DNA from: Planctomycetota bacterium
Lineage (GTDB): Bacteria > Planctomycetota > Planctomycetia > Pirellulales > Lacipirellulaceae
Assembly (NCBI GenBank): GCA_039188275.1
Contig: JBCCZD010000001.1
Location: 7,010-71,009 of the forward strand
Length of the DNA stretch: 64,000 nt
Direction: 5' to 3'
Below the pieces are notes generated by a model. That model was not told where the DNA came from. It searched no databases and worked only from the letters and a program-made list of their open reading frames with translations. Made by a program: the position numbers and the translations under genes. Positions 1-64,000 of the stretch are shown here, piece by piece. Each line of letters starts with the position of its first letter. Position 1 is the stretch's first letter.

Positions 1-109
1 CGACACTCTTTATTGACACATGCACAAGCAAGTTGACAGGCCGACCAACGGGAGTGCCGGCGTTTAGCCGGGAGACCGCTGCTGCGACGTCAAGTTCCTT
101 CTGCATCCA

Positions 110-304
110 TCAATAAGTCTTCAGAGTCTGAATGACCTGTCTCGTCGTGTGCGCACACAGTCCAGTCAGGCTTGCCCAACCCAACCAGCCCGTGGATGCG
201 TCGAGAAGGCTAGAAAGAGAGAGTATCGCTAATGCGGTAAACGGTGTTACGCAGCAAACGCAAACGACCCAGGCGGGCAGCTGCCCGTTGATGGACGACT
301 TCAT
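110..304 (-). CDS. hypothetical small hydrophobic protein (64 aa)
   Basis: The ATG overlaps the stop of ORF 301..708 in an ATGA junction (301-304). It has two hydrophobic stretches and lies in visibly lower-GC DNA. No family recognised. Confidence 0.35.
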   Translation of the reverse strand: MKSSINGQLPAWVVCVCCVTPFTALAILSLSSLLDASTGWLGWASLTGLCAHTTRQVIQTLKTY

Positions 305-708
305 TGCTTGCCCTCCATGTCGACTTCGATTCTCTTTGTCTCATCGATGAACTCGCGTGTTCGCTTAAGAGCTTCTTTAAACAGCTCCGGTACGTGCCGA
401 AGCATGTCTGCACGCTGTGTTCCACTCCACTCGTCGTAGAACGAAGTATTTTCTGTCTCATCCGGCTCAAAGTATGTCGTGATACCCAGGCGACGAACGC
501 CCGAGTGCTTTTTCCAAACGAGATAGGTTCGCTCCTCGTACTCTGGGTCGTGTCTAACTAAGCAGCTCACCGTTCCAGGTATTGGCAGCCTGCTCAGTTC
601 ATCAGCGATCGCGGACCACGTAGTGTCTAGCCGCTTGTAGGCTGCGCTTACTTCTTCGCGGAGTGCTTCTATGGGCGCGGAGAGTGCGCGCAGATTCACA
701 TCAGCCAT
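301..708 (-). CDS. hypothetical protein (135 aa)
   Basis: Clean ATG-started ORF with a balanced, charged composition in a lower-GC patch. Translationally coupled to ORF 110..304. No family recognised. Confidence 0.5.
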   Translation of the reverse strand: MADVNLRALSAPIEALREEVSAAYKRLDTTWSAIADELSRLPIPGTVSCLVRHDPEYEERTYLVWKKHSGVRRLGITTYFEPDETENTSFYDEWSGTQRADMLRHVPELFKEALKRTREFIDETKRIEVDMEGKQ

Positions 709-893
709 TTCGGCCTACCTTCTCCTCCATCTCGGAGGGGTTAGGGAAGAACTTCGGCGCCCGTCAGGGCACTAACTTGTGCAGTCAGCACATCAAAATA
801 GTATCGCTTCAGCCGCAGCCGGTCAAACTACCGCACTGCCATCCCCCAATCCCCAACGTCATCCCCACATCCTCCTACCCGAACGCCGCCAGC

Positions 894-951
894 CTACCCC
901 GTCGTCCGCATGCCGGCGGCGACGCCTTTGATCGCGCGTTGGGTGAGGCGG
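894..951 (-). repeat. displaced duplicate of the ppc 3' terminus (att-like direct repeat, copy 1)
   Basis: 52 of 58 nt are identical to 1951..2008. On the minus strand it translates to RLTQRAIKGVAAGMRTTG followed by TAG. The internal differences from the live ppc end are synonymous third-position changes. Confidence 0.85.
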
Positions 952-980
952 AGGCAAGAGTAACGGTTGGGAGTGGGGAG

Positions 981-1163
981 TTAACGCCGCTCTTCCAAGC
1001 GAATTGAATGCGCCGGTGTACGCACGACCTTGCCGTCACGCCACTCGACGAGTGGAACGTTGTGAAATTGATGTCTACGCACCACGTCTTGAGCCGCCAA
1101 CCGCATCGCCTCTTCGATTGCTTCCTTGGAGATTCGGCTACTGAATTTATTGTCGCTGCTCAT
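981..1163 (-). CDS. small hypothetical protein (60 aa), possible partner of the neighbouring zeta-like kinase
   Basis: ATG-started ORF MSSDNKFSSRISKEAIEEAMRLAAQDVV..., on the same strand and directly downstream of the P-loop kinase gene. The partner role is assigned from context only. Confidence 0.45.
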   Translation of the reverse strand: MSSDNKFSSRISKEAIEEAMRLAAQDVVRRHQFHNVPLVEWRDGKVVRTPAHSIRLEERR

Positions 1164-1232
1164 TCAAAAACCTCCGACTGTCTAGCAGCCTGTTGATTTA
1201 CTCGACTGGCTGCGATCGGCACGGTGCCGATC

Positions 1233-1327
1233 CAAAACAACGGGCGCCAAGGCCGTTGTTTTGCGAGCCGCGAAGAGCTTGCTCTGAGCTTGGCGAGGTT
1301 GAAAAACGCCAGGACCGCGTTTTTCAA
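1233..1327 (+). repeat. structured dispersed repeat, copy A (three hairpins)
   Basis: Two perfect 11-bp stems: caaaacaacgg/ccgttgttttg and ttgaaaaacgc/gcgtttttcaa. The central core is ttttgcgagccgcgaRgagcttgctcYgagcttggcgagg. It is near-identical to the reverse complement of 46858..46950. Confidence 0.85.
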
Positions 1328-1334
1328 CAGGCTG

Positions 1335-1929
1335 CTAGCTCTCACTGGTTAGGGCCCGCCATGGCTGCTGGGAATAGATCAACGGCTCTCCTCCACGCCC
1401 ACCCTGAGCGATCATACCGAAACCCGTGGCAACCGATGCGTCGATTAGCCGCCAAGAGTCGGCAAATGGCAGATACAGCCGCCGCAGGTTGTGGGTACCC
1501 CGGACGTAGCGACGGCGGATGACTTCCTCTGGGATATCATGACCGCCAAGTCGAACACGCTCGGCGACGCGAGCAATCGCCATTTCTACGTTTGGCAGCC
1601 ACAAGAAGAGCAAGTGAACGCGATACCCCTCTCGCTGCCGACGCTTCAGCCATGGAGCGAATGATCGCGTAGCGAGCGTAGTCTCAAAAGCAAAGCTCTC
1701 GCCGGCGTTAGCGAGCTCGGTGACTCGGCTCAACAGGATTCGTCCCGCGCGGAAAGCAGCTTTTTCGGGTGAGAAGGCCGATAGGCCCACCGCGATGGCA
1801 TCCGCATTGACGAACTCATTGACACCGAATGGGCCCAGCAGCAGCCGTTCGGCGCACGTTGACTTTCCAGCTCCATTCGGGCCGAGATAACGACTACGCG
1901 GGGCGTTGAACGATCAGTCGGTGCTTGTT
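1335..1929 (-). pseudogene. zeta-toxin-like P-loop kinase/ATPase (COG4185-like), frameshifted in Walker A
   Basis: ATG 1929 opens MTEEQAPTDRSTPRVVVIS. The Walker A motif GPNGAGKST and the remaining ~170 aa (to stop 1335) are in another frame. Restoring one G in tcggcc would give VVVISGPNGAGKST. Confidence 0.7.
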
Positions 1930-1950
1930 CTTCGGTCATCGCAGAAGCAT

Positions 1951-2008
1951 TCACCCCGTTGTCCGCATGCCCGCGGCGACGCCTTTGATTGCCCGTTGGG
2001 TGAGGCGG
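1951..2008 (-). repeat. ppc 3' terminus (att-like direct repeat, copy 2; part of the live gene)
   Basis: Matches 894..951. Encodes the same 18 C-terminal residues and ends in TGA. Confidence 0.85.
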
Positions 2009-4728
2009 CTGAGCTCTTCGGCTTGGGCTTCGGTCAGGTCGGTCGCGGCGGCGGCGCGGCGCATCAGCTCGATCTGCACGAAGTTCAGCGGGTCGACGTA
2101 CCCGTTGCGGACCAGGATCGACCGCCGCAGCCACGGCGTTTCGTCCAGCAGCTCTTCGCACCCGACGATGGTGCAGACCGCCTCGCGGGTGCGGTCGTAC
2201 TCCTCGCGCAGCAGTTGGGCGATCTCCGTCGCGGCGGCCGGGTCGTCGGACTGGTCGATCGCCTGCGTCGCGTACCGGCGGAAGACGCGCATGTTGCTCT
2301 TGGCCATCGCGAGGGTCGAGTTATCGATAGTCGCCCGGAAGAAAGGCCAGTTCTCGTACATGTCGGCCAGCAGGTCCGTGGCGTTGTCGGCCTGGGCCCG
2401 GAACCGCTCGACCGCGGCGCCGACGCCGTACCACGCGGGCAGCAGCGCCCGGCACTGCGTCCAGGAGAAGACCCAAGGGATGGCCCGCAGGTCTTCGATG
2501 CGGTCCCCCTTCTTCCGCTTGGCGGGGCGGGAGCCGATCCGCAGGCCCTCGATGCCGGCGATCGGCGTGGCGGTGCGGAAGAACGGGACGAAGCCCGCGT
2601 GGTCGACCAGCTCGCGGTAACCGGCCAACGCCAGCTCGGACATCTGCTGGATCGCGGCGGCCCAATCGGGGTTCAGCTCGCCCGGCTGCGCGGCCCGCGT
2701 AGTGAGCACGCTCCAGACGACCTGCTCCAGGTGGCGGTGCGCGATCCGCGGGTCGTCGTACCGCTCGGCGAGCACCTCGCCCTGCTCGGTGAGGCGCAGC
2801 GAACCGTCGAAGGCCTCGGTCGGCAGCGACTGGATCGCCCGCGCCGCGGGACCGCCGCCACGGCCCAGCGAGCCGCCCCGGCCATGGAAAAAAGTGAGGT
2901 CGACGCCCCGCTCGGCGGCCGCCTTGCTGAGCTCGATCTGGGCGCCCTGCAGCGACCACGCGGCCGCCAGGTAGCCGCCGTCTTTGGTGCTGTCGGAGTA
3001 GCCGATCATGACGATCTGCCGGTCGCCCAGCTCCGCGACGTGCTCGCGGTAAACGGGGATGTCGAGCGTCGTGGTGAGGATGTCGGTCGCGGCGGTCAGG
3101 TCGCCGATCGTCTCGAACAGCGGCGCCACCGGCAGGTGGGCGGTCGCGTCGTGCTCGTCGCGGCCGACGCTCGACACGCCGCCCGTCCGCTCGGACCACT
3201 TCCACAACCACAGCACGGTGAGCAGGTCGCTCGGGGCGGCGGTCATGCTGATCACGTGGCAGCCGAGCACCTCCATCCCAAACCGCCGCGCGACCCGCCG
3301 GAGGACGCGGAACAGGTCGAGCGTCTTGCGGGCGTCTTCGGAGAGGTCGACCGGCGACAAGTTCGCGGCGATCGGCATCGTCCGCAGCAGCATCGCCTGC
3401 CGGGCGGCCTCGTCCAGCGGCGGGTCGCCCGCCTTGGTGAACTGCGTCGCGAGCCAAATCTCGTCCATCACCGCCCGGTAAACGCCCGAGTGCTGGCGGA
3501 CGTCGAGCCGCGCCGTGCACAGCCCGAACGCCGCGACCTGGTCGAGCCACGGCTGCACCTCCGCGGCCACCAGGTCGGCATTGCCCGTCGCGGCCAGCGT
3601 GTCGGCGAGCAGCTGCACGTCGCCCCGCAGTTGGCAGAACGAGCCGTAGTCGCCCGGCAGCGGCGCGTCGTCCAGCCCCGTCGCGGCGGTCTGCGCCAGC
3701 CGCCACTCGATGATCTTCAGCCAACGCCGGTAGCCCTCGTGCGGGGCGAGCCGCTCGAGCATCGCGGCCGTCTCGGGCCACTCGCCCACGGCGCGGTCGA
3801 CCGCGTCCAGCATCGCCCCGCCGCTGCCGGCCCGCTCGGTCGCCAGGCTCAGCGACTCGAATAACCGCTGGCACGCCTCGGCGTGCGCCGACAGCGCCGA
3901 CCGGCGGAGCCACATGATCGTCTCCTCGGTCGTCTCCGGCAGCACGTAAGGGTGGCCGTCCCGGTCCCCCCCCATCCACGAGCCAAACCGCAGCACCCGC
4001 GGCGCCGCGACCCCGGCGCCCGGGAAGTACTCGTCGATCGCGTCCCGCAGCTCTCGCAGCACCCGCGGCACGGTGCGCCACAGCACCGGCTGGATCGACA
4101 GCCCGCGGCGGACCTCCTCCATCACCGTCGGCGGGTGGGGACGCACCAGGTCGGTCTGCCACATCTTGACGATCTCGCCCCGCAGGCGCTGCTCGGCGAG
4201 CGCCTTCTCGGCGGGCAGCAGCCCCTCTTCGTCGACGGTGGAGAGCAGCCCGCGGATCGCCCGCAGCTTCGAGCGGAGCGACTTGCGCTTCGCCTCGGTC
4301 GGGTGCGCGGTGAAGACCAGCTCGATGTCGACCGCCGCCACCGCCTCGGCCAGCTGCTCGGCCGACAGCCCCCGCGCCGCGAGCTCTTGCAGCCCCGCGC
4401 GGATCGACTCCCGGCGGGGCTCCGGCGCGTGCTCCAGCTCCCGGCTACGCAGCGCGCGGACCCGCTGCCGGTCTTCGGCCAGGTTGGCCAGCTCCAAAAA
4501 GCCGGTGAACGCCTTGATGACCACCAGCAGGTCGTCGCCGCCCAGGTCCTTGAGCAGCGCCGCCAGCCGGTCGCCCGCGGCGTCGTCCCCGTCGCGGAAC
4601 TGCCGGGCCAGGCCGCGGACCTCCTCGACCAGGTTGAACGCGTCGCCCCCCGCGAACCGGTGGAGCACGTCGCCAAACAGCCGGCCCAGGTGCGCAATCT
4701 CTCGGCGGAGCGGTTCGGTATCGGCCAT
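1951..4728 (-). CDS. ppc: phosphoenolpyruvate carboxylase
   Basis: PEPC signatures TAHPTEAKRKS, VMIGYSDSTKDGGY and FHGRGGSLGRGGGP, plus the C-terminal GMRTTG. Start set at ATG 4728 (MADTEPLRREIAHLG), not the ORF-track extension to 5229. Confidence 0.95.
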   Translation of the reverse strand: MADTEPLRREIAHLGRLFGDVLHRFAGGDAFNLVEEVRGLARQFRDGDDAAGDRLAALLKDLGGDDLLVVIKAFTGFLELANLAEDRQRVRALRSRELEHAPEPRRESIRAGLQELAARGLSAEQLAEAVAAVDIELVFTAHPTEAKRKSLRSKLRAIRGLLSTVDEEGLLPAEKALAEQRLRGEIVKMWQTDLVRPHPPTVMEEVRRGLSIQPVLWRTVPRVLRELRDAIDEYFPGAGVAAPRVLRFGSWMGGDRDGHPYVLPETTEETIMWLRRSALSAHAEACQRLFESLSLATERAGSGGAMLDAVDRAVGEWPETAAMLERLAPHEGYRRWLKIIEWRLAQTAATGLDDAPLPGDYGSFCQLRGDVQLLADTLAATGNADLVAAEVQPWLDQVAAFGLCTARLDVRQHSGVYRAVMDEIWLATQFTKAGDPPLDEAARQAMLLRTMPIAANLSPVDLSEDARKTLDLFRVLRRVARRFGMEVLGCHVISMTAAPSDLLTVLWLWKWSERTGGVSSVGRDEHDATAHLPVAPLFETIGDLTAATDILTTTLDIPVYREHVAELGDRQIVMIGYSDSTKDGGYLAAAWSLQGAQIELSKAAAERGVDLTFFHGRGGSLGRGGGPAARAIQSLPTEAFDGSLRLTEQGEVLAERYDDPRIAHRHLEQVVWSVLTTRAAQPGELNPDWAAAIQQMSELALAGYRELVDHAGFVPFFRTATPIAGIEGLRIGSRPAKRKKGDRIEDLRAIPWVFSWTQCRALLPAWYGVGAAVERFRAQADNATDLLADMYENWPFFRATIDNSTLAMAKSNMRVFRRYATQAIDQSDDPAAATEIAQLLREEYDRTREAVCTIVGCEELLDETPWLRRSILVRNGYVDPLNFVQIELMRRAAAATDLTEAQAEELSRLTQRAIKGVAAGMRTTG

Positions 4729-4810
4729 GGCGGTGGGGGGGCTCGGGGGGACGCAAACCGGCGGAGCCGCCAGCATCGCCCAAACCCCGCGCTCGGACAA
4801 GCCAGCCCAC

Positions 4811-5194
4811 CTAACCGCCGACGGCCGCCTTACCGCCACTCGGCAACGCATCTCCCTCGCCCGGCAACGCGTCGAGCCAGCCTTGAACCTGCTCCACCCT
4901 GTGAGGCATACCGATCTCGGCAAAGAGCCGGCGGCTCCGGTTCCACGAATCGCGAGCGCCGGCCGAATCGCCCCGCGTTTGGTAGAGGTTCCCGAGGTTG
5001 CCGTAGGCGATCGCTTGGTAGACTTCGTCTGGACCGGCGAGTGAGAGCACCTTCTTGTACGCCGCTTCGGCGGCGGGCAGATCGCCCCGCAGCTTCTGCA
5101 AATGCCCAAGACGATGGACGGCGTCGATATCGTCGGGGTTGGCTTCGAGGATCGTCTCAAGCTGTTGGTGGGCAACCGCGTGCCGCGCGGGCAC
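4811..5194 (-). CDS. TPR-repeat protein
   Basis: TPR-like helices (AEAAYKKVLSL..., AIAYGNLGNLYQTRGDSAGARDSWNRSRRLF). GTG start, so the 5' boundary is uncertain. Confidence 0.55.
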   Translation of the reverse strand: MPARHAVAHQQLETILEANPDDIDAVHRLGHLQKLRGDLPAAEAAYKKVLSLAGPDEVYQAIAYGNLGNLYQTRGDSAGARDSWNRSRRLFAEIGMPHRVEQVQGWLDALPGEGDALPSGGKAAVGG

Positions 5195-5425
5195 GACACC
5201 CGAGTGGCAAGAGACTCGCGGGTGGCCAAGAATCGTTGGCGTGGCCTACGAATGGCGGCCTAAAACCGGTTGCAGAAGTTTGGCGATCCGCGCGGTAGCC
5301 TAACAATCCAACGCTTCTACCCGCACGCCAGCGCCTCTCCCCCCGCGCGGCATCGGGCGGCGGGCGCCGGCGCAAGTCGTTACGCGTCGGCAAGCGGGGC
5401 GGTTGGTCGGGCGCATCAGGGCCCG

Positions 5426-5458
5426 AAAAAACACCGCGGCGACAATCCCGCCGGCGTG
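5426..5458 (-). terminator. candidate intrinsic terminator of infC
   Basis: On the minus strand there is a hairpin cacgccggcg / cgccgcggtg (3+5 bp with a 2x2 internal loop and a 7-nt loop). Six U follow directly (A-run 5426-5431 on the plus strand). Confidence 0.4.
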
Positions 5459-5516
5459 CAAAAAAAGAACTGTGCCAACCGGCGCACCCATGGCGAGCGG
5501 GATCAGCCCCAGCCCG

Positions 5517-5587
5517 CCAGTTCCCCAGTCTCCAGTTCCCCAGTCTCCAGTTCCCCAGTCTCCAGTTCCCCAGTCCCCAGTCCCCAA
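5517..5587. repeat. 15-bp tandem repeat (ccagttccccagtct), about 4.7 copies
   Basis: Three perfect units, one unit with a single mismatch, and a partial unit. Located between the infC stop (5607) and the candidate terminator. Confidence 0.95.
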
Positions 5588-5606
5588 CCCCCGCGGCGCA
5601 GCCGCC

Positions 5607-6140
5607 TCACTTCGGGGCGTAGATCACCACAATCCGCCGGCCCTGCATGCCGGGGTGCTGCTCGAGCTTCGCGACGTCTTCGAGCTCCTTGGTGAGCCGC
5701 TCGACAAGCTTGAAGCCTTCGTCGACGTGGGCGTTCTCGCGGCCGCGGAAGATGACCGAGAAGATGACCTTGTCTTTCTGCGCGAGGAACTTCTTCGCGC
5801 GGTTGACCTTGGTCATGAAGTCGTGCTCGCCGATCTTGGGGCGTAGCCGGACTTCTTTGTTCTGGCTCTGGTGGGTGTGGCCCTTGTGCTGCCGCTTCTT
5901 CTGCTGGTACTTGAACTTGCCGAAGTCCATGATCCGGCAGACGGGCGGCTTTTCGAGCGGGGCGACTTCGACCAGGTCCATGCCGGCCTTCTTCGCCCGC
6001 TCGAGCGCCTCCTCGGTGGGGATGACGCCGAGCTGCTCGCCGGTTTCGGAGATCACGCGGACCGGGGTGATCCGGATCTGCTCGTTGATTCGCTGCTGTT
6101 TGTTGTTGGGCGGACGGTCACCAGAACGTAGACGGGACAA
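5607..6140 (-). CDS. infC: translation initiation factor IF-3
   Basis: INEQIRITPVRVISETGEQLGV..., MDLVEVAP...PVCRIMDFGKFKY. Non-ATG (TTG) start preceded by AGGAG at a 5-nt spacing, as expected for autoregulated infC. Sits downstream of thrS. Confidence 0.9.
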   Translation of the reverse strand: MSRLRSGDRPPNNKQQRINEQIRITPVRVISETGEQLGVIPTEEALERAKKAGMDLVEVAPLEKPPVCRIMDFGKFKYQQKKRQHKGHTHQSQNKEVRLRPKIGEHDFMTKVNRAKKFLAQKDKVIFSVIFRGRENAHVDEGFKLVERLTKELEDVAKLEQHPGMQGRRIVVIYAPK

Positions 6141-6268
6141 CTCGACTCCTGCGGGGGGTGAAGGGGCCGGCCGGAAACCCGACCGGAATCTCCGGAAGTA
6201 TTGGTTATGTAAGCGGTCGGCGTCAACTCTCGGGCGGCCTGAGCCGCGAGGCCGAGGCCGCCCAGCAA

Positions 6269-8224
6269 CTACAGCCGGACCCGCTTGCTAGCGATCTCCT
6301 CGCGGAGCTTGCCGACCGCGTCGTCGAGGCTCATGGCGCCCAGATCGCCCTCCTTGCGGTCGCGCAGGGTGACCGTCCCCGCGTCGCGGTCCTTCTCGCC
6401 GATGACGAACATGTAGGGGATGAGGTCGAGCTGGCCGTCGCGGATCTTGGCGCCCAGCTTCACGCCGCGGAAGTCGCCCTCGGCCCGCAGGCCGGCGACG
6501 CGGAGCTGCTGCTGGACCTCACGGCCGTAGGCCTCGGACTTCTCGCTGACGGTGAGGACGCGGACCTGCTCGGGGGCGAGCCACAGCGGGAAGGCGCCGC
6601 TGAAGTGCTCGATCAAGACGCCGATGAAGCGCTCCATGCTGCCCAGCGGCGCGCGGTGGATCATCACCGGGCGGTGGGGGGCGTTGTCCTGGCCGATGTA
6701 CTCCAGGTCGAAGCGTTCGGCGCTGGGCAGGTTGTAGTCGAGCTGCACGGTGCCGAGCTGCCACTCGCGGCCGATGCAGTCGGTGACGACAAAGTCGATC
6801 TTCGGCCCGTAGAAGGCGGCCTCGCCCGGCTCGGGTTCGCAGCCGGGCAGGTTCATCTCCTTGGCGACGCGCTCGATGGCGGCCTCGGCGCGGTCCCACA
6901 GCTCGGCTCCGCCGACGTACTTCGAGCTGTCGGGGTCGCGGAAGCCGAGCCGGACGCGGTAGTCGTCCATGCCGAGCGACTTGAGGACGCCCTGGGTCAT
7001 CTCTAGGCAGCCGCGCACTTCTTCTTCGACCTGCTCTTCGGTGCAGAAGATGTGGGCGTCGTCCTGCGTGAAGCCCCGCACGCGGGTCATGCCGCTCAGC
7101 TCGCCCGACTGCTCGTACCGGTAGACGGCGCCGAACTCCGCGAGCCGGACCGGCAGGTCGCGGTAGCTGCGCGGCTTGGCCTTGTAGATCATGATGTGGT
7201 GCGGGCAGTTCATCGGCTTGAGCAGGTACCGCTCGCCGTCGTCCATGTCGATGGGCGCGAACTGGCTGTCGCTGTAGTACGGGTAGTGGCCCGAGGTCTC
7301 GTAGAGCTCGACCCGACCGATGGCGGGGCTGTAGACCGTGTCGTAGCCGCGCCGGCGTAGCTCGTCCTTTAGGTAGTCCTCAAGCGCCTGCCGGATGACC
7401 GCCCCCTTCGGCAGCCAGAGGATCAGGCCGGAGCCGACTTTGGGGTCGACGGTGAACAGCTCCAGCCGCTTGCCCAGCACCCGGTGGTCCCGCTTCTTGG
7501 CTTCTTCGAGGCGCTCCAGGTGCTCCTTCAGCTCGGCTTTGTCGAAGAAGGCGGTCGCGTAGAGCCGCTGGAGCTGCTCACGGTTGGCGTCGCCCTTCCA
7601 GTAGGCGCCGGCGACCGACAGCAGCTTGAAGGCCTTGCCCAGGTGGCCGGTGCTGGGGATGTGGACCCCCCGGCAGAGGTCGATGAACTCGCCCTGCCGG
7701 TAGAACGAAACCTCGTCCTCGTCGCCGAGGCCGGTCTCGAGGTGCTCGACCTTAAACTTCTGATCGAGCTCCCGGCAGAGGGCGAGCGCCTCGTCCTTGG
7801 GCTTCTCCATCCGCTCAAACGCTTCATTCTCCTTGACGATCCGCTTCATCTCGGCCTCGATCGCGGCGAAGTCTTCTTCGCCGAGCGAGCGGTCGAGCGC
7901 CAGGTCGTAGTAGAAGCCGGCGTCGGTCACCGGGCCGAAGGCGAGCTGCACGCCCGGGAAGAGCCGCATCACCGCCTGGGCCATGATGTGCGCCGCCGAG
8001 TGCCGCATGATCGCCAGCGCCTCGGGGTCGCGCTTGGTGAACAGCCGCAGCCGCACGTCGCCCGCGTCGGGCAGGCGGTAGCTGAGGTCGCGCGGGGCGC
8101 CGTCGACCTCGGCGGCGACGGCGGCCTTCGCCAAGCCGGGGCCGATCGCCTCGGCGACGCCGAGGCACGTGGTCGGTTCGGAGAACTCGCGGGCGGAGCC
8201 GTCCGGTAGGTGGACTTTGAGCAT
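6269..8224 (-). CDS. thrS: threonine--tRNA ligase
   Basis: N-terminus [10 protein letters not shown] (TGS-like) and a class II core ([43 protein letters not shown]). ATG 8224 is preferred over the TTG at 8245. Confidence 0.95.
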
Positions 8225-8536
8225 GGGTTCGCGGGAGGCGGACAAGTGGGGCTTGAGTAAGGATTCACGGCGCCGACAACGCCACCGATCGGACCCCGAG
8301 TATATCGGCTATCGACGCATGCACGAACGGCGCGACGGCTCAAGTCGGCGACCCTCGCGGTCTTTCCCTCGACGCCGCCCCCGCCTTGCCGGCGGCATTG
8401 CTAGCGACCGAGCGAGAAGTCGGGTTCTTTATTGGATTCGATCTTGTCCCGACTGCCGATCCGGCGAAACTGCGGGTGGGGCTGGCGCCGGGTTGAATTC
8501 GATCCGCCGCGAGCCCTTTTGCGTAGGCGTCCCACC

Positions 8537-8571
8537 AAGCCACCTCCCACCCTGAAGCCACCTCCCACCCT
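8537..8571. repeat. 18-bp period direct repeat (aagccacctcccaccct, two copies)
   Basis: Two identical 17-mers spaced 18 bp apart in the thrS / PEP-CTERM divergent intergenic region. Confidence 0.9.
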
Positions 8572-8737
8572 TCTGATCCGCGGCGCCGGGTCCCAACGCG
8601 GGGCCGGCGTCTTAGTCACGGCCTCACCAGGTTTCTTCCCCCAGCGAAAGGCGTGCGCGTGACGGCACCCGACGCAAGTAGTGCGTTCGATTGATGCCCG
8701 TCAACCGACGGGCAACGAGGGGCATTTAGGCTCGAAC

Positions 8738-8757
8738 GTCTCGGCACGTGCCGAGAC
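8738..8757. promoter_or_regulatory. perfect 20-bp palindrome, candidate operator or leader hairpin
   Basis: gtctcggcac|gtgccgagac, about 70 nt upstream of the ATG at 8829. Confidence 0.3.
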
Positions 8758-8828
8758 AGCTCCGGCGGGTTCCTACCGCCGGGGCCGTCTTTCACCGCAG
8801 GAACCCTTTAATCGAAAAGGGGGTGCGT

Positions 8829-9677
8829 ATGCACCGCTTTGCAACTCGGCGTGCCGCTGTTGGCCCGCCGCGTGGGGAGACCCACCAGTTACGGGCGTCG
8901 GCCGCGGCGGCGTTAATCGTCGCCTCGGGTGTGGCGCCGCTGCACGCCGGCTCGATCTCTTACGGGGACTTCTCCGACACACCGCCCGGTGCGGTGCTGT
9001 ACACGGGAGTCTCCGAGACGTCGGCCGCCGCGCCGATATTCGGCCCGCCGACGGCCATCGCCAGCACGATCGACTGGAACCCGGGCGATTTCCCCGCCAG
9101 CCAGTTCTCGGCGTCCGCCGGCGACGGCGCGACCGACAGCATCGACGGCCAGCTCAACTTCGAATTGACGACTCTGCCCGGCGCCGGGATTACCTCGTTG
9201 CTGATCGAGGAGAGCGGCGATTTCGACTTGTTCGGCGGCGGCTCGGCGGCGACGCAGGTCGGCGTCGGGTTGTTTGTCGAGGTCGAGGTGCTCGCCGTGG
9301 ACCGGGCGCCCGTGTTCGACCTGATCGGCCAGGCGAAGATCGACGTCAGCGCCTCCGCGGACGCGTTCTTCAACCTGATTGCCGACGGGCCGGGGCTCGG
9401 GACGCCCTGGGAGAACGCCTTGATCGTGGACCTCGGCGCGGCGCTAAGCAGCGCCGGGATCACGTTCACCGAAGGCGTTACCAGCGCGTCGGTGACGATC
9501 AAGAACTCGCTAGTCGCCATCGCCGAGCCGCTCAACGAAGCCGAGATCGTGAAGACCAACTTCACGGTGACCCCGTCGGGCGCCCTTTCGCCGATGGCGA
9601 TCCCCGAGCCGCCCGCGGCGGGGCTGGTCGGCTCGCTGGTCGCCCTCATCACGACGGCAGCGTACGCCCGGCGGTAA
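8829..9677 (+). CDS. PEP-CTERM sorting-domain protein
   Basis: N-terminal signal-like region. C-terminus is IPEPPAAGLVGSLVALITTAAYARR (PEP motif, TM segment, basic tail). ATG 8829 is preceded by aaaggggg. Confidence 0.8.
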   Translation: MHRFATRRAAVGPPRGETHQLRASAAAALIVASGVAPLHAGSISYGDFSDTPPGAVLYTGVSETSAAAPIFGPPTAIASTIDWNPGDFPASQFSASAGDGATDSIDGQLNFELTTLPGAGITSLLIEESGDFDLFGGGSAATQVGVGLFVEVEVLAVDRAPVFDLIGQAKIDVSASADAFFNLIADGPGLGTPWENALIVDLGAALSSAGITFTEGVTSASVTIKNSLVAIAEPLNEAEIVKTNFTVTPSGALSPMAIPEPPAAGLVGSLVALITTAAYARR

Positions 9678-9713
9678 GGGGGCGCCCGCCGGGAGAGACG
9701 AGTTGCAACGCAC

Positions 9714-9743
9714 AGGCCCGGGTGGCGTCAGCCGCCCGGGCCT
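9714..9743. terminator. hairpin between convergent genes (candidate terminator)
   Basis: 9-bp GC-rich stem aggcccggg / cccgggcct with a 12-nt loop. Lies between the stop at 9677 (+) and the stop at 9760 (-). Confidence 0.45.
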
Positions 9744-9759
9744 ATTGATTGACGGCGGG

Positions 9760-11349
9760 CTACCACTTGAGGCCGAACTTCTCGCCGCCGCTGGGCCCGC
9801 CGGTCCCCCCCTTGAGCTCGCCCGCCTTCTTCTTCGGCGCCTTGGGCGCGTCGGGCGGCAGCTCGTACATCGCGTCTTCTTTGGAGTCGTCCTTCGCCTT
9901 GGTCGGTGGCGCCGAGAGCGCCTTGAGCGACAGCCCGATCCGCTGCTTTTCGCGGTCGACGCTCAGCACCTTGACCTCCACCTGCTGCCCCTCGGCGACG
10001 GCGTCGCCGGTGCGGAACACCCGCCCGTGGGCGAGTTCCGAGATGTGGATGAGCCCCTCGACGCCCGACTCCAGTTTCACGAAGGCGCCGAAGTCCATGA
10101 CCTTCGAAACCTTGCCGGTCACCTTCGAGCCGGTGGGGTACTTCGAGTCGACCGCGTCCCACGGGTTCTCTGCCGACTCGCGGTACGACAGCCCGATCTT
10201 GCCCGTTTCAGGGTCGATCTTCTCGACCTTGACCTTCACGTTTTGCCCCTCGGAGAGGACCTCGCTGGGGTGGTTGACGCGGTCCCAGCTCATGCGGCTA
10301 ACGTGGATCAAGCCGTCGACGCCGCCCAGGTCGACAAAGGCGCCGAAGTCCCTCAGGCTGCGGACAACGCCCTCGCGCATCTGGCCGGGCGCCAGCTCGG
10401 CGAGCAGCTTCTCTCGCTTCTCCGCCCGCTCGCGTTCCATCACCGCGCGGTGGCTGAGCACCAGGTTTCGGCGTTCGCGGTTGGCCTCGGTCACGACGGC
10501 GGCGATCTTCTGGCCGACGTAGTCCTCCGGCTTCTCGACGCGGTAGAGGGAGATCTGCCCCATCGGCATAAAGCCGCGGATGCCGGCGGCTTGGCACTCC
10601 AGGCCCCCCTTGTTCACGCCGGTCACGCTGACTTCGATGATCTGCCCCACCTCGACTTCGTCCCAGTTGCCGACCTCGGTCGCCGCGGTCGGCAGGTTCA
10701 GCTCGTAGAGCCCCTCATCGGCGTTCAGCTTGGCGACGACGCATTCGATCTCGCTGTCGACCGCCGGCGGCTCTTCGTTGAACTGTTTGAGCGGGATCAC
10801 GCCCTGCAAGTGGCCTCCGAGGTCGACGAACAAGAACTCCGCGTGCCGCGACTTGACCCGCCCGGTGACCTTCGTCTCTGGCGCGAGCTCCACGGCGGCC
10901 GCCGCGGCGCTCTGGTTGATCAGCTCGTCAACCGAGGCGCCCGCCATCGCGGCTTCGAGCTCCGCTTCTTGCTCCTCGGTCAGCGCGGCCCGGGCGTTGG
11001 GCGGCGGGTACTTCGACGCCTTCTTCGCCGGCTCAGAGACAGTGACCGGCGTCACCGGCTTCGGCGCCAGCGGCTCTTCGGCGGCCGCCGTCTGCTCTTC
11101 GACCCGCTGCGTCCCGATACGGATCCGCTCGCTCGGTTTCGCCGCGTCCGCTCGCGTTCCCGTAGCCGTGTCGTCGGCGGCGCCGCTATCGGCCGGCCCA
11201 CTCGTTGCGGGCTCGCCCATTGTCGGCTCGACGGGCGTTGGCTCGACGGGGGTCGGTGAGAGCTCTTGCGTCGGCTCAGCGGATGCCTCTGGGTTCGAGG
11301 CAGTCGGGTCTTCCGTAGTCGGCCGGGGCGAGGTCGTCGGTTCGGACAT
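9760..11349 (-). CDS. rpsA: 30S ribosomal protein S1
   Basis: Repeated S1 domains (GRVKSRHAEFLFVDLGG, GVVRSLRDFGAFVDLGGVDGLIHVS, GKVSKVMDFGAFVKLESGVEGLIHISE). Long P/T/E-rich N-terminal extension. ATG 11349. Confidence 0.9.
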   Translation of the reverse strand: MSEPTTSPRPTTEDPTASNPEASAEPTQELSPTPVEPTPVEPTMGEPATSGPADSGAADDTATGTRADAAKPSERIRIGTQRVEEQTAAAEEPLAPKPVTPVTVSEPAKKASKYPPPNARAALTEEQEAELEAAMAGASVDELINQSAAAAAVELAPETKVTGRVKSRHAEFLFVDLGGHLQGVIPLKQFNEEPPAVDSEIECVVAKLNADEGLYELNLPTAATEVGNWDEVEVGQIIEVSVTGVNKGGLECQAAGIRGFMPMGQISLYRVEKPEDYVGQKIAAVVTEANRERRNLVLSHRAVMERERAEKREKLLAELAPGQMREGVVRSLRDFGAFVDLGGVDGLIHVSRMSWDRVNHPSEVLSEGQNVKVKVEKIDPETGKIGLSYRESAENPWDAVDSKYPTGSKVTGKVSKVMDFGAFVKLESGVEGLIHISELAHGRVFRTGDAVAEGQQVEVKVLSVDREKQRIGLSLKALSAPPTKAKDDSKEDAMYELPPDAPKAPKKKAGELKGGTGGPSGGEKFGLKW

Positions 11350-11486
11350 CACAACTAAACGAGACGGGATGACGAAGTAGGTCAAGATCGCCAAGCGAGA
11401 AGCCGGCGATCGCGGCGCCGCGCGTTGAGTCTAACTCAAAGCCACCGGGGGGGCGATTGTCTGGCTCGCCGCTTCGCGCGCGGTAC

Positions 11487-12716
11487 TCACTGCTCAACCA
11501 GCTTCGCCAGCTTCTCGCGCACCCCCGGGATCACCCGCGTGGCGTTCTCGTGGTAGACCTTCCGCAGCACCTCGTCGGGCAGCCCGATGCCGTGGATGTT
11601 CCAAAGCCCCTGGGGCGGAAACGGGTTCTCCGCGTAGCGGAAGTCTTCGTCGAGCGTCTCGAAGAACCGCCAGTGCGGCAGCAGCCGGGCCGCGACCCGC
11701 GGGCCGTCCGAGCCGAACATGATGCGGTCCTGATAACGCAGAAAGAACTTGCGGGCGGTGTACGGCTGCCGGCCGAGTTCGGCGATGCGCGACGAGATTT
11801 CGACCACCAGGTTGGGGTACTGGTCGAGCCACCCGCCGACGGCGGCCAGGTTCTCTGGGAAGTTCGCCACGTGGGCGCCGATGAACGTCGTCTTGGGGTG
11901 GCGACCAACAACGCGGTTGCGTGCGGCGAGCAGCTCTTCGTGCGACGGGAAGGCGTCGCCGTGGAAGCTCCAGTCGGGGTGCCGGTGGAGCTCTTCCCAC
12001 CGTTCGTTGCGCTCGTCGATCGGTTCGAAGAAGGCGACCGGGTCGGCTGAGTGGATGATGACCGGCAGGCCGAGCCCGCCGCACGCCGCCCAGATGGGGT
12101 CCCAACGCGGGTCGTCGATAGCGATCAGTGAACCGTTGGGGTTCCGGTAGCCTAGGCCGAGCATCTTGAACACCTTCAGCCCCACCGCGCCACGCCGCTT
12201 GGCGTCGGCGAGCCGGTCGGCGGTGCGTCGGCCGAAGCCGGGGCGGTGGCACGCCCACGTCGCCGGGTCGTCCCGTGTGCCGTCACCCACCCAGTCGACA
12301 TTCGCGAAGACGAGGAACCGGTCGGCGTGCGGCTTGAGGTACGCCAGGTGCTCGTCCAGTTCTTCGCCCAACCGGCCATCGAGACTCACGCACAGGGCGA
12401 TGTTCTGCTCGTCCATCACGCGGACGAAGCCTTCGAGCATCTCCGGCGAGTGGCGGAAGCGGATCCGCGGGTGGACGTGCACGTCCACGACCGGGAACTT
12501 CGCCCGCGGCACAACCGTCTTCGGCGCCCGCAGCTGCGACTGCGGACGGAATCGGTCGAGCAACAGCTGCCGCCCGTCGCGCCCGTCGAGCGGCTCCTCG
12601 GCCGAAACCGGCGCCGCAGCCAACAGCACCACCAAGACGCTCAGTCGCCAAGGCCTGTAGGCGAAGCGGCGGGCGTTTCGGCGCCTTGGCGCCCTGGAGG
12701 CTCCGCGCTGGCTCAT
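11487..12716 (-). CDS. amidohydrolase-family (TIM-barrel metal hydrolase) protein with an Arg-rich signal peptide
   Basis: VVDVHVHP metal motif. N-terminus MSQRGASRAPRRRNARRFAY...VLVVLLAAAPVSAEEP (Tat-like). ATG 12716 overlaps the ftr stop (ATGA). Confidence 0.8.
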   Translation of the reverse strand: MSQRGASRAPRRRNARRFAYRPWRLSVLVVLLAAAPVSAEEPLDGRDGRQLLLDRFRPQSQLRAPKTVVPRAKFPVVDVHVHPRIRFRHSPEMLEGFVRVMDEQNIALCVSLDGRLGEELDEHLAYLKPHADRFLVFANVDWVGDGTRDDPATWACHRPGFGRRTADRLADAKRRGAVGLKVFKMLGLGYRNPNGSLIAIDDPRWDPIWAACGGLGLPVIIHSADPVAFFEPIDERNERWEELHRHPDWSFHGDAFPSHEELLAARNRVVGRHPKTTFIGAHVANFPENLAAVGGWLDQYPNLVVEISSRIAELGRQPYTARKFFLRYQDRIMFGSDGPRVAARLLPHWRFFETLDEDFRYAENPFPPQGLWNIHGIGLPDEVLRKVYHENATRVIPGVREKLAKLVEQ

Positions 12717-13636
12717 CCGACGAGTTCCCGCAGGTGGAAGTGGAACTTGCCGAGCTTGCCGCCGTAGTTGCCGGCGCTGATGGCCGGGACGCCCTCGCCG
12801 GCGGCGGCGTGCAGCCCGCGGGTCGTGGCGTCGGCAACCGCGGCCTCGTCGGCGCCGTTGAAGACGACCTCGTAGGCGCACTGCGCGTCGCCCGCCAGTT
12901 GGGTCTCAACCCGCCCCCGCAGCGTCGGGCAGAAGGCCTCGTTCGTCGAGGCGACCATCCCCTTGTACCGGCTGCCCACCTTGCTGCCGCTGCGGACGAC
13001 GCCGCCCGGGAACGGCGTGATGACGTTCGGCACGTCGGCCAGCGCCTCGACCACGCGTAGCGCCGACGCCAGCGCGGCCGCCTGCGTCCCCCCCTGCACG
13101 ATGAGGTTACCGCCAGCGATGCCCCTGCCGATGCCGAGCTCTTCCTCGACGAGGAACTCGCCATCCATCACGGGGATACGCCAAAACCGGCGATCGGTGG
13201 CGCCGGCGACGTCTTGCAGGGTGAGCTGCTTGCTCTTCTGGTAGCCGTCGCCGAAGAACCGCAGGCGCTTGCCGAGCGGGAACTGCCGCTCTGCGCCGGC
13301 TGAATCCGGCGGCAGGCCGTTGTAGACGGCGGTCGTCGGGCAGGTCATCACGCACTGCCCGACACGAGTCGACACGGCTGTAGCGAGCGCGTCGGCCGAG
13401 AATCCGAACGCCAAGACCGCGGCGCCAGGCCGCCCGTCCGGCGTCTCGTCCGCCGGCAGTCGACGCTCGACGGCGATCTCCGCGTCGCAGCCGATCACGC
13501 TCGAGCCGTACCCGCACAGTTCTCGCGTCGCGGCGTCGACCCAGAACTCTTCGGCCGCGGTCACCACCAGCCGGGCGTACCGCATCCGGAAGGCTTCGGC
13601 AAAGGTGTCGTCGACGCGTGTCGGCCCGATCTGCAT
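12713..13636 (-). CDS. ftr: formylmethanofuran--tetrahydromethanopterin N-formyltransferase (Ftr/FhcD type)
   Basis: Colinear with archaeal/methylotroph Ftr: DDTFAEAF, GYGSSVIGCDAE, ETPDGRPG, RVGQCVMTCPTTA, FFGDGYQ, IPVMDGEF, PFPGGVVRSGSKVGS, ISAGNYGGKLG. Confidence 0.85.
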   Translation of the reverse strand: MQIGPTRVDDTFAEAFRMRYARLVVTAAEEFWVDAATRELCGYGSSVIGCDAEIAVERRLPADETPDGRPGAAVLAFGFSADALATAVSTRVGQCVMTCPTTAVYNGLPPDSAGAERQFPLGKRLRFFGDGYQKSKQLTLQDVAGATDRRFWRIPVMDGEFLVEEELGIGRGIAGGNLIVQGGTQAAALASALRVVEALADVPNVITPFPGGVVRSGSKVGSRYKGMVASTNEAFCPTLRGRVETQLAGDAQCAYEVVFNGADEAAVADATTRGLHAAAGEGVPAISAGNYGGKLGKFHFHLRELVG

Positions 13637-13724
13637 CCCGCCATCATCAACACCCTCCGCGGCCCCGGCAACCTTGGTAAGGCCCGGCCAACGCAGTAAG
13701 TCCGGCAAGTCGGGTGAAGCGATG

Positions 13725-14141
13725 CTAGCCCGCCAAAGACGCCCGGTACCGTGGCCGGGCGAGCCGGAGCAGGCGGCCGCCGGATTCGTACCAGCCGAGG
13801 TTCGAGAAGCGGCAGCGGTTCAGCTCGACCTCAACGCTCAGGCCTTCAAGGCGCGCGTCGTCGAACGTCAGCACCACGTGCCGGTGCGGCAGCGGGTCGC
13901 GGTGGAAGAGGCCGATGCCGCCCCGGCTGAGGTCCTTGCCCACGGCGGTTAGCGGCGGCCCATCGTCAGCGTCGTCGCCGCCTTCGAACGGCGTGATCCG
14001 CAGCAGCAGCGGGATCGCGACCCTCGTCATCTCGCGGCGGTCCTGCCCCACCGAGGGCGGCAGCCGGGCCAAGAAGCGGTCGAGGTGTTGGGCGAGCGAC
14101 GCCGCCATGTCGGGGCCGTCTGGGAGCGGAACGATCTGCAT
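13725..14141 (-). CDS. PilZ-domain protein (putative c-di-GMP receptor)
   Basis: RxxxR (RREMTR) followed by DxSxxG (DLSRGGIG). Confidence 0.7.
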   Translation of the reverse strand: MQIVPLPDGPDMAASLAQHLDRFLARLPPSVGQDRREMTRVAIPLLLRITPFEGGDDADDGPPLTAVGKDLSRGGIGLFHRDPLPHRHVVLTFDDARLEGLSVEVELNRCRFSNLGWYESGGRLLRLARPRYRASLAG

Positions 14142-14395
14142 CGGCGGGACCCTTTCTCGTGTAGGCGGTGGGCGCAGGCGTGAAACAGAACAGCGATGGA
14201 GGGGCTACGCGGAGCGAACGCGGAGGAGGCTGGTCGACGCGGGCCGCCCAGATGAGGAAGAGATTCGTAGCGGGCCACACAACCCTAGCCCGCGATCTGG
14301 GGGCAGGCAAATCGCGGCGCGCGGGAAAGCGGCTCGCCGTGGCCGGCGGCAGAACCCCAAGGGGGTGTAATCGTTGCGGTCGCCGGCAGGGCGGA

Positions 14396-14938
14396 TCAGC
14401 CCAAGAACCAGCTCAACCCGCATGCGGCAATGCTGACCAGCGCGAGAAAACCGGTTACTTGTGCCAAGTCTTGCAGCGTGGAACCCGGTTGGCGTTGGTA
14501 GTGGCTAGCCGGCGAGCCGATCGCCCGAGCGCGGGCCGGCAGCGCCAGCGTCACGTTGCTCGCCTCTTGGCCGTACGCTGCGTGGCGGCGGACGACCCCG
14601 GCGTGCTGGCCGCCGCCAATTGCCGCCGGCGCGGTCGCCTCTGCATAGCCCGGGCCGCGGAAGTCGGCGCCGGAGTCGTCGGGACCGCCGTTGCTGGTTC
14701 CCCAGTTGATTGGGCCCCAGTTGATTGGGCCCCAGTAGCCGGGTAGGTCGCGGCCTTCGGCTGGCGGCACCGACTCCTGGAAGATGTCGCCAGCGGGGCG
14801 CAACGCCTCGGCGATCCGCCGACAGCTGTCGCACGCCTCGAGGTGGCGCGAGACCTGTCGTTCGTACGCCGCCCTGTGTGGCTGGCCTGACGGAAAAGGC
14901 CCGCTTGTCAACGCGGCGAATGCCTGGTCGCAATTCAT
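14396..14938 (-). CDS. zf-HC2 anti-sigma-factor-like membrane protein
   Basis: HLEACDSC (H-x3-C-x2-C) near the N-terminus and a C-terminal TM segment (VTGFLALVSIAACGLSWFL). No sigma factor gene is adjacent. Confidence 0.6.
   Translation of the reverse strand: MNCDQAFAALTSGPFPSGQPHRAAYERQVSRHLEACDSCRRIAEALRPAGDIFQESVPPAEGRDLPGYWGPINWGPINWGTSNGGPDDSGADFRGPGYAEATAPAAIGGGQHAGVVRRHAAYGQEASNVTLALPARARAIGSPASHYQRQPGSTLQDLAQVTGFLALVSIAACGLSWFLG
14700..14736. repeat. 15-bp tandem repeat (ccccagttgattggg: two copies plus a partial), in frame inside a CDS
   Basis: Encodes GPINWGPINWG on the minus strand. Confidence 0.95.
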
Positions 14939-15232
14939 CACGACTTCCTTGTGAAAAGAAACGAAGCCATGCCGTTAGCCAGCGCCGCGATTCACGCGGC
15001 TGCCAACGACACGGCTACCGGTGAGACCGTGTCGGTCTAGCTATACAGCTCGGGTTCGCTGCGGCCTTCCGCCTGGCCGCACAAGAATCGAATAGCGAAC
15101 GAGATCAGAGATGAAGCGTCAGAAGAGTAACGATGGATCGTAGAGTCGGCGCACGGAGATTGCTACCCCAATCCTTGCAATTAGCGGCTGCGGAATCGCG
15201 AATTCGTCCTCGGCGAAGCGAACGCGATTGGG

Positions 15233-15712
15233 TTACTCAAGCGAAGCCAACGCCGCCAAGACTTGCTCGTCGTGGCCCTCGACTTTCACCCGCTTCCACA
15301 GTTTCGCTACCTTGCCTGAGCCGTCGATCAAGAAGGTGCTCCGCTGGATCCCCATCGACTTCTTGCCGTACATGTTCTTTTCCCGCCAGGCGCCGTACTT
15401 CTCGGCGACTTTGTGATCGGGGTCGGCCAGCAGCGGGAAGTTCAGGTCGTGCTTGTCGCGGAACTTAACGTGGCTTTCCACCGAGTCGGGGCTGACGCCA
15501 AACACGTGGGCGCCGAGCGTTTGTAGTTCCTTCTTCAAGTCGCGGAAGGCGCACGCCTCCTTGGTGCAACCGGGCGTGTCATCTTTCGGATAGAAGTAAA
15601 GGACGACCGGACTCCTTTTCAGTTCGCTGAGGCGAACCTTCGAGCCGTCATCGGCGGTCAGGGTGAATGCGGGCGCCTTGGCGCCTTCTTCGATCCAGGG
15701 GGTATCGCTCAT
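15233..15712 (-). CDS. bcp: thioredoxin-dependent peroxiredoxin Bcp
   Basis: VVLYFYPKDDTPGCTKEACAF and the rest of a Bcp-type peroxiredoxin. ATG 15712. Confidence 0.9.
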   Translation of the reverse strand: MSDTPWIEEGAKAPAFTLTADDGSKVRLSELKRSPVVLYFYPKDDTPGCTKEACAFRDLKKELQTLGAHVFGVSPDSVESHVKFRDKHDLNFPLLADPDHKVAEKYGAWREKNMYGKKSMGIQRSTFLIDGSGKVAKLWKRVKVEGHDEQVLAALASLE

Positions 15713-15906
15713 TCGATCGGTGCTCGACGGGTCGGGGCTTCGTCGGTGAGGCCTGATTGGCGGGCTTCGGCCGGGCCGGCCGATTGCTCGTGATTCTAGG
15801 GCCGGCAACCGCCATCGACACGCCCGAAGGCGGATGGAAATCCGCCCGGGCCGAGGGCATCGCGGCTTTGATCCTGAGCAAGTAGACTTTAATTCTGCGG
15901 AGCCCA

Positions 15907-16419
15907 ATGCCACCCGAGTACCGACCGCGGCAACTTTTTGCCAGCGCAACCGCGTCAACCCCAGCCCAAGCCGCCTTGGCGGTCGCGGAGCCAAGAATCT
16001 CAACCCAAGCCGAAGCCACCGACGAGCACGCCGACCGCAGCCTGCGGCTCGCCCTCGCCGCCGCCCGGACCGCCGGGGACAACCGTGGCGAAGACATCGT
16101 CGTGCTCGACCTCCGCGAGCAGACGCCGGTGTTCGACTACTTCGTCATCGCCACGGGCAGCAGCCGCCGGCAGCTCCACGCCATCAGCGAAGAGATCGAC
16201 CACTGCCTGGAAGACGACCTGGGCGATAAGCGGATGGGGATTGAGGGCTACAGCGAGAGCCGCTGGATCCTGCTCGACTACGGCTCGATCGTCATCCACC
16301 TGCTCGACGCCGAGACGCGCGAGTACTACGCCCTCGAAGAACTCTGGTCTGGCGCCACGCGGGTTCCGCTGCCCTGGCAAGCGGACACCGGGAACGCGGA
16401 CACCGGGAATGAAGCGTAG
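15907..16419 (+). CDS. rsfS: ribosomal silencing factor RsfS
   Basis: DIVVLDL...DYFVIATGSSRRQLHAI...WILLDYGSIVIHL. The N-terminal extension makes the start uncertain. Confidence 0.85.
   Translation: MPPEYRPRQLFASATASTPAQAALAVAEPRISTQAEATDEHADRSLRLALAAARTAGDNRGEDIVVLDLREQTPVFDYFVIATGSSRRQLHAISEEIDHCLEDDLGDKRMGIEGYSESRWILLDYGSIVIHLLDAETREYYALEELWSGATRVPLPWQADTGNADTGNEA
16381..16410. repeat. 15-bp tandem duplication at the rsfS 3' end
   Basis: gcggacaccgggaac / gcggacaccgggaat, encoding ADTGNADTGN. Confidence 0.9.
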
Positions 16420-16525
16420 CCAATCCGGTTGAGCCCCCCGGATTCCGTTCTGGGGGGTAGATTCGTTGGTCGGGCGAGCCCCCGGCAGCGCCGGTGCTAC
16501 AACTACCGCCACCTTATCACCGCCA

Positions 16526-18529
16526 ATGAACCCTCTCGCTACGCTACGCCGACGCTTCGCGGTCGCCCTCGCTCCGCTAACCGACCAGCCGATTGAGTCC
16601 GACGCCGTCGGCAAGCTCACCGAGATGGTGCTGCCGAGCCAGGACGCGAAGTTCGGCGACTACCAAGCGAACTGCGCGATGCCCCTGGGCAAGCGTTTGG
16701 AGAAGAAGCCGCGGGAGGTCGCGGAGTCGCTTGTTGACGCCCTCGACGTGGCGGACCTGTGCGAGCCGCCGGAGATCGCGGGGCCCGGGTTTATTAACCT
16801 GCGCTTGAGGAACGACTGGCTCGCCGAGCGGGTCGCGGCCGCGTCGGCGGACGCCGATCGGCTGGGCGTTTCCTCGGTCGAGTCGCCGCGGGCCGTGGTA
16901 GTCGACTTCTCGTCTCCTAACGTCGCCAAACCGATGCACGTCGGCCACGTCCGCTCGACGGTTATCGGCGCTGCGCTCTGCCGGGTGCTCGGTTTCATCG
17001 GCCACCGCGTGACGAGCGACAACCACATCGGCGACTGGGGCACCCAGTTCGGGATGATCATCTACGGCTACAAGCACTTCGCCGACGAGCCGTCGCTGGC
17101 CGAGGCGCCCGTCGCCGAGCTCAGCCGACTGTACAAGCTCGTCAACCAGATCGGCGATTACCAGTCGGCCAAGGCGGACAAGCTGCCGGCGCTCGTCGAG
17201 AAGCTCGCGGCGGCAAAGGTGCGTGCCGAAGAGCTGTCGATGGTCACGCTGACCGGCAATGACAAGCAGGACAAGAAGGCGCTCAAGGAGCAGCGGCGTG
17301 CCGAGGCGGCGGTCGCCGGGCTGGGGAAGGAGATCGGGTCGGTCGAGGCGCAGGTCGCCGCGTTCGAAGCGGACGCCGGGCTCAGCAAGCTCGCCGCGGA
17401 CCACCCCGCGATCGGCGCCGCGGCCCTCCGAGAAACCGCCAAGCTCCACGCCGGCGACGCCGAGAACCGCGGCCTGTGGGACCGGTTCTTGCCGGCGTGC
17501 CTGGAGGAGATCAACGCCACGTATCGCCGTCTAGGCGTGGCGTTTGATCATACGCTCGGCGAGAGCTTCTACCAGCCGATGCTCGCCGGCGTGGTCGACG
17601 ACCTGACGGCCAAGGGCCTCGCCACCGAAAGCGAAGGGGCGGTCTGCGTCTTCCCCGACAAGGTCGGCCTCGAAGGGCACGCGGCGCCCTTCATTGTCCG
17701 CAAGCAGGATGGCGCCTTCCTCTACTCGACGACCGACCTCGCGACCATCCAGTACCGGCTCCGCGAGTGGCGGCCGGACGCGATCCTCTACGTCGTCGAC
17801 CACCGCCAGTCGCTCCACTTCGAGCAGCTCTTCGCCACCGCCAAGGCGTGGGGCATCGATGGCGTTGAGGAACTTGAGCTCATGCACGTGGCGTTCGGGG
17901 CCGTGCTGGGCGAGGACGGCAAGCCATACAAGACGCGGAGCGGCTCCGCGGTGGGGCTGGTGGGGCTGCTCGACGAAGCGGTTGACCGCGCCCGGGCGAT
18001 CGCCGACGGCAGCCCAATGCTTGAGACCGATGCCGAGCGGCGGCGGGTCGCCGAGCGGATCGGCATCGGCGCCATCAAGTACGCCGACCTCTCGCACAAC
18101 CGGACGAGCGACTACGTCTTTGACTACGACAAGATGCTCGCCATGACCGGCAACACGGCCGCCTACATGCAAAACAGTTACGCGCGCGTGCGGAGTATCT
18201 TTCGCAAAGCGGGCGTGGAAGCAGAATCGGTTCGAGCGGGCAACACGAGAGTGCTCCTCGATTCGCCTGCCGAACGCGCGTTGGCGGTCGCAATCATCCG
18301 CTTCTCGGAGGCGCTCGATCGCGTGGCGGCCGACTACCGCCCTAATCACCTCGCCGCGTACCTCTTTGAACTCGCGAGTTGTTACTCGGAGTTCTTCGAG
18401 AAGTGCCATGTCCTCCGAGCGGAAAGCGAAGAGCTGAAGCAGAGTCGCTTGGTGCTGTGCGACCTCACGGCGCGGACCATCGCCAAAGGCCTTGAGCTGC
18501 TGGGCATCGAAACCGTCGAGCGGATGTGA
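16526..18529 (+). CDS. argS: arginine--tRNA ligase
   Basis: SSPNVAKPMHVGHVRS (HIGH-type), NHIGDWGTQFG, and a C-terminal anticodon-binding domain ending GIETVERM. ATG 16526. Confidence 0.95.
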   Translation: MNPLATLRRRFAVALAPLTDQPIESDAVGKLTEMVLPSQDAKFGDYQANCAMPLGKRLEKKPREVAESLVDALDVADLCEPPEIAGPGFINLRLRNDWLAERVAAASADADRLGVSSVESPRAVVVDFSSPNVAKPMHVGHVRSTVIGAALCRVLGFIGHRVTSDNHIGDWGTQFGMIIYGYKHFADEPSLAEAPVAELSRLYKLVNQIGDYQSAKADKLPALVEKLAAAKVRAEELSMVTLTGNDKQDKKALKEQRRAEAAVAGLGKEIGSVEAQVAAFEADAGLSKLAADHPAIGAAALRETAKLHAGDAENRGLWDRFLPACLEEINATYRRLGVAFDHTLGESFYQPMLAGVVDDLTAKGLATESEGAVCVFPDKVGLEGHAAPFIVRKQDGAFLYSTTDLATIQYRLREWRPDAILYVVDHRQSLHFEQLFATAKAWGIDGVEELELMHVAFGAVLGEDGKPYKTRSGSAVGLVGLLDEAVDRARAIADGSPMLETDAERRRVAERIGIGAIKYADLSHNRTSDYVFDYDKMLAMTGNTAAYMQNSYARVRSIFRKAGVEAESVRAGNTRVLLDSPAERALAVAIIRFSEALDRVAADYRPNHLAAYLFELASCYSEFFEKCHVLRAESEELKQSRLVLCDLTARTIAKGLELLGIETVERM

Positions 18530-18558
18530 CGCTACGATCGGTCCCGGTGACCGGCCGC

Positions 18559-19239
18559 TCAGTCCATACCTAGGTCCTTGACGAAGCTTGCTTCCGGCAC
18601 GACTTCTTCCGGTAGCACTCCGAGCTGCTCGACAATGACCTGGCGTGTGGCTGCTTCTACGTCAGCGGTCTGGACGTCGGTGTTGGTTGCGACCCGCAGC
18701 CGCACGATCCGCCGCGTGACGTCGCCGAGGGTCTCGAAGCCCTCGGGTGGGCAGACGCGCCAAGGGCTCGTCGCAAGATTCAGAACGACCGCGGCCGCTG
18801 CCGTGCCCAGAACGCCTAGGGGGAAGATCGCGGCGTCGATGCTCGCTGCCATTCCGCTAACCAGCAGCAATGCCGAGCAGGCTGCCCACAACAGGCGCCG
18901 CACGAGTTCAGGACGGCGAAGGCCGGGAGGCCGCCCGCGGAGTAGGCCGTGGAAGCGGGTCCACAGGGCCCGTCGCCGGTTGCCGGGGACGACGGCCTCG
19001 ATCCGGGTTGCTGGCCGCAGGCGTAGGCTCGGATCAGCCACCACCTCACGCGTCGCGGCGCGAACGCTGAGAAACGCCGGCAGGCTGTGGCAGGCACGCG
19101 CCTCTCTGGCCTCGAGCCGCGAACGGACCAGGTCGTTCAATTGGCCGACGGTCAGGATGGCGGCGGCTTCTTCGTCGGCGATGGCGATGCCGAAGCGGTC
19201 TTCGATCGCCATCACCATCTCAACGCCATCGAGTCCCAC
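18559..19239 (-). CDS. two-TM membrane protein with split ACP-like halves at its termini
   Basis: The N-terminus GLDGVEMVMAIEDRFGIAIADEEAAAILTVGQL resembles ACP helices II-IV. The C-terminus IVEQLGVLPEEVVPEASFVKDLGMD-stop resembles ACP helix I plus the DLG motif. Two hydrophobic helices lie between. GTG start 18 nt after the upstream stop. Confidence 0.6.
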   Translation of the reverse strand: MGLDGVEMVMAIEDRFGIAIADEEAAAILTVGQLNDLVRSRLEAREARACHSLPAFLSVRAATREVVADPSLRLRPATRIEAVVPGNRRRALWTRFHGLLRGRPPGLRRPELVRRLLWAACSALLLVSGMAASIDAAIFPLGVLGTAAAAVVLNLATSPWRVCPPEGFETLGDVTRRIVRLRVATNTDVQTADVEAATRQVIVEQLGVLPEEVVPEASFVKDLGMD

Positions 19240-19257
19240 GCTCGCCTCCGAGTAGGC

Positions 19258-20280
19258 TCACCCGCTTCCCTTCACGAACTTCCCGAACACCATCCGCCCC
19301 GCGCTCTTCTGCAGGACGCTCGTGACGTTGGCGGTGACGCTCTCGCCGACGTGGTTGCGCCCGCCCTCGATGACAACCATCGTCCCGTCGTCCAGGTACC
19401 CGACCCCCTGCGTCGATTCCTCGCCCGGCTTGACGATCCGCACATCGATCATCTCGCCTGGCAGGAAGATAGGCTTCAGGGCGTTGGCGATGTCGTTCAG
19501 GTTCACAACGCCGACGTTTTGCAGCTTCGCGACCTTGTTCAGGTTGTAGTCGTTGGTCACGACCTTGCCGTCCAGGTGCTTGGCGAGCAGCACCAGCCTT
19601 TGGTCGACCGACTGGCCCTCGAACTCGGGCAGCTCGCGGTCGAAGATCACCATCTCGATCTTCTGGTTGCTGCGGAGCCGGTTGAGGATGTCCAGGCCGC
19701 GCCGGCCGCGGTTGCGGCGGAGCTTGTCGCTCGAGTCGGCGATGCCCTGCAGCTCGGCGATAACAAACTGGGGCATGATGAGCTGGCTGTCGACGACGCC
19801 GGTCTCGACCACGTCGGCGATGCGCCCGTCAATCACGACGCTGGTGTCCAGCACCAGCGGCTTGAGCCCCTTGATCTGTTTCGCGAACTCGACGTACGGG
19901 ATGATGAAGCGGAAGTCGTCCTTCGTCTGCAGCAGCACCGAGATGCAGGCGTAGCACAACGCCATCCCCAGCAGCGACGGCAGGAACGCCGAGAAGAGCG
20001 AGTCGGCCGTCGAAAGCACCGGCAGCAACGCCAGCCGCGTGACGTAGGTCAAGAAGAGGCCAATGATCAGACCGAAGTAGACCGACGTGATCAGGTCGAG
20101 CCGCTTGCGGGGGACGAGCATGTCGATCACCACGGTGGCGATCGCGAGCAGAACCGTCCCCGTGAAGACGAGTGTCGGCAGGTAGGTCGGCCGGCTGACC
20201 AGCACCTGCGACTGCGCGAGCTGCACCCCCAGCCCGAAGGCGACGATCAGGAAGACGACACGTAAGACCAGCAGTTGCAT
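19258..20280 (-). CDS. PIN/TRAM-domain membrane protein (YacL-like)
   Basis: Four N-terminal TM helices, a PIN-like core (LVLDTSVVIDGRI...), and a C-terminal TRAM-like beta domain (GEMIDVRIVKPGEE...GRMVFGKF). Confidence 0.85.
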   Translation of the reverse strand: MQLLVLRVVFLIVAFGLGVQLAQSQVLVSRPTYLPTLVFTGTVLLAIATVVIDMLVPRKRLDLITSVYFGLIIGLFLTYVTRLALLPVLSTADSLFSAFLPSLLGMALCYACISVLLQTKDDFRFIIPYVEFAKQIKGLKPLVLDTSVVIDGRIADVVETGVVDSQLIMPQFVIAELQGIADSSDKLRRNRGRRGLDILNRLRSNQKIEMVIFDRELPEFEGQSVDQRLVLLAKHLDGKVVTNDYNLNKVAKLQNVGVVNLNDIANALKPIFLPGEMIDVRIVKPGEESTQGVGYLDDGTMVVIEGGRNHVGESVTANVTSVLQKSAGRMVFGKFVKGSG

Positions 20281-20410
20281 CGGATGCGTGCGGCCGTGGC
20301 GGGGCGTTGGGGTACGGACGCGGGCCGCCCGGGGTTGTCTCGGCCCGCCGGGCGCCGCCGCCGGTCCTTAAACCTTCATCGTATCCGCTGGCGCGGGGAT
20401 CGTCAGGCGG

Positions 20411-20453
20411 AAAGGACTGCCTCGCGGCTTCACCCCTGCCGCGGAGGCAGTCC
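20411..20453 (-). terminator. candidate terminator downstream of the dGTPase-like gene
   Basis: ~14-bp stem ggactgcctcgcgg / ccgcg(g)aggcagtcc with one bulge, followed on the minus strand by UUU. Confidence 0.35.
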
Positions 20454-20486
20454 GCGGCCGCGCAGACCCTACAACCGGCGCCGGCG

Positions 20487-21653
20487 CTACCCGGCGAGCG
20501 CGCCGGCGGCTTCGAGAGCGAATCGATCGGTGACGCTCGATACGTAGTCGGCTGCGGCACGCTGCGGGGACTGCTGGCGGGCGACCTCGGCGTACGGCGC
20601 CGGGAGCGTGTCCGCCGTATCGGCGGCGTGGTCGAACAGGCCGCCCAGGGCGGCGGTCGCCTCCATCCGCTGGGCCAGCACGCGGGGGTGGCGGTAGACC
20701 CTATCGAACAAGAACCGCTCGAACGGCCGCTTCTGCTCGGCCAGAGCGGGCGAAGCCTCGGCGATGAGCGGCGCGTGGCGGACGGCGCCCGTCGAGTCGG
20801 GGCGGAGTTCCTCGAGCCGCCGCCACGCGTGGTCGAGCAGGTCGCTCACCTGCCGATCAATCAGCTCGTGGATCGTCGCCCGCCGCAACGCCTTGGCGTC
20901 GAGACTCGCGAACCGCTGGCGCACGCGCGAAACCGTGTCCCGCCAGAGTTCGATCGTCTCGAGCTCGGCAAACTCGATCATGCCGAGCTCGAGCGCGTCG
21001 TCGGCGTCGTGAGCGTCGTAGGCGATGCTGTCCGCGGCGTCGACGATCTGGACCTCGAGCAGCGGGCTCTCGCGGCCGTCGGGAACGACCGAGCCGCGTG
21101 TGGGTTTGTATGCCCTACGGCTCTGACCGTCGAGCACCTCATGCGTGAGGTTGAGCCCCGGAAAGCCAGGGTAGCGCTGCTCCAGCCGTTCGACGATTCG
21201 CAGCGCTTGGGCGTTGTGGTTGAACCCCCCCTCCCCCTCGAGCCGGGCGTTGAGGACGTCCTCGCCGGCGTGTCCGAACGGCGGGTGACCGATGTCGTGC
21301 ATCAGGGCGAGCGCTTCGACCAGGTCCTCGTTGACGCGGAGTGCCCGGGCGAGGGTCCGGGCGACCGAAGCGACCTCGAGCGTGTGGGTCAGCCGCGTGC
21401 GGTGGTAGCCGCCGCCGTGCTGGCTGAAGCTGTTCCGCCGGCTGAGGTGCGGGCTCGCCAAGAGGGGACTCGTGAAGACCTGCGTTTTGTACGCCAGCCG
21501 CCGGTAAGCCGAGCTGTGGACAATGCGGTCGCGGTCCCGCTGGTAGGGCGAGCGGTACGCGTGCGCCCGCTCCTCATGCCGCCGCCCGGCCGAGTCGGCG
21601 GCGTGCATAGCGTAGGGGGCCAGCAACAGCGTTTCCCGCCGGGCGTTGTCCAT
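20487..21653 (-). CDS. dgt: deoxyguanosinetriphosphate triphosphohydrolase-like HD protein
   Basis: RSPYQRDRDRIVHSSAYRRLAYKTQVF, RLTHTLEVA, MHDIGHPPFGHAGE. Confidence 0.9.
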   Translation of the reverse strand: MDNARRETLLLAPYAMHAADSAGRRHEERAHAYRSPYQRDRDRIVHSSAYRRLAYKTQVFTSPLLASPHLSRRNSFSQHGGGYHRTRLTHTLEVASVARTLARALRVNEDLVEALALMHDIGHPPFGHAGEDVLNARLEGEGGFNHNAQALRIVERLEQRYPGFPGLNLTHEVLDGQSRRAYKPTRGSVVPDGRESPLLEVQIVDAADSIAYDAHDADDALELGMIEFAELETIELWRDTVSRVRQRFASLDAKALRRATIHELIDRQVSDLLDHAWRRLEELRPDSTGAVRHAPLIAEASPALAEQKRPFERFLFDRVYRHPRVLAQRMEATAALGGLFDHAADTADTLPAPYAEVARQQSPQRAAADYVSSVTDRFALEAAGALAG

Positions 21654-21757
21654 GCGGGTGATTTAACCACAGCGGGCGCGGAGGGCCCAGAGCTTTCGCG
21701 GTCTCGGCTCCGCGGCCGCGCCCACGCGGGCAACGGCGCGGTAGGCCACGCGGCCAG

Positions 21758-22366
21758 TCATGAGAGTTCGCCACGCAGCAGGCGCCACAGTTCGTCTAGC
21801 GACTGAGGGATGACGCGGACGCCGGCCAAGACCGGCATGAAGTTGTGGTCGCCCGGCCAGCGGGGGACGAGGTGCCAATGCAGGTGGCCCGGCACGCCGG
21901 CTCCAGCGAGCCGGCCGAGATTCAACCCGATGTTGAAGCCTTGGGCCTGGACCTTTGCGCCGAGCACCCTCGTCAGCCGGCTGAGCGTCTGCATGATTTC
22001 CAGGTGCTCAGCGTCGGTCAGGTCGGCAAGCTCGGCAGTGTGCCGGCGCGGCGCTACGAGCACGTGCCCGTTGGCGTACGGGTAGCGGTTGAGCACCACG
22101 ACCGCGAACTCGCCTCGCCATGCGACGAGGTTCTGCTCGTCGGCTTCGGCTTGATTGTCCCCGTAGTCGGCCGCAGCGCGGCAGAGGAAGCACGCCTCGT
22201 CGGCGCCGTCGACCCACCGCACGGGCTCGGGCGGCGACTCGGTGTCGGCTTGGCCCTTGATGTACCCCAGCCTCCAGGGCGCCCACAGCCGCTCTTGGTT
22301 CAACGCGTGCTCACCGGGCGCGCGCTCGCCTCGGCCGCCCGATTTGCTCCTGGCGCCGTCGTTCAT
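21758..22366 (-). CDS. HIT-family nucleotide hydrolase/transferase (Ap4A-phosphorylase-like)
   Basis: LWAPWRLGYIKG, NRYPYANGHVLV, histidine triad GHLHWHLVPR. ATGA overlap with the upstream gene. Confidence 0.85.
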   Translation of the reverse strand: MNDGARSKSGGRGERAPGEHALNQERLWAPWRLGYIKGQADTESPPEPVRWVDGADEACFLCRAAADYGDNQAEADEQNLVAWRGEFAVVVLNRYPYANGHVLVAPRRHTAELADLTDAEHLEIMQTLSRLTRVLGAKVQAQGFNIGLNLGRLAGAGVPGHLHWHLVPRWPGDHNFMPVLAGVRVIPQSLDELWRLLRGELS

Positions 22367-22989
22367 TGCGTGGCGCCCGCCACAGACTTCTCGACGCTGC
22401 GAATCATCTGGCGGAAGGCGTCGGCGTGGCCGTCGATTACGCTCTTCGGCCCGACCAGCTTGAAGAAGTAGTTGCCCGAGCCGCTGGTCTCAAGGATCGC
22501 GGCCACCATCCGGTAGTCGGCCTTCTCAACCTTCGGGCCAAAGGGCCCCCGCGGGCTGTCGAGGTACGTGCCGGCGCCGTCGAAGAGGGTGAGCTTCATG
22601 CCGCCCAGGCTCTCGGTGGTGGTCTCGGTCTTGGGCTTGCCGTCGGCTCCGGAGCGGAATTGGCCCGCCCAGCGAGCGATGTTCGCCTGGATGCTCCCGC
22701 CGGCCGCCATGACGGTCAGGCGCCCGCCGGTTGCGTCGGCCGTCTCGCCCGGGATTGCCAGCTCCATCTCGATGATCCGGTTGCGTGGCTTCACCTGCTT
22801 CCACGCCGTGGGCGCGTCGACCGTCAAGGCGCCGTCGGCAAGCGTGAGCGACGCGGTCTTGGCAGCCGAGGCCTCACCGGCCGGCGCTTCCGCCGCGGGT
22901 TGCGCGACGGCGGTCGACTGCGCCCACGCCAACGCGGCGCCGGCGAGCGCAGGAAGGCACAGGCAACCGAGGTGGCGGAGGCAGATCAT
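22363..22989 (-). CDS. secreted hypothetical protein
   Basis: Signal peptide [28 protein letters not shown] 22989. The stop overlaps the HIT gene start. Confidence 0.65.
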   Translation of the reverse strand: MICLRHLGCLCLPALAGAALAWAQSTAVAQPAAEAPAGEASAAKTASLTLADGALTVDAPTAWKQVKPRNRIIEMELAIPGETADATGGRLTVMAAGGSIQANIARWAGQFRSGADGKPKTETTTESLGGMKLTLFDGAGTYLDSPRGPFGPKVEKADYRMVAAILETSGSGNYFFKLVGPKSVIDGHADAFRQMIRSVEKSVAGATQ

Positions 22990-23113
22990 GATTAACTCGC
23001 TGGAGGGGTGATGGAGTGGTCGTGGGGGAGCGCGGCGAGAGCTTCCCGTGTCGTGCCGTGGCGATTGCCCGTTCCACGCCGACTGCCCGTGCCGTGGCGA
23101 CTGTAAGACGGGC

Positions 23114-23947
23114 CTACTCAGGCGCCATGCCGTCCGCATTGCCGGCTTCCAGTTCTTCTGCGTTGTCGCCCGCGTTTGCGTCGCCGGGTTCCGCAACCGC
23201 CCCGTTGCCGCCGCCTATCGTACCCGATTCGTTTGCCGTCGACGAAAGATCGCTGAGCAACACAAAAGCCAGCACGCCGCCGAGAGCGAGCGTCAAGACG
23301 AGCAGGCAGATCGCCAAGAGCACGCGGCGGTTCCGCGCCCGTTTCCGACGCTCGACGTACCGCGTCGCGGCCGACGTGGCGTCCGCGTCCGGGGCGACGC
23401 TCGTCGGCAGCAGGGGCGCCGGCAGTTCGCCGGCGGCGTCTCGGGCGACCCGCCACTCGGCCCAGCCGTCGCGCCAGATGTAGCTCTCGGGCGCAACCCG
23501 GCGGTCGGTGATCCACTGACGGAACTGCTCATCCGAGGCCGGCCCGAACTGCTCGCCAGAGTCCGCCCGCAAGTACCACTGCCCGGTGGGGGCGCGTGGC
23601 GGCGCGGCCGGCTGGGGCGCGGCCGGCTGGGGCGCTGCCACGGGCTTCGCAACCGCTTTGGCGACCGCTCTTGCCACGGGCTTCGCTGGTGGTGGCGCCG
23701 AAGCCGCGTCGACACTCGCCTCCGTCGCTGCGGGGCGTGCCGCCGCTGCCACGGGCTCCGCCAGGGGTTTCGCCGCAGCCGGTTGGCTGGCGGCAGGTTG
23801 ATCGGCGGCGGACGGGGCCGGCGCCAGCGTCGACTCGTTGGGCACGACAACCACGGCTCGGCACTCGGGGCACGCCCCGCGCTTGCCGGCGAGCTCCTGC
23901 TTCACTTGCAGGGTGTGGCCGTTAGGGCATTTGAAGCGAATAGCCAT
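23114..23947 (-). CDS. zinc-ribbon / GYF_2 (DUF4339) domain protein with a C-terminal TM anchor
   Basis: FKCPNGH...CPEC ribbon, a GQWYLRADSGEQFGP...WRDGWAEW GYF-like module, and a TM helix LLAICLLVLTLALGGVLAFVLL. Confidence 0.75.
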   Translation of the reverse strand: MAIRFKCPNGHTLQVKQELAGKRGACPECRAVVVVPNESTLAPAPSAADQPAASQPAAAKPLAEPVAAAARPAATEASVDAASAPPPAKPVARAVAKAVAKPVAAPQPAAPQPAAPPRAPTGQWYLRADSGEQFGPASDEQFRQWITDRRVAPESYIWRDGWAEWRVARDAAGELPAPLLPTSVAPDADATSAATRYVERRKRARNRRVLLAICLLVLTLALGGVLAFVLLSDLSSTANESGTIGGGNGAVAEPGDANAGDNAEELEAGNADGMAPE

Positions 23948-24347
23948 GAGCGCTGCGGGGGGCGACGCCGGGGAGCAACGGAGCGATCTCTGGATCGGCG
24001 ACCGGGAAGCCCGCCGACCAACCCAGTATACAAGCCCTCGGAACCGCTACCCGAAAGCCGTTTTCGTAGCCGATCGCCGCCGGATGGTTCGGTTGTGCCG
24101 GTTCCTCTGCCTCGGGCGGAAGAACACGCCAAATGTACTGCGCCACGAGCTAGTGGGAACTGCAGCGACAGCGTAAACTGAGATTTCCTCGCAACACGCG
24201 CGGCAGGCTGCGTGCCGGGGGCGAAGCTGTACGGTGGCGCGAAGATCCGCGACGCTGGGTAAGGCACGGGGCGGACCGAGTGGGGCGCAGGCTACCCACC
24301 GGGCGCAGCCGCTTGGGGCGTACTCCTGCTCGCTTAAAGGCTCTTTG

Positions 24348-25016
24348 ATGGATTCCTACTCCGCTGAAGACCACACCGCCGAAGGCCGCTGCGCCGAAAA
24401 CGAAGCCGACCACGCGAACGACCTGGAGGGTCCGATCGAGATCGCCATCACCGGCGACTTGACCGACCACGAGGGCGAGATCACCGATCGGTTGCTGGGC
24501 GTCGAGATCGGCGGCGAGTGCACGCTTTACATCGATTCGCCGGGCGGAAGCCCCTATTGCGCGATGTCGCTGATGACGCTGATCAAGCTCCGCCGGCTGC
24601 GGGCAACGGCGATCGTCACCGGCGAGTGCTCTTCGGCCACGCTCTGGCCTTTCGCCGCGTGCCAGCGGCGGTTTGTCACGCCGTACAGCGTTCTGCTGTT
24701 CCACCCCATGCGGTGGCAGAGCGAGGAGAACGTCGGCCTGGCCGAGGCCGCCGAGTGGGCTCGCCACTTCGGCGACTTAGAAAAGACGATGGACGAGTTG
24801 CTTGCGCAGCTGTTCGGTGTCGATATCAAGCTCATGGCCGAGTGGATCAACCCCGGCCGGTACGTGAGCGGCAGAGAGGTCGCCGACGCCGGGATCGCCG
24901 AGATGGTGAACTTCGACGACCTGCCAACGCTGTCGATGCCAGCATCGGTCGATGCGAGCCAGTCGCCAGCCGGGCGGGCGGGGGCGAGCCGCCCCGCCGC
25001 GCGGCGGAGCAACTAG
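24348..25016 (+). CDS. ClpP/S14-fold protease-like protein (Ser-His kept, Asp position lost)
   Basis: LYIDSPGGS, GECSSATLW (Ser) and LLFHPM (His) align to ClpP. The ClpP Asp position reads Gly (NPGRYVSG). ATG 24348. Confidence 0.7.
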   Translation: MDSYSAEDHTAEGRCAENEADHANDLEGPIEIAITGDLTDHEGEITDRLLGVEIGGECTLYIDSPGGSPYCAMSLMTLIKLRRLRATAIVTGECSSATLWPFAACQRRFVTPYSVLLFHPMRWQSEENVGLAEAAEWARHFGDLEKTMDELLAQLFGVDIKLMAEWINPGRYVSGREVADAGIAEMVNFDDLPTLSMPASVDASQSPAGRAGASRPAARRSN

Positions 25017-25094
25017 CCGGCAATCGGCGTTTGCCCGCCGGCGCCCGCCCCAGCGAATCGACCGGCCCACCCAACCGGACAAGGAACGTCCGCG

Positions 25095-26414
25095 ATGTGT
25101 GTTAGCGCCAAGACAAACAGCTTCCTTCTGCTCACGCCACTCCTGCTCGTGGCGGGCTGCGCCGGCGACGACCCGACGGTCGCCATCCGCGACATGGCGG
25201 CCTTGCCCGCCGCATCGGCCACGGGGTCAACCGCACTCCGAGGAGAAGTCGACCGTATCGAGCAGGCCGGCCACACGCCACTCGGCCTGATGCCCCCGCT
25301 GCCCGACCCGGGCGACAACGGTGCGGCCATCTTTTCTAACGCGATGGGGGACGCCCTCCGCAAGCAGATGGTCACCAAGCTGCTCGCGCTCACGCCGAAA
25401 GAGCGGTTTGAGTTCGACATTGTGCAGCTCGAAAAGGTCCGCAAGGCGATGCAGACCGGCTGGAGCATCCGGCAGCAGCTCGACAAAGCGGACGCGGCGC
25501 CGGCGTTCGCGTTTCAGGTCGCCTACGACCTCGGCTTCTTCGGCAAGATGCGGTTCCTGGACGACGCGGCCGTAGCCTGCCGGCTGCACGCCCTCGCCGC
25601 GGCGCCGGCGCTCGCCAACGGCGAGATCGAAACCGCGCTCGACGAGCTGGAGCTCGCGATGCGCTGGGCCGATCGGCTGGCGCAAGTCAAGCGGGTCGAG
25701 GCCCGACTGCTCGCCGCGCAACTGCGTGGGATGTGCCTGAGCATCGTCGAGTCGATGGCGGGCGCCGAAGCGGGCCGACCCGGCTCACTGCTGCCGCCGC
25801 GGTTCACGCCTCAGCTGGCCGACACCGAGCGGATGTACGCCCTCGTCCGCCGGTCGCTAGCCGACTGGCCCGACGACGCAGGGCCGTTGATTGGTGACCG
25901 GGCCGTGGTGATGCACTCTTACGAAGCCATCCGGCAAGGGATGTTCGACCGGCTCGTCACGGTGGCCGAGCGGGCTCAGCTCCAGCGGCTCGGCCGGCTC
26001 GACCGCATGACGCGGATGCCTCCGGCCGAGATCGACGCCGACGAGTTGGCGTACCTCGAAGCGATGGCGAAGCTCATCGCCATGGCGGGGCGGCCCCACT
26101 ACGAGCGCGCCTCGGCCGTGCAGGAGGCGCTCGCCCCGTTCGAGCCCGGCGGCGCCAACGCCGACCGGGCGCCGCTGGCGGCGCAGCTGTTCTTGCCCGG
26201 GCTCGGCTACGCGGTCCGCGAGATGGCGCGCGACCGCGCCGTCTGCGAGGGGTGGGCGATCGCCCTCGCCGCGGCCGGCGGTTTGGACCTGCCGCCGTTC
26301 AAGGTCAACCCGGCAACCGGCGTCGAGTACGAGGTCGAGCGAACGCCCGACCGGTTGATCGTCCGCCTGGGCGACGACGAGGTCCGCGACCCCGTCGTCA
26401 AGCCGCTGCCATAA
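25095..26414 (+). CDS. hypothetical lipoprotein
   Basis: Signal peptide with lipobox LLLVAGC. Helical, Ala/Leu-rich body. No family recognised. Confidence 0.7.
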   Translation: MCVSAKTNSFLLLTPLLLVAGCAGDDPTVAIRDMAALPAASATGSTALRGEVDRIEQAGHTPLGLMPPLPDPGDNGAAIFSNAMGDALRKQMVTKLLALTPKERFEFDIVQLEKVRKAMQTGWSIRQQLDKADAAPAFAFQVAYDLGFFGKMRFLDDAAVACRLHALAAAPALANGEIETALDELELAMRWADRLAQVKRVEARLLAAQLRGMCLSIVESMAGAEAGRPGSLLPPRFTPQLADTERMYALVRRSLADWPDDAGPLIGDRAVVMHSYEAIRQGMFDRLVTVAERAQLQRLGRLDRMTRMPPAEIDADELAYLEAMAKLIAMAGRPHYERASAVQEALAPFEPGGANADRAPLAAQLFLPGLGYAVREMARDRAVCEGWAIALAAAGGLDLPPFKVNPATGVEYEVERTPDRLIVRLGDDEVRDPVVKPLP

Positions 26415-26513
26415 GGGGGGCGCCGAAGCCCCCGGCCGGTCGCCCACCGTCGGTTCGCAGGAGCACCCCACCCGCAGTCGGCGCGTGCTCGGCCGCCGCC
26501 GCGGAGCTTCCGG

Positions 26514-27380
26514 TTACTCCGTGTCGAGGCTCACGCCGCACGACTGGCAGAACCGGGCATCGGCGGCCAGCCCGGTTGCGCCGCACGCGCGGCACGCCTT
26601 CGCCGCGTCGCCGCCCGGCTGGCGGTCGGAGATCATCTGCGCGCTGAACAACCCGGTCGGCACGATGATGATCGCGTAGCCCAGCAGCATCACGATCGCG
26701 GCGATCATCTTCCCCAGCGGCGTTACGGGGTGGATGTCCCCGTAGCCGACGGTGGTGATCGTGACGATCGCCCAGTAGACGCTGGTCGGGATGTCGTCGA
26801 AGCCGCTGTTGGCGTCCCCCTCGACCAGGTAGATGACGGTCCCCAGGACGACGATCGAGCAGAAGACGACCGACAGGAAAACCGTGATCTTCGGCCACGT
26901 CCGCCGCAGCGCGATCATCAGGCCACGGGCCTCGCGGACGTGGCGGGCGAGCTTGAGCACCCGGAAGACGCGTAGCAGCCGGAGCGTGCGGATCGTCGCC
27001 AGCGAGTCGGCGCCGGCGTAGTACAGCCCGAGGTAGGTCGGCAGCAGCGAGACGATGTCGACCAGCCCGAAGAAGCTGAAGACGTAACGCCAAGGCCGGT
27101 GGACGCACGCCAGCCGGGCGAGGAACTCAAGGCTGAAGAGCAGCGTGATGACCCATTCGATAACGTCGAACCAAAGGCCGTAGCGGGCGGCCAGCGAGCC
27201 GACGCTCTCGAGCATGACGACCAGCACGCTGAGGAGGATCACCCCGAGCAGCACAACGTCGAAGTGCTTGCCGGGCCGCGACTCGTGCCCGAAGATCACG
27301 CCGAACCAAGCCCGCTGCCACGGCGCGGGTCCGGGCTGGATCGAGTTGGTGTCGGCGGCGGGCGTCTCGGCGGCTTTCAT
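26514..27380 (-). CDS. voltage-gated K+ channel with a C-terminal zinc ribbon
   Basis: S4 helix RTLRLLRVFRVLKLARH, selectivity filter TTVGYGD, and C-terminal CRACG...CQSCG. ATG 27380. Confidence 0.85.
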   Translation of the reverse strand: MKAAETPAADTNSIQPGPAPWQRAWFGVIFGHESRPGKHFDVVLLGVILLSVLVVMLESVGSLAARYGLWFDVIEWVITLLFSLEFLARLACVHRPWRYVFSFFGLVDIVSLLPTYLGLYYAGADSLATIRTLRLLRVFRVLKLARHVREARGLMIALRRTWPKITVFLSVVFCSIVVLGTVIYLVEGDANSGFDDIPTSVYWAIVTITTVGYGDIHPVTPLGKMIAAIVMLLGYAIIIVPTGLFSAQMISDRQPGGDAAKACRACGATGLAADARFCQSCGVSLDTE

Positions 27381-27426
27381 CCCGGCCGAGTGTAGCTGCA
27401 CGATGCGAGCCGGCCAACGCCGGCGG

Positions 27427-28008
27427 CTATGGCATGCCGAGCTTGTCGAGGATCGACCGCCACTCGGCGGTGACGCCGCGCTCTTCGGCAAAGTGATCGA
27501 TGGACAGTCGATCCACTTCGACGACCCCAGCGGTACGGACGCCAGCGATACCACGGACGTGCTTGTCCGACGCCCCGTGTTGATAGTACAGCAGCTTGCC
27601 CAGGATCACGTCTTCGGGCGTGGCGACACCGACTTCAAGGTCGGAGAAGAACGGTGCCCTCCGTTTGCGCCGCAGCTGCGCTTCGTTCCAGGCCGCGATC
27701 CGACGAGCCTAAAACCGACTTTGTTATTCGTTGCGGGATGTGGATCAGGTTGAACTGCCCCTGCGCTTCGACCGCCTCTGCCGCAGCGGTTTTGCTGATG
27801 CCGAACTCGCATTCCGGAAAGGCGCTGCAGAGACGCTGCGCGTCAAACAGGTCGCAACGAACAACAATGCCGATGTCTTCGGTGAATCGTCTTCGGTGGA
27901 TCGAGGCTCGCCCCACGCGCCGCTGGCGAAAGAGCCCACGACCGCTTACTCGACTCCGAGATCATCGAGCGTGTTAGCGACGAGTCGCAAGAGGTCGAGT
28001 TGTTCCAC
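27427..28008 (-). pseudogene. decayed nucleotidyltransferase-fold gene
   Basis: The reading ...LDDLGVE(TAA)AVVGSFASGAWGEPRSTED...IGIVVR...FNLIH...VATPEDVILGKLLYYQHGASDKHVRGIAGV is spread over three frames. There is a TAA at 27946-27948 where the paralog at 36.8 kb has Tyr, plus a 14-bp tandem duplication and further frame changes. Confidence 0.6.
27875..27902. repeat. 14-bp tandem duplication causing a frameshift
   Basis: gtcttcggtg occurs at 27875 and again at 27889. Removing one 14-bp unit restores WGEPRSTEDIGIVVR in a single frame. Confidence 0.85.
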
Positions 28009-28011
28009 GAT

Positions 28012-28050
28012 TCATCCTCGCCGCTCATCCTCGCCGCTCATCCTCGCCGC
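28012..28050. repeat. perfect 13-bp x3 tandem repeat (tcatcctcgccgc)
   Basis: Forms the last 13 codons of ORF 28012..28239. The unit is read in all three frames (AARMSGEDERRG-stop). Confidence 0.95.
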
Positions 28051-28239
28051 GACCGCCTCGGCGACGCGGCGCCCGTCCCAATCGGGGTGTCGGCAACGAA
28101 CTCCACCTGCGATCATCATCCGTGCCGTGCGGCTTGCGGAGCCGATCATAGCGATCCGTTGGGCCGTCGTCGCCTTGCGAAACAACGCCGCCTGCGCGGG
28201 GTCGACGACTTCGATGTTTCGCGGATCAATCGCGGGCAC
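28012..28239 (-). CDS. small hypothetical protein upstream of the decayed NTase (possible cognate partner)
   Basis: GTG-started 75-aa ORF (…TTAQRIAMIGSASRTARMMIAGGVRCRHPDWDGRRVAEAV…) whose 3' end has been rewritten by the 13-bp repeat. Confidence 0.4.
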   Translation of the reverse strand: MPAIDPRNIEVVDPAQAALFRKATTAQRIAMIGSASRTARMMIAGGVRCRHPDWDGRRVAEAVAARMSGEDERRG

Positions 28240-28297
28240 GCTTCCTCTCCGTGGCTCCGAAACACGGTGGCCGTGGGCTCGCGGAAACTGGCGCTGT

Positions 28298-29203
28298 TTA
28301 CTTGCCGCAGTAGTCGATCGCGCGGGCGATCTCGCTCTTCAGGTCGGCGCGGGCGACGATGCGGTCGATGTAGCCGTGCTCCAGCAAGAACTCGCTGGTC
28401 TGGAAGCCTTCGGGCAGCTCGGTGCGGAGGGTCGCCTTGATGGTGCGGGGTCCGGCGAAGCCGATCAGCGCCTTGGGCTCGGCGAGGACCAGGTCGCCCA
28501 GCGAGGCGAAGCTCGCGGCGACGCCGCCCATCGTCGGGTTGGTGAGCACGGAGATGAACAGGCCGCCCGCGGCGTCGTAGCGGGCGAGCGCGGCCGAGAC
28601 CTTGGCCATCTGCATGAGCGAGAGGATGCCCTCGTGCATGCGGGCGCCGCCGCCCGATCCGCTGATGATGATCAGCGGCAAGTCTTGATCGGTGGCGCGC
28701 TCGACAAGGCGGGTAAGCCGCTCGCCAACGACCGAGCCCATCGAACCCATGATAAACGCCGAGTCGGTGACGCCGAACGCTACCCGGCGGGCGCGGATCA
28801 TGCCGCTGCCGGTGAGCACCGCGTCGCGCAGGCCGGTCCGCTTCTGTTCGGAGACCACCCGCTGGGCGTACGGCTTCTTGTCGGCGAATCCGAGCGGATC
28901 GGTCGGCGCGAGGCCGGCGTCCCATTCCTCAAACGTGCCGTCGTCCAAGACGAAGCGGATGCGGTCCCGCGCGGAGAGGTACATGTGCCGGCCGCAAACG
29001 GGGCACACGCTCATCAGCCGCTCGACTTCCTTGCGGAAGACGGTCTCGCCGCAGTCTTCACAGCGGAGCCAGAGGCCGCTGGGAACGCCCCGCTTCTCTC
29101 GTGCGCCGGCGGGCGCATTCTCACCGGTTCGGCCGTTGGCGCCGGGGCCCGCCTGAGCGCCTGCGGCGGCGTTCGTCGGCGATTCGGGGCGGGCGCTGGC
29201 CAT
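28298..29203 (-). CDS. accD: acetyl-CoA carboxylase carboxyltransferase subunit beta
   Basis: Zinc ribbon CEDCGETVF...CPVCGRH, then a carboxyltransferase domain ([20 protein letters not shown]). Confidence 0.93.
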
Positions 29204-29366
29204 GGGCGGGGCGAGGGAGACTCGAGCGCCGCGTCGCGCGGCATTAGCGGGTTGCGGGGAGGCCCATCGGCCACCCCAGTATGCCCCTCAGAATAACAAA
29301 CGGCGGGGCGCCTCACCATGCCGACGGGCGCCCGCCGCTGGTGGCAGAAGGGGCCAAGAAACCCTG

Positions 29367-29948
29367 CTAAGAAACACCGGCGAGCGCGGCGGGCACCTCG
29401 ATTGCCTCCCATTGCCCGCACACCTCGGCCGATTTCCAGAGGTCGCCCAAGGCGTCCTGCCGGACGACGTGGCGGACGACGCTCGCAAGCGGCTCCGGCG
29501 CGACGAGCGCGACGACCGTGTCGTCGCGGTGCTTGCGGACCATCTTCTTGAGCACCGCGGCGACGCGCTGCATTGCTTCCATGACGGTCTCACCCTCGGG
29601 CGGGCAGACCGTCTCCGGCTGCTCTTGCCACTGGCGGTAGACCTTCGGCTGCTTGCTGCGGACGTCTTCGACCAGCATGCCTTGCCAGAGGCCGTGGTCG
29701 AGGTTGACCAGCTTGTCGAGCGTCTTGACGCGCAGGTCGAGAGCCTCGCCGATGACGCCGGCCGTCTCGGTGGCGGACTGGCAGGGGCTGGTGTAGACGG
29801 CCACCGGCGACTCGGCGCGGATCGCGTCGAGTGACGACGCCACTTGCCGGCGCCCGTCGTCGCTCAGCGGCATGTCGATCGTGCCCAGGATCCGGCCCTG
29901 CCGGTCGTACTCCGTGGCGCCGGGGCGGATGAGTAGCAGCTTTTGCAT
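29367..29948 (-). CDS. histidine phosphatase family protein (PGAM-like)
   Basis: LLLIRPGATEYDRQGR...PLSDDGRRQ. Typical length and layout for the family. Confidence 0.8.
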   Translation of the reverse strand: MQKLLLIRPGATEYDRQGRILGTIDMPLSDDGRRQVASSLDAIRAESPVAVYTSPCQSATETAGVIGEALDLRVKTLDKLVNLDHGLWQGMLVEDVRSKQPKVYRQWQEQPETVCPPEGETVMEAMQRVAAVLKKMVRKHRDDTVVALVAPEPLASVVRHVVRQDALGDLWKSAEVCGQWEAIEVPAALAGVS

Positions 29949-29980
29949 GGGTGGTTGCGGGCCGCCAAGCGTCTCGGCGG

Positions 29981-30724
29981 TCAGCCCTCCTGCGGCGCGG
30001 CGGGGGCGGTGCGGCCCTCGATCGCCAAGTGGGTAAGTTGTCTGATCCGCTCGGCGTACTCCGCCGCGCTATCGGTCCGCGCCGTGCCGAAGACGGCCGT
30101 GCCGGCGACCAGCAGTTCGGCGCCCGCCGCGGCGCAGTCGGCGACCGTCTCGGCGTTGACGCCGCCGTCGACTTCCAGGACCGCGTTGCACGCCGGATGG
30201 TCGCGGAGCCACCGCAGCTTGTCGAGCGCGACCGGGTTGAACGCCTGGCCGCCGAACCCCGGCATGACGCTCATGACAAGCACCAAGTCGCAGTGCGGCA
30301 GCGCCGGTTCGAGCTGCTCGATCGGCGTTGGCGGGTTGAGCGACAAGCCGGCGCCGGCGCCCAGGCCTCGTATCTCTTCGAGCAACGCCGCGGGCTCGTC
30401 GACTACTTCCGCGTGGAACGTGATGATGTCGGCGCCCGCCTCGCGGTAGCGCTCGGCGTACTCGCCCGGGTTGGTGATCATCAGGTGGACGTCGAGCGGC
30501 AGCCCGGTCGCCCGGCGGATCGCGCGCACGACGGGAAGACCGAACGAAAGGTTGGGCACGAAGTGGCCGTCCATGACGTCCAGGTGCAGGGCTTGCGCGC
30601 CCGCTTCTTCCGCGGCGTGGACCTCACGCTCCAGTACGCCGAAGTCCGCGGCCAGCAGCGAAGGCAGCACCACTGGCGCAGCGGCGCGGAGCGAGCGGGC
30701 GGGGTTGTCCGGAGGGGGCGCCAT
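29981..30724 (-). CDS. rpe: ribulose-phosphate 3-epimerase
   Basis: VLPSLLAADF, HLDVMDGHFVPNLSFG, VMSVMPGFGGQAF. Confidence 0.92.
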   Translation of the reverse strand: MAPPPDNPARSLRAAAPVVLPSLLAADFGVLEREVHAAEEAGAQALHLDVMDGHFVPNLSFGLPVVRAIRRATGLPLDVHLMITNPGEYAERYREAGADIITFHAEVVDEPAALLEEIRGLGAGAGLSLNPPTPIEQLEPALPHCDLVLVMSVMPGFGGQAFNPVALDKLRWLRDHPACNAVLEVDGGVNAETVADCAAAGAELLVAGTAVFGTARTDSAAEYAERIRQLTHLAIEGRTAPAAPQEG

Positions 30725-31068
30725 CGGTTCAAGGCGTCGAGGGACGCCAGCGGGGAGAGTCACAAGGCAAGGCGACGCGCAGCGGGCCGACCCTGCGTTG
30801 CTTGCTAACGGGGCGGGCGCGTCGCGCTCGCCCCGGCATTCAAAAAAACGCCTCCAATAGCGGCCTCGAACAGCAAGGCCTTACCGGCAACAGCCACCAC
30901 GCCGACGGTAGCGGACGGAAGTCGCCGGCCCAGCGTTGTGGCACGGACGTATCGCAAACACAACCCGCCGAGGCGATTTGGGCTATTTTCCGCCGCTCGT
31001 CTGCCGCCTCGGCACTCGCCGCAAACCTTTCCGCGAGAAAGACTTTCGGCCTCCAAGCGGCGCACCGC

Positions 31069-31740
31069 TTAATCTTCGATCTCCGAAACCCGCGGGAGCT
31101 GCTCGGGTCGCGTCAAACCGAACAACCGCAAAAAACGGTCGGTCGTCCGGTAGACGGGCGCCCCGTCTGTGTCGTTTGGCCGATCGAGCCGCACCAAGCC
31201 CCGCCGAACCAGCGACGCCACCAGCGAACCGCTGCGGGCGCCCCGCATTTGGTCGATGCGGGCGCCGGGTACGGGCTGCTTGTAGGCGACGATTGAGAGG
31301 ACTTCCATCGCCGCCGGCGTGAGACGCGATTCCCTTATGCGCCCTTGAAACTTGTCGCCCATCCGTCGCATCTCGGGCCTCAGGGCAAGGCGGTAGCCCT
31401 GCGCGCTGCTGGAAATCGTGTATGGCGAGGCGTCCCGCTCGTATTGGGCGTTGAGTTCTTCGATCGCAACGTCGACTTCCTCCTGCGAAACGTTCCGCAT
31501 TTCAGCGGCGAGATGGTCGGCGGCCAACGCCCGGCCGTCGGGCGAACCGACGAAGAGTACTGCCTCGACAATGCTCTTTGTACCGATCTCGCACGGGTCG
31601 GCCGCAGATGGGGCGTCGGTTGGCGGTCGCTTGTCGGCGTCCGCCGTTGGGGCGCCAAGCATCTGCGCGAACGCCGCGGTCAGTCGCTTGAGCGAAAGGG
31701 GCGCGTCGTCGTTCCTTAGGGGTCCGCTGGCCTTCTCCAT
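31069..31740 (-). CDS. scpB: segregation and condensation protein B
   Basis: IVEAVLFVG..., LTPAAMEVLSIVAYKQPV, YRTTDRFLRLFGL. ATG 31740 is preferred over the extension to 31857. Confidence 0.85.
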   Translation of the reverse strand: MEKASGPLRNDDAPLSLKRLTAAFAQMLGAPTADADKRPPTDAPSAADPCEIGTKSIVEAVLFVGSPDGRALAADHLAAEMRNVSQEEVDVAIEELNAQYERDASPYTISSSAQGYRLALRPEMRRMGDKFQGRIRESRLTPAAMEVLSIVAYKQPVPGARIDQMRGARSGSLVASLVRRGLVRLDRPNDTDGAPVYRTTDRFLRLFGLTRPEQLPRVSEIED

Positions 31741-31811
31741 GAGGGGCGAGCGTACGCGGCCGCGTGCGGGCTGGGCAAGAGCAGCCCGGGCGGCGTTGGT
31801 AGTGCTAGCAG

Positions 31812-33686
31812 CTACTCCAGTTCGGCGTCGCCGAGCGGGATGATGTGGGCGACCCAAACCGCCCGCGGCGCCTGGCCAACGTAGCCCTCGATCCGGTCGG
31901 CCGGCGCCTCGATAACGCAGCCCACCACGCCGATCGACGTCGCGTCGATGAACCGCTTGGTGCGGAACGGCGTCGGGCTGAGCACGGCGACCTGAGCGCC
32001 GCTGCCGAGTTCAAACTGGTACTCGTAGACCGACCCGGCCGAGCGGGCGTCGACCGGCAGCCCCGCAAAGAAGACGCCGCCGTGCGGGCGGTCGGGCCAG
32101 CTGAGCCACCGCGTGGCGATCTGGCGGCTGTCGTCGCGGGCGTGCTGCGAACGGAACAGGCGGAGGAACAGGTCTTGCGACTCGAGCCGCTGGATCATCA
32201 TGTCCGGGTGGCTGCGGTCCGGCGCCGCGAACGCCATGACCTGGGCGACCTCGCACAGTTTGGCGTACGAACGGCCGACAAGGGCCAGGCTATCGCCGGC
32301 GGCAAGGCTGTGATTCCGCAACTCGGCCCGCGCCTGGTCGGCGCCGCTGAGGGCGAGCTTCAAGTCTGCGGCCGAGTACTGCGGCGCACCGGCGATGCCG
32401 ATGCCTGCGGCCGTTTCGCCGGCGCGTGGGTCTTCCGGAACGAAGGCGGCAGGCTCGTCGGCGACTGCGGAATCGGCCGGCTCAATGCCCCTCGCTACCG
32501 GCGGCGGAGCATCGAGCAAGTCCGGGGCGTCCGACATCACCTCGAAGCGCGGGGCCGGAGCATCGCCAGGAGAAGCGAAGCCCGCAGGCTCGGCCCGCGG
32601 GTCATCGATGGCCGGCTTGATTGGCCCGGACGCCCGTTCGGGGGCGAACGGGGCGGGCGGGGCGAGGCTGTCACTTGGTTGATCCGTAGCCGGAACCGTC
32701 TGGTTTTCGCGCGCCGCCAGGAGCCCCAGCGAATCATAGCCAGCGCCGCCGATGGCAATCAGCAAACCGTAGCCGATACCAACGCCGGCCAGCGTGGCGG
32801 CGCTGATTGTTAGGGCTCGCCCGATGCCCCAAGAACGCCCGGCGACGGCGCCTGTCTCGTTTTCTGCTTCGCCGTAGCCAACGCTCGCGCTGGCGAGCTC
32901 CGCCCCGGGTTCCGCCTCGTCCTCGACGAGGTAGGGAACGGGGCCGGTCGACAGGGCAGCCTCGGCGGGCGCTTCGAGATCAATGGCGAAGTCGTTGCTG
33001 TCGGCCGGCAGTGTGGCGGGCGTGCTGCTCAGCGATTCGCCACGGGGCGTTGGCTCCGTCGCCTCATGCTCCGGGCGCGTCTCACCGCGGAACTCGTTGA
33101 GGAGTGAGCTGAGCACCGGCGAACGCTCGGCGGGCTTCGGCGTCTGGTCGGCCGAGCGATCGGTCGACTTCGATTCCTGCGTTGACGGATCACTCTCGGC
33201 GACCGGGCGGGGCTCGGCACGAGGACGCGTCGCCGCGCGCTCGGCGTTGAACTTCTCGGTGCTCGCCTTGAGCCAGTCGTCAAGCGACGGCGGCGATTGT
33301 TCGGCCAGGCTTTCGGCCGCGGGGGCATCGTCGGTCGCCGCCGTGGCGGCGGGCTCCGGCGGAGTCGGCTGCGACACGGCAGGCTCAAAGGCGCCTTGCC
33401 CGCCGGTGTTTGTCCCGGCGCTGTTTGGCTCGGTGGCGGTAGTCTCAGACGAAGCGGCTTCGGCGCCCCCAAGTTCATCGGCTACCGGCTCGACCGGCTC
33501 CGGCGCCTTCGGCGGCGCAATCAGCGTTGCCGTCGCAAGCGGCGACACGAGTGAATCGTCGACCTCAAACCGTTGGAAGCAGGCCGAGCAGCGGACGGTG
33601 CTGCCGTTGGCCGCCTCCGCCGGGAGGCCTAGGTGCGCTTCGCAGTGCGGGCAATCGGCGATTCGGTCCGTTGACGAGAGGGCCAT
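31812..33686 (-). CDS. zinc-ribbon membrane protein, hypothetical
   Basis: N-terminal CPHC...CSAC ribbon, a long acidic/Pro-rich linker, a TM helix (ALTISAATLAGVGIGYGLLIAIGG), and a conserved-looking C-terminal domain. Confidence 0.65.
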   Translation of the reverse strand: MALSSTDRIADCPHCEAHLGLPAEAANGSTVRCSACFQRFEVDDSLVSPLATATLIAPPKAPEPVEPVADELGGAEAASSETTATEPNSAGTNTGGQGAFEPAVSQPTPPEPAATAATDDAPAAESLAEQSPPSLDDWLKASTEKFNAERAATRPRAEPRPVAESDPSTQESKSTDRSADQTPKPAERSPVLSSLLNEFRGETRPEHEATEPTPRGESLSSTPATLPADSNDFAIDLEAPAEAALSTGPVPYLVEDEAEPGAELASASVGYGEAENETGAVAGRSWGIGRALTISAATLAGVGIGYGLLIAIGGAGYDSLGLLAARENQTVPATDQPSDSLAPPAPFAPERASGPIKPAIDDPRAEPAGFASPGDAPAPRFEVMSDAPDLLDAPPPVARGIEPADSAVADEPAAFVPEDPRAGETAAGIGIAGAPQYSAADLKLALSGADQARAELRNHSLAAGDSLALVGRSYAKLCEVAQVMAFAAPDRSHPDMMIQRLESQDLFLRLFRSQHARDDSRQIATRWLSWPDRPHGGVFFAGLPVDARSAGSVYEYQFELGSGAQVAVLSPTPFRTKRFIDATSIGVVGCVIEAPADRIEGYVGQAPRAVWVAHIIPLGDAELE

Positions 33687-33941
33687 GGCGATCGCGTTCT
33701 CCAACGTTGCTCGACGGCCGCGGACCGGTGGCAAGGGACAAGCAGCCGGTAGCGGTTGCGGGGTCGTTCCTGCCGGCCCCGAGCGGGCCGACGCGGCGAT
33801 CTGTTTATTGTGCACCGCCTGCCGGGGGGGCGACATCCCAATTCGCCCCGAGGCGGGGACCGGTCGGCCCGCACCAAGGCGGCATAACCGGCACAGGTTC
33901 CGCCTGTTGCCACACGAGTCCAGCGCGCACAGCGCTACGCC

Positions 33942-35519
33942 TCAATCGAAGCCGTAGAGCCGACCGTACTTGGTCGAGAGGTGAGCCATCAGGGGCTCGT
34001 GCGAGAGCGGCTTGCCGGTGACCCGCTCCACGAGTTGGCCGGCCGAGTAGCGCCGGCCATCGCGGTGGATGTTCGTACGCAACCAGTCCCGCAAAGGTTG
34101 GAAGTCGCCCCGCGAGAACTGCCCCTCCAGGTCGCCGAGGTCCGACCCGGCTTGATCGAAGAACTGGGACGCGTACAAGTTGCCCAGCGTGTAGGTGGGG
34201 AAGTAACCGAACAGACCTGCGCTCCAGTGGACGTCCTGCAGCACGCCGTCCGCGGCGTTGGGGGGCACGATTCCAAGGTACTCGCGGTACTTCGCGTTCC
34301 ACGCCTCGGGCAGGTCGGCTACCAACAAGTCGTCCGCTAGCAACGCCTGCTCGAGCTCGAACCGGACGATGATGTGCAGGTTGTAGGTCGCCTCGTCGCT
34401 CTCGGTACGGATGAGCGACGGCTTCGACTCGTTCACGGCGAAGTAGAACGCCTCTTCGGTAACGCCAGCCAGGGCGTCGGGAAAAGCCTCGGCGAAGGGA
34501 GCGAAGAAGTGGCGCCAGAAGGCTTGGCTGCGGCCGACCAAGTTCTCCCACATCCGCGACTGTGACTCGTGGATGCCGAGCGAAACCGCCTCGCCAAGGG
34601 GCAGGCCGTAGTCGCCGGCGGGCAGGCCCTGCTCGTAGAGCCCGTGGCCCGCCTCGTGGAGGGTGCCGAACAACGCGCCGGCGAACTCGTGGTCGTCGTA
34701 GCGGGTCGTGATCCGTACGTCGCGGGGCCCCGCGCCCCCGCAAAACGGGTGGGCCGTCACGTCGAGCCGACCGGCGTCGAAGTCGAAGCCGATCGCCGCC
34801 GCGGCGCGTTTGCCGAACGCCTCTTGCCGAGCGACCGGGTAGTGCCGGCTGAGGACCCGGCCGTCGGGCCGCTTCTCCGCCGCGGCGATCTTCTCGACCA
34901 GCGGCGCTAGCTGCTCACGCAGGCCGCCAAGCACCCGCGCGACGTTGGCTGCCGTTTCGCCCGGCTCGTAGTCGTCCAGCAACGCGTCGTACGGCGACGC
35001 CTCGTAGCCGATTGCCTCGGCCTCTTGCTGCTTCAGCTCGATCGTCTTCTCAAGCATCGGCTGGAAGAGCGTGAAGTCATCCGCCTGGCGGGCCTCTTTC
35101 CACGCCTGCTGCCCGAGGCTCGCGGTACGGCTGAGCTCTTCGACGAGCTTCGGTGGCAGCTTGGTCTTCTTGTCGTAATCGCGGCGCAACCCACGCACGT
35201 TGGCGGCGGCGTCGGACCGCGGGTCGCTGGTCGAGCCCGAACTCTCGAGCTCGTCGAGCCACTCGCCGACGCGCGGGTCGGTCTGCCGCTGGTGGATCAA
35301 ACCGGCAAGCAGAGCGCACTGCTCGGCGCGGTACGCCCCGCCGGCGGGCGGCAGGTAGGTCTCCTCATCCCACTGCAGCAGGCCGGCGGTCGAAGTCAGC
35401 AGGGCGGTCTCGCGGGCGTGGGCGCAGAGCGATTCGTAGGCGGACGCGGGCACGGTGGCGGCTCCGGGGCTCAGGGCACTGAACGCCCCGGTTGTACGGA
35501 CGCCACCGCGGGCCAGCAA
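33942..35519 (-). CDS. M32 carboxypeptidase (Taq-like)
   Basis: HEAGHGLYEQG (HExxH), HESQSRMWEN, and the GLLQDVHWS-type region (GVLQDVHWSAGLFGYFPTY). The start codon is uncertain. Confidence 0.9.
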   Translation of the reverse strand: MLARGGVRTTGAFSALSPGAATVPASAYESLCAHARETALLTSTAGLLQWDEETYLPPAGGAYRAEQCALLAGLIHQRQTDPRVGEWLDELESSGSTSDPRSDAAANVRGLRRDYDKKTKLPPKLVEELSRTASLGQQAWKEARQADDFTLFQPMLEKTIELKQQEAEAIGYEASPYDALLDDYEPGETAANVARVLGGLREQLAPLVEKIAAAEKRPDGRVLSRHYPVARQEAFGKRAAAAIGFDFDAGRLDVTAHPFCGGAGPRDVRITTRYDDHEFAGALFGTLHEAGHGLYEQGLPAGDYGLPLGEAVSLGIHESQSRMWENLVGRSQAFWRHFFAPFAEAFPDALAGVTEEAFYFAVNESKPSLIRTESDEATYNLHIIVRFELEQALLADDLLVADLPEAWNAKYREYLGIVPPNAADGVLQDVHWSAGLFGYFPTYTLGNLYASQFFDQAGSDLGDLEGQFSRGDFQPLRDWLRTNIHRDGRRYSAGQLVERVTGKPLSHEPLMAHLSTKYGRLYGFD

Positions 35520-35527
35520 GCGGTCGG

Positions 35528-35743
35528 CTACTCACTAGGCGCCTCGTCCCCTGTAGCGAACGGGTTCGCGACCGCCGGCGGCTGCGCGGTCAGCCGCTTG
35601 TCGAGGTCGGCCGCTCGGGGGTCACGCAGCCGATCGATGTCCCAGTTGTATTGCTTGGTCAGGCATCCGGTCGCGGCGAGTAGCAAGCACCACAGCAGGA
35701 GGCACGCGATCAGCAGGGGGGCGGAAGCGGGGCGAACGATCAT
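35528..35743 (-). CDS. small putative lipoprotein (71 aa)
   Basis: MIVRPASAPLLIACLLLWCLLLAATGC lipobox. Only this 3' part of ORF 35528..36337 looks coding. Confidence 0.45.
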   Translation of the reverse strand: MIVRPASAPLLIACLLLWCLLLAATGCLTKQYNWDIDRLRDPRAADLDKRLTAQPPAVANPFATGDEAPSE

Positions 35744-35940
35744 GAGAGCGCGGTCCGCGGCCAGGAAAGACGCTCCGCCAGCCGGGCCGCCACGCAGTCC
35801 AAACCAGCGGGTGCATCGGAGATACTTCTTCGGACCGCGTGGCGGTCCGGCTGGGGACGGTCCCAGAACCCCAACGGTGTGTCCAGTACAATTGAAGCAT
35901 AGAACCAAACCTGGCCGTGACCCCCGATCTCGAAACGCGA

Positions 35941-36644
35941 TGCTCGACGCCCTCATTGTCGCCCCCCACCCCGACGACGCCGAACTCGGCATGGGCGGCG
36001 GTATCTTGCGGATGCGTGCCGAGGGGCTCCGCGTCGGGGTGCTGGACCTCACCTCGGGCGAACCGACGCCGCACGGCTCGCTCGAGACGCGCATGAGAGA
36101 GACGGCCGACGCGACCGAGATCCTTGGGCTCGACTGGCGGGAGAACCTAGGGCTGCCCAATCGGAGCCTCGAGCCGACGCTCGACAACCGCGCAAAGCTA
36201 GCAGGCGTGATCCGGCGGCAGCGGCCGCGGTGGTTGTTCGCCCCGTACTGGGAGGACGCCCACCCCGACCACACGGCCGCCACGAAGCTGGTCGACGACG
36301 CCCGCTTCTGGGCCAAGCTCACCAAGACCGCCGGCACGCGGCACGAACTGCCGGGCGAGCCGCACCACCCCGAGCGGGTTTACCACTACTACTGCGTCCA
36401 CCTGAAGCTGGCCCCGCAGCCGGCGCTGGTGCTCGACATCTCCGACGTCTGGCCGCAGAAGCTCGCTAGCATCCGGGCCTACGAGAGCCAATTCATCACC
36501 GGCCGGCCGACCGCTAGCCCGACCTTCCTCGAGCAGCTTGAACACGAGGCCGCCTACTGGGGCAAGACGATTGGCCGGGCGTACGGCGAGCCCTACGCCA
36601 GCCGCGAGCCGCTGGGGCTCGCTGGCTTTGGCGGGCTGGTTTAA
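35941..36644 (+). CDS. PIG-L/LmbE family N-acetylglucosaminyl deacetylase (BshB-like)
   Basis: ALIVAPHPDDAELGMGG, HPDH, and a length of about 234 aa. ATG 35941. Confidence 0.85.
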
Positions 36645-36662
36645 GCGTGGCAGAGTGGGAGG

Positions 36663-36866
36663 ATGGTTAGCCGAGACGAATACCCAACGCGATTATTGAG
36701 GCTAGGCGAAGAAGACCCGCTCGAGGATTTCGTTGCGGGCTCAATGTCGGAGCGGATGGCTATGGTTTGGCGGATCACCGTCGATGCCTGGGCCATGAAA
36801 GACCCCGATGCTTGTCAACGAAGGCTACTCCGACATGTTGTCCGCGTTGAACGACGCGGGCGTTGA
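36663..36866 (+). CDS. small hypothetical protein upstream of NTase-fold gene
   Basis: 67-aa ORF (…SMSERMAMVWRITVDAWAM…) in a lower-GC patch that overlaps the start of the next gene. Confidence 0.4.
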   Translation: MVSRDEYPTRLLRLGEEDPLEDFVAGSMSERMAMVWRITVDAWAMKDPDACQRRLLRHVVRVERRGR

Positions 36867-37296
36867 ATACGTTGTTGTCGGCGCTTACGCGGTTGGCGCC
36901 CACGGCAACCCGCGCGCCACGGGAGACATCGACTTCTTGGTGCGGCCAAAGGCTGAGAATGCCGAACGCGTTTAGGCGGCGATTGAGGCTTTCAATGCCC
37001 TCCGCAGCGGAGTGACGGTCGACGACTTTGCAGTCGAAGGGACGGTATTCCAGATAGGAGTGCCCCCGCGACGGATCGATATCCTCACCTCGATTAGCGG
37101 GCTCTCTTTCGACGAAGCGTGGGAGCCAAAGTTCGCGGTTGAGTACGCAGGCATGCCCGCGTTCGCCTTGGGGAAGCAAGCTCTCATCCGCAACAAACGC
37201 GCCACGGGGCGTACGAAAGGCCTAGCCGACGCCGAGTGGCTCGAACGCACCGACGCGCGACCAGACCCGCAACCTGATGCCCCAGAACAAGAGTGA
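36808..37296 (+). pseudogene. nucleotidyltransferase-fold gene with an in-frame amber codon
   Basis: MLVNEGYSDMLSALNDAGVEYVVVGAYAVGAHGNPRATGDIDFLVRPKAENAERV-TAG(36973-36975)-AAIEAF...IDILTSISGLSFDEAW...LIRNKRATGRTKGLADAEWLE, all in one frame. Confidence 0.6.
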
Positions 37297-37615
37297 CAAA
37301 GGCCCGCGATTCAGCCTCGGCGGGCTGTTTCGTACGCTCACCGCTTGTGCGCTATTGCTTGGCGTTGGAGTGGCCCTTGGTGGGCCGAGACTCGTGGCGG
37401 TGGCGAGTGAGGTCTTGGCCCTTGGCTTGCTGGTCGCTCTGACGCCGGTCCTCATCAGCCTGCTTGTGCTCGGCTGCACCGTTGGTTTGCGGCGGGTGGC
37501 GGATGCGCTCGCCTCGGCCGAGAGACAACTTGCGGCGCTGCCGAAACCAGGTCGTCCGGGAGCACGGCAAACGAATAGAACGCCCTCAAGCCGGCCGGCC
37601 GACTCTGCCGATTAG
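37277..37615 (+). CDS. hypothetical membrane protein
   Basis: PRFSLGGLFRTLTACALLLGV N-terminal motif plus further TM helices. Confidence 0.45.
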   Translation: MPQNKSDKGPRFSLGGLFRTLTACALLLGVGVALGGPRLVAVASEVLALGLLVALTPVLISLLVLGCTVGLRRVADALASAERQLAALPKPGRPGARQTNRTPSSRPADSAD

Positions 37616-37684
37616 ACCGGTGATGCCGGCGGCGTTTGCGCCGGCGTTCTGCTAGCAGGGGGGCCTGCCAGCAACGATGGCCCG

Positions 37685-38935
37685 ATGACGCGCGGCCCCG
37701 CTCTCCTGCACTGGACGCTCCTCTCCGCGGCGTGCCTGCTCGGCGCGTCCGGCTGCACGCTGTTGCTGCCCGAGGTGTCGCACCAGCCGCTGCTGCACAA
37801 CCCTTTCCCGCAGCTCAGCCGCGTCGCGGTGGCGCCCTTCTTCAACCAGAGTGACGAGCCGACCGTCGACGGCCGGCAGTTCGCCATGGCCTACTACGCG
37901 GAGCTGCAGGGCGTGCCCGGCTTCGAAGTCGTGCCCCTTGGCGTCGTCGAGGAGGCGATCCTCCAGCACGCCATCGACCTGTCGAGCCCCGGCGAAGCGC
38001 GCCGGCTGGCCGAGGTGCTCGGCGTCGACGCGGTGCTGATCGGGTCGGTCACCGACTACACCCCGTACTACCCGCCGCGGTGCGGCCTGCGCGTCGAGTG
38101 GTACGCGGCGAACCCCGGCTTCCACGAGATCCCCGCCGGCTACGGCCTGCCCTGGGGCACGCCCGACGAGGAGTACATCCCGGAGGAGCTCGTTTTCGAA
38201 GCGGAGATGGCGCTCGCCCGCGAGCAGCTCAAGACTCAAACGCCCGATTGCGGCGCGGGGTGCGAATCGCTGGTGGCGCCACCGGGGTTCGATGAGCCAC
38301 ACCACGCGCAGCCGATCCCGACAACGGACCCGACCTACCGTGACGCCCGGGGCGTGCAGCGCGGCCCGGCGACCGAGTGGCTGCCGCCGCCACCCGACGC
38401 CGACGGGGTTGATCCCGGCGAAGCCGATCCAAGCCACGGCGGTGGCGGTGGTGGCGGAGCCCGCGGCGATGGCGACAAGTCGGCGTGGAACGCGCGGCCC
38501 GGCGTCGTGCTGGCGCAGCACGCGACCGCGCACCGCACGCACTTCGTCGATAGCAACGCCACCGGCCCGACAACCGCGCCGTGCGGCCCTTTCGACACAA
38601 CCGGCGCCACGCAATTGCCGCTTGTTGGTTGGCCCGACGCGCGGGGCTTCACCCCCGCCGGCCCCAGCCCGACCCGGCCGCCGTGCGTGCCGACGCTCGG
38701 TCCGGTCATGACGCATACGCGGGTCTACCGGGGCCACGACCCCGATTTCACTTCGGCTCTTGCCAGTTATGTCAGTTTTCGCGACGACGCGCGGTTCGGC
38801 GGCTGGCAGTCTTACCTCGAGCGGAGCGACGACTTCATCCGCTTCTGCGCCCACCTCCACCTGGCGGAAACGCTTACCGCGCGCGGCGGCGGGGGTGAAA
38901 CGCGGGTGGTGAGCCGCTGGCCCGACAGCCGATAG
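37685..38935 (+). CDS. hypothetical lipoprotein
   Basis: Signal peptide with lipobox LLGASGC. N-terminal alpha/beta module (VAVAPFFNQS...VLIGSVTDY). Gly/Pro-rich middle region. Confidence 0.7.
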   Translation: MTRGPALLHWTLLSAACLLGASGCTLLLPEVSHQPLLHNPFPQLSRVAVAPFFNQSDEPTVDGRQFAMAYYAELQGVPGFEVVPLGVVEEAILQHAIDLSSPGEARRLAEVLGVDAVLIGSVTDYTPYYPPRCGLRVEWYAANPGFHEIPAGYGLPWGTPDEEYIPEELVFEAEMALAREQLKTQTPDCGAGCESLVAPPGFDEPHHAQPIPTTDPTYRDARGVQRGPATEWLPPPPDADGVDPGEADPSHGGGGGGGARGDGDKSAWNARPGVVLAQHATAHRTHFVDSNATGPTTAPCGPFDTTGATQLPLVGWPDARGFTPAGPSPTRPPCVPTLGPVMTHTRVYRGHDPDFTSALASYVSFRDDARFGGWQSYLERSDDFIRFCAHLHLAETLTARGGGGETRVVSRWPDSR

Positions 38936-39073
38936 GCAACTTCTGCAGAGCCGCGTTCCCCGCGCGTCTCCGCGGCGCCGCTGCCAGCACGGAATGCTGC
39001 GGCGGCCGCTGCGTGAAGAGCCCCGCTCTGCGCCCGCCGCCCCGCACTACCGCCGCCGCACGGAGGCCCCGTC

Positions 39074-39310
39074 GTGAACGACGACGTCAACGTCCTCGCC
39101 CTGGTTAAGGGCAAAGAACGCTACATCTTCCTGTACGATGACACGCAGCAAGCCCAGGCGCTGCGGATGCTCGGCAGGCACGCGTCGAACCCCGAGCTCA
39201 GCTTCAACTGGCACGACGCCGCGGTGCTGAGCAAGAAGATCCGTGCCGAGGCCAAGCGCAACGCCCCACGCTTCACCGAGGTGGACGCCGACATCCGTGT
39301 CGAAGAGTAG
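39074..39310 (+). CDS. small hypothetical protein (78 aa)
   Basis: GTG-started ORF with balanced composition directly upstream of the recombinase gene. Confidence 0.45.
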   Translation: MNDDVNVLALVKGKERYIFLYDDTQQAQALRMLGRHASNPELSFNWHDAAVLSKKIRAEAKRNAPRFTEVDADIRVEE

Positions 39311-39388
39311 TGTTGAAGTACGCGGGGGTGAAGGCAAGACGCCGGTCACCGCCAACTCTCTTCAAACCCGCCACCTAGCGCTCCGCGA

Positions 39389-40297
39389 ATGCGTCGACAG
39401 CTCGGGCAATTCCTGCGTTACCTCGAGGTCGAACGCGGCGCCTCGGAGCACACCATCAAGGCGTACCGCGAGGACCTAACGGCCCTGGCCGACTACCTCG
39501 CCGAAGAGGACGGCGGCTCGCCCGCGCCAGCGTCGATCACGACCGGCGAACTCCGCGGGTTCCTCGCCTCGCTGCACGACGCCGGCTTCGCGAAGACCTC
39601 CATCGCCCGGCGGCTTTCGTCGGTCCGCAGCTTCTTCCGCTTCGCCCAGCGCGAGGGTTGGGTCGACGGCAACCCGGCCCGCCCCCTCCGCAGCCCGCGG
39701 AAGGCCCGCAAGCTGCCGCACTTCTTGTCGACCGACGAGATCGGGCGGCTGCTCTCGGCGCCACCCGTCGACCGGCAAGCGGGCAAGCGGGACCGGGCGA
39801 TGCTCGAGGTGCTCTACTCGGCCGGCCTGCGGGTCAGCGAGCTCGTCGCCCTGAATGACGAAGACCTCGACGCCGAGCAGGGTGTCGTCCGCGTGCGAGG
39901 CAAGGGCCGCAAGGAGCGCCTCGCGCCGATCGGGTCGTACGCCCGCAGCGCCCTGGACGCGTGGCTTGCGGTGCGGCGGCCGGCGGCCGAGTTCCTCACG
40001 CCCAGCCCCTCGCCCCTCACGCCGGTCTTCACCAACAAGTTTGGCAAGCGGATCACGACGCGGAGCGTAGCGCGGATGCTCGAGAAGTACCTCCGCCAAG
40101 CGGCGCTCGACGGGCGGACGTCGCCGCACACGCTGCGGCACAGCTTCGCGACGCACCTGCTGGACGCGGGCGCCGACATCCGCAGCGTGCAAGAGCTGCT
40201 CGGCCACGCCAGCCTGGTGACGACGCAGATCTACACCCACGTCAGCACCGCCAGCCTACGAGCGGCCTACGAGAAGGCCCACCCCCGCGCGGGGTGA
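39389..40297 (+). CDS. tyrosine recombinase, XerC/XerD type
   Basis: N-terminal SAM-like domain (YLEVERGASEHTIKAYREDL). Catalytic region has LLYSAGLRVSEL, HTLRHSFATHLL and LLGHASLVTTQIYTHV. Confidence 0.9.
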   Translation: MRRQLGQFLRYLEVERGASEHTIKAYREDLTALADYLAEEDGGSPAPASITTGELRGFLASLHDAGFAKTSIARRLSSVRSFFRFAQREGWVDGNPARPLRSPRKARKLPHFLSTDEIGRLLSAPPVDRQAGKRDRAMLEVLYSAGLRVSELVALNDEDLDAEQGVVRVRGKGRKERLAPIGSYARSALDAWLAVRRPAAEFLTPSPSPLTPVFTNKFGKRITTRSVARMLEKYLRQAALDGRTSPHTLRHSFATHLLDAGADIRSVQELLGHASLVTTQIYTHVSTASLRAAYEKAHPRAG

Positions 40298-40321
40298 CGC
40301 GGCGGCTGAGCGCCGGTTTTC

Positions 40322-43300
40322 CTATTGCTCAGCAGAGCCGTTTGGCCACGCGGTGGCGGGCGCGCCCTGCTCGGCCGCTTGGCGGACCGTGCGGGCCGCC
40401 TCTCGCAGCGAGTCGCCGCGGTTCAGCCCGCGGGCCTGCCAGTTCCGCTCCATCTCTTCCGAGTTCTCCCACCACGGCGTTTCGGCGGTCGATGGAAGCC
40501 GGCCATTCTTCTTCTCGAAGTCCCGGGCCCAGGCGGCTCGCTGCTCGGTAATGTCGGTCCTGGCGGTAAGCGAGTTGATCCCGCCGTAGTAGCGGCTTCT
40601 GCGTTGAGAAACCGCCGCCTGCTGCGGCGCTGGCTTCGCCGCTGCCGCTGCTACGGGCGTTGCGGGGCTTGGCTTCGTTGTCGTCGGGGCCCTGTCGGGT
40701 TTGACCTCTTGAGTCGCTACAGAAGTTGGCTTTCGGTCTGAGTCCGCCGGGGCGGGCGGTTGGGAAGAGCCCGCGCTATTGGTCGAAGTCGGCTCCGGGT
40801 CTCTGCTCCCACGCCACCACGTTCTCGAACCGTCGCCTCGACGAGTCATCGAGTTCTGCGAACTGTAAGTCCGCTGGCTGTTGCCGTAGCCGTTCACGAC
40901 ACGCGATCGCCAGTTGTGCTGCATCTCGCGTTGGTTCTCCCACCAAGGGGTTTCCATCACCGTTGGCGCCCGGCCATTCTTGCGCTGGAAGTCGTCCGCC
41001 CAATTCTGCCGTCTTTGCGTCTTGGCGGTATCCCACGTAGCGGTATTGATGCCGCTGCCGCTGCGCGAGCCGGTCGCCGAAGAGAGCTGACTTCGTTCAG
41101 CCGAAAACGTCGTCGTTGGGGAGGGTGCAGACCGCAGAGGGGAAGCCGTCGGGAATGGTGAAGGGGCGGACGGCTTGACGGCTGGCCGCCCAATGCCCAG
41201 GGCGTCCGCCTGGGCCCAGCCCTTCTTGCTGGTGTCGAGGTCGACCGACGAAACGTAGTACCAGGCCGCGTCTCCGCCTGGCCGGATATGGGAAATGAGA
41301 ACCGTTTCATCGCGTCGAGCGACGCCGGTCACCTCTGACTTCGTCTTGAGCGGGACCGCGTCAACCTTGACCAGCAGCGTAACGCCCGACCGCCCGGCGG
41401 CTTTGTAGTCGACCAAGGCTAACGCGATGTCGTTTGGCGTAGCCCTTTCGAGATAAGCCCTTCCCCGCCAGACGTGAACCAGGCTCCGCTGGGCGTCGGT
41501 GAGGTCTTGCTCAAGCAGCCCTCCGTAGGCGGCGAACAGCTTATCGCTAAGGCCGTGCTCTCGGCGGAGGCTCACGACCTGAGCCGACACGCTCGGCGGC
41601 GTCGACTCGCTGGTCGCGGGCGTCGCGTCGTCGCCCGCCAACCCGGCGGCGGGCGCGGTCTCTGGCGGCGGCAGCGCGTCGCCGCCTGCGGAGGCAACCT
41701 TGGGGCCCTCGGAAGCGTCGTCGCTCGAAGACGCACCGCTCGAAGACGCACCGCTCGAAGACGCACCGCCCGGCGACCCAGCACCCGGCGACCCAGCACC
41801 CGGCGACTCAGCACCCAAGACTACGGCGGCGGGCGCGGCCGGGTCTCCGGCGGCGTCGGCGACCAAAGGCGACTCCGTTTGCGAAGGGATTGCCGGCACG
41901 GCCGGGTCGTCGGGCGACTGCTCGCTCAGTTCTTCCAGCAGCTGCGCGACCTGCTCGGTTGCCTGCTTGAGTTTCAGGTTCGACTGCTCGAGCCGCTCTT
42001 GCTCCTCTCGGAGCTCGATCGTTTGCTCGCGGTAGTCGCTCGCTTTGTCGGAGAGCTGCTGGTTGGCGGAGGCCAACTCCACGGTCTTCGCTTCGAGCTC
42101 GGCGGCCATCTGCTCGGCCTGCTCGACGGCTTGCTCGGCCCGCGCGACCGCCTGCTCGGCGAGGTGGCGTTCGTGGTCCGCTTCGAGCCACAAGCGGGAA
42201 ACCAAGCCGGTCGCCCCCGCCAGCAGCATGACGACCGTCGCCATCCACCCCACGGCGGAACGGTTCCGCTGGCACCAGCGGTAGGCCCGGTAGCCGGGGC
42301 TGGCGGGGCGGGCGTGGATCGGCTTCGCGTCCGCCCAGCGGCGGAGCTCCGCGGCGACCTCGCCGGCGTTCTTGTACCGGCGTTGCGGCGACTTCTCCAG
42401 GCACTTCAGCGTGATCGTTTCGAGGTCTCGCGAGACGTTGGCGTTGAGCGTCCGCGGGCTCGGCGGCTCGTCGTTCACGACCTGGTGCAGCAGCATCCGC
42501 GTGCTGCCGCGGAAGGGGAGCTCGCCGGTCAGCAGCTGGAAGAGCACGACGCCCAGCGAGTAGACGTCGCTGGCGGGCGCCGCGGTGTTGCCGTCGCCCT
42601 GGGCCTGTTCGGGTGACATGTACGCCGGGGTGCCGACAAGCTGGCCGCTGAGCGTGACCGTCGCGTCGGCCGCGTCGCGGCGGGCGAGTCCGAAGTCCAT
42701 GATCCGCGGCTCGCCGTCGCCGCCGATCATGATGTTGCCCGGCTTGAGGTCGCGGTGAACGACGCCCCGTTCGTGGGCGTGGCCGAGCGCCAAGGCGACC
42801 CGCTCGCACAGCTCGGCGGCCTCGCGGGTGGTCAGCTGCTGCCCAGTGAGCCAGTCGGCGAGCGAGACGCCCCGCACGTACTCGCTGACGATGTAGAGGG
42901 TGTCGTCCTCGCGGCCGACCTCGTAAACCGGGACGATGCCCGGGTGGCTGAGGCTTGCCGCGTGCTGGGCCTCGCGGATGAAGGCCCGCTCTTGCGACTC
43001 GTCGAGGCCGCTCCGGCGCGGGATCTTCACCGCGACCGTTCGGTTGAGCGACGTGTCGTGCGCCTTCCAGACCGACCCGAAGGCGCCCATGCCGACCCGC
43101 TCGATCAGGCGGAACTGGCCGACCTGCGTCACCGCGCCCGCGAGGTGCGTTTCGTTCTTGTCGTCCAGCAGGCTGAAGGCGCTCCCGCACTGGGGGCACC
43201 CGATGCTCTCCAGCTCGGCGTCCGGCGTGATCGAGACGGGACTTTGGCAGTGGGGGCAACGGACGTTGAGGCCCTTGCTCGATCCCTTGCTGCCGCCGGT

Positions 43301-43636
43301 GTCCTGCTCCGCCCGCTCGGTCCGCTGATCGATGGTCGCAATGTCGCGGGCGATGATCGACTGGATTTCGTCGGCAAACTCGGGGTTCGCGGCGACCAGT
43401 TCGCCCGAGGGGTCGGCCGAGCGCCGCTCGCCCAGCCGCTTGAGCGCCGAGCCGACGAGCCGCTCCAACAGCGGCGCGCGGTTGATTTCATCAACCTGGG
43501 CAAGGTAGCTGGCAAAACGCAGCTCGCCGGTGCCGGCCGACTCGAAGGCGTCGATCAGCGTCGCGACCGGGTCGGACCGCATCGCCCCCGCAGGCGACGC
43601 GGTTTCGACGGCCGAGATTCGAGGGGCGGGGTTCAT
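40322..43636 (-). CDS. membrane Ser/Thr protein kinase with a large extracytoplasmic region
   Basis: Zinc ribbon CPHC...CPQC. Kinase motifs VAVKIPR, HRDLKPGNIM, DFGLAR and GTPAYMSPE. A TM helix, a coiled coil, low-complexity repeats, an SH3-like stretch, and two C-terminal ~45-aa repeats. Confidence 0.88.
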   Translation of the reverse strand: MNPAPRISAVETASPAGAMRSDPVATLIDAFESAGTGELRFASYLAQVDEINRAPLLERLVGSALKRLGERRSADPSGELVAANPEFADEIQSIIARDIATIDQRTERAEQDTGGSKGSSKGLNVRCPHCQSPVSITPDAELESIGCPQCGSAFSLLDDKNETHLAGAVTQVGQFRLIERVGMGAFGSVWKAHDTSLNRTVAVKIPRRSGLDESQERAFIREAQHAASLSHPGIVPVYEVGREDDTLYIVSEYVRGVSLADWLTGQQLTTREAAELCERVALALGHAHERGVVHRDLKPGNIMIGGDGEPRIMDFGLARRDAADATVTLSGQLVGTPAYMSPEQAQGDGNTAAPASDVYSLGVVLFQLLTGELPFRGSTRMLLHQVVNDEPPSPRTLNANVSRDLETITLKCLEKSPQRRYKNAGEVAAELRRWADAKPIHARPASPGYRAYRWCQRNRSAVGWMATVVMLLAGATGLVSRLWLEADHERHLAEQAVARAEQAVEQAEQMAAELEAKTVELASANQQLSDKASDYREQTIELREEQERLEQSNLKLKQATEQVAQLLEELSEQSPDDPAVPAIPSQTESPLVADAAGDPAAPAAVVLGAESPGAGSPGAGSPGGASSSGASSSGASSSDDASEGPKVASAGGDALPPPETAPAAGLAGDDATPATSESTPPSVSAQVVSLRREHGLSDKLFAAYGGLLEQDLTDAQRSLVHVWRGRAYLERATPNDIALALVDYKAAGRSGVTLLVKVDAVPLKTKSEVTGVARRDETVLISHIRPGGDAAWYYVSSVDLDTSKKGWAQADALGIGRPAVKPSAPSPFPTASPLRSAPSPTTTFSAERSQLSSATGSRSGSGINTATWDTAKTQRRQNWADDFQRKNGRAPTVMETPWWENQREMQHNWRSRVVNGYGNSQRTYSSQNSMTRRGDGSRTWWRGSRDPEPTSTNSAGSSQPPAPADSDRKPTSVATQEVKPDRAPTTTKPSPATPVAAAAAKPAPQQAAVSQRRSRYYGGINSLTARTDITEQRAAWARDFEKKNGRLPSTAETPWWENSEEMERNWQARGLNRGDSLREAARTVRQAAEQGAPATAWPNGSAEQ
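41721..41816. repeat. two adjacent 15-bp tandem repeat families, three copies each, in frame inside the kinase gene
   Basis: (ccgctcgaagacgca)x3 followed by (gcacccggcgaccca)x3. On the minus strand these encode GAGSP and GASSS pentapeptide runs. Confidence 0.95.
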
Positions 43637-43898
43637 AGCGTGCGAGGGTCTGCACCGGGGAGGCGTTCGCATCGGGAGTGGGCCGTCTGCTCAGAACAAC
43701 GCCTCAGAGGAAACAATCTTCGGAAATCCGGGCCAGAAATCAACGGTTTCTGTCTGGAAAATCCCTTGCCGCGTGGCGAGTCGCCGCAAGACCCAACCAC
43801 GTGAAGCAAGCAGGCCAATCATCGGAAGCAAGCAGGATTCGGTGCGGGCCCAATACGGAGCAACTTCGCCTCCTCGGCGGAGCTTGGGGCTTGCCGGG

Positions 43899-46010
43899 CT
43901 ACTCGACTCGACGACGGGGCAGGCCAATTGCGACCGCCGCCAGCAGGCTCACCGCCGTTGGCTCGGGCACGGCGACGCCGAACACGCCGATGCGAATCTC
44001 GCCGGTGTCCAGGAAGCCGTCCGCCGTCCAGCCGATCGGCTGACCGGTGAAGACGAGCGGGGCGTCGGTGAAGTCGAACGCCACGCTGCCGCCTAACACG
44101 CCGCCCAGGTCTAACCGCGGGTCGATGATCTGGAACGACTGCGGTGGGGTCTCGGCCGGGACACCGTCGACCCAGGCCAGCTCGATCGTGCCGTTCAGCT
44201 CCGCGAACCCACCGCCGACCACCAGCAGGTCGGCCTCGCCGGTCGCGGCGTCGAGCTCGATGTGGAGCGTGGCGCCGGGCTGCTGGGCGTAGATGCCCTC
44301 GACGGTTACCGTGCCCAGCTCGCCGGCGCCGCCGGGGGCGAGCGTGCCGCCCACGTGGTTCAGGCCCGGGTCGAAGACCCCGCTGCCGAAGTCGAGCGTG
44401 CCGTCCAGGACGCCGCCGTCGGCGACCTCGACCGTGCCCGCGTCGATCACGGCGAGCGGCACCGGTTGGGGCGAAGCGAACGACTGCCGCCCGGTGCCGA
44501 CCTTCGTCAGGTTCGCGCCGCCGCTGAACGTCCCGGTGAAGGGCGTAAAGCTACTGTCGAAGTTGCGACCGATGTTCGCGTCGGCGTTCAGCAAGACGCT
44601 GCCGTCGCCCGAGAGGACGCCGAGCGAGATGTTTGTCGCGCCGGTGATGATTGAGAGCGTGCCCCCTTCGAGCCGCGTCTGGGCCGCGGCGTACTGGCCG
44701 GAGACGCTCACCGCGCCGCCCTCGCCAAGCTTCACCTCGGTGGCCGAAAGGTTGCCGTCGGTGGCGACCTCCAACCGGCCCCCCTCGGCGATGTCGATCC
44801 CGCCGGTTGCCGCGGAGAGCGTGCCGCCGGCGACCTCGAGTTTCGCCTGGGCGAGGAAGTTGTCTTCGCCCTGGCCGCGGAGGTAGAGCGCCGCCCGGCC
44901 GATGCCCACGGCGTTGGGGTCGCCGGTCAGCGAGTAGCGGCCGCCGCCCAGGTTGAGCTGCGTCACCTGCGAGCCGGTCGGCGTGATGCGGAGCGCCCGG
45001 TTGGTGGTCTGGTCGGCGGCGAGGGTGATCGGGATGCCGGCGGTTTGCGAGGTCGACAGGCTGGGGTCGATCGCCACCACGCCGCCCGTGCCGGGGACGC
45101 CGGCCGACCAGTTGGCGGGGTCCTCAAACGCCCCGCCGGCGCCGCTGGTCCACAGCGAGGTGGGCAGCGGGCCGACGACCGCCGGGTCGTCTAGTTGGTC
45201 CCGCCACACGGTGTAGTCGGCGGCGTCGATCTGCCCGTCGCCGTTGCCGTCGGCGCCGGCCCACGGATCGACCGTTAGGCCGAAGTCTTGCCGCCACGTT
45301 TGGTAGTCGCTCGGCGCGGTGACGCCGTCGCCGTCGAAGTCACCGAACGCGGACGGCGGTGTCGGGACGGTGAATGCGGGGCTGATCGCGTAAAGGCGGG
45401 CGGTTTCGTTGCAAGATGCGTTGGCAGCTGACGACCAAGACCCGGCTGTAGTGCCGATACCACCAACGAGGCCCGAAGCCACGCTCGCGTTGTTCGTCCA
45501 ATTGTCCCCACACGTTGAGCCGCTTCGCCGTCCGTCCGAACCCGTTCCCGTCCACACTTCCGTCGTCCCACTCGCAATTACCTCCCCGAACTCATCCACG
45601 TTCAGCGGCACGTTGATCTGCCCGTCGAAGAAGTCGGCCTCGCTATCGGCTACGCGGTCGCCCAGCAGGTTGTAGACCGGGCCCTGGATGCCGACGCGGT
45701 CGATGGCGTCCTCGTCGTCGTTGGAGATCACCGCCCGCCACTCGGGATCTTGGAAGTCCCAGCCGGAGAGCAGGCCGGCGCTGAAGGCGTTGAAGGTGAC
45801 CACCCAGTCCGCCGCGTCCACGCCACCGAACGCCGGGAAGTTGCCCGGCGGCACCGACGTGCTGCCGGTGATGCCGTGCGTGGTGCTGGTGGTGAAGGTC
45901 AGGTGGTAGGTCTCGCCCGGCGCCAGCCCCGGCGGCACCAACTGCGCAGCCGATTGCCCGGCGACCAGCGTGGCAAGAACGGCGGCCAGCAGCGGTTGGT
46001 GTTGCGTCAT
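43899..46010 (-). CDS. PEP-CTERM protein with an endostatin/DUF1554-like N-domain, dockerin-like repeats and beta-helix repeats
   Basis: Signal peptide, DFDGDGVTAPSDYQTWR / DGNGDGQIDAADYTVWR, a long G/T/L-rich repeat region, and C-terminus VPEPTAVSLLAAVAIGLPRRRVE. ATG 46010. Confidence 0.8.
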   Translation of the reverse strand: MTQHQPLLAAVLATLVAGQSAAQLVPPGLAPGETYHLTFTTSTTHGITGSTSVPPGNFPAFGGVDAADWVVTFNAFSAGLLSGWDFQDPEWRAVISNDDEDAIDRVGIQGPVYNLLGDRVADSEADFFDGQINVPLNVDEFGEVIASGTTEVWTGTGSDGRRSGSTCGDNWTNNASVASGLVGGIGTTAGSWSSAANASCNETARLYAISPAFTVPTPPSAFGDFDGDGVTAPSDYQTWRQDFGLTVDPWAGADGNGDGQIDAADYTVWRDQLDDPAVVGPLPTSLWTSGAGGAFEDPANWSAGVPGTGGVVAIDPSLSTSQTAGIPITLAADQTTNRALRITPTGSQVTQLNLGGGRYSLTGDPNAVGIGRAALYLRGQGEDNFLAQAKLEVAGGTLSAATGGIDIAEGGRLEVATDGNLSATEVKLGEGGAVSVSGQYAAAQTRLEGGTLSIITGATNISLGVLSGDGSVLLNADANIGRNFDSSFTPFTGTFSGGANLTKVGTGRQSFASPQPVPLAVIDAGTVEVADGGVLDGTLDFGSGVFDPGLNHVGGTLAPGGAGELGTVTVEGIYAQQPGATLHIELDAATGEADLLVVGGGFAELNGTIELAWVDGVPAETPPQSFQIIDPRLDLGGVLGGSVAFDFTDAPLVFTGQPIGWTADGFLDTGEIRIGVFGVAVPEPTAVSLLAAVAIGLPRRRVE

Positions 46011-46240
46011 GCGGGCGAGCGTAAGCCCGCTCGTGAGCAGGGTCAAACAACCGGGGCGCACGGAAAACGCACGGCCGCAGCCGTAGGCCCGGCTCGACCG
46101 AAGGGAGCTCCGGCAAACCCCGCCGAGCAGGTCACCCCAAACGTGACGCCCAGCCGGAGCTGCGCTCACGTTTGATCCGGCCTACGTGCTCAATCCAAGC
46201 AACACGTGGCGTAACGTCGTCCCCCGGCGGAGCCGGGGGC

Positions 46241-46798
46241 TTACAAGCCGACTTTGGGCGCCAGGCGCGCCTGCTCGCCCGCGTCGAAGTAGTCGGCCCG
46301 CTCGAAGCCGAACAGGCCGGCAATCAGGTTGGTGGGGAACGCCTGGCAGAGTTCGTTCAGGTCGCGGACGTTGCCGTTGTAGAACCGCCGGGCCGCGGCG
46401 ATGCGGTCCTCGGTCAGGGCGAGTTCCCGCTGCAACGCCAAGAAGTGCGTGTCCGCCTTCAGGTCGGGGTACGCCTCGGCGACGGCCAGCAGCTTCTCGA
46501 CGCCGATCGCCAGAGCCGACTCGTCCACGGCCTGCATCGCCGCCGAGCCGTGCGGCTGAGCCGCGCGGTCGCGGAGCCGCGTCACCTCCTCCAGGACGGC
46601 GCGCTCGTGAGCGGCGTAGCCCTTGACCGTCTCGACAAGGTTGGGCACCAGCTCGTAGCGTCGCTTGAGTTCGACGTCGATGTCCGACCAACTTTCGCGA
46701 AGGTGCGCCCGGACCGCCACGAAGCGGTTGTAGTTGACAACGACGTAGACCGCCAGCAGGAGCAGGACAACGGCGACGATGATCGGAAGGGGGCCCAT
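46241..46798 (-). CDS. lemA: LemA family protein
   Basis: N-terminal TM helix then NRFVAVRAHLRESWSDIDVELKRRYELVPNLV. Confidence 0.9.
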   Translation of the reverse strand: MGPLPIIVAVVLLLLAVYVVVNYNRFVAVRAHLRESWSDIDVELKRRYELVPNLVETVKGYAAHERAVLEEVTRLRDRAAQPHGSAAMQAVDESALAIGVEKLLAVAEAYPDLKADTHFLALQRELALTEDRIAAARRFYNGNVRDLNELCQAFPTNLIAGLFGFERADYFDAGEQARLAPKVGL

Positions 46799-46857
46799 AA
46801 GACTCCGGCTGTTGGTGACTCGATCGGGGGCAGGAGCGGCCGCCGGCTGACTGACGG

Positions 46858-46950
46858 TTGAAAAACGCTCTCCAGGCGTTTTTCAACCTCGCCAAGCTCG
46901 GAGCAAGCTCCTCGCGGCTCGCAAAACGTCGGCTTCTGGCCGGCGTTTTG
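46858..46950 (-). repeat. structured dispersed repeat, copy B (inverted relative to copy A)
   Basis: The reverse complement aligns with 1233..1327 over the full length. It lies between the DUF3137-like gene and lemA. Confidence 0.85.
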
Positions 46951-46999
46951 ACGCCGCCTTCCCGGCGAGGAAGCAGCCCGCCCGTAAATCAACCGGCTG

Positions 47000-47710
47000 C
47001 TACGTCGCGAGCAGGTGGCGAGGCCACAGCGCGAAGAAGCCGCTCGCCCACCGCATCCGCATCTTAAACTCGTGCGGCTCCCACCGGCTGCCGCTGCCGT
47101 ACAGGCACAGCACGCCGCGGTCGATCTCGATGGTCGGCGTCGGGCCGTTCATGAGGAACTCCATCATCCGCGGGTGGATCACGTCGTACGCGAACCGCTT
47201 GTCGCGGCTCTTGACCCAGAAGCGGTCGCTGAACTCGGCCGACTCGAAGTCGATGTCGTCGAACCCCATGGCGGCCTTCATCTTGTCGCCCCAGTTCTCC
47301 CGCTTGATCCGCAGGTCGTGGCCCGCGGTCGTTGGCGCCATGATCATCAGGTAGCTGAAGCGGTAGGTCGTGGTGGTGCGGTTCTTGCCGCTGCCGCTGG
47401 TGACGGTGTAGTGGTAGTCGCCCGCCTGGGCGTGCAGGTTGCATTCCTCGGCCGCTCCGGTGGCCAGCAGCAGGGAACCGCGCAGCGAGTTGTGGGCGTA
47501 CCGCGAATCGCCCCGGCGGAAGCAATCGAACTGCGGGAAGCGGTCGTCGAGCGTGCGGTCGGTCGTCGGGTCGAACTCCCACCCGAGCTCTAGCGCGAAC
47601 GCCGCGAGCAGCTCCCGGCGCTTCTTCTCTTGCAGGTGCGCGTAATACGCGATCCCGCCGAAAGCCGCGACGAGCGCCGCGATGATCAGTAGGGTGGTGA
47701 ATAAGTCCAT
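47000..47710 (-). CDS. DUF3137-like membrane-anchored protein (usual LemA neighbour)
   Basis: N-terminal TM helix MDLFTTLLIIAALVAAFGGIAYY. Position directly upstream of lemA. ATG 47710. Confidence 0.65.
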   Translation of the reverse strand: MDLFTTLLIIAALVAAFGGIAYYAHLQEKKRRELLAAFALELGWEFDPTTDRTLDDRFPQFDCFRRGDSRYAHNSLRGSLLLATGAAEECNLHAQAGDYHYTVTSGSGKNRTTTTYRFSYLMIMAPTTAGHDLRIKRENWGDKMKAAMGFDDIDFESAEFSDRFWVKSRDKRFAYDVIHPRMMEFLMNGPTPTIEIDRGVLCLYGSGSRWEPHEFKMRMRWASGFFALWPRHLLAT

Positions 47711-47798
47711 TGCGAGCGCGTCTTCGTCGTGCGGTGGCCGATCTTGCCGCCTGAGGGCGCCCGGCCCGCCGTAAGCATAGCGACTCGCGCTGCCCGCT

Positions 47799-50084
47799 TC
47801 ACCTGACGCGGCCCGCCAGCAGGAGGGCGGCAAGCAGCAGCAGCGAAGCCGTGGCCGGCTGGGGCGCCGCGGCGGCGGCCTGCGGAGACGGCTGCTGGCC
47901 AAACTGCTCTCGGAAGACCAGGTAGTCGGCGGCGGTCACTAGCCCGTCTCCGTTCGCGTCTCCACGCGCCCCCGGCGACACCGAGTCGCCGAGGGAGTCC
48001 CGCCAGACGGTGTAGTCGGCGGCGTTAACCACGCCGTCGTCGTTCATGTCGCCCGTGACCCGGATCACCAGCGCCGCCCAATCGTCGGTGTTGCTAAAGC
48101 CGCCCGGCGTCGGCCCGAGGCTCGCGTCGGCGCCGCCGGCGAGCGCCACAGCGCCGGGGGCGAACTCGCCCGTGCGGGGGTTGAACCACCGGAGCGTGAA
48201 CTGCTCGCCGGCGAACGCCGTGAGGTCGAGCGTCGGTGCACTGCTCCCGCCCGGGCTGGCGTTGTTGTCGTCGTTCGAGCCGTCGGGCAGGTAGAGGGCG
48301 TAGACCTCCCCCTCGATGGCGAACACCTCGCCGCCGCCGTAGTCGCCGTCCTCACCCGACAGCAGACCGTCGTTCGGCGCCATCCGCCAGAACGGCGTGT
48401 TCTCTTCCAGGAACCGCCGGGCGATGGCCGTCTCGCGGTAGACCTGCTCGTAGACACGTTGGTCTTCGACGTCCTGGTCGGCGTCGTGGATAAACCACTC
48501 CACGCCGGCGCCGCCCGACAGCAGGATGTCCCAGGTCATGGTCTTGCGGACCGTGTTGAACCGCTCGGCGTTGGTTGTGCCCGGCTGGGTGTCGTCGTTG
48601 GCGCCGACGCCGATCCGGGTGATCGATTGCGGCTCGTCGATAAACACAGCCCAGGGGCGCCCGGCGTCGGCCGTCGCGGTGCGGAACGACTCGACGACGC
48701 TCGACCAGTCCTCCGCCTCGCCCGCCCGCTGGACGCTCGCGATGTCGAAGTTCTCGGCGCCGTTGTCGGCCCCGATGAAGTATTGAAAGGCGGATTGGTT
48801 CCTCACGCCGGCGGGTGTTAGCAGGTCGTTCTTGTCAGCGTTGTGGACGGTTGTGGGGTGGGCGTACGGGTCGATCGCCGCCAGGTAGTCCGCGAACTCG
48901 TTGACCCGTGCCGCCTCGGCCGCCTGGCTGCCGCCGAAGCCGTTGTTCAGGTCATACTCCTCGCTCAGGTTCCACTGCAGCGAATTGTGGTGCCCGAAGC
49001 GGGCGACCAACTCGCGGTAGAACAGCTTCCGCTCGACGCCGAGCTGGCCGTCGTCGAGCTCCAGCTTGTTGTGGTTCTCCGCCTCGTTGAGCACGAAGTG
49101 GAGGTGGATGTCCTGCTCCTGGGCGTGGCGGAAGACGGCCTCCCACTGGGCCAGCTTGCTGACGTCGTAGTGCAAGTTGTCGTTGGGCGTGCCGGTGAAC
49201 TCCTCGCCCGAGAGCTGCTGCGCCGTGCCGACCGCGGCGAAGGGGTGGCTGTCCTCGCCGTCGCCGCCGATGTTGTTCGCCAGAAAGTACTGCGAGTTCA
49301 CGCCGATCGACGAAAGGTAGTTCAGGTAGCCGATGATGTTGCGCGCGTCGCCGCCGTCGGCCAGCGTGTTGCCCAGGTCGAAGTCGGGCGAGTCCCACGC
49401 CGGGTCGCCCGGGTTCCAGTCGCCCGCGTGGCCGCCGTAGTCGTGGAGGATGCCGAGCCGGCCCTGGTTGCCGCCGGTCCCCTTGGTCTGCGTGTTGTCG
49501 AAGCCCCGGTACCCGAGGAAGTTCTCCGGGCTGTCGGCGCCCGACTTGATCCAGTAGCCGCCGTCTCGCCGCTTGAGGTAGTGCCCGCCGACGTACTCGA
49601 GCCTCCCCGTAGCGAAGTGGCCCGTCGCGCTCGCCGCCGCCGGCGAGACGCTGAACACGCCGCCCAGGCCGTCGATGAGCGTGCCCGCGGCACCGGCGGT
49701 GGGGCTCAGGTCGATCGCGACGTTCGCCCCCTCGCGGAACGACGCCGTGTACGACCACTCGCCCACCTCGTCCGGAGTGAAGCGGGTGCGCCAGACGCTG
49801 CCTGTGCCGCCACCGGCGCCGTCGCCGTCGAAGAAGCCGGGCACGTCGTACACCACTCCCGACGGCGAGGTGAACGCGACCTGCAAGCGGAAATCGAGAA
49901 ACGGGTTCGGTGTGCCCGTGGCGCCGCCGACCTGCGCCCGCCCGTCGAGCTCGCTGGCCTGGGGACCCGTGAAGTCGAGGGTCAGGGTTTCCCACTTGGT
50001 TTGGGCGCCCGTGATGACTTGTGACAGAGACGGCCGGCAGACGAGCAGCGCCAGCAGCGTGGCGAGCCAAGCGAGGCGTGGCAT
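47799..50084 (-). CDS. DUF5060/glycoside-hydrolase-like protein with dockerin-like repeats and a PEP-CTERM-like tail
   Basis: Signal peptide. N-domain WETLTLDFTGP...NPFLDFRLQVAF...VPGFFDGDG...WRTRFTP. TGDMNDDGVVNAADYTVWR and DANGDGLVTAADYLVFR. Tail is PQPATASLLLLAALLLAGRVR. Confidence 0.8.
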   Translation of the reverse strand: MPRLAWLATLLALLVCRPSLSQVITGAQTKWETLTLDFTGPQASELDGRAQVGGATGTPNPFLDFRLQVAFTSPSGVVYDVPGFFDGDGAGGGTGSVWRTRFTPDEVGEWSYTASFREGANVAIDLSPTAGAAGTLIDGLGGVFSVSPAAASATGHFATGRLEYVGGHYLKRRDGGYWIKSGADSPENFLGYRGFDNTQTKGTGGNQGRLGILHDYGGHAGDWNPGDPAWDSPDFDLGNTLADGGDARNIIGYLNYLSSIGVNSQYFLANNIGGDGEDSHPFAAVGTAQQLSGEEFTGTPNDNLHYDVSKLAQWEAVFRHAQEQDIHLHFVLNEAENHNKLELDDGQLGVERKLFYRELVARFGHHNSLQWNLSEEYDLNNGFGGSQAAEAARVNEFADYLAAIDPYAHPTTVHNADKNDLLTPAGVRNQSAFQYFIGADNGAENFDIASVQRAGEAEDWSSVVESFRTATADAGRPWAVFIDEPQSITRIGVGANDDTQPGTTNAERFNTVRKTMTWDILLSGGAGVEWFIHDADQDVEDQRVYEQVYRETAIARRFLEENTPFWRMAPNDGLLSGEDGDYGGGEVFAIEGEVYALYLPDGSNDDNNASPGGSSAPTLDLTAFAGEQFTLRWFNPRTGEFAPGAVALAGGADASLGPTPGGFSNTDDWAALVIRVTGDMNDDGVVNAADYTVWRDSLGDSVSPGARGDANGDGLVTAADYLVFREQFGQQPSPQAAAAAPQPATASLLLLAALLLAGRVR

Positions 50085-50294
50085 GAGAAGCTCCGTGGGG
50101 CGAGGACGAGTAGCAACCGAACCAATCGAGCGCCGAAGACCGACGCCGCCCCACGCCGTTAGGATTAGCACGGCGGCGCCGGTCGTGCAAGTTTCGCCGC
50201 CGCGGTTCCCCGGCGCCGCGACCGCAAAACATCCCGCCGCCGGGTGTTGTTTTTTGACCGCCCCCCGCGCGTGACGTAGTTATTTGGCGACAAA

Positions 50295-50440
50295 CGAATG
50301 CGGAGTGCGGATTGCGGAAGGCGGGATCGCTTACCGGTCATGGTGCGACCACGGCGGCGACCACCGCTGGAGTACCAGCAACCGTCGCGGAACGCTTGCG
50401 CGTGATTCCGCACTCTGAATTCCGCACTCCCGAATTCGCA
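50295..50440. promoter_or_regulatory. repeat set (TCCGCACTC motif) in the leader of the sigma-54 activator gene
   Basis: Two 15-bp tandem units attccgcactc(t/c)(g/c)ga at 50405-50433 abut the ATG. An inverted copy cgaatgcggagtgcgga sits at 50295-50311. Confidence 0.3.
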
Positions 50441-50441
50441 A

Positions 50442-51827
50442 ATGCCCGGTAAACTCCTCCTCGTCGACGACGACCGCCAAGTGCTCGACTCGATGACCGA
50501 CTGGCTCCGCGACCAGGGGCTGGAGGTCGACGCCGCGCCCGGCTACGCCGATGCGCTCGACCTGCTCAGGCGTTCGACCTACGACCTGCTGCTCTCCGAC
50601 ATCCGCCTGCAAGACGGAGACGGCTTCGACCTGCTCGAGCAGTCGCTGCGGCGCTGGCCGGCTATGCAGGTGATCTTGCTGACCGGGTACGGCAACGCCG
50701 ACTCGGCGATCGACGCCATCCGCGCCGGCGCGTTCGACTACCTCACCAAGCCGCTTATCGACGACGAGCTGCTGATGTCGATCGAGCGCGCCCTCGGCCA
50801 GCGGAAGGTGATCGAGGAGAACACCCACCTCAAGGAGGAACTCGACCGCAAGCACGGCATGGGGCACATCGTTGGCAACGACCCGCGGATGCTCCGTGTG
50901 TTTGACATGATCGAGTCGATCGCCGACACGCGGGCGACCGTCCTCGTGACCGGCGAGAGCGGCACCGGCAAGAGCCTGATCGCGCGGGCCATCCACAAGC
51001 GGAGCGGGCGCCGCGACGGGCCCTTTGTCGAGGTCGCCTGCGGCGCCCTGCCGGAGAACCTGCTCGAGAGCGAGCTGTTCGGCCACGTCGCCGGCGCCTT
51101 CACGGGGGCGACCACCAACAAGACCGGCAAGTTCCTCCAAGCCGACGGCGGCACGATCTTCCTCGACGAGATCGGCACCGCCACGCCCGCCATGCAGGTC
51201 AAGCTGCTACGCGTGCTGCAGGAACTGGCGTTCGAAGCGGTCGGCGGCGCCCAGACGCACAACGTCGACGTGCGCGTTGTGCTGGCGACCAACGAAGACC
51301 TGGCGAAGAACGTCGCCGACGGGACCTTCCGCCAGGACTTGTACTACCGCATCAACGTGATCAACGTCGAACTGCCGCCGCTCCGCGGACGGGTGAGCGA
51401 CATCCCGCTGCTCGCCCAGAAGTTCCTGGAGGAGGTCCGCGAAGACGCCAACCGCCCAAACGTCGCCGGCTTCTCCGACGAAGCAACCGGCGCCCTGCAG
51501 CGGTACCACTGGCCCGGCAACGTGCGTGAGCTGCAGAACGTTGTCGAGCGGGCCGTGCTGCTCAGCAAGCAAGACACCCTCGGCCCGCTCGATTTGCCGA
51601 CCGAGGTCCGCACCCCCGGCGGCGCCATCCCCACCACGCACTACGCGGGGCAGTCGCTCAAAGAAGCCCTCGAAGGACCCGAGCGGGCGATCATCCTCGA
51701 GGTGCTTGAGTCGAACGAGTGGAACCGTATCCAAACCGCCGACCAACTCGGCATCAACCGCACGACCCTCTACAAGAAGATGAAGCGGCTTGGGCTCGAG
51801 GACCGGGCCGAAGCCGCGGGGGCATAA
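50442..51827 (+). CDS. sigma-54-dependent response regulator (NtrC/PrsR-like)
   Basis: Receiver domain ([13 protein letters not shown]), AAA+ domain ([21 protein letters not shown]), and a Fis-type HTH ([15 protein letters not shown]). Confidence 0.92.
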
Positions 51828-51971
51828 CGCGCGTCGGCGCCCGAGCCCTCCCGAGTCCCTCGCTAGCCGCAGGAATTGCTTTGCAATCGGCGGCTTGCCG
51901 CCATATTCTGTGCGGCTGCACGGGCCACCGCAGCGTGGCCCCCCTTTTCCTCTTGCGACGGGAGTCCGCTA

Positions 51972-52814
51972 ATGTTTGTGACATCGGTGCTGCGTGCTTC
52001 AGCGGCGAGTATTGTCGGCCTGGCTTGGGCCGGGTTGGCCTCGGGTCAGGCTGACCCGCCCTACATCCAAGTCGACACCGAGATTGTGTCGCTCGACTTA
52101 ACGTTCGAGGGCGTGCTGCCGCTCGGCCCCGGGGGAACCGGCGTCAACACGCGCGTCACGATGGCCGAGGGCGAAGACTACAACTCCTCGCGTTCCAATC
52201 GGACTAGTGGCCGCCAGGCGGTCGACCCGCCGCCGCCGATCGATCCGGGCGCGCTCGAAGGCGTGCAGATGGACTTCATCAGCGAAATCGATCTCCGGTT
52301 TGGTCTGTTATTCGAGGACATTGATACGGTCAACGACTTCGACCAGGCGATCGATGTGTCGCCGTCCGGCGGCGTCTTAGAGTCGGCGGTGTTGGTGTCG
52401 AGCCCCTCGGTGGACTTCTCGATCGCCAGCGACGACTTCTGCCCCCGGGGGTGCATCCTCGAGGCGCCCGTTGGCGAGCACAACGGGCACGTCACGATCC
52501 TCAAAATCGCCTTCGGCGGCGGCGGGACCGGCGGGGGCTACGACGTCGACCTGCAAGCGGCCGGCATCGACCTGGCGTTGACGCCCGGCACCAGCTCTTA
52601 CCTGGAGCTGCCCAACGGCGACGTCGAGCACACCGTCGATGTAACAATGGCGTTGACCGGCGACCTGAACGGCATCCCGTTGTTCGTCGGAACCACATTC
52701 TCCGGCACGATGGTCGAACGCGGGACCTACGTCAACGCAATCATCCCCGAGCCGGCAACAACGGCGCTCGCCGCGTGGGCCGCGTTGGCGTGCCCGCGTC
52801 GCCGCCGCCGATAA
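51972..52814 (+). CDS. PEP-CTERM sorting-domain protein
   Basis: Signal peptide MFVTSVLRASAASIVGLAWAGLASGQA. C-terminus IPEPATTALAAWAALACPRRRRR. Confidence 0.8.
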   Translation: MFVTSVLRASAASIVGLAWAGLASGQADPPYIQVDTEIVSLDLTFEGVLPLGPGGTGVNTRVTMAEGEDYNSSRSNRTSGRQAVDPPPPIDPGALEGVQMDFISEIDLRFGLLFEDIDTVNDFDQAIDVSPSGGVLESAVLVSSPSVDFSIASDDFCPRGCILEAPVGEHNGHVTILKIAFGGGGTGGGYDVDLQAAGIDLALTPGTSSYLELPNGDVEHTVDVTMALTGDLNGIPLFVGTTFSGTMVERGTYVNAIIPEPATTALAAWAALACPRRRRR

Positions 52815-52855
52815 GCGGCAGAAGTCGCTTGATTGATAATTCGTACGCGTCCCCA

Positions 52856-52886
52856 CTTAGCCCCGGGTCATTGGCTCGGGGCTAAG
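52856..52886 (+). terminator. strong hairpin after the PEP-CTERM gene
   Basis: Perfect 10-bp stem cttagccccg / cggggctaag with an 11-nt loop. There is no clear U-tract. Confidence 0.4.
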
Positions 52887-53050
52887 TGCTAGTTGCGCTT
52901 CGCAGAGCGGCCGTTCGCTTGCTTCAACGACGACCGCGGAGCGGTCTTCGACCAGCTTGGCAGAAGACCCTTGCGACGGCGTGAACGGAAGCGTAGGTTC
53001 GCCGGCCGAGCGAGGCCCGATCCTCCCTCGCGGCGATTGAGTTGACTTTT

Positions 53051-53383
53051 ATGCTCGGAATCTTGCTAGACGCCGTGGTGCTCGTATCACTCGTCGCGGC
53101 GATCAACGAGGGCGAAGAACTCGATTGGCTCACTGCCGGCTTGGTCAGTGTGGGCATGTCGGTCGTCTCGGGCCTTGGCATCGGATTCGCCGTCGGCTTG
53201 CTCGGCGATGTCGCCGGGCTGCTAGTAGGGTGTGTCGTGGCGGGCCTGCTCGCCGGCCTGCTCGCGTGGCTTTTCCTCGGATTGATTTTACAGCGCGCCA
53301 TGCTTGTCGGCGCCTGTTTCATTGGGTGCAAAATCGTCATCGCGATCGTGCTGGGCGTCGTCTTCGGAACGCTGTTCAGCTAG
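53051..53383 (+). CDS. small multi-TM membrane protein, hypothetical
   Basis: Almost entirely hydrophobic G/L/V-rich helices. ATG 53051 (a TTG at 53042 is also possible). Confidence 0.5.
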   Translation: MLGILLDAVVLVSLVAAINEGEELDWLTAGLVSVGMSVVSGLGIGFAVGLLGDVAGLLVGCVVAGLLAGLLAWLFLGLILQRAMLVGACFIGCKIVIAIVLGVVFGTLFS

Positions 53384-53412
53384 CCGGCTGTTGATCTACC
53401 TAAGGGCTGCTT

Positions 53413-53458
53413 CGCCGCCAGGAAGGCGGCGTCAAGACATCGGCGGAGAGCCGATGTC
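53413..53458. terminator. two hairpins between convergent genes
   Basis: cgccgcc/ggcggcg (7 bp) and gacatcgg/ccgatgtc (8 bp), in the 78-nt gap. Confidence 0.35.
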
Positions 53459-53461
53459 CGG

Positions 53462-54043
53462 CTAGCCGCCCGGTGCGTGGTGCTTGTCGACATCCAATCC
53501 TTCGAGCATCTGGTCGACGACGCGGTTGTCGTGACTCGGCTCGATCCGCATCAACGGTTCGGCCTTCGTTGCTTGGATAGGCTTGAGGTCCGCAGCCCCG
53601 AACCAGGTTCCGCGGACGCGTTCCGCGGCGTCAACCTGGTAGCGGACCACCCGGGCGTGGTCGTCCCAGTGCACCTCACGGACGCGGCCCGTGATCGGGT
53701 CGTTTTGCATGCCGTGCGGGAGGACCTCCACCAGGTCGCCGATGGCGAGCTCCGGCGCGGGCGTCTCTCGCCACAGGCGGGGTCGCACACGGAGGCGTGT
53801 CTCGCCATAGACAAGGGTCACCATCGCGTCGGCCGCCGGCGCTGTGTCCGCCTGTTCGAGCCGCCAGACGCGAGGCCCGGGGATCGATCGCCGTGCGGTC
53901 TCGATGTCTTCGGGGTGGACCCACGCGTCGCCATCCTCCGGCCACCAGGGGAAGTAGCCAAAGCGCGGGTCGGTCTTGAGCGGGGGCAGCGCGGGGGCGT
54001 CGCCATCAGCTACGGGTCCGCCGCCGGAACTCATCTCATCCAT
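53462..54043 (-). CDS. hypothetical protein
   Basis: ATG 54043 (MDEMSSGGG...). Balanced composition. No family recognised. Confidence 0.5.
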   Translation of the reverse strand: MDEMSSGGGPVADGDAPALPPLKTDPRFGYFPWWPEDGDAWVHPEDIETARRSIPGPRVWRLEQADTAPAADAMVTLVYGETRLRVRPRLWRETPAPELAIGDLVEVLPHGMQNDPITGRVREVHWDDHARVVRYQVDAAERVRGTWFGAADLKPIQATKAEPLMRIEPSHDNRVVDQMLEGLDVDKHHAPGG

Positions 54044-54271
54044 CTTGATGCTGGTCTCCCCCGCACGTGCTTTGCCCGACTTGTGGTCTCCGCGGTAAGG
54101 CCGCCCGCCAAGCACTCCGAGCGTCGCCCGATTGTAGCGGATTTAGCAATCGACAGGCACGCGGTATGGCGCCGATAACCTGATCCGGCGGGCGCCGCCG
54201 ACCTAGACTTATCCAGCGGTAGCCTGCCGCAATACCGTTCACCAAAAGCCGGGCCGCCTGCCCGCCCTGCC

Positions 54272-55798
54272 ATGCGTACCGAACAGTTCTTTGAGCACCA
54301 CGGCATTGTCGCCAACCCGTTCGCGGAAGAAGACGCGCAGACGGACCCCGTCTTCAAGAACCGCTGCCGTGAGAACACCTTCCACCCTGCGTGGGACAAG
54401 GTCTTTGGCGACCCCGGTGACCCGGCGACGTCGATCGTCTTCGGAGAGAAGGGCGCCGGGAAGACGGCGATGCGGTTGCAGGTCATGGGCCGCATCGCCG
54501 AGCACAACCGCGAGCACAAGCAAGACCGTTTGTGGGTTGTCGAGTACGACGACTTCAACCCGTTCCTCGACCGGTTCGCCGATCGCCTCTCCGCCCGCAA
54601 GCAGCGTGACCCCGCCAAGGTGCTTGCCGAGTGGAAGCTTTGGGACCATATGGACGCGATCCTGTCGCTCGGCGTCACCGACCTGGTCGATCACCTGCTG
54701 GCCGCAAAACACCCGACCGGCCCACCGGCCAACCGGCTGACGACCAGCGCCACCGAGAGCGACCCCGCCGCGGCGCTCGACCACGCGCAGAAGCGAGACC
54801 TGCTGCTGCTGGCCGCCTGCTACGACGATTCAACCGGGCAGCCACTAACGCAACGCTGGAACCGGCTGCGTCGCAAGCTTGCCTTCACCGGCTGGGGCAA
54901 GGCGCTCTGGCGGCCGTGGGGCGAAGCGGCCCTCGGCTTCGGCGTGACGGCGGCCGTCTCGGCGCTGATGGGGTACTTCCGAGCCTGGGGCTGGCTCGGC
55001 GGGGTTTGGCTGTACCTGATCGTCCTCGCCGCTTGGTCGCCTTGGCTCTTCAAGTGCCTGAGCCGGCACCTTGTGTCACGCCGCGTCGCCAAGAGCATCC
55101 GCGTGCTGCGCCGAGACACCGTCGCCACCCGCCGGCTGCTGATGTCGTTCACCAGTGAAGACCTCCAGAACCAGCCGCTGCCCAGCAAGCCACGCACCGA
55201 CGACCGCTACGAGCTGATGACTAAGCTGCAGGGCGTGCTGAGGTCGCTCGGCGTCACCGGCATCCTCGTGCTGGTCGACCGTGTCGACGAGCCGCACCTG
55301 ACCGGCGGCAAGGTCGAGCTGATGCGGGACTTCGCCTGGTCGATGATGGACAACAAGTTCCTCAAGCAGCCGGGCATCGGGCTCAAGCTGCTCTTGCCCG
55401 ACGAACTGATGGAGCACCTCAACCGCGAGACGCGCGACTTCCACCAGCGGGCCCGGATCGACAAGCAGAACCTCATCCCCTCGCTCGACTGGACCGGCGA
55501 GGCGCTGCTGGACCTCGCCAACGCCCGGCTCGCGGCCTGTGCCGGCGATGGCGACGTGCCTCGGCTACCCCAGATGCTTGGCGAAGGCCTCAGCGAGCAG
55601 CGGCTGCTGGATGCGTTCCGCTCTTTGCGGACCCCGCGTCACCTCTTCAAGTTCCTCTACCGGCTCATCGCCGCTCACTGCAACGCCCACACCGACACAG
55701 CGCCATCGTGGCAAATCCCGCGCGACACCTTTGAGTCGGTCTTCGCGCTCTACAGCCGCGACCAGGCGGCAGTCGACCGAGGGCTGTCAGCCGGCTAG
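54272..55798 (+). CDS. P-loop NTPase with a TM hairpin inserted in the NTPase domain (KAP-like)
   Basis: Walker A GEKGAGKT and Walker B ILVLVDRVDE are separated by about 250 aa containing two TM helices (ALGFGVTAAVSALMGYF, VWLYLIVLAAWSPWLF). The N-terminus FFEHHGIVANPF is ExeA-like. Confidence 0.7.
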   Translation: MRTEQFFEHHGIVANPFAEEDAQTDPVFKNRCRENTFHPAWDKVFGDPGDPATSIVFGEKGAGKTAMRLQVMGRIAEHNREHKQDRLWVVEYDDFNPFLDRFADRLSARKQRDPAKVLAEWKLWDHMDAILSLGVTDLVDHLLAAKHPTGPPANRLTTSATESDPAAALDHAQKRDLLLLAACYDDSTGQPLTQRWNRLRRKLAFTGWGKALWRPWGEAALGFGVTAAVSALMGYFRAWGWLGGVWLYLIVLAAWSPWLFKCLSRHLVSRRVAKSIRVLRRDTVATRRLLMSFTSEDLQNQPLPSKPRTDDRYELMTKLQGVLRSLGVTGILVLVDRVDEPHLTGGKVELMRDFAWSMMDNKFLKQPGIGLKLLLPDELMEHLNRETRDFHQRARIDKQNLIPSLDWTGEALLDLANARLAACAGDGDVPRLPQMLGEGLSEQRLLDAFRSLRTPRHLFKFLYRLIAAHCNAHTDTAPSWQIPRDTFESVFALYSRDQAAVDRGLSAG

Positions 55799-55967
55799 GC
55801 GATCGGCAAGTCGCGAACAACGGCCCAGCCGCCGAAGCCGCATTGACCCGGCCGGGCGGCTTTGGCAGACTCCGCACGCGCGGCGCGCAAGCGGTTGCCG
55901 CGGCGCTGGCGAGGGTGCAGGAAGCCCTTCTTCGCCTTGCAGGTCTGGTTCGCGGAAAGGACGCCCG

Positions 55968-56552
55968 ATGCGGATGCTAGCTCGCCCCCCGATCTTCTTG
56001 GCTGTTGTCGCGGCGATTGGATGCTCGGGCGGCGACCCCGCGCCCACGCCGGCGCCAGCCCGTCCCAGCGGGGCAGTCACTGAGACCGATAGCGCCACGC
56101 AAGACCCGATCGCGCTTGCGGCGTCAGCCTTCCTCGACGCGGTTGTGAAAGGGGATACGCCCCGTGCCACGGGCATGCTGACGCCCGATGCGGCCGCACA
56201 ATTCGCGGCAACCGGCCAAGGTTTCGCGTCACCAGACATCGGGGCGCCGAGCTTCCGCGTCGACCAAGTCCGGCGCGTCGATGGCGACAAAGCTGCCGTT
56301 CAGTGCGTGCTAACCGACGCCGACGGCTCGGCTGAAGAGATGTGCTGTCTGCTGCGGTTCGTCGGCAGCGAGTGGCGCGTGTCGGGCGTCGCTTACGAGA
56401 TGGCGCCGGGCGAGCCGCCGGTCATCTTCAACTTCGAGCAGCCGGAGCAACCCGCCCCGCGGCGTGATTCGGCCGCCCAGTTCGTCGAGCAGCCCGCCGC
56501 AGGCGCCCCGATCCGCACGGCCGCGGATCCATCGCAGCTTCCCCCACGTTGA
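55968..56552 (+). CDS. hypothetical lipoprotein
   Basis: MRMLARPPIFLAVVAAIGCSGG lipobox. Only this part of ORF 55539..56552 looks coding. Confidence 0.6.
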   Translation: MRMLARPPIFLAVVAAIGCSGGDPAPTPAPARPSGAVTETDSATQDPIALAASAFLDAVVKGDTPRATGMLTPDAAAQFAATGQGFASPDIGAPSFRVDQVRRVDGDKAAVQCVLTDADGSAEEMCCLLRFVGSEWRVSGVAYEMAPGEPPVIFNFEQPEQPAPRRDSAAQFVEQPAAGAPIRTAADPSQLPPR

Positions 56553-56739
56553 CGCGACCTCCCTCCGGGCCACTAGGCAAAAGCTGCGCTGGTCAAGGCG
56601 CGCTGGATGGTCGGTCGCGGTCCCGCGGGTGCGACTCACCCGTTAGCGGGGCTTTCGCTTGCAGCACGCTGCCCCCCGAGGCGAATCTGCTTCGTCCATA
56701 AATTTCGCCTGAAGTGCCGAATTTATCACGTCGGCCCCG

Positions 56740-56767
56740 TTGACACGCGGGTAGCCGGTGGTAGGTT
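56740..56767 (+). promoter_or_regulatory. candidate sigma-70-type promoter of CCEP gene 1
   Basis: TTGACA-N16-TAGGTT. It implies a leader of about 270 nt. An imperfect inverted repeat ataaatttcg...cgaatttat at 56698-56726 lies just upstream. Confidence 0.25.
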
Positions 56768-57047
56768 GTCGCCCGAGTCAATCCTGCCTGCGTACTTTGC
56801 GGGACCGTCAGACTCGGCTTGGAAGCGACAACCGGCGTGCTCCGGCAAGGCTTGGGTAGCAAGGCTCATTGGAGTCTGAAGCCCTATCGCCTGAGGAAGC
56901 CCGGTTTCGAGCGAACCCAACCCAGCGAATCCAACCCCAAGCCCCCTCCCTACCCGCTTTTTGCTGTTCTAGCGTCCCAGATGGCCTCCGTTGGCCCATG
57001 TAAATCGACGCTGCGAATGCCGGTGACCTATTTGGAGACCAACAAGA

Positions 57048-57421
57048 TGACGTTCACGAACTTTGTGCGCGTGATGAGCGTGCTGGCCATCGTTGCGGTG
57101 CTCGCCACCGCGAATTCGGCCGACGCAGGCTTGTTCGGCTGCTTGAAGAAGAAATGCTGCGAGCCGGTTTGCTGCGAGCCCGAGCCCGTTTGTTGCGAAC
57201 CCGCTCCCGAACCATGCTGCGAGCCGGTAGTGGTTGAAGCCCCTTGCTGCGAGCCCGCGCCGGCCCCGTGCTGTGAGCCGGAGCCCGTCTGCTGCGAACC
57301 CGCCCCCGTTTGTTGCGAGCCATGCCCGCCGAAGAAGGGTTTCTTCGCTCGTTTGATGGAGAAGTGCGCTGCCCGCCGGGCCGCAAAGTGCTGCCCCTGC
57401 CCGCCGCCTTGCGGGTGCTGA
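57048..57421 (+). CDS. secreted cysteine/proline-rich CCEP-repeat protein
   Basis: Signal peptide MTFTNFVRVMSVLAIVAVLATANSADA. The mature part has 8 CCEP units and ends KCCPCPPPCGC. GGAG sits 9-12 nt before the ATG. Confidence 0.7.
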
Positions 57422-57476
57422 AAGATAGCGTTGCGGACCCGATTAGCTGAGTTATCAACTTTGACGTACACCGTGG

Positions 57477-57504
57477 GGCGTGGTCGATTCTTCGGCCGCG
57501 CCCC
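57477..57504 (+). terminator. candidate terminator after CCEP gene 1
   Basis: 11-bp stem gggcgtggtcg / cggccgcgccc (two G-U pairs) with a 6-nt loop, followed by ccgcugUUUaU. Confidence 0.35.
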
Positions 57505-57609
57505 CGCTGTTTATAGCGAGCGAAAAACGGGGTTCTACGGTTATCGGCCGAAACGCACGAGCGGGAACCGAAGCCGAAAAAACCCTTGAATTACGCATAG
57601 TGCCTTTGT

Positions 57610-57638
57610 TGACAAATCGGTGCAGCCTGCCTAGCCTC
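57610..57638 (+). promoter_or_regulatory. candidate sigma-70-type promoter of CCEP gene 2
   Basis: TTGACA-N17-TAGCCT. Same -35 hexamer and the same TAGnnT -10 pattern as upstream of gene 1. Confidence 0.25.
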
Positions 57639-57794
57639 ATACCAAACGCTGCGGGCGACTGCAGCCAGGCGGATTACAAACTCGTGCCACACGCCCGCCG
57701 TTGGCCGCTCAGCCGGCGGGCTGAGCACCCCGGATCGACGCTGCATGGCGGCATCCTTCTACGCTGAGCCACCGAACTTTGGAGAGTCCCGAGA

Positions 57795-58202
57795 ATGAAG
57801 CTTTCTGCCCCCCTGCGGATGCTGGCCATCGCCGGCTTGGCGGTCTGCCTTAGCGGAGTCGCTGCGACCGACGCCGAGGCCGGACTGTTTGAGAAGCTCA
57901 AGGCGATGTGCTGCAAAAAGAAGTGCTGCCCGCCGCCGACCTGCTGCGAGCCTGCGCCGGAGCCGTGCGGCTGTGAAGCCCCCGCGCCCACCGATTGCGG
58001 CTGCGGCGCCGCCCCGGCGACGGGCGAAGTCATTATCAGCGAACGCGTGATCGAGTCGTCGCCCGCCGACGCCCCGACCCCCGCGCCCGAGCCGCCGTCT
58101 ATGGACGATGAAGCTCCCGCCGCGCCGGACGTCGAAGCCCCGGGTGCGCCGGACGTGGAGGCGCCTAGCGCCCCGAGTGTAGAGGTTGAGGTCGAGGCCT
58201 AA
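57795..58202 (+). CDS. secreted cysteine-rich paralog with an acidic Pro/Ala tail
   Basis: Signal peptide MKLSAPLRMLAIAGLAVCLSGVAATDAEA. The mature N-terminus GLFEKLKAMCCKKKCCPPPTCCEPAPEPCGC parallels gene 1. APDVEAP-type repeats at the C-terminus. Confidence 0.7.
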   Translation: MKLSAPLRMLAIAGLAVCLSGVAATDAEAGLFEKLKAMCCKKKCCPPPTCCEPAPEPCGCEAPAPTDCGCGAAPATGEVIISERVIESSPADAPTPAPEPPSMDDEAPAAPDVEAPGAPDVEAPSAPSVEVEVEA

Positions 58203-58232
58203 GCGTCCCGCGCTGTGAGAAACGTTCCGCAA

Positions 58233-58270
58233 GCGGCCCGTCGGCATGACCGGCGGGCCGCTTTCGTCTT
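58233..58270 (+). terminator. intrinsic terminator after CCEP gene 2
   Basis: 12-bp GC stem gcggcccgtcgg / ccggcgggccgc (one mismatch) with a 5-nt loop, followed by tttcgtctt. Confidence 0.55.
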
Positions 58271-58336
58271 GCGCGGTTGCGCGTCGCCTGCTAGAAGCGG
58301 CAACCGGAAGCACTTCCCGGAGACCAACCGTCGGCC

Positions 58337-59134
58337 ATGTCGTTTCTTGTCACCCTCGACAGCTTCTACGGCCCGCTCGATTTGCTGCTGCACCTCGTGC
58401 GGAAGCATGAGCTCGAGGCTACGAAGCTGCCGGTCGCGACCGTGACGCAGCAGTACCTTGAGTACGTGGCGGTCCTCGAGCAGCTCGACGTCGATTCGAT
58501 CGGGGACTTCCTCGAAGTTGCTAGCACGCTGGTCGAACTCAAGTCGCGTCTGGTGCTGCCACGCTTCGACGACGAAGAGCCGGCCGAGGAGGCGGAAGGG
58601 CCAAAGGACGACCTTGTCAGGCGGTTGCTAGAGTTCAAGAAGTACCGCGACGCCGCGGCTGAGCTCGAGCAGCAGGGCGCCGAGTGGCGGCGGCGGTTTG
58701 CCCGTGTGGCGCTAGAAGCCCCTGAGCGGGGCAGCGCCGCTGAGGAGCAGCCGATCGCTCAGGTCGAGTTGTGGGACCTCGTTTCGGCGTTTGGTCGGGT
58801 CATGCAAGACAGGCTCGAGCCCCCGGCTGCGGCGACTATCCCCTACGACGACACCCCGGTGCACGTCTTCATGCGTCGTGTGTACGACCGGCTGCAAAAC
58901 GATGGCCCGACGGCATTCAGCAACCTCTTCGCGGTCACGGTCGACCAACCGACCGTTCACAAGTCGACGCTCATCGCGACCTTCCTGGCCGTGCTCGAAC
59001 TCGTCCGCCACGGCCACGCCCTCGCCGAACAATCCGAGCGGTACGGCGACTTGCTGCTCCGCCTGGGTGGCAAACAACTAACGAACGCCGCGGCGGGGCG
59101 TGTCTCGGTGGCGGCGGAGACAGACACGGCGTGA
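58337..59134 (+). CDS. scpA: segregation and condensation protein A
   Basis: FYGPLDLLLHLVRKHELE, ELKSRLVLP, and a C-terminal winged-helix region. Confidence 0.88.
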   Translation: MSFLVTLDSFYGPLDLLLHLVRKHELEATKLPVATVTQQYLEYVAVLEQLDVDSIGDFLEVASTLVELKSRLVLPRFDDEEPAEEAEGPKDDLVRRLLEFKKYRDAAAELEQQGAEWRRRFARVALEAPERGSAAEEQPIAQVELWDLVSAFGRVMQDRLEPPAAATIPYDDTPVHVFMRRVYDRLQNDGPTAFSNLFAVTVDQPTVHKSTLIATFLAVLELVRHGHALAEQSERYGDLLLRLGGKQLTNAAAGRVSVAAETDTA

Positions 59135-59299
59135 ACCCTGCGTGCGCGGCGCCCGTCTGATTCTTTCGGCCGAAGGCGATTGCGTCGGACGGCTCTTGCG
59201 TCAGGCGGATGGTTCGTCCGCGGCCGCCTTACGCATTCTCGTCGCGCCACTACAATGCGGCTCTCTGATTGATCGCGTCCCCCCCAACCGCTGCCCGCC

Positions 59300-60139
59300 G
59301 TGGTCAACAACGCCCCCGTCAAGACGCTCAAGCACCGCGAGATCACCATCGAGGGCTACTCCCGCGCGGCGGTGCAAAGCTACTGGCGGGTGCCGGAGTT
59401 GAGCCTCGGCTTCGACCTCGGCGGTCAGCCGTGGTCGTTCATGGGGACCGAGCGGTGGTTCGTGTCGCACGGCCACCTCGACCACATCGCGGCGTTGCCG
59501 GTCTACGTCACGCGGCGGCGGATGATGAAGATGGAGCCGCCAACGATCTACCTGCCGGGCGCGCTCGTCACGCCGGTTCGAGAAGTCCTGAAGCAGTTCA
59601 GCCGGATGGACCGCGGCCGGGCGCCGTGCGAGTTGATACCCGTCGAGCCGGGTGAAGAGATTGAACTGTCACGCGAGTTGATCGTGTCGATCCACGCCAC
59701 GACGCACACGGTGCCGTCGGTTGGCTACGTCGTGTGGGACCGCCGAAAGAAGCTGAAGCCGGAGTACACCGACCTCGCCGGGCACGAGATCCGCGACCTC
59801 CGAGAGGCGGGGACCGAGGTCACACGCGAAGTACGGACGCCGATCATCGCGTACCTGGGCGACAGTTCTCCGCCGGGCCTGGACAACAACCCCGCGATGT
59901 ACCAGGCGCAGGTGCTGATCACCGAGCTGACGTTCGTCGACCCTAAGCACACCAAAGAGAAGATCCACAAGAACGGCCACATGCACCTGGACGACCTGGT
60001 GGATCGTGCGGGCGAGTTCAAGAACGAGCTGGTTATCGCCGGCCACCTGAGCACCCGTTACCACCCGAAGCAGGCCGAGGCGATGGTCAAGCGGCGGCTG
60101 CCCGACATGCTCGACGGCCGGCTGAAACTGTGGCTTTAG
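59300..60139 (+). CDS. MBL-fold metallo-hydrolase (RNase Z/ElaC-like)
   Basis: FVSHGHLDHIAALP (HxHxDH) and downstream His/Asp ligands (HATTHTV, GHMHLDD). GTG start. Confidence 0.78.
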   Translation: MVNNAPVKTLKHREITIEGYSRAAVQSYWRVPELSLGFDLGGQPWSFMGTERWFVSHGHLDHIAALPVYVTRRRMMKMEPPTIYLPGALVTPVREVLKQFSRMDRGRAPCELIPVEPGEEIELSRELIVSIHATTHTVPSVGYVVWDRRKKLKPEYTDLAGHEIRDLREAGTEVTREVRTPIIAYLGDSSPPGLDNNPAMYQAQVLITELTFVDPKHTKEKIHKNGHMHLDDLVDRAGEFKNELVIAGHLSTRYHPKQAEAMVKRRLPDMLDGRLKLWL

Positions 60140-60259
60140 GCGGCTTGGCTGTAAGCAGGCCAGTGAGTCGTGGGCGCTAGCGATCGGTATTGGCCGGGTT
60201 CATTTACCGCCGAGGACGCGGTGTAGCCGTGGATGAAGACGCTTGCCGCATCCGCTTCG

Positions 60260-60715
60260 CTACCCAGTCGTGTGAACGATGCAATACTTGCACCGGACCG
60301 TATAGGGCGGATCTCCCGCGGGCGGATTGATGCGGAGTCGTTGGGTGTCGCGTGACCGTTCCCGCACGGCGGACTCAATCGGCGCCACGAAGATCGATCG
60401 ATCGCCGGCGTAGCCGACGCCCAGGTTCTCGGCGGCCGACTTCGCCCGGCAGGCGACGTCAAACAAGAACCCGGCGTCGCCCCCTTCGACGCTAGCGGAC
60501 CAGTGGCGGTCGTCCGACATGCCCGAGGCGAACACAACGCCGCCCTGCTGGTGGACTTCTTGGTAAACCGGGGATTCGATTCCCGTGGCTGGCGTCTCTG
60601 TGAGCGCGTCGCCAACGCTCGCCACGCGGTGCTCGAAGCGGTCGCCCCCCCAGTGGAACTCAAGCGTCAAGGGCCCGCTCGTTAGCCGACCGACGACTTC
60701 CCCTAGCTTTGGCAT
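60260..60715 (-). CDS. hypothetical protein (151 aa)
   Basis: ATG-started ORF with balanced composition. No family recognised. Confidence 0.45.
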   Translation of the reverse strand: MPKLGEVVGRLTSGPLTLEFHWGGDRFEHRVASVGDALTETPATGIESPVYQEVHQQGGVVFASGMSDDRHWSASVEGGDAGFLFDVACRAKSAAENLGVGYAGDRSIFVAPIESAVRERSRDTQRLRINPPAGDPPYTVRCKYCIVHTTG

Positions 60716-60807
60716 CGCGCTCGTCCGCGTTAACCCGCGGCCTTATGTCGTGCTCGCGTCGCTGTGGCGCCTTGGTTGAGGACCGATGGCCGAAAACCGC
60801 TGCTCGG

Positions 60808-61936
60808 CTAATCGTCGTCGGCGCCGGCGTCTTCGATCGGCTGGCCGGCACGCCAGCGGAGGACCGCTTCGAGGAAGCCCTGGATGTCGCCGTCCAAGAC
60901 GTTGTGGAAGTTGCCTTGCTGGTACTTGGTGCGCGTGTCCTTGACCCGCTGGTCGGGGTGCAAGAAGTAGTTGCGGATCTGGCTGCCGAAGCCCGTCTTG
61001 GGCTGCTCGCCATACTTGATGGCTTCTTCAGCTTCCCGCTTCTCTTCCTCCGCACGCGCGAGCGCGGCGAGCATCATCTTGCGGGCCGTCGCGCGGTTCT
61101 TGTGTTGTGAGCGTTCGTTCTGGCACTGCACGACCGTGTTGGTCTCGAGGTGAGTAAGCCGGATCGCGGAGTCGGTCTTGTTGACGTGCTGGCCGCCGGC
61201 GCCGCTTGCGCGGTAGGTGTCTTCTCGGATGTCGGTCGCCCAGTTGACCTCGATGGTCGAGTCGTCGCTGATCTCTGGCGAGACGTCGACCGAAGCGAAG
61301 CTCGTCTGACGTTTGCCTTCCGAGTTGAACGGGCTGATCCGCACGAGACGGTGCATCCCCGTCTCGCCGCGGAGGTAGCCGTAGGCCATCGGCCCACGGA
61401 TCACGAACGAGGCGCTGTTGATGCCCGCCTCTTGGTTGTTGTCGCGGTCGAGCAGCTCGGCGGAGTAGTCGTGCTTGCCGGCCCACTGCAGGTACATCCG
61501 CAGCAGCATCTCGGCCCAGTCGTTGGCGTCGGTGCCGCCGTCGCGGGCGTTGATGGTGATGATCGCCCCCGCGGCGTCGTTCGAGCCGTTGAGCAGGGCC
61601 GACAGCTTGAGCTTCTCGAGCATCGCCTCGATGCGCTCGACCTCCGACTGCGCTTCGGGAGCAAAGTCGGCGTCCTCGTCGGCCATCTCGAAGGCGGCCG
61701 GCAGGTCGTCGGCTGCGGCGATCGCGTCGTCCAGCGGCGAGACGACCGCGACCAGGCCCTTCATCTCGCCGATGACGGTCTGGGCCTTCTCCTGGTCGTC
61801 CCAGAAACCCGGGGCGCCCTGCTCCGCCTCGATGGCGGTAATCCGATCCTTCTTGCCGGCGTAGTCAAAGAGAGTCCCTGAGCTGCATCAGGGCCTCCTG
61901 GATCGCGTCGGCGCGATCGTGCCATTCCTTGTCCAC
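60808..61936 (-). CDS. prfB: peptide chain release factor 2 (requires a programmed +1 frameshift)
   Basis: GGQ motif (SGAGGQHVNKTDSAIRLTH) and SPF (RISPFNS). The 23-codon ORF0 (GTG 61936, VDKEWHDRADAIQEALMQLRDSL) ends in CTT TGA C. The +1 frame continues DYAGKKDRITAIEAEQGAPGFWDD. Confidence 0.92.
61864..61870 (-). promoter_or_regulatory. RF2 +1 frameshift site CTTTGAC
   Basis: The plus strand reads gtcaaag. The in-frame TGA lies at 61865-61867 (minus strand). Confidence 0.9.
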
Positions 61937-62108
61937 TTTGAACGCTCCGCGGGGTGATCATTCAAGCCGGCATTCTATGCAGAGAGGGTGCTCCTCAGCG
62001 AGGCCCGGAAAGAAGAACCGCCAAGACGCCAAGACGCCAAGGTCGTAGAATCCGAAGAACGCCCGGCCCCGTCGCGCCAGCTTTCCGCCTTCCGCCTTCC
62101 GCCTTCCG

Positions 62109-63284
62109 ATGTCTTTGGTCGTTCTTGCCATGTCGGGCGGAGTTGATTCAAGCGTGGCTGCGCACCTGCTCTTAGCGCGGGGCCACGAGGTGATCGGCGT
62201 CTTCATGCGCCACGGCGAGCAGTCGCCGGCGGCCTGTGCGTCGTCCCCAACCTCCAGCCCCCAAGCCCCAGCCCCGAGCCCCCAGCCCCCAGCCCCGGCA
62301 GCGCAGCTGCCAATCGCCGGCTCGATTGTGAACGGCCGCCTCGACCACAAGCAGGGTTGCTGCACGGCGGCCGATGCCGAGGACGCCCGCCGCGTTTCCG
62401 ACCGGTTGGGCATCCCCTTCTACGCGCTCGACCTGAACGCCGAGTTTGCGCAGATCATGGACTACTTCGTCGACGAGTACGCCCGCGGCCGGACGCCCAA
62501 CCCGTGTGTGCAGTGCAACAACTGGATTAAGTTCGGCAAGCTGTTCGAGTACGCCGATTCGGTCAACGCCGAGTTCGTGGCGACGGGGCACTACGCCCGG
62601 CTCGCCGACTCGCTTGGCGGGCGCGGCGGCGAGCGGGCCCTGCTCCGCGGCGTGGACGCCGGCAAGGACCAGTCGTACGTCCTCGCCGGCATCAGGCGCG
62701 AGCTGCTGCCGCGGATGCTGCTGCCGGTCGGCGGTTTCGAGAAACCCCGCATCCGTGAGATCGCCGGCGGCCTCGGCCTCAACGTCGCTGAGAAGAAGGA
62801 CAGCCAGGAGATCTGTTTCGTCACCAGCGGCCGGTACGACCAGTTCGTCAAACGGCGCCGACCCGGCAATCAGAGAGTCGGCGAACTGGTGACTACCGAC
62901 GGTACTGTGGTCGGCACGCACGACGGCATCGAGGGCTTCACCGTTGGCCAGCGGAAGGGGCTCGGCGTGGCGCTCGGCCGGCCGGTCTTTGTCACGCGGA
63001 TCGAGGCGGAGACGAACCGCGTGGTCCTCGGCGACCGCGAGGAGATGCTCTGCCCCGAGCTTACCGCGAGCGACTGCAACTGGCTCGTCGACCCACCGAC
63101 CGGCGAGCCGGTGCGTTGCCAAGCCCAGATCCGCTACAACGCGCCGGCGGCGCCGGCGGTGATGCAGTTCGACGGCGACACGCTCTCCGTGAGGTTCGAC
63201 GAGCCACAGTTCGGCGTCGCCCCGGGCCAGGCGGTCGTTTGCTACGACGGCGATCGCGTGCTCGGCGGCGGGTGGATTGACTGA
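62109..63284 (+). CDS. mnmA: tRNA 2-thiouridine(34) synthase MnmA
   Basis: PP-loop LAMSGGVDSS, RGRTPNPCVQCN, and the DQSYVL-type region (KDQSYVLAG). Confidence 0.93.
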   Translation: MSLVVLAMSGGVDSSVAAHLLLARGHEVIGVFMRHGEQSPAACASSPTSSPQAPAPSPQPPAPAAQLPIAGSIVNGRLDHKQGCCTAADAEDARRVSDRLGIPFYALDLNAEFAQIMDYFVDEYARGRTPNPCVQCNNWIKFGKLFEYADSVNAEFVATGHYARLADSLGGRGGERALLRGVDAGKDQSYVLAGIRRELLPRMLLPVGGFEKPRIREIAGGLGLNVAEKKDSQEICFVTSGRYDQFVKRRRPGNQRVGELVTTDGTVVGTHDGIEGFTVGQRKGLGVALGRPVFVTRIEAETNRVVLGDREEMLCPELTASDCNWLVDPPTGEPVRCQAQIRYNAPAAPAVMQFDGDTLSVRFDEPQFGVAPGQAVVCYDGDRVLGGGWID

Positions 63285-63802
63285 GCGGCTTTTCTCAAGC
63301 AGGCCGCGGCGGACGCGCTGACGGGTCCCCTGGCGATACTCGAGGCGCCCCGTGAAGCGGTTTCTGTGCCTCGCCCTCGGTCTGCTCGCCGCTCCGCTCG
63401 CCGCCGCCGAGCGGCCGAAATCGTCTCCATCCTTTGCGACGACCGCGTGACGGTCGCCGGTTTCCTGAAGCAGCAGGCGAACCTCTACCGCGGGCGGCCC
63501 GAGCAAGCGGAAGAACTGCTCGCTCCGCTCACGGCCGACATCCAACGCGGCCGCAGCACCGTCGGCCCCCCCGGCGAAGAACGACGTTGGCGAGATCGTC
63601 CTCTGGAAGAGCGAGCGCCGGTAGCGGGTCCGCCGCAACCTCGCGGCAGCGTCTCGCTTCCGGTACGGTGAGGCGTCTTGCACACGCGTGATTCCTCCCG
63701 CTAGCACCCTGGATGTGGAACAGGAGACCGCAGAGTTAGCAGAGGGAATGAAACAGAGGGCTCCTCTGCTTCCCCTGCGACCTCCTGTTGAAAGAAAGCG
63801 AA

Positions 63803-64000
63803 ATGCCCAACCGCCTTGCCGACGAGACCTCGCCCTACTTGCTTCAGCACCGAGACAACCCGGTCGATTGGCGCCCGTGGGGCGAGGAGGCGCTCGCAAT
63901 CGCCAAGGCGGAAGACAAGCCGATCTTCCTCTCGATCGGCTACTCGGCCTGCCACTGGTGCCACGTGATGGAGCACGAGAGCTTCGAGGACGAAGAAATC
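63803..64000 (+). CDS. thioredoxin-domain protein (DUF255/YyaL-like), 5' fragment cut by the window end
   Basis: [66 protein letters not shown]. Not in the ORF track because there is no stop in the window. Confidence 0.8.

Follow-up and report, generated by a model that had tools for sequence, protein, structure and literature searches.

What two adjacent genes for small proteins crowded with cysteine and proline might contribute to a planctomycete cell is the question raised by this locus. The pair lies in a 64-kb window, the whole stretch of DNA that was analysed. The original prediction described two plus-strand genes for exported repeat proteins, each about a quarter Cys and a quarter Pro, with no recognisable family. 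We mapped the following features.

56740–56767, plus strand: TTGACA-N16-TAGGTT, a promoter-like site and putative promoter, located about 280 nt before the start codon of gene 1
56775–57046, plus strand: long 5' leader presumed for gene 1; GGAG occupies 57034–57037, nine bases before the ATG
57047–57421, plus strand: gene 1, 124 aa
57047–57127, plus strand: gene 1 signal peptide MTFTNFVRVMSVLAIVAVLATANSADA, read from the sequence, with predicted cleavage between ADA and G
57128–57154, plus strand: gene 1 mature N-terminal basic motif GLFGCLKKK, net charge +3
57155–57322, plus strand: repeat block of gene 1, carrying eight CCEP units of the CC-E-P-x-P-x type in 56 aa; net charge -12
57323–57418, plus strand: gene 1 C-terminal part CPPKK-GFFARLMEKCAARRAAK-CCPCPPPCGC, a basic helix motif and terminal Cys cluster, net charge +6
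57475–57514, plus strand: gene 1 intrinsic-terminator hairpin (hairpin 57475–57504), a 13-bp GC-rich stem followed by a T-run, z = -5.8
57609–57637, plus strand: TTGACA-N17-TAGCCT, a promoter-like site located about 160 nt before the start codon of gene 2; the motif is also present upstream of the L001 and L002 orthologues
57781–57784, plus strand: gene 2 ribosome site GGAG
57795–58202, plus strand: gene 2, 135 aa
57795–57881, plus strand: gene 2 signal peptide MKLSAPLRMLAIAGLAVCLSGVAATDAEA, ending ATDAEA, read from the sequence
57882–58022, plus strand: gene 2 basic motif GLFEKLKAMCCKKK, then Cys/Pro part CCPPPTCCEPAPEPCGCEAPAPTDCGCGAAPAT; aligns with the head of family member P0049 (BLASTP E = 4e-9) and with alignment A3
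58023–58202, plus strand: gene 2 acidic Pro/Ala/Glu-rich tail and stop codon, net charge -14, with the conserved motif GEVIISERVIESSPAD...PAPEPP
58231–58272, plus strand: gene 2 intrinsic-terminator hairpin (hairpin 58231–58263), a 14-bp stem followed by UUUCGUCUU, z = -4.0

Both frames behave as coding sequence. Most differences between orthologues fall at third codon positions; the window and L001, for instance, differ at 14 first, 10 second and 56 third positions. The pN/pS ratio is 0.14–0.37 for gene 1, measured on orthologues in syntenic Lacipirellulaceae-type contigs, and 0.41–0.62 for the whole of gene 2, whose tail evolves faster than gene 1. The third-position excess, the conserved GGAG, the terminators and the relatives together uphold the claim of two genuine plus-strand genes. 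The recurrence of TGYTGYGARCC at the DNA level was also seen: the motif occurs nine times in the window, always on the plus strand inside genes 1 and 2, against about 0.41 expected by chance, and none of 100 shuffles reaches nine. The eight copies in gene 1 vary only at third codon positions of the plus frame (TGC/TGT, GAG/GAA), and the gene 1 repeats are weakly tandem at the DNA level (TRF). Such weak tandem repeats indicate that the units are not a recent duplication and, combined with the purely synonymous variation, that the peptide repeat is maintained by selection.

It could be argued that this is a GC-rich low-complexity stretch in which frames, including the antisense GSQQTGSGSQ, are open by chance. 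The region is indeed of low complexity, antisense ORFs of 147 and 134 aa run across gene 1, and two antisense frames contain no stops at all. However, the third-position excess lies in the plus frame, with pN/pS well below 1, and the signal peptide, junction and motifs are kept over hundreds of relatives. The GGAG site, the promoter-like box and the terminators are conserved, and stops arise in the antisense frames of orthologues, such as L006. Relatives keep the plus frame and not the antisense GSQQ frame, and the idea that these are not genes is effectively refuted. Short Logan contigs carrying identical proteins were considered as transcript support and set aside: because they also carry neighbouring genes, they look like genome fragments rather than transcripts.

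The layout suggests that each gene is transcribed independently: both are preceded by a promoter-like site and a GGAG ribosome site and followed by a terminator. Transcription is predicted to start near 56775 for gene 1 and near 57645 for gene 2. The pattern TTGACA-N16/17-TAGNNT occurs twice in the window, only upstream of genes 1 and 2, with 0.04 expected. At gene 1, comparison with the orthologous loci L001, L002, L006 and L037 shows TTGACA and the TA...T hexamer retained between diverging flanks, and the GGAG before the ATG is conserved in orthologues. Both terminator hairpins, one per gene as predicted, are strong relative to shuffled sequences; that of gene 1 is conserved in four loci and carries a compensatory G-C to A-U change in L002. 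The 5' regions show little sequence conservation beyond the promoter-proximal part. A riboswitch or structured leader in these long regions was rejected, given no Rfam match and folding z-scores of -0.3 and -0.5 against shuffles (-0.3 for the gene 1 leader). The gene 1 orthologues have a motif ahead of the -35 box that might have been a shared regulator site; this too was dismissed, since the window has a single copy, as chance would predict.

The start of gene 1 had been placed at 57048; the ATG is at 57047, one base earlier, and the remaining details given for this gene hold. By direct count, the mature protein has 97 aa with 24 Cys, 22 Pro and eight CCEP units and ends in KCCPCPPPCGC, all as described; it also contains 13 Glu and nine CC pairs. 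Its composition (25% Cys, 23% Pro, 13% Glu) agrees with the predicted quarter Cys and quarter Pro, but that of gene 2 (9% Cys, 20% Pro) does not. Mature gene 2 has 106 aa, including 10 Cys and 21 Pro, and carries three CC pairs and three CGC motifs. Its translation reads GLFEKLKAMCCKKKCCPPPTCCEPAPEPCGCEAPAPTDCGCG and then switches to the acidic tail after the shared part, as had been noted.

Both proteins begin with a signal-peptide-like N-terminus, in line with the original prediction: a positively charged n-region, a hydrophobic h-region of 10–15 residues and small residues at -3 and -1, where cleavage would occur. The shared mature N-terminus is evident from the sequence and from the junction pattern A.AG[LI][FL], which in all six frames of the window is found only at the two junctions of genes 1 and 2. 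AlphaFold models have mean pLDDT values of 63 (gene 1) and 58 (gene 2). Helices are predicted for residues 3–28 of gene 1 and 4–22 of gene 2, in the signal-peptide region of each, and for the basic helix motif of gene 1 (residues 99–114, nt 57341–57388, pLDDT 72–88). The gene 1 repeat block has a pLDDT of about 50 and no secondary structure. The repeat blocks of the family are non-globular series of vicinal cysteine pairs with proline spacing (CC-x-P-x-P-x). The computed tryptic digest of gene 1 yields one 60-residue peptide with 17 Cys, so standard proteomics would probably miss the protein.

The statement that the proteins belong to no recognisable family is correct for named families and falls short otherwise. 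No Pfam or NCBIfam model reaches its cutoff for genes 1 and 2, and the PDB profile search returned only granulin A at E = 4.4, which is chance level. Nevertheless, the proteins belong to a large unnamed family, which comprises 409 or more clusters when grouped at 50% identity. The gene 1 query alone gives 67 matches, down to E = 5e-32 for non-identical proteins. Representative clusters of the family number 409 at E ≤ 1e-3 and 111 at E ≤ 1e-10. All 252 matches at E ≤ 1e-5 are 'hypothetical' or unnamed, one family member bears the automatic UniProt name 'Keratin-like protein', and many genome copies have no protein accession. Full-text literature searches found no account of this GLF / CC-x-P family. 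Among the genome loci, 35 of 36 are labelled Planctomycetota and one 'Chitinophaga'; the scan used the single pattern [SQ]A[ED]AGLFGC and is therefore not a census. The family is known so far from Planctomycetota only, and every named organism is a member of this phylum. Cultured carriers include Pseudobythopirellula maris (Mal64_22950), Rhodopirellula europaea and Rubripirellula.

Within the family, genes 1 and 2 are only distant paralogues. Direct BLASTP between them is not significant, and the link runs through intermediates such as P0049. As a query, gene 2 alone retrieves only itself; its alignment with P0049 extends over head and tail. The family profile, in which gene 2 is included, scores gene 2 at 3.4e-13, and the library search recovered P0150, the gene 2 orthologue in L001. 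A tail motif, GE(V/T)(I/V)...E(S/A)SP(A/S)D...P.PEPP, is common to gene 2, its L001, L002 and L006 orthologues, P0025, P0042 and P0049. The gene 2 orthologue in L006 has lost its CC pairs, of which single Cys residues are left.

Members share a layout of a signal peptide with an AxA-GLF junction, a short basic motif and a CC-x-P-x-P-x repeat block, often followed by a second basic GLFARLKAK helix and a Cys-rich C-terminus. AxA followed by G[LIFG][LF] is matched by 122 of the 191 collected relatives. In 131 members, chosen for a small-x-small junction before G, Ala is found at -3 in 95% and at -1 in 98%; the G is followed by L in 80% and F in 82%, then by K/R-rich positions. The internal GLFARLKAK motif is present in 57 of the 131, with one to three copies each. 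Pro stands at +2 after CC in about 70% of units and the commonest spacer has 5 residues. Many homologues keep the CC-x-P units and their spacing, a point on which the prediction could have failed; CC pairs are 3–8 residues apart, the overall spacer range is 2–9, and spacer length and repeat number vary even among orthologues. CCKP and CCAP variants give basic or neutral repeat blocks, and several subfamilies carry conserved non-Cys tails (LAEGEVL.SISP, GEVIIEE..SPAD..PEPP and MPPAPMADPSAS). Ten long or atypical members contain no fusion to a known domain.

The window holds no further family members; a CC-rich antisense ORF at 3852–4121 is an artefact. A lipoprotein, with LFGC as lipobox, was rejected: the Cys that gene 1 has at +5 (GLFGC) is shared by just 16% of members. 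The GLF motifs are best described as basic motifs, the internal copy being predicted helical. Their hydrophobic moment (0.15–0.24) is not above that of shuffled sequences, so membrane docking by an amphipathic helix is not supported. Taken jointly, genuine genes, export and membership in this family are very probable.

In five Lacipirellulaceae-type loci, the genes are flanked alike, with a small lipoprotein-like ORF on one side and scpA on the other. Inheritance in the lineage examined is vertical, with purifying selection. ORF clustering across 39 loci revealed no partner gene conserved between lineages, only lineage-specific synteny groups, and the neighbours are housekeeping genes such as scpA, leuS, lpxC and ppc. 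Vertical inheritance and monocistronic units with a conserved TTGACA and terminators form the pattern of a core, probably well-expressed envelope protein, not of an accessory system.

We infer the function, since the lineages have no conserved partner gene in common and the repeat block has no fold in the AlphaFold models. Our best guess, with a probability of roughly 0.35–0.4, is that these are structural proteins of the envelope, cross-linked by disulfides. After export, the many cysteines would pair into intra- and interchain disulfides and perhaps bond to further proteins of the envelope as well, while the proline spacers would hold the chain extended. Gene 1 belongs to the commonest type, which is acidic; in this type, the basic motifs might attach to the acidic repeat blocks or to anionic polymers of the envelope. 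The outcome would be a meshwork of covalently cross-linked protein that gives the cell envelope a detergent-resistant layer, acting like mammalian keratin-associated proteins (KAPs) or the chlamydial cysteine-rich outer-membrane complex, to neither of which it would be related.

Exported cysteine-rich proteins generally contain disulfides rather than free thiolates, and the predicted export thus favours disulfides here. A further pointer in this direction is the residue after CC, which is Glu or Asp in 54% of units and Lys in 6%, the opposite of metallothioneins, where Lys habitually stands next to Cys. Even-Cys parity was tried as a test of intramolecular disulfides and set aside: counts are even in 73 and odd in 58 of the 131 members (p = 0.22), which speaks at most against obligatory full intramolecular pairing. 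This spread is compatible with inter-chain bonds and does not discriminate. Against the envelope reading, no conserved neighbour points to envelope biogenesis and the contexts are lineage-dependent; CGC motifs and His-rich variants would also be expected of a metal binder. The charge complementarity that docking would use is not universal, as the CCKP and CCAP variants show. The loss of CC pairs in the L006 orthologue of gene 2 and the existence of the unrelated YTV-domain proteins, already accepted as cysteine-rich wall proteins of planctomycetes, count against this reading too.

The main rival, which we regard as unlikely, is an exported thiolate metal binder or buffer of metallothionein type, whose CC and CGC clusters would capture soft metals such as Cu(I), Zn and Cd, either periplasmically or on the cell surface. 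Cys makes up 18–25% of the mature proteins, CC and CGC are common (131 CGC motifs in the family set), aromatic residues are almost absent outside the GLF motifs, and basic segments rich in His, for instance WRRHHHR and HHHHRHH, occur in some members. The C-termini CGC, CGCGM and CGCN resemble motifs of fungal Cu-thioneins, the absence of a predicted fold is typical of apo-metallothioneins too, and the Cys count has no even-number bias. However, the signal peptide would deliver these proteins to an oxidising compartment, whereas known metallothioneins are cytosolic and have no signal peptide. No metallothionein model of Pfam or NCBIfam is matched, and neither metal-resistance nor metal-transport genes were found nearby in any lineage examined. 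Acidic residues rather than Lys follow CC in most units, and proline-rich spacers of 2–9 residues with rapidly changing repeat number do not suggest a defined cluster geometry.

A role outside the wall meshwork, as a secreted or surface structural or adhesive protein, is less probable still. Such a protein could be a component of a holdfast or surface coat, or a granulin-like disulfide-ladder strut that spaces envelope layers. CC pairs 3–8 residues apart are the arrangement of the granulin ladder, although the granulin A hit, the only PDB match, is at chance level; the Cys count of gene 1 is even (24), the proteins are small, charge-patterned and predicted to be exported, and the conserved non-Cys tails could dock on a partner. 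Against this, AlphaFold predicts neither a ladder nor a compact structure, an even-Cys preference is not family-wide, and spacer length and repeat number differ between orthologues. We consider it very unlikely that the proteins are a sacrificial thiol or redox buffer, or precursors of secreted cationic or cysteine-rich antimicrobial or signalling peptides cut at basic sites. The thiol content is very high, the products are small and carry a secretion signal, and K/R clusters flanking the Cys blocks are possible protease sites. But none of the lineages examined has genes for processing, immunity, transport or modification close by, the GLF motifs lack amphipathicity, and vertical inheritance at one chromosomal position under purifying selection is unlike bacteriocin or RiPP loci.

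The cross-linked envelope protein that we favour can be compared with several known systems. Mammalian high-sulfur and ultrahigh-sulfur KAPs, which serve as a disulfide-cross-linked matrix, share with the GLF family CC-x-P repeats, very high Cys and Pro and no globular fold. Unlike KAPs, the GLF proteins are bacterial, carry a signal peptide and GLF/basic motifs, and have repeat units that are mostly about 7 residues long (CC + 5), against 5 or 10 in KAPs. Keratin_B2 and Keratin_B2_2 gave no match at E ≤ 10 for the window proteins and none at E ≤ 0.01 for 32 members. Judged from the sequences, the resemblance is one of convergent composition and not of sequence relationship.

The chlamydial protein OmcA, from the same PVC superphylum, is small and exported and has vicinal Cys pairs, and inter-protein disulfides stiffen the envelope. 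OmcA is a lipoprotein, whereas GLF proteins have the AxA-GLF junction and no conserved lipobox, and the CC-x-P repeats of the GLF family are found in neither OmcA nor OmcB. Pfam scans of the window proteins and 32 members detected no homology to OmcA or OmcB. Metallothioneins (SmtA/BmtA and the fungal Cu-thioneins with CGC) are alike in Cys fraction, CC/CGC motifs, few aromatics and no metal-free fold. GLF proteins differ in their n-h-c signal sequence with an AxA site, their Pro-/Glu-rich rather than Lys-rich spacers, and a context without metal genes. In granulin/epithelin modules, CC pairs 5–8 residues apart stack into a disulfide ladder; the GLF family has similar pairs but no predicted beta-hairpin stack.

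The accepted candidates for cysteine-rich wall material in Planctomycetia are the YTV-domain proteins, which are unrelated to the GLF family and were found by proteomics (PMC12673574, PMC8567305), for which wall rigidity through disulfides has been proposed (PMC12673574, PMC8567305, PMC10632474). They and the GLF family are both cysteine-rich, apparently restricted to planctomycetes and exported, by prediction in the case of the GLF family. The Pfam YTV model has no match in the window proteins or in 32 members, and the tripeptide 'YTV' occurs in neither window protein. GLF proteins are much smaller and have another repeat; proteomic support in SDS-insoluble walls exists for the YTV proteins only, whereas the GLF family is known here from sequence.

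The nature of the planctomycete envelope has been debated for forty years. In the 1980s, a proline- and cystine-rich, disulfide-stabilised, SDS-insoluble envelope protein was described for the Pirellula/Planctomyces group, and peptidoglycan was later reported in several planctomycete species. To our knowledge, YTV proteins are the sole protein candidates named so far for the planctomycete wall. The GLF family provides further candidates for a disulfide-bonded, proline- and cysteine-rich envelope protein, and fits the description from the 1980s better than any other protein examined in this analysis. That it is, instead of or alongside the YTV proteins, a major component of that SDS-insoluble Pirellula/Planctomyces material seems doubtful. 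It could have been overlooked, because its genes are small and often unannotated and the mature proteins yield almost no tryptic peptides within reach of standard proteomics. With no Pfam or NCBIfam model, missing accessions and an unsuitable tryptic peptide, the family has been nearly invisible to the methods used so far. The sequence definition given here would permit its annotation and supplies concrete candidates. If metal binding proved to be true instead, exported bacterial metallothionein-like proteins would be new too.

The window encodes two adjacent Cys/Pro-rich proteins with signal-like sequences on the plus strand, and reading the region confirms both ORFs as originally described.

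Features of the gene 1/gene 2 region
54272-55798, plus strand: 508-aa ATPase-like ORF, 77-83% identical in the related loci L001, L002 and L006
55968-56552, plus strand: small lipoprotein-like ORF with N-terminus MRMLARPPIFLAVVAAIGCSGGD and lipobox AIGC
56740-56767, plus strand: promoter-like site of gene 1 (perfect TTGACA, 16-nt gap, TAGGTT)
57047-57421, plus strand: gene 1, ORF of 124 aa, its ATG one base ahead of the originally predicted start
57609-57637, plus strand: promoter-like site of gene 2 (perfect TTGACA, 17-nt gap, TAGCCT)
57795-58202, plus strand: gene 2, ORF of 135 aa, its signal-like sequence ending ATDAEA

In gene 1, the signal-like sequence MTFTNFVRVMSVLAIVAVLATANSADA precedes a mature part of 97 aa with 24 Cys, 22 Pro and 13 Glu, which includes nine CC pairs and eight CCEP units and ends KCCPCPPPCGC. 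The earlier estimates (about 97 aa, eight CCEP, 24 Cys and 22 Pro) were accurate. The mature part of gene 2 (106 aa) begins with GLFEKLKAMCCKKKCCPPPTCCEPAPEPCGCEAPAPTDCGCG and continues into an acidic Pro/Ala/Glu tail. It contains 21 Pro and 10 Cys, so that the predicted Cys content of a quarter holds for gene 1 but not for gene 2. The motif TGYTGYGARCC occurs 9 times in the 64-kb window versus 0.41 expected, always on the plus strand and within gene 1 or gene 2, and a six-frame scan of the window for A.AG[LI][FL] matches the two signal junctions only.

Gene 1 and gene 2 are almost certainly real genes under purifying selection. The order of the 508-aa ATPase-like gene, the small lipoprotein-like ORF, gene 1, gene 2, scpA and an MBL-fold hydrolase gene is common to the window and three metagenome-assembled contigs, L001 (Lacipirellulaceae), L002 and L006. 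Codon alignments of the four orthologues show an excess of third-position differences; between the window and L001, gene 1 differs at 14, 10 and 56 sites of codon positions 1, 2 and 3. The alignments are protein-guided, which introduces a slight bias, but the excess is nevertheless large. In the same alignments, the pN/pS ratio lies between 0.14 and 0.37 in gene 1 and between 0.41 and 0.62 in gene 2. The original prediction named an opposite-strand frame (GSQQTGSGSQ) as the alternative. Stops appear in the antisense frames of some orthologues, which together with the third-position excess favours the plus frame; the antisense frames are open solely through composition, and it is very improbable that the two genes are artefacts. 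The eight CCEP units of gene 1 differ at synonymous positions only and its DNA-level repeats are weak (Tandem Repeats Finder), indicating that the peptide repeat is old and kept by selection, with no recent DNA duplication.

Each gene looks like an independent monocistronic unit, since each has its own promoter-like site, a GGAG 9-10 nt upstream of the ATG, and a terminator. TTGACA-N16/17-TAGNNT occurs twice in the 64-kb window (0.04 expected), once upstream of each gene and nowhere else; TTGACA alone occurs nine times on both strands. Both boxes persist in Pseudobythopirellula maris and the orthologous loci, whereas the flanking sequence diverges. The predicted terminators are borne out by strong hairpins with U-runs 3' of both genes (z = -5.8 for gene 1 and -4.0 for gene 2 versus shuffles). 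The orthologous loci retain the gene 1 hairpin, which in L002 carries a compensatory change. The putative transcription start sites imply 5' leaders of ~280 nt (gene 1) and ~160 nt (gene 2), which matched no Rfam family and showed no stronger folding than shuffled sequences. Both genes seem to have a -35 box that is unusually close to consensus, in a genome of 68% GC.

The original prediction of no recognisable family stands for the databases: a Pfam/NCBIfam scan returned nothing above cutoff for gene 1, gene 2, 32 family members or ten long or atypical members, and the YTV, keratin-B2 and metallothionein models did not match. Traces of 'PXPV repeat' and 'PARP' were sub-threshold and rejected as a composition effect. 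It does not stand for relatives, which are many. Gene 1 as sole query finds 67 among 5.8 billion clusters. With a profile of 32 sequences the yield is 409 representative clusters (50% identity) at E<=1e-3 and 111 at E<=1e-10; run against a collection that records source names, the profile matches 252 proteins at E<=1e-5. Wherever a name is assigned it is 'hypothetical protein', except for P. maris Mal64_22950, a 'Keratin-like protein' (UniProt automatic). Several members from NCBI genomes (P0015, P0045, P0027, P0041, P0036, P0055) are entered there with neither a protein accession nor a name, which suggests that family genes are often unannotated in deposited genomes.

The organisms named in the protein searches are all planctomycetes (Rubripirellula, Neorhodopirellula, Pseudobythopirellula, strain K23_9, Pirellula MAGs). 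Scanning genomes for one pattern, [SQ]A[ED]AGLFGC, which is no census of phyletic range, gave 36 loci, with labels including Lacipirellulaceae, Rhodopirellula, Aporhodopirellula, Rubripirellula, Neorhodopirellula, Planctomycetaceae and Fuerstiella. A small number of MAGs bear the label Candidatus Kuenenia (L009, L016, L033, L034) or Chitinophaga (L027). These labels or the binning are probably wrong, because in the four that were compared (L009, L016, L027 and L033) the proteins differ hardly at all from those of L010, L012, L019, L026, L028 and L035, labelled Planctomycetaceae/Planctomycetota.

Family architecture was assessed in 131 members chosen for a small-x-small|G junction. Ala occupies -3 in 95% and -1 in 98%, and the G is followed by L (80%), F (82%) and K/R-rich positions; there is hardly any doubt that gene 1 and gene 2 carry a signal peptide with the conserved AxA|G junction. 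Across the set there are 1,049 CC pairs and 743 single Cys, and the commonest spacer length is 5 (range 2-9; EPAPV and EPEPV are commonest). Many homologues preserve the CC spacing, as the original prediction required. CC is directly followed by Glu (47%), Ala (25%), Asp (7%) or Lys (6%), with Pro at +2 in about 70%. CGCE(A/V)APS units stand in for CC-x-P units in some members. In 57 of the 131, a further basic motif (the second, third or fourth; consensus K-K-R-C-G-L-F-A-R-L-K-A-K-x-A-A-K) is followed by another Cys block, and these proteins often end in CGC, CGCN, CGCGM or CCG. Repeat number varies: gene 1 orthologues have 9 (window), 15 (L001), 13 (L002) and 10 (L006) CC pairs, and P0015 (100 aa) and the Rhodopirellula europaea 6C copy (134 aa) are close relatives that differ in it. 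The genome of Neorhodopirellula pilleata has two or more subtypes, encoded at different loci. Non-Cys tails differ by subfamily, gene 2 belonging to one with GEVIIEE...SPAD..P.PEPP. Three further Cys-free subfamily tails, listed below, have the look of short motifs for docking or sorting; none of them matched a known family.

Subfamily tails and their members
CCAS..LP.LAEGEVL.SISP: P0011, P0013, P0016, P0022, P0041, P0045, P0055, P0056, P0061, P0066
AAPMPPAPMADPSAS...R.V.R: P0072, P0073, P0106, P0144, P0159
EGY.LAPGETLVPGSV: P0037, P0096, P0180

Gene 2 as sole query matches only itself, and its direct alignment with gene 1 is not significant. Judged from their sequences, the two genes are distant paralogues, because P0049, itself a gene 1 match, is matched by gene 2 over head and tail (E = 4e-9) and the family profile recovers P0150, the L001 orthologue of gene 2. 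L001, L002 and L006 all keep the two genes in tandem; in P. maris, scpA is preceded by a gene 1-type copy only. In the L006 orthologue of gene 2 (3652-4500), the CC pairs have decayed to single Cys (CNPQPSCMPQPVCNAQPVC), while the signal peptide, AGLF junction, DCGC motif and ESSPSD tail motif are kept. Cys pairs seem to be less constrained in the lineage of gene 2.

ORF clustering across 39 loci gave lineage-specific synteny groups only. The neighbours are housekeeping genes: scpA in Lacipirellulaceae; leuS in the Rhodopirellula group; skp, lpxC, lpxA and ppc on the P0015 contig; and haem/cytochrome genes on the P0058 contig. The 508-aa ORF has no Pfam match and only sub-threshold NCBIfam hits (P-loop ATPase Sll1717 family, 55 bits versus cutoff 75; 'DS41_1 anti-phage protein', 81 versus 370). 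The small lipoprotein-like ORF, which matches no Pfam or NCBIfam family, lies directly upstream of gene 1 in 5/5 Lacipirellulaceae-type loci, including P. maris.

AlphaFold, with the family alignment as input, models gene 1 at mean pLDDT 63, with the signal-peptide helix, a helix at 99-114 (FFARLMEKCAARRAAK, pLDDT 72-88) and a repeat block without secondary structure (pLDDT about 50). For gene 2 (mean 58), nothing is predicted beyond the signal helix and a short helix at LFEKLKA. A PDB search found no relative; granulin A (E = 4.4) is at chance level. The charge of gene 1 is sharply segregated (+3, then -12, then +6). The GLF motifs are basic; that they are amphipathic was considered and rejected, as their hydrophobic moment does not exceed that of shuffled sequences. 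Mature Cys counts show no even-number bias (73 even versus 58 odd, p = 0.22). Tryptic digestion of mature gene 1 would give one 60-residue peptide with 17 Cys and fragments of <=10 residues. Standard bottom-up proteomics typically needs at least two peptides of at least 7 residues (PMC8567305), so it would probably not report the gene 1 product.

For the function of the family we tentatively favour a structural role in a disulfide-cross-linked envelope, at a probability of about 0.35-0.4. Exported cysteine-rich proteins are normally oxidised, and the gene organisation is that expected of a small core envelope protein with its own transcription unit. With its extended, Pro-rich chain of varying length, the repeat block resembles a matrix protein and not a defined metal site, and the residue after the Cys pairs is acidic, not Lys; both features argue for cross-linking and against metal binding. 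Metal binding, with which CGC motifs and His-rich variants would be compatible too, is unlikely. Neighbours at the 39 loci offer no pointers to metal handling, redox, peptide modification or secretion machinery, which speaks against metal binding; a redox or peptide role is improbable. Another structural or surface role is rather unlikely too, somewhat more so than metal binding. The cross-linked envelope role has a further ground in literature of 1986 (see also PMC2754498). It is weakened because the unrelated YTV-domain proteins are already accepted wall proteins of planctomycetes, with proteomic evidence (PMC12673574, PMC8567305, PMC5287468, PMC10632474).

In its action the family would come closest to keratin-associated proteins, which share the CC-x-P motif, to the YTV proteins and to chlamydial OmcA/OmcB; its sequence places it in none of these groups. 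A search of one full-text collection found no publication describing it. We classify it as a previously undescribed family of extreme composition among cysteine-rich exported envelope proteins, and the evidence leaves little doubt that it is new, modular and vertically inherited, and apparently restricted to planctomycetes.
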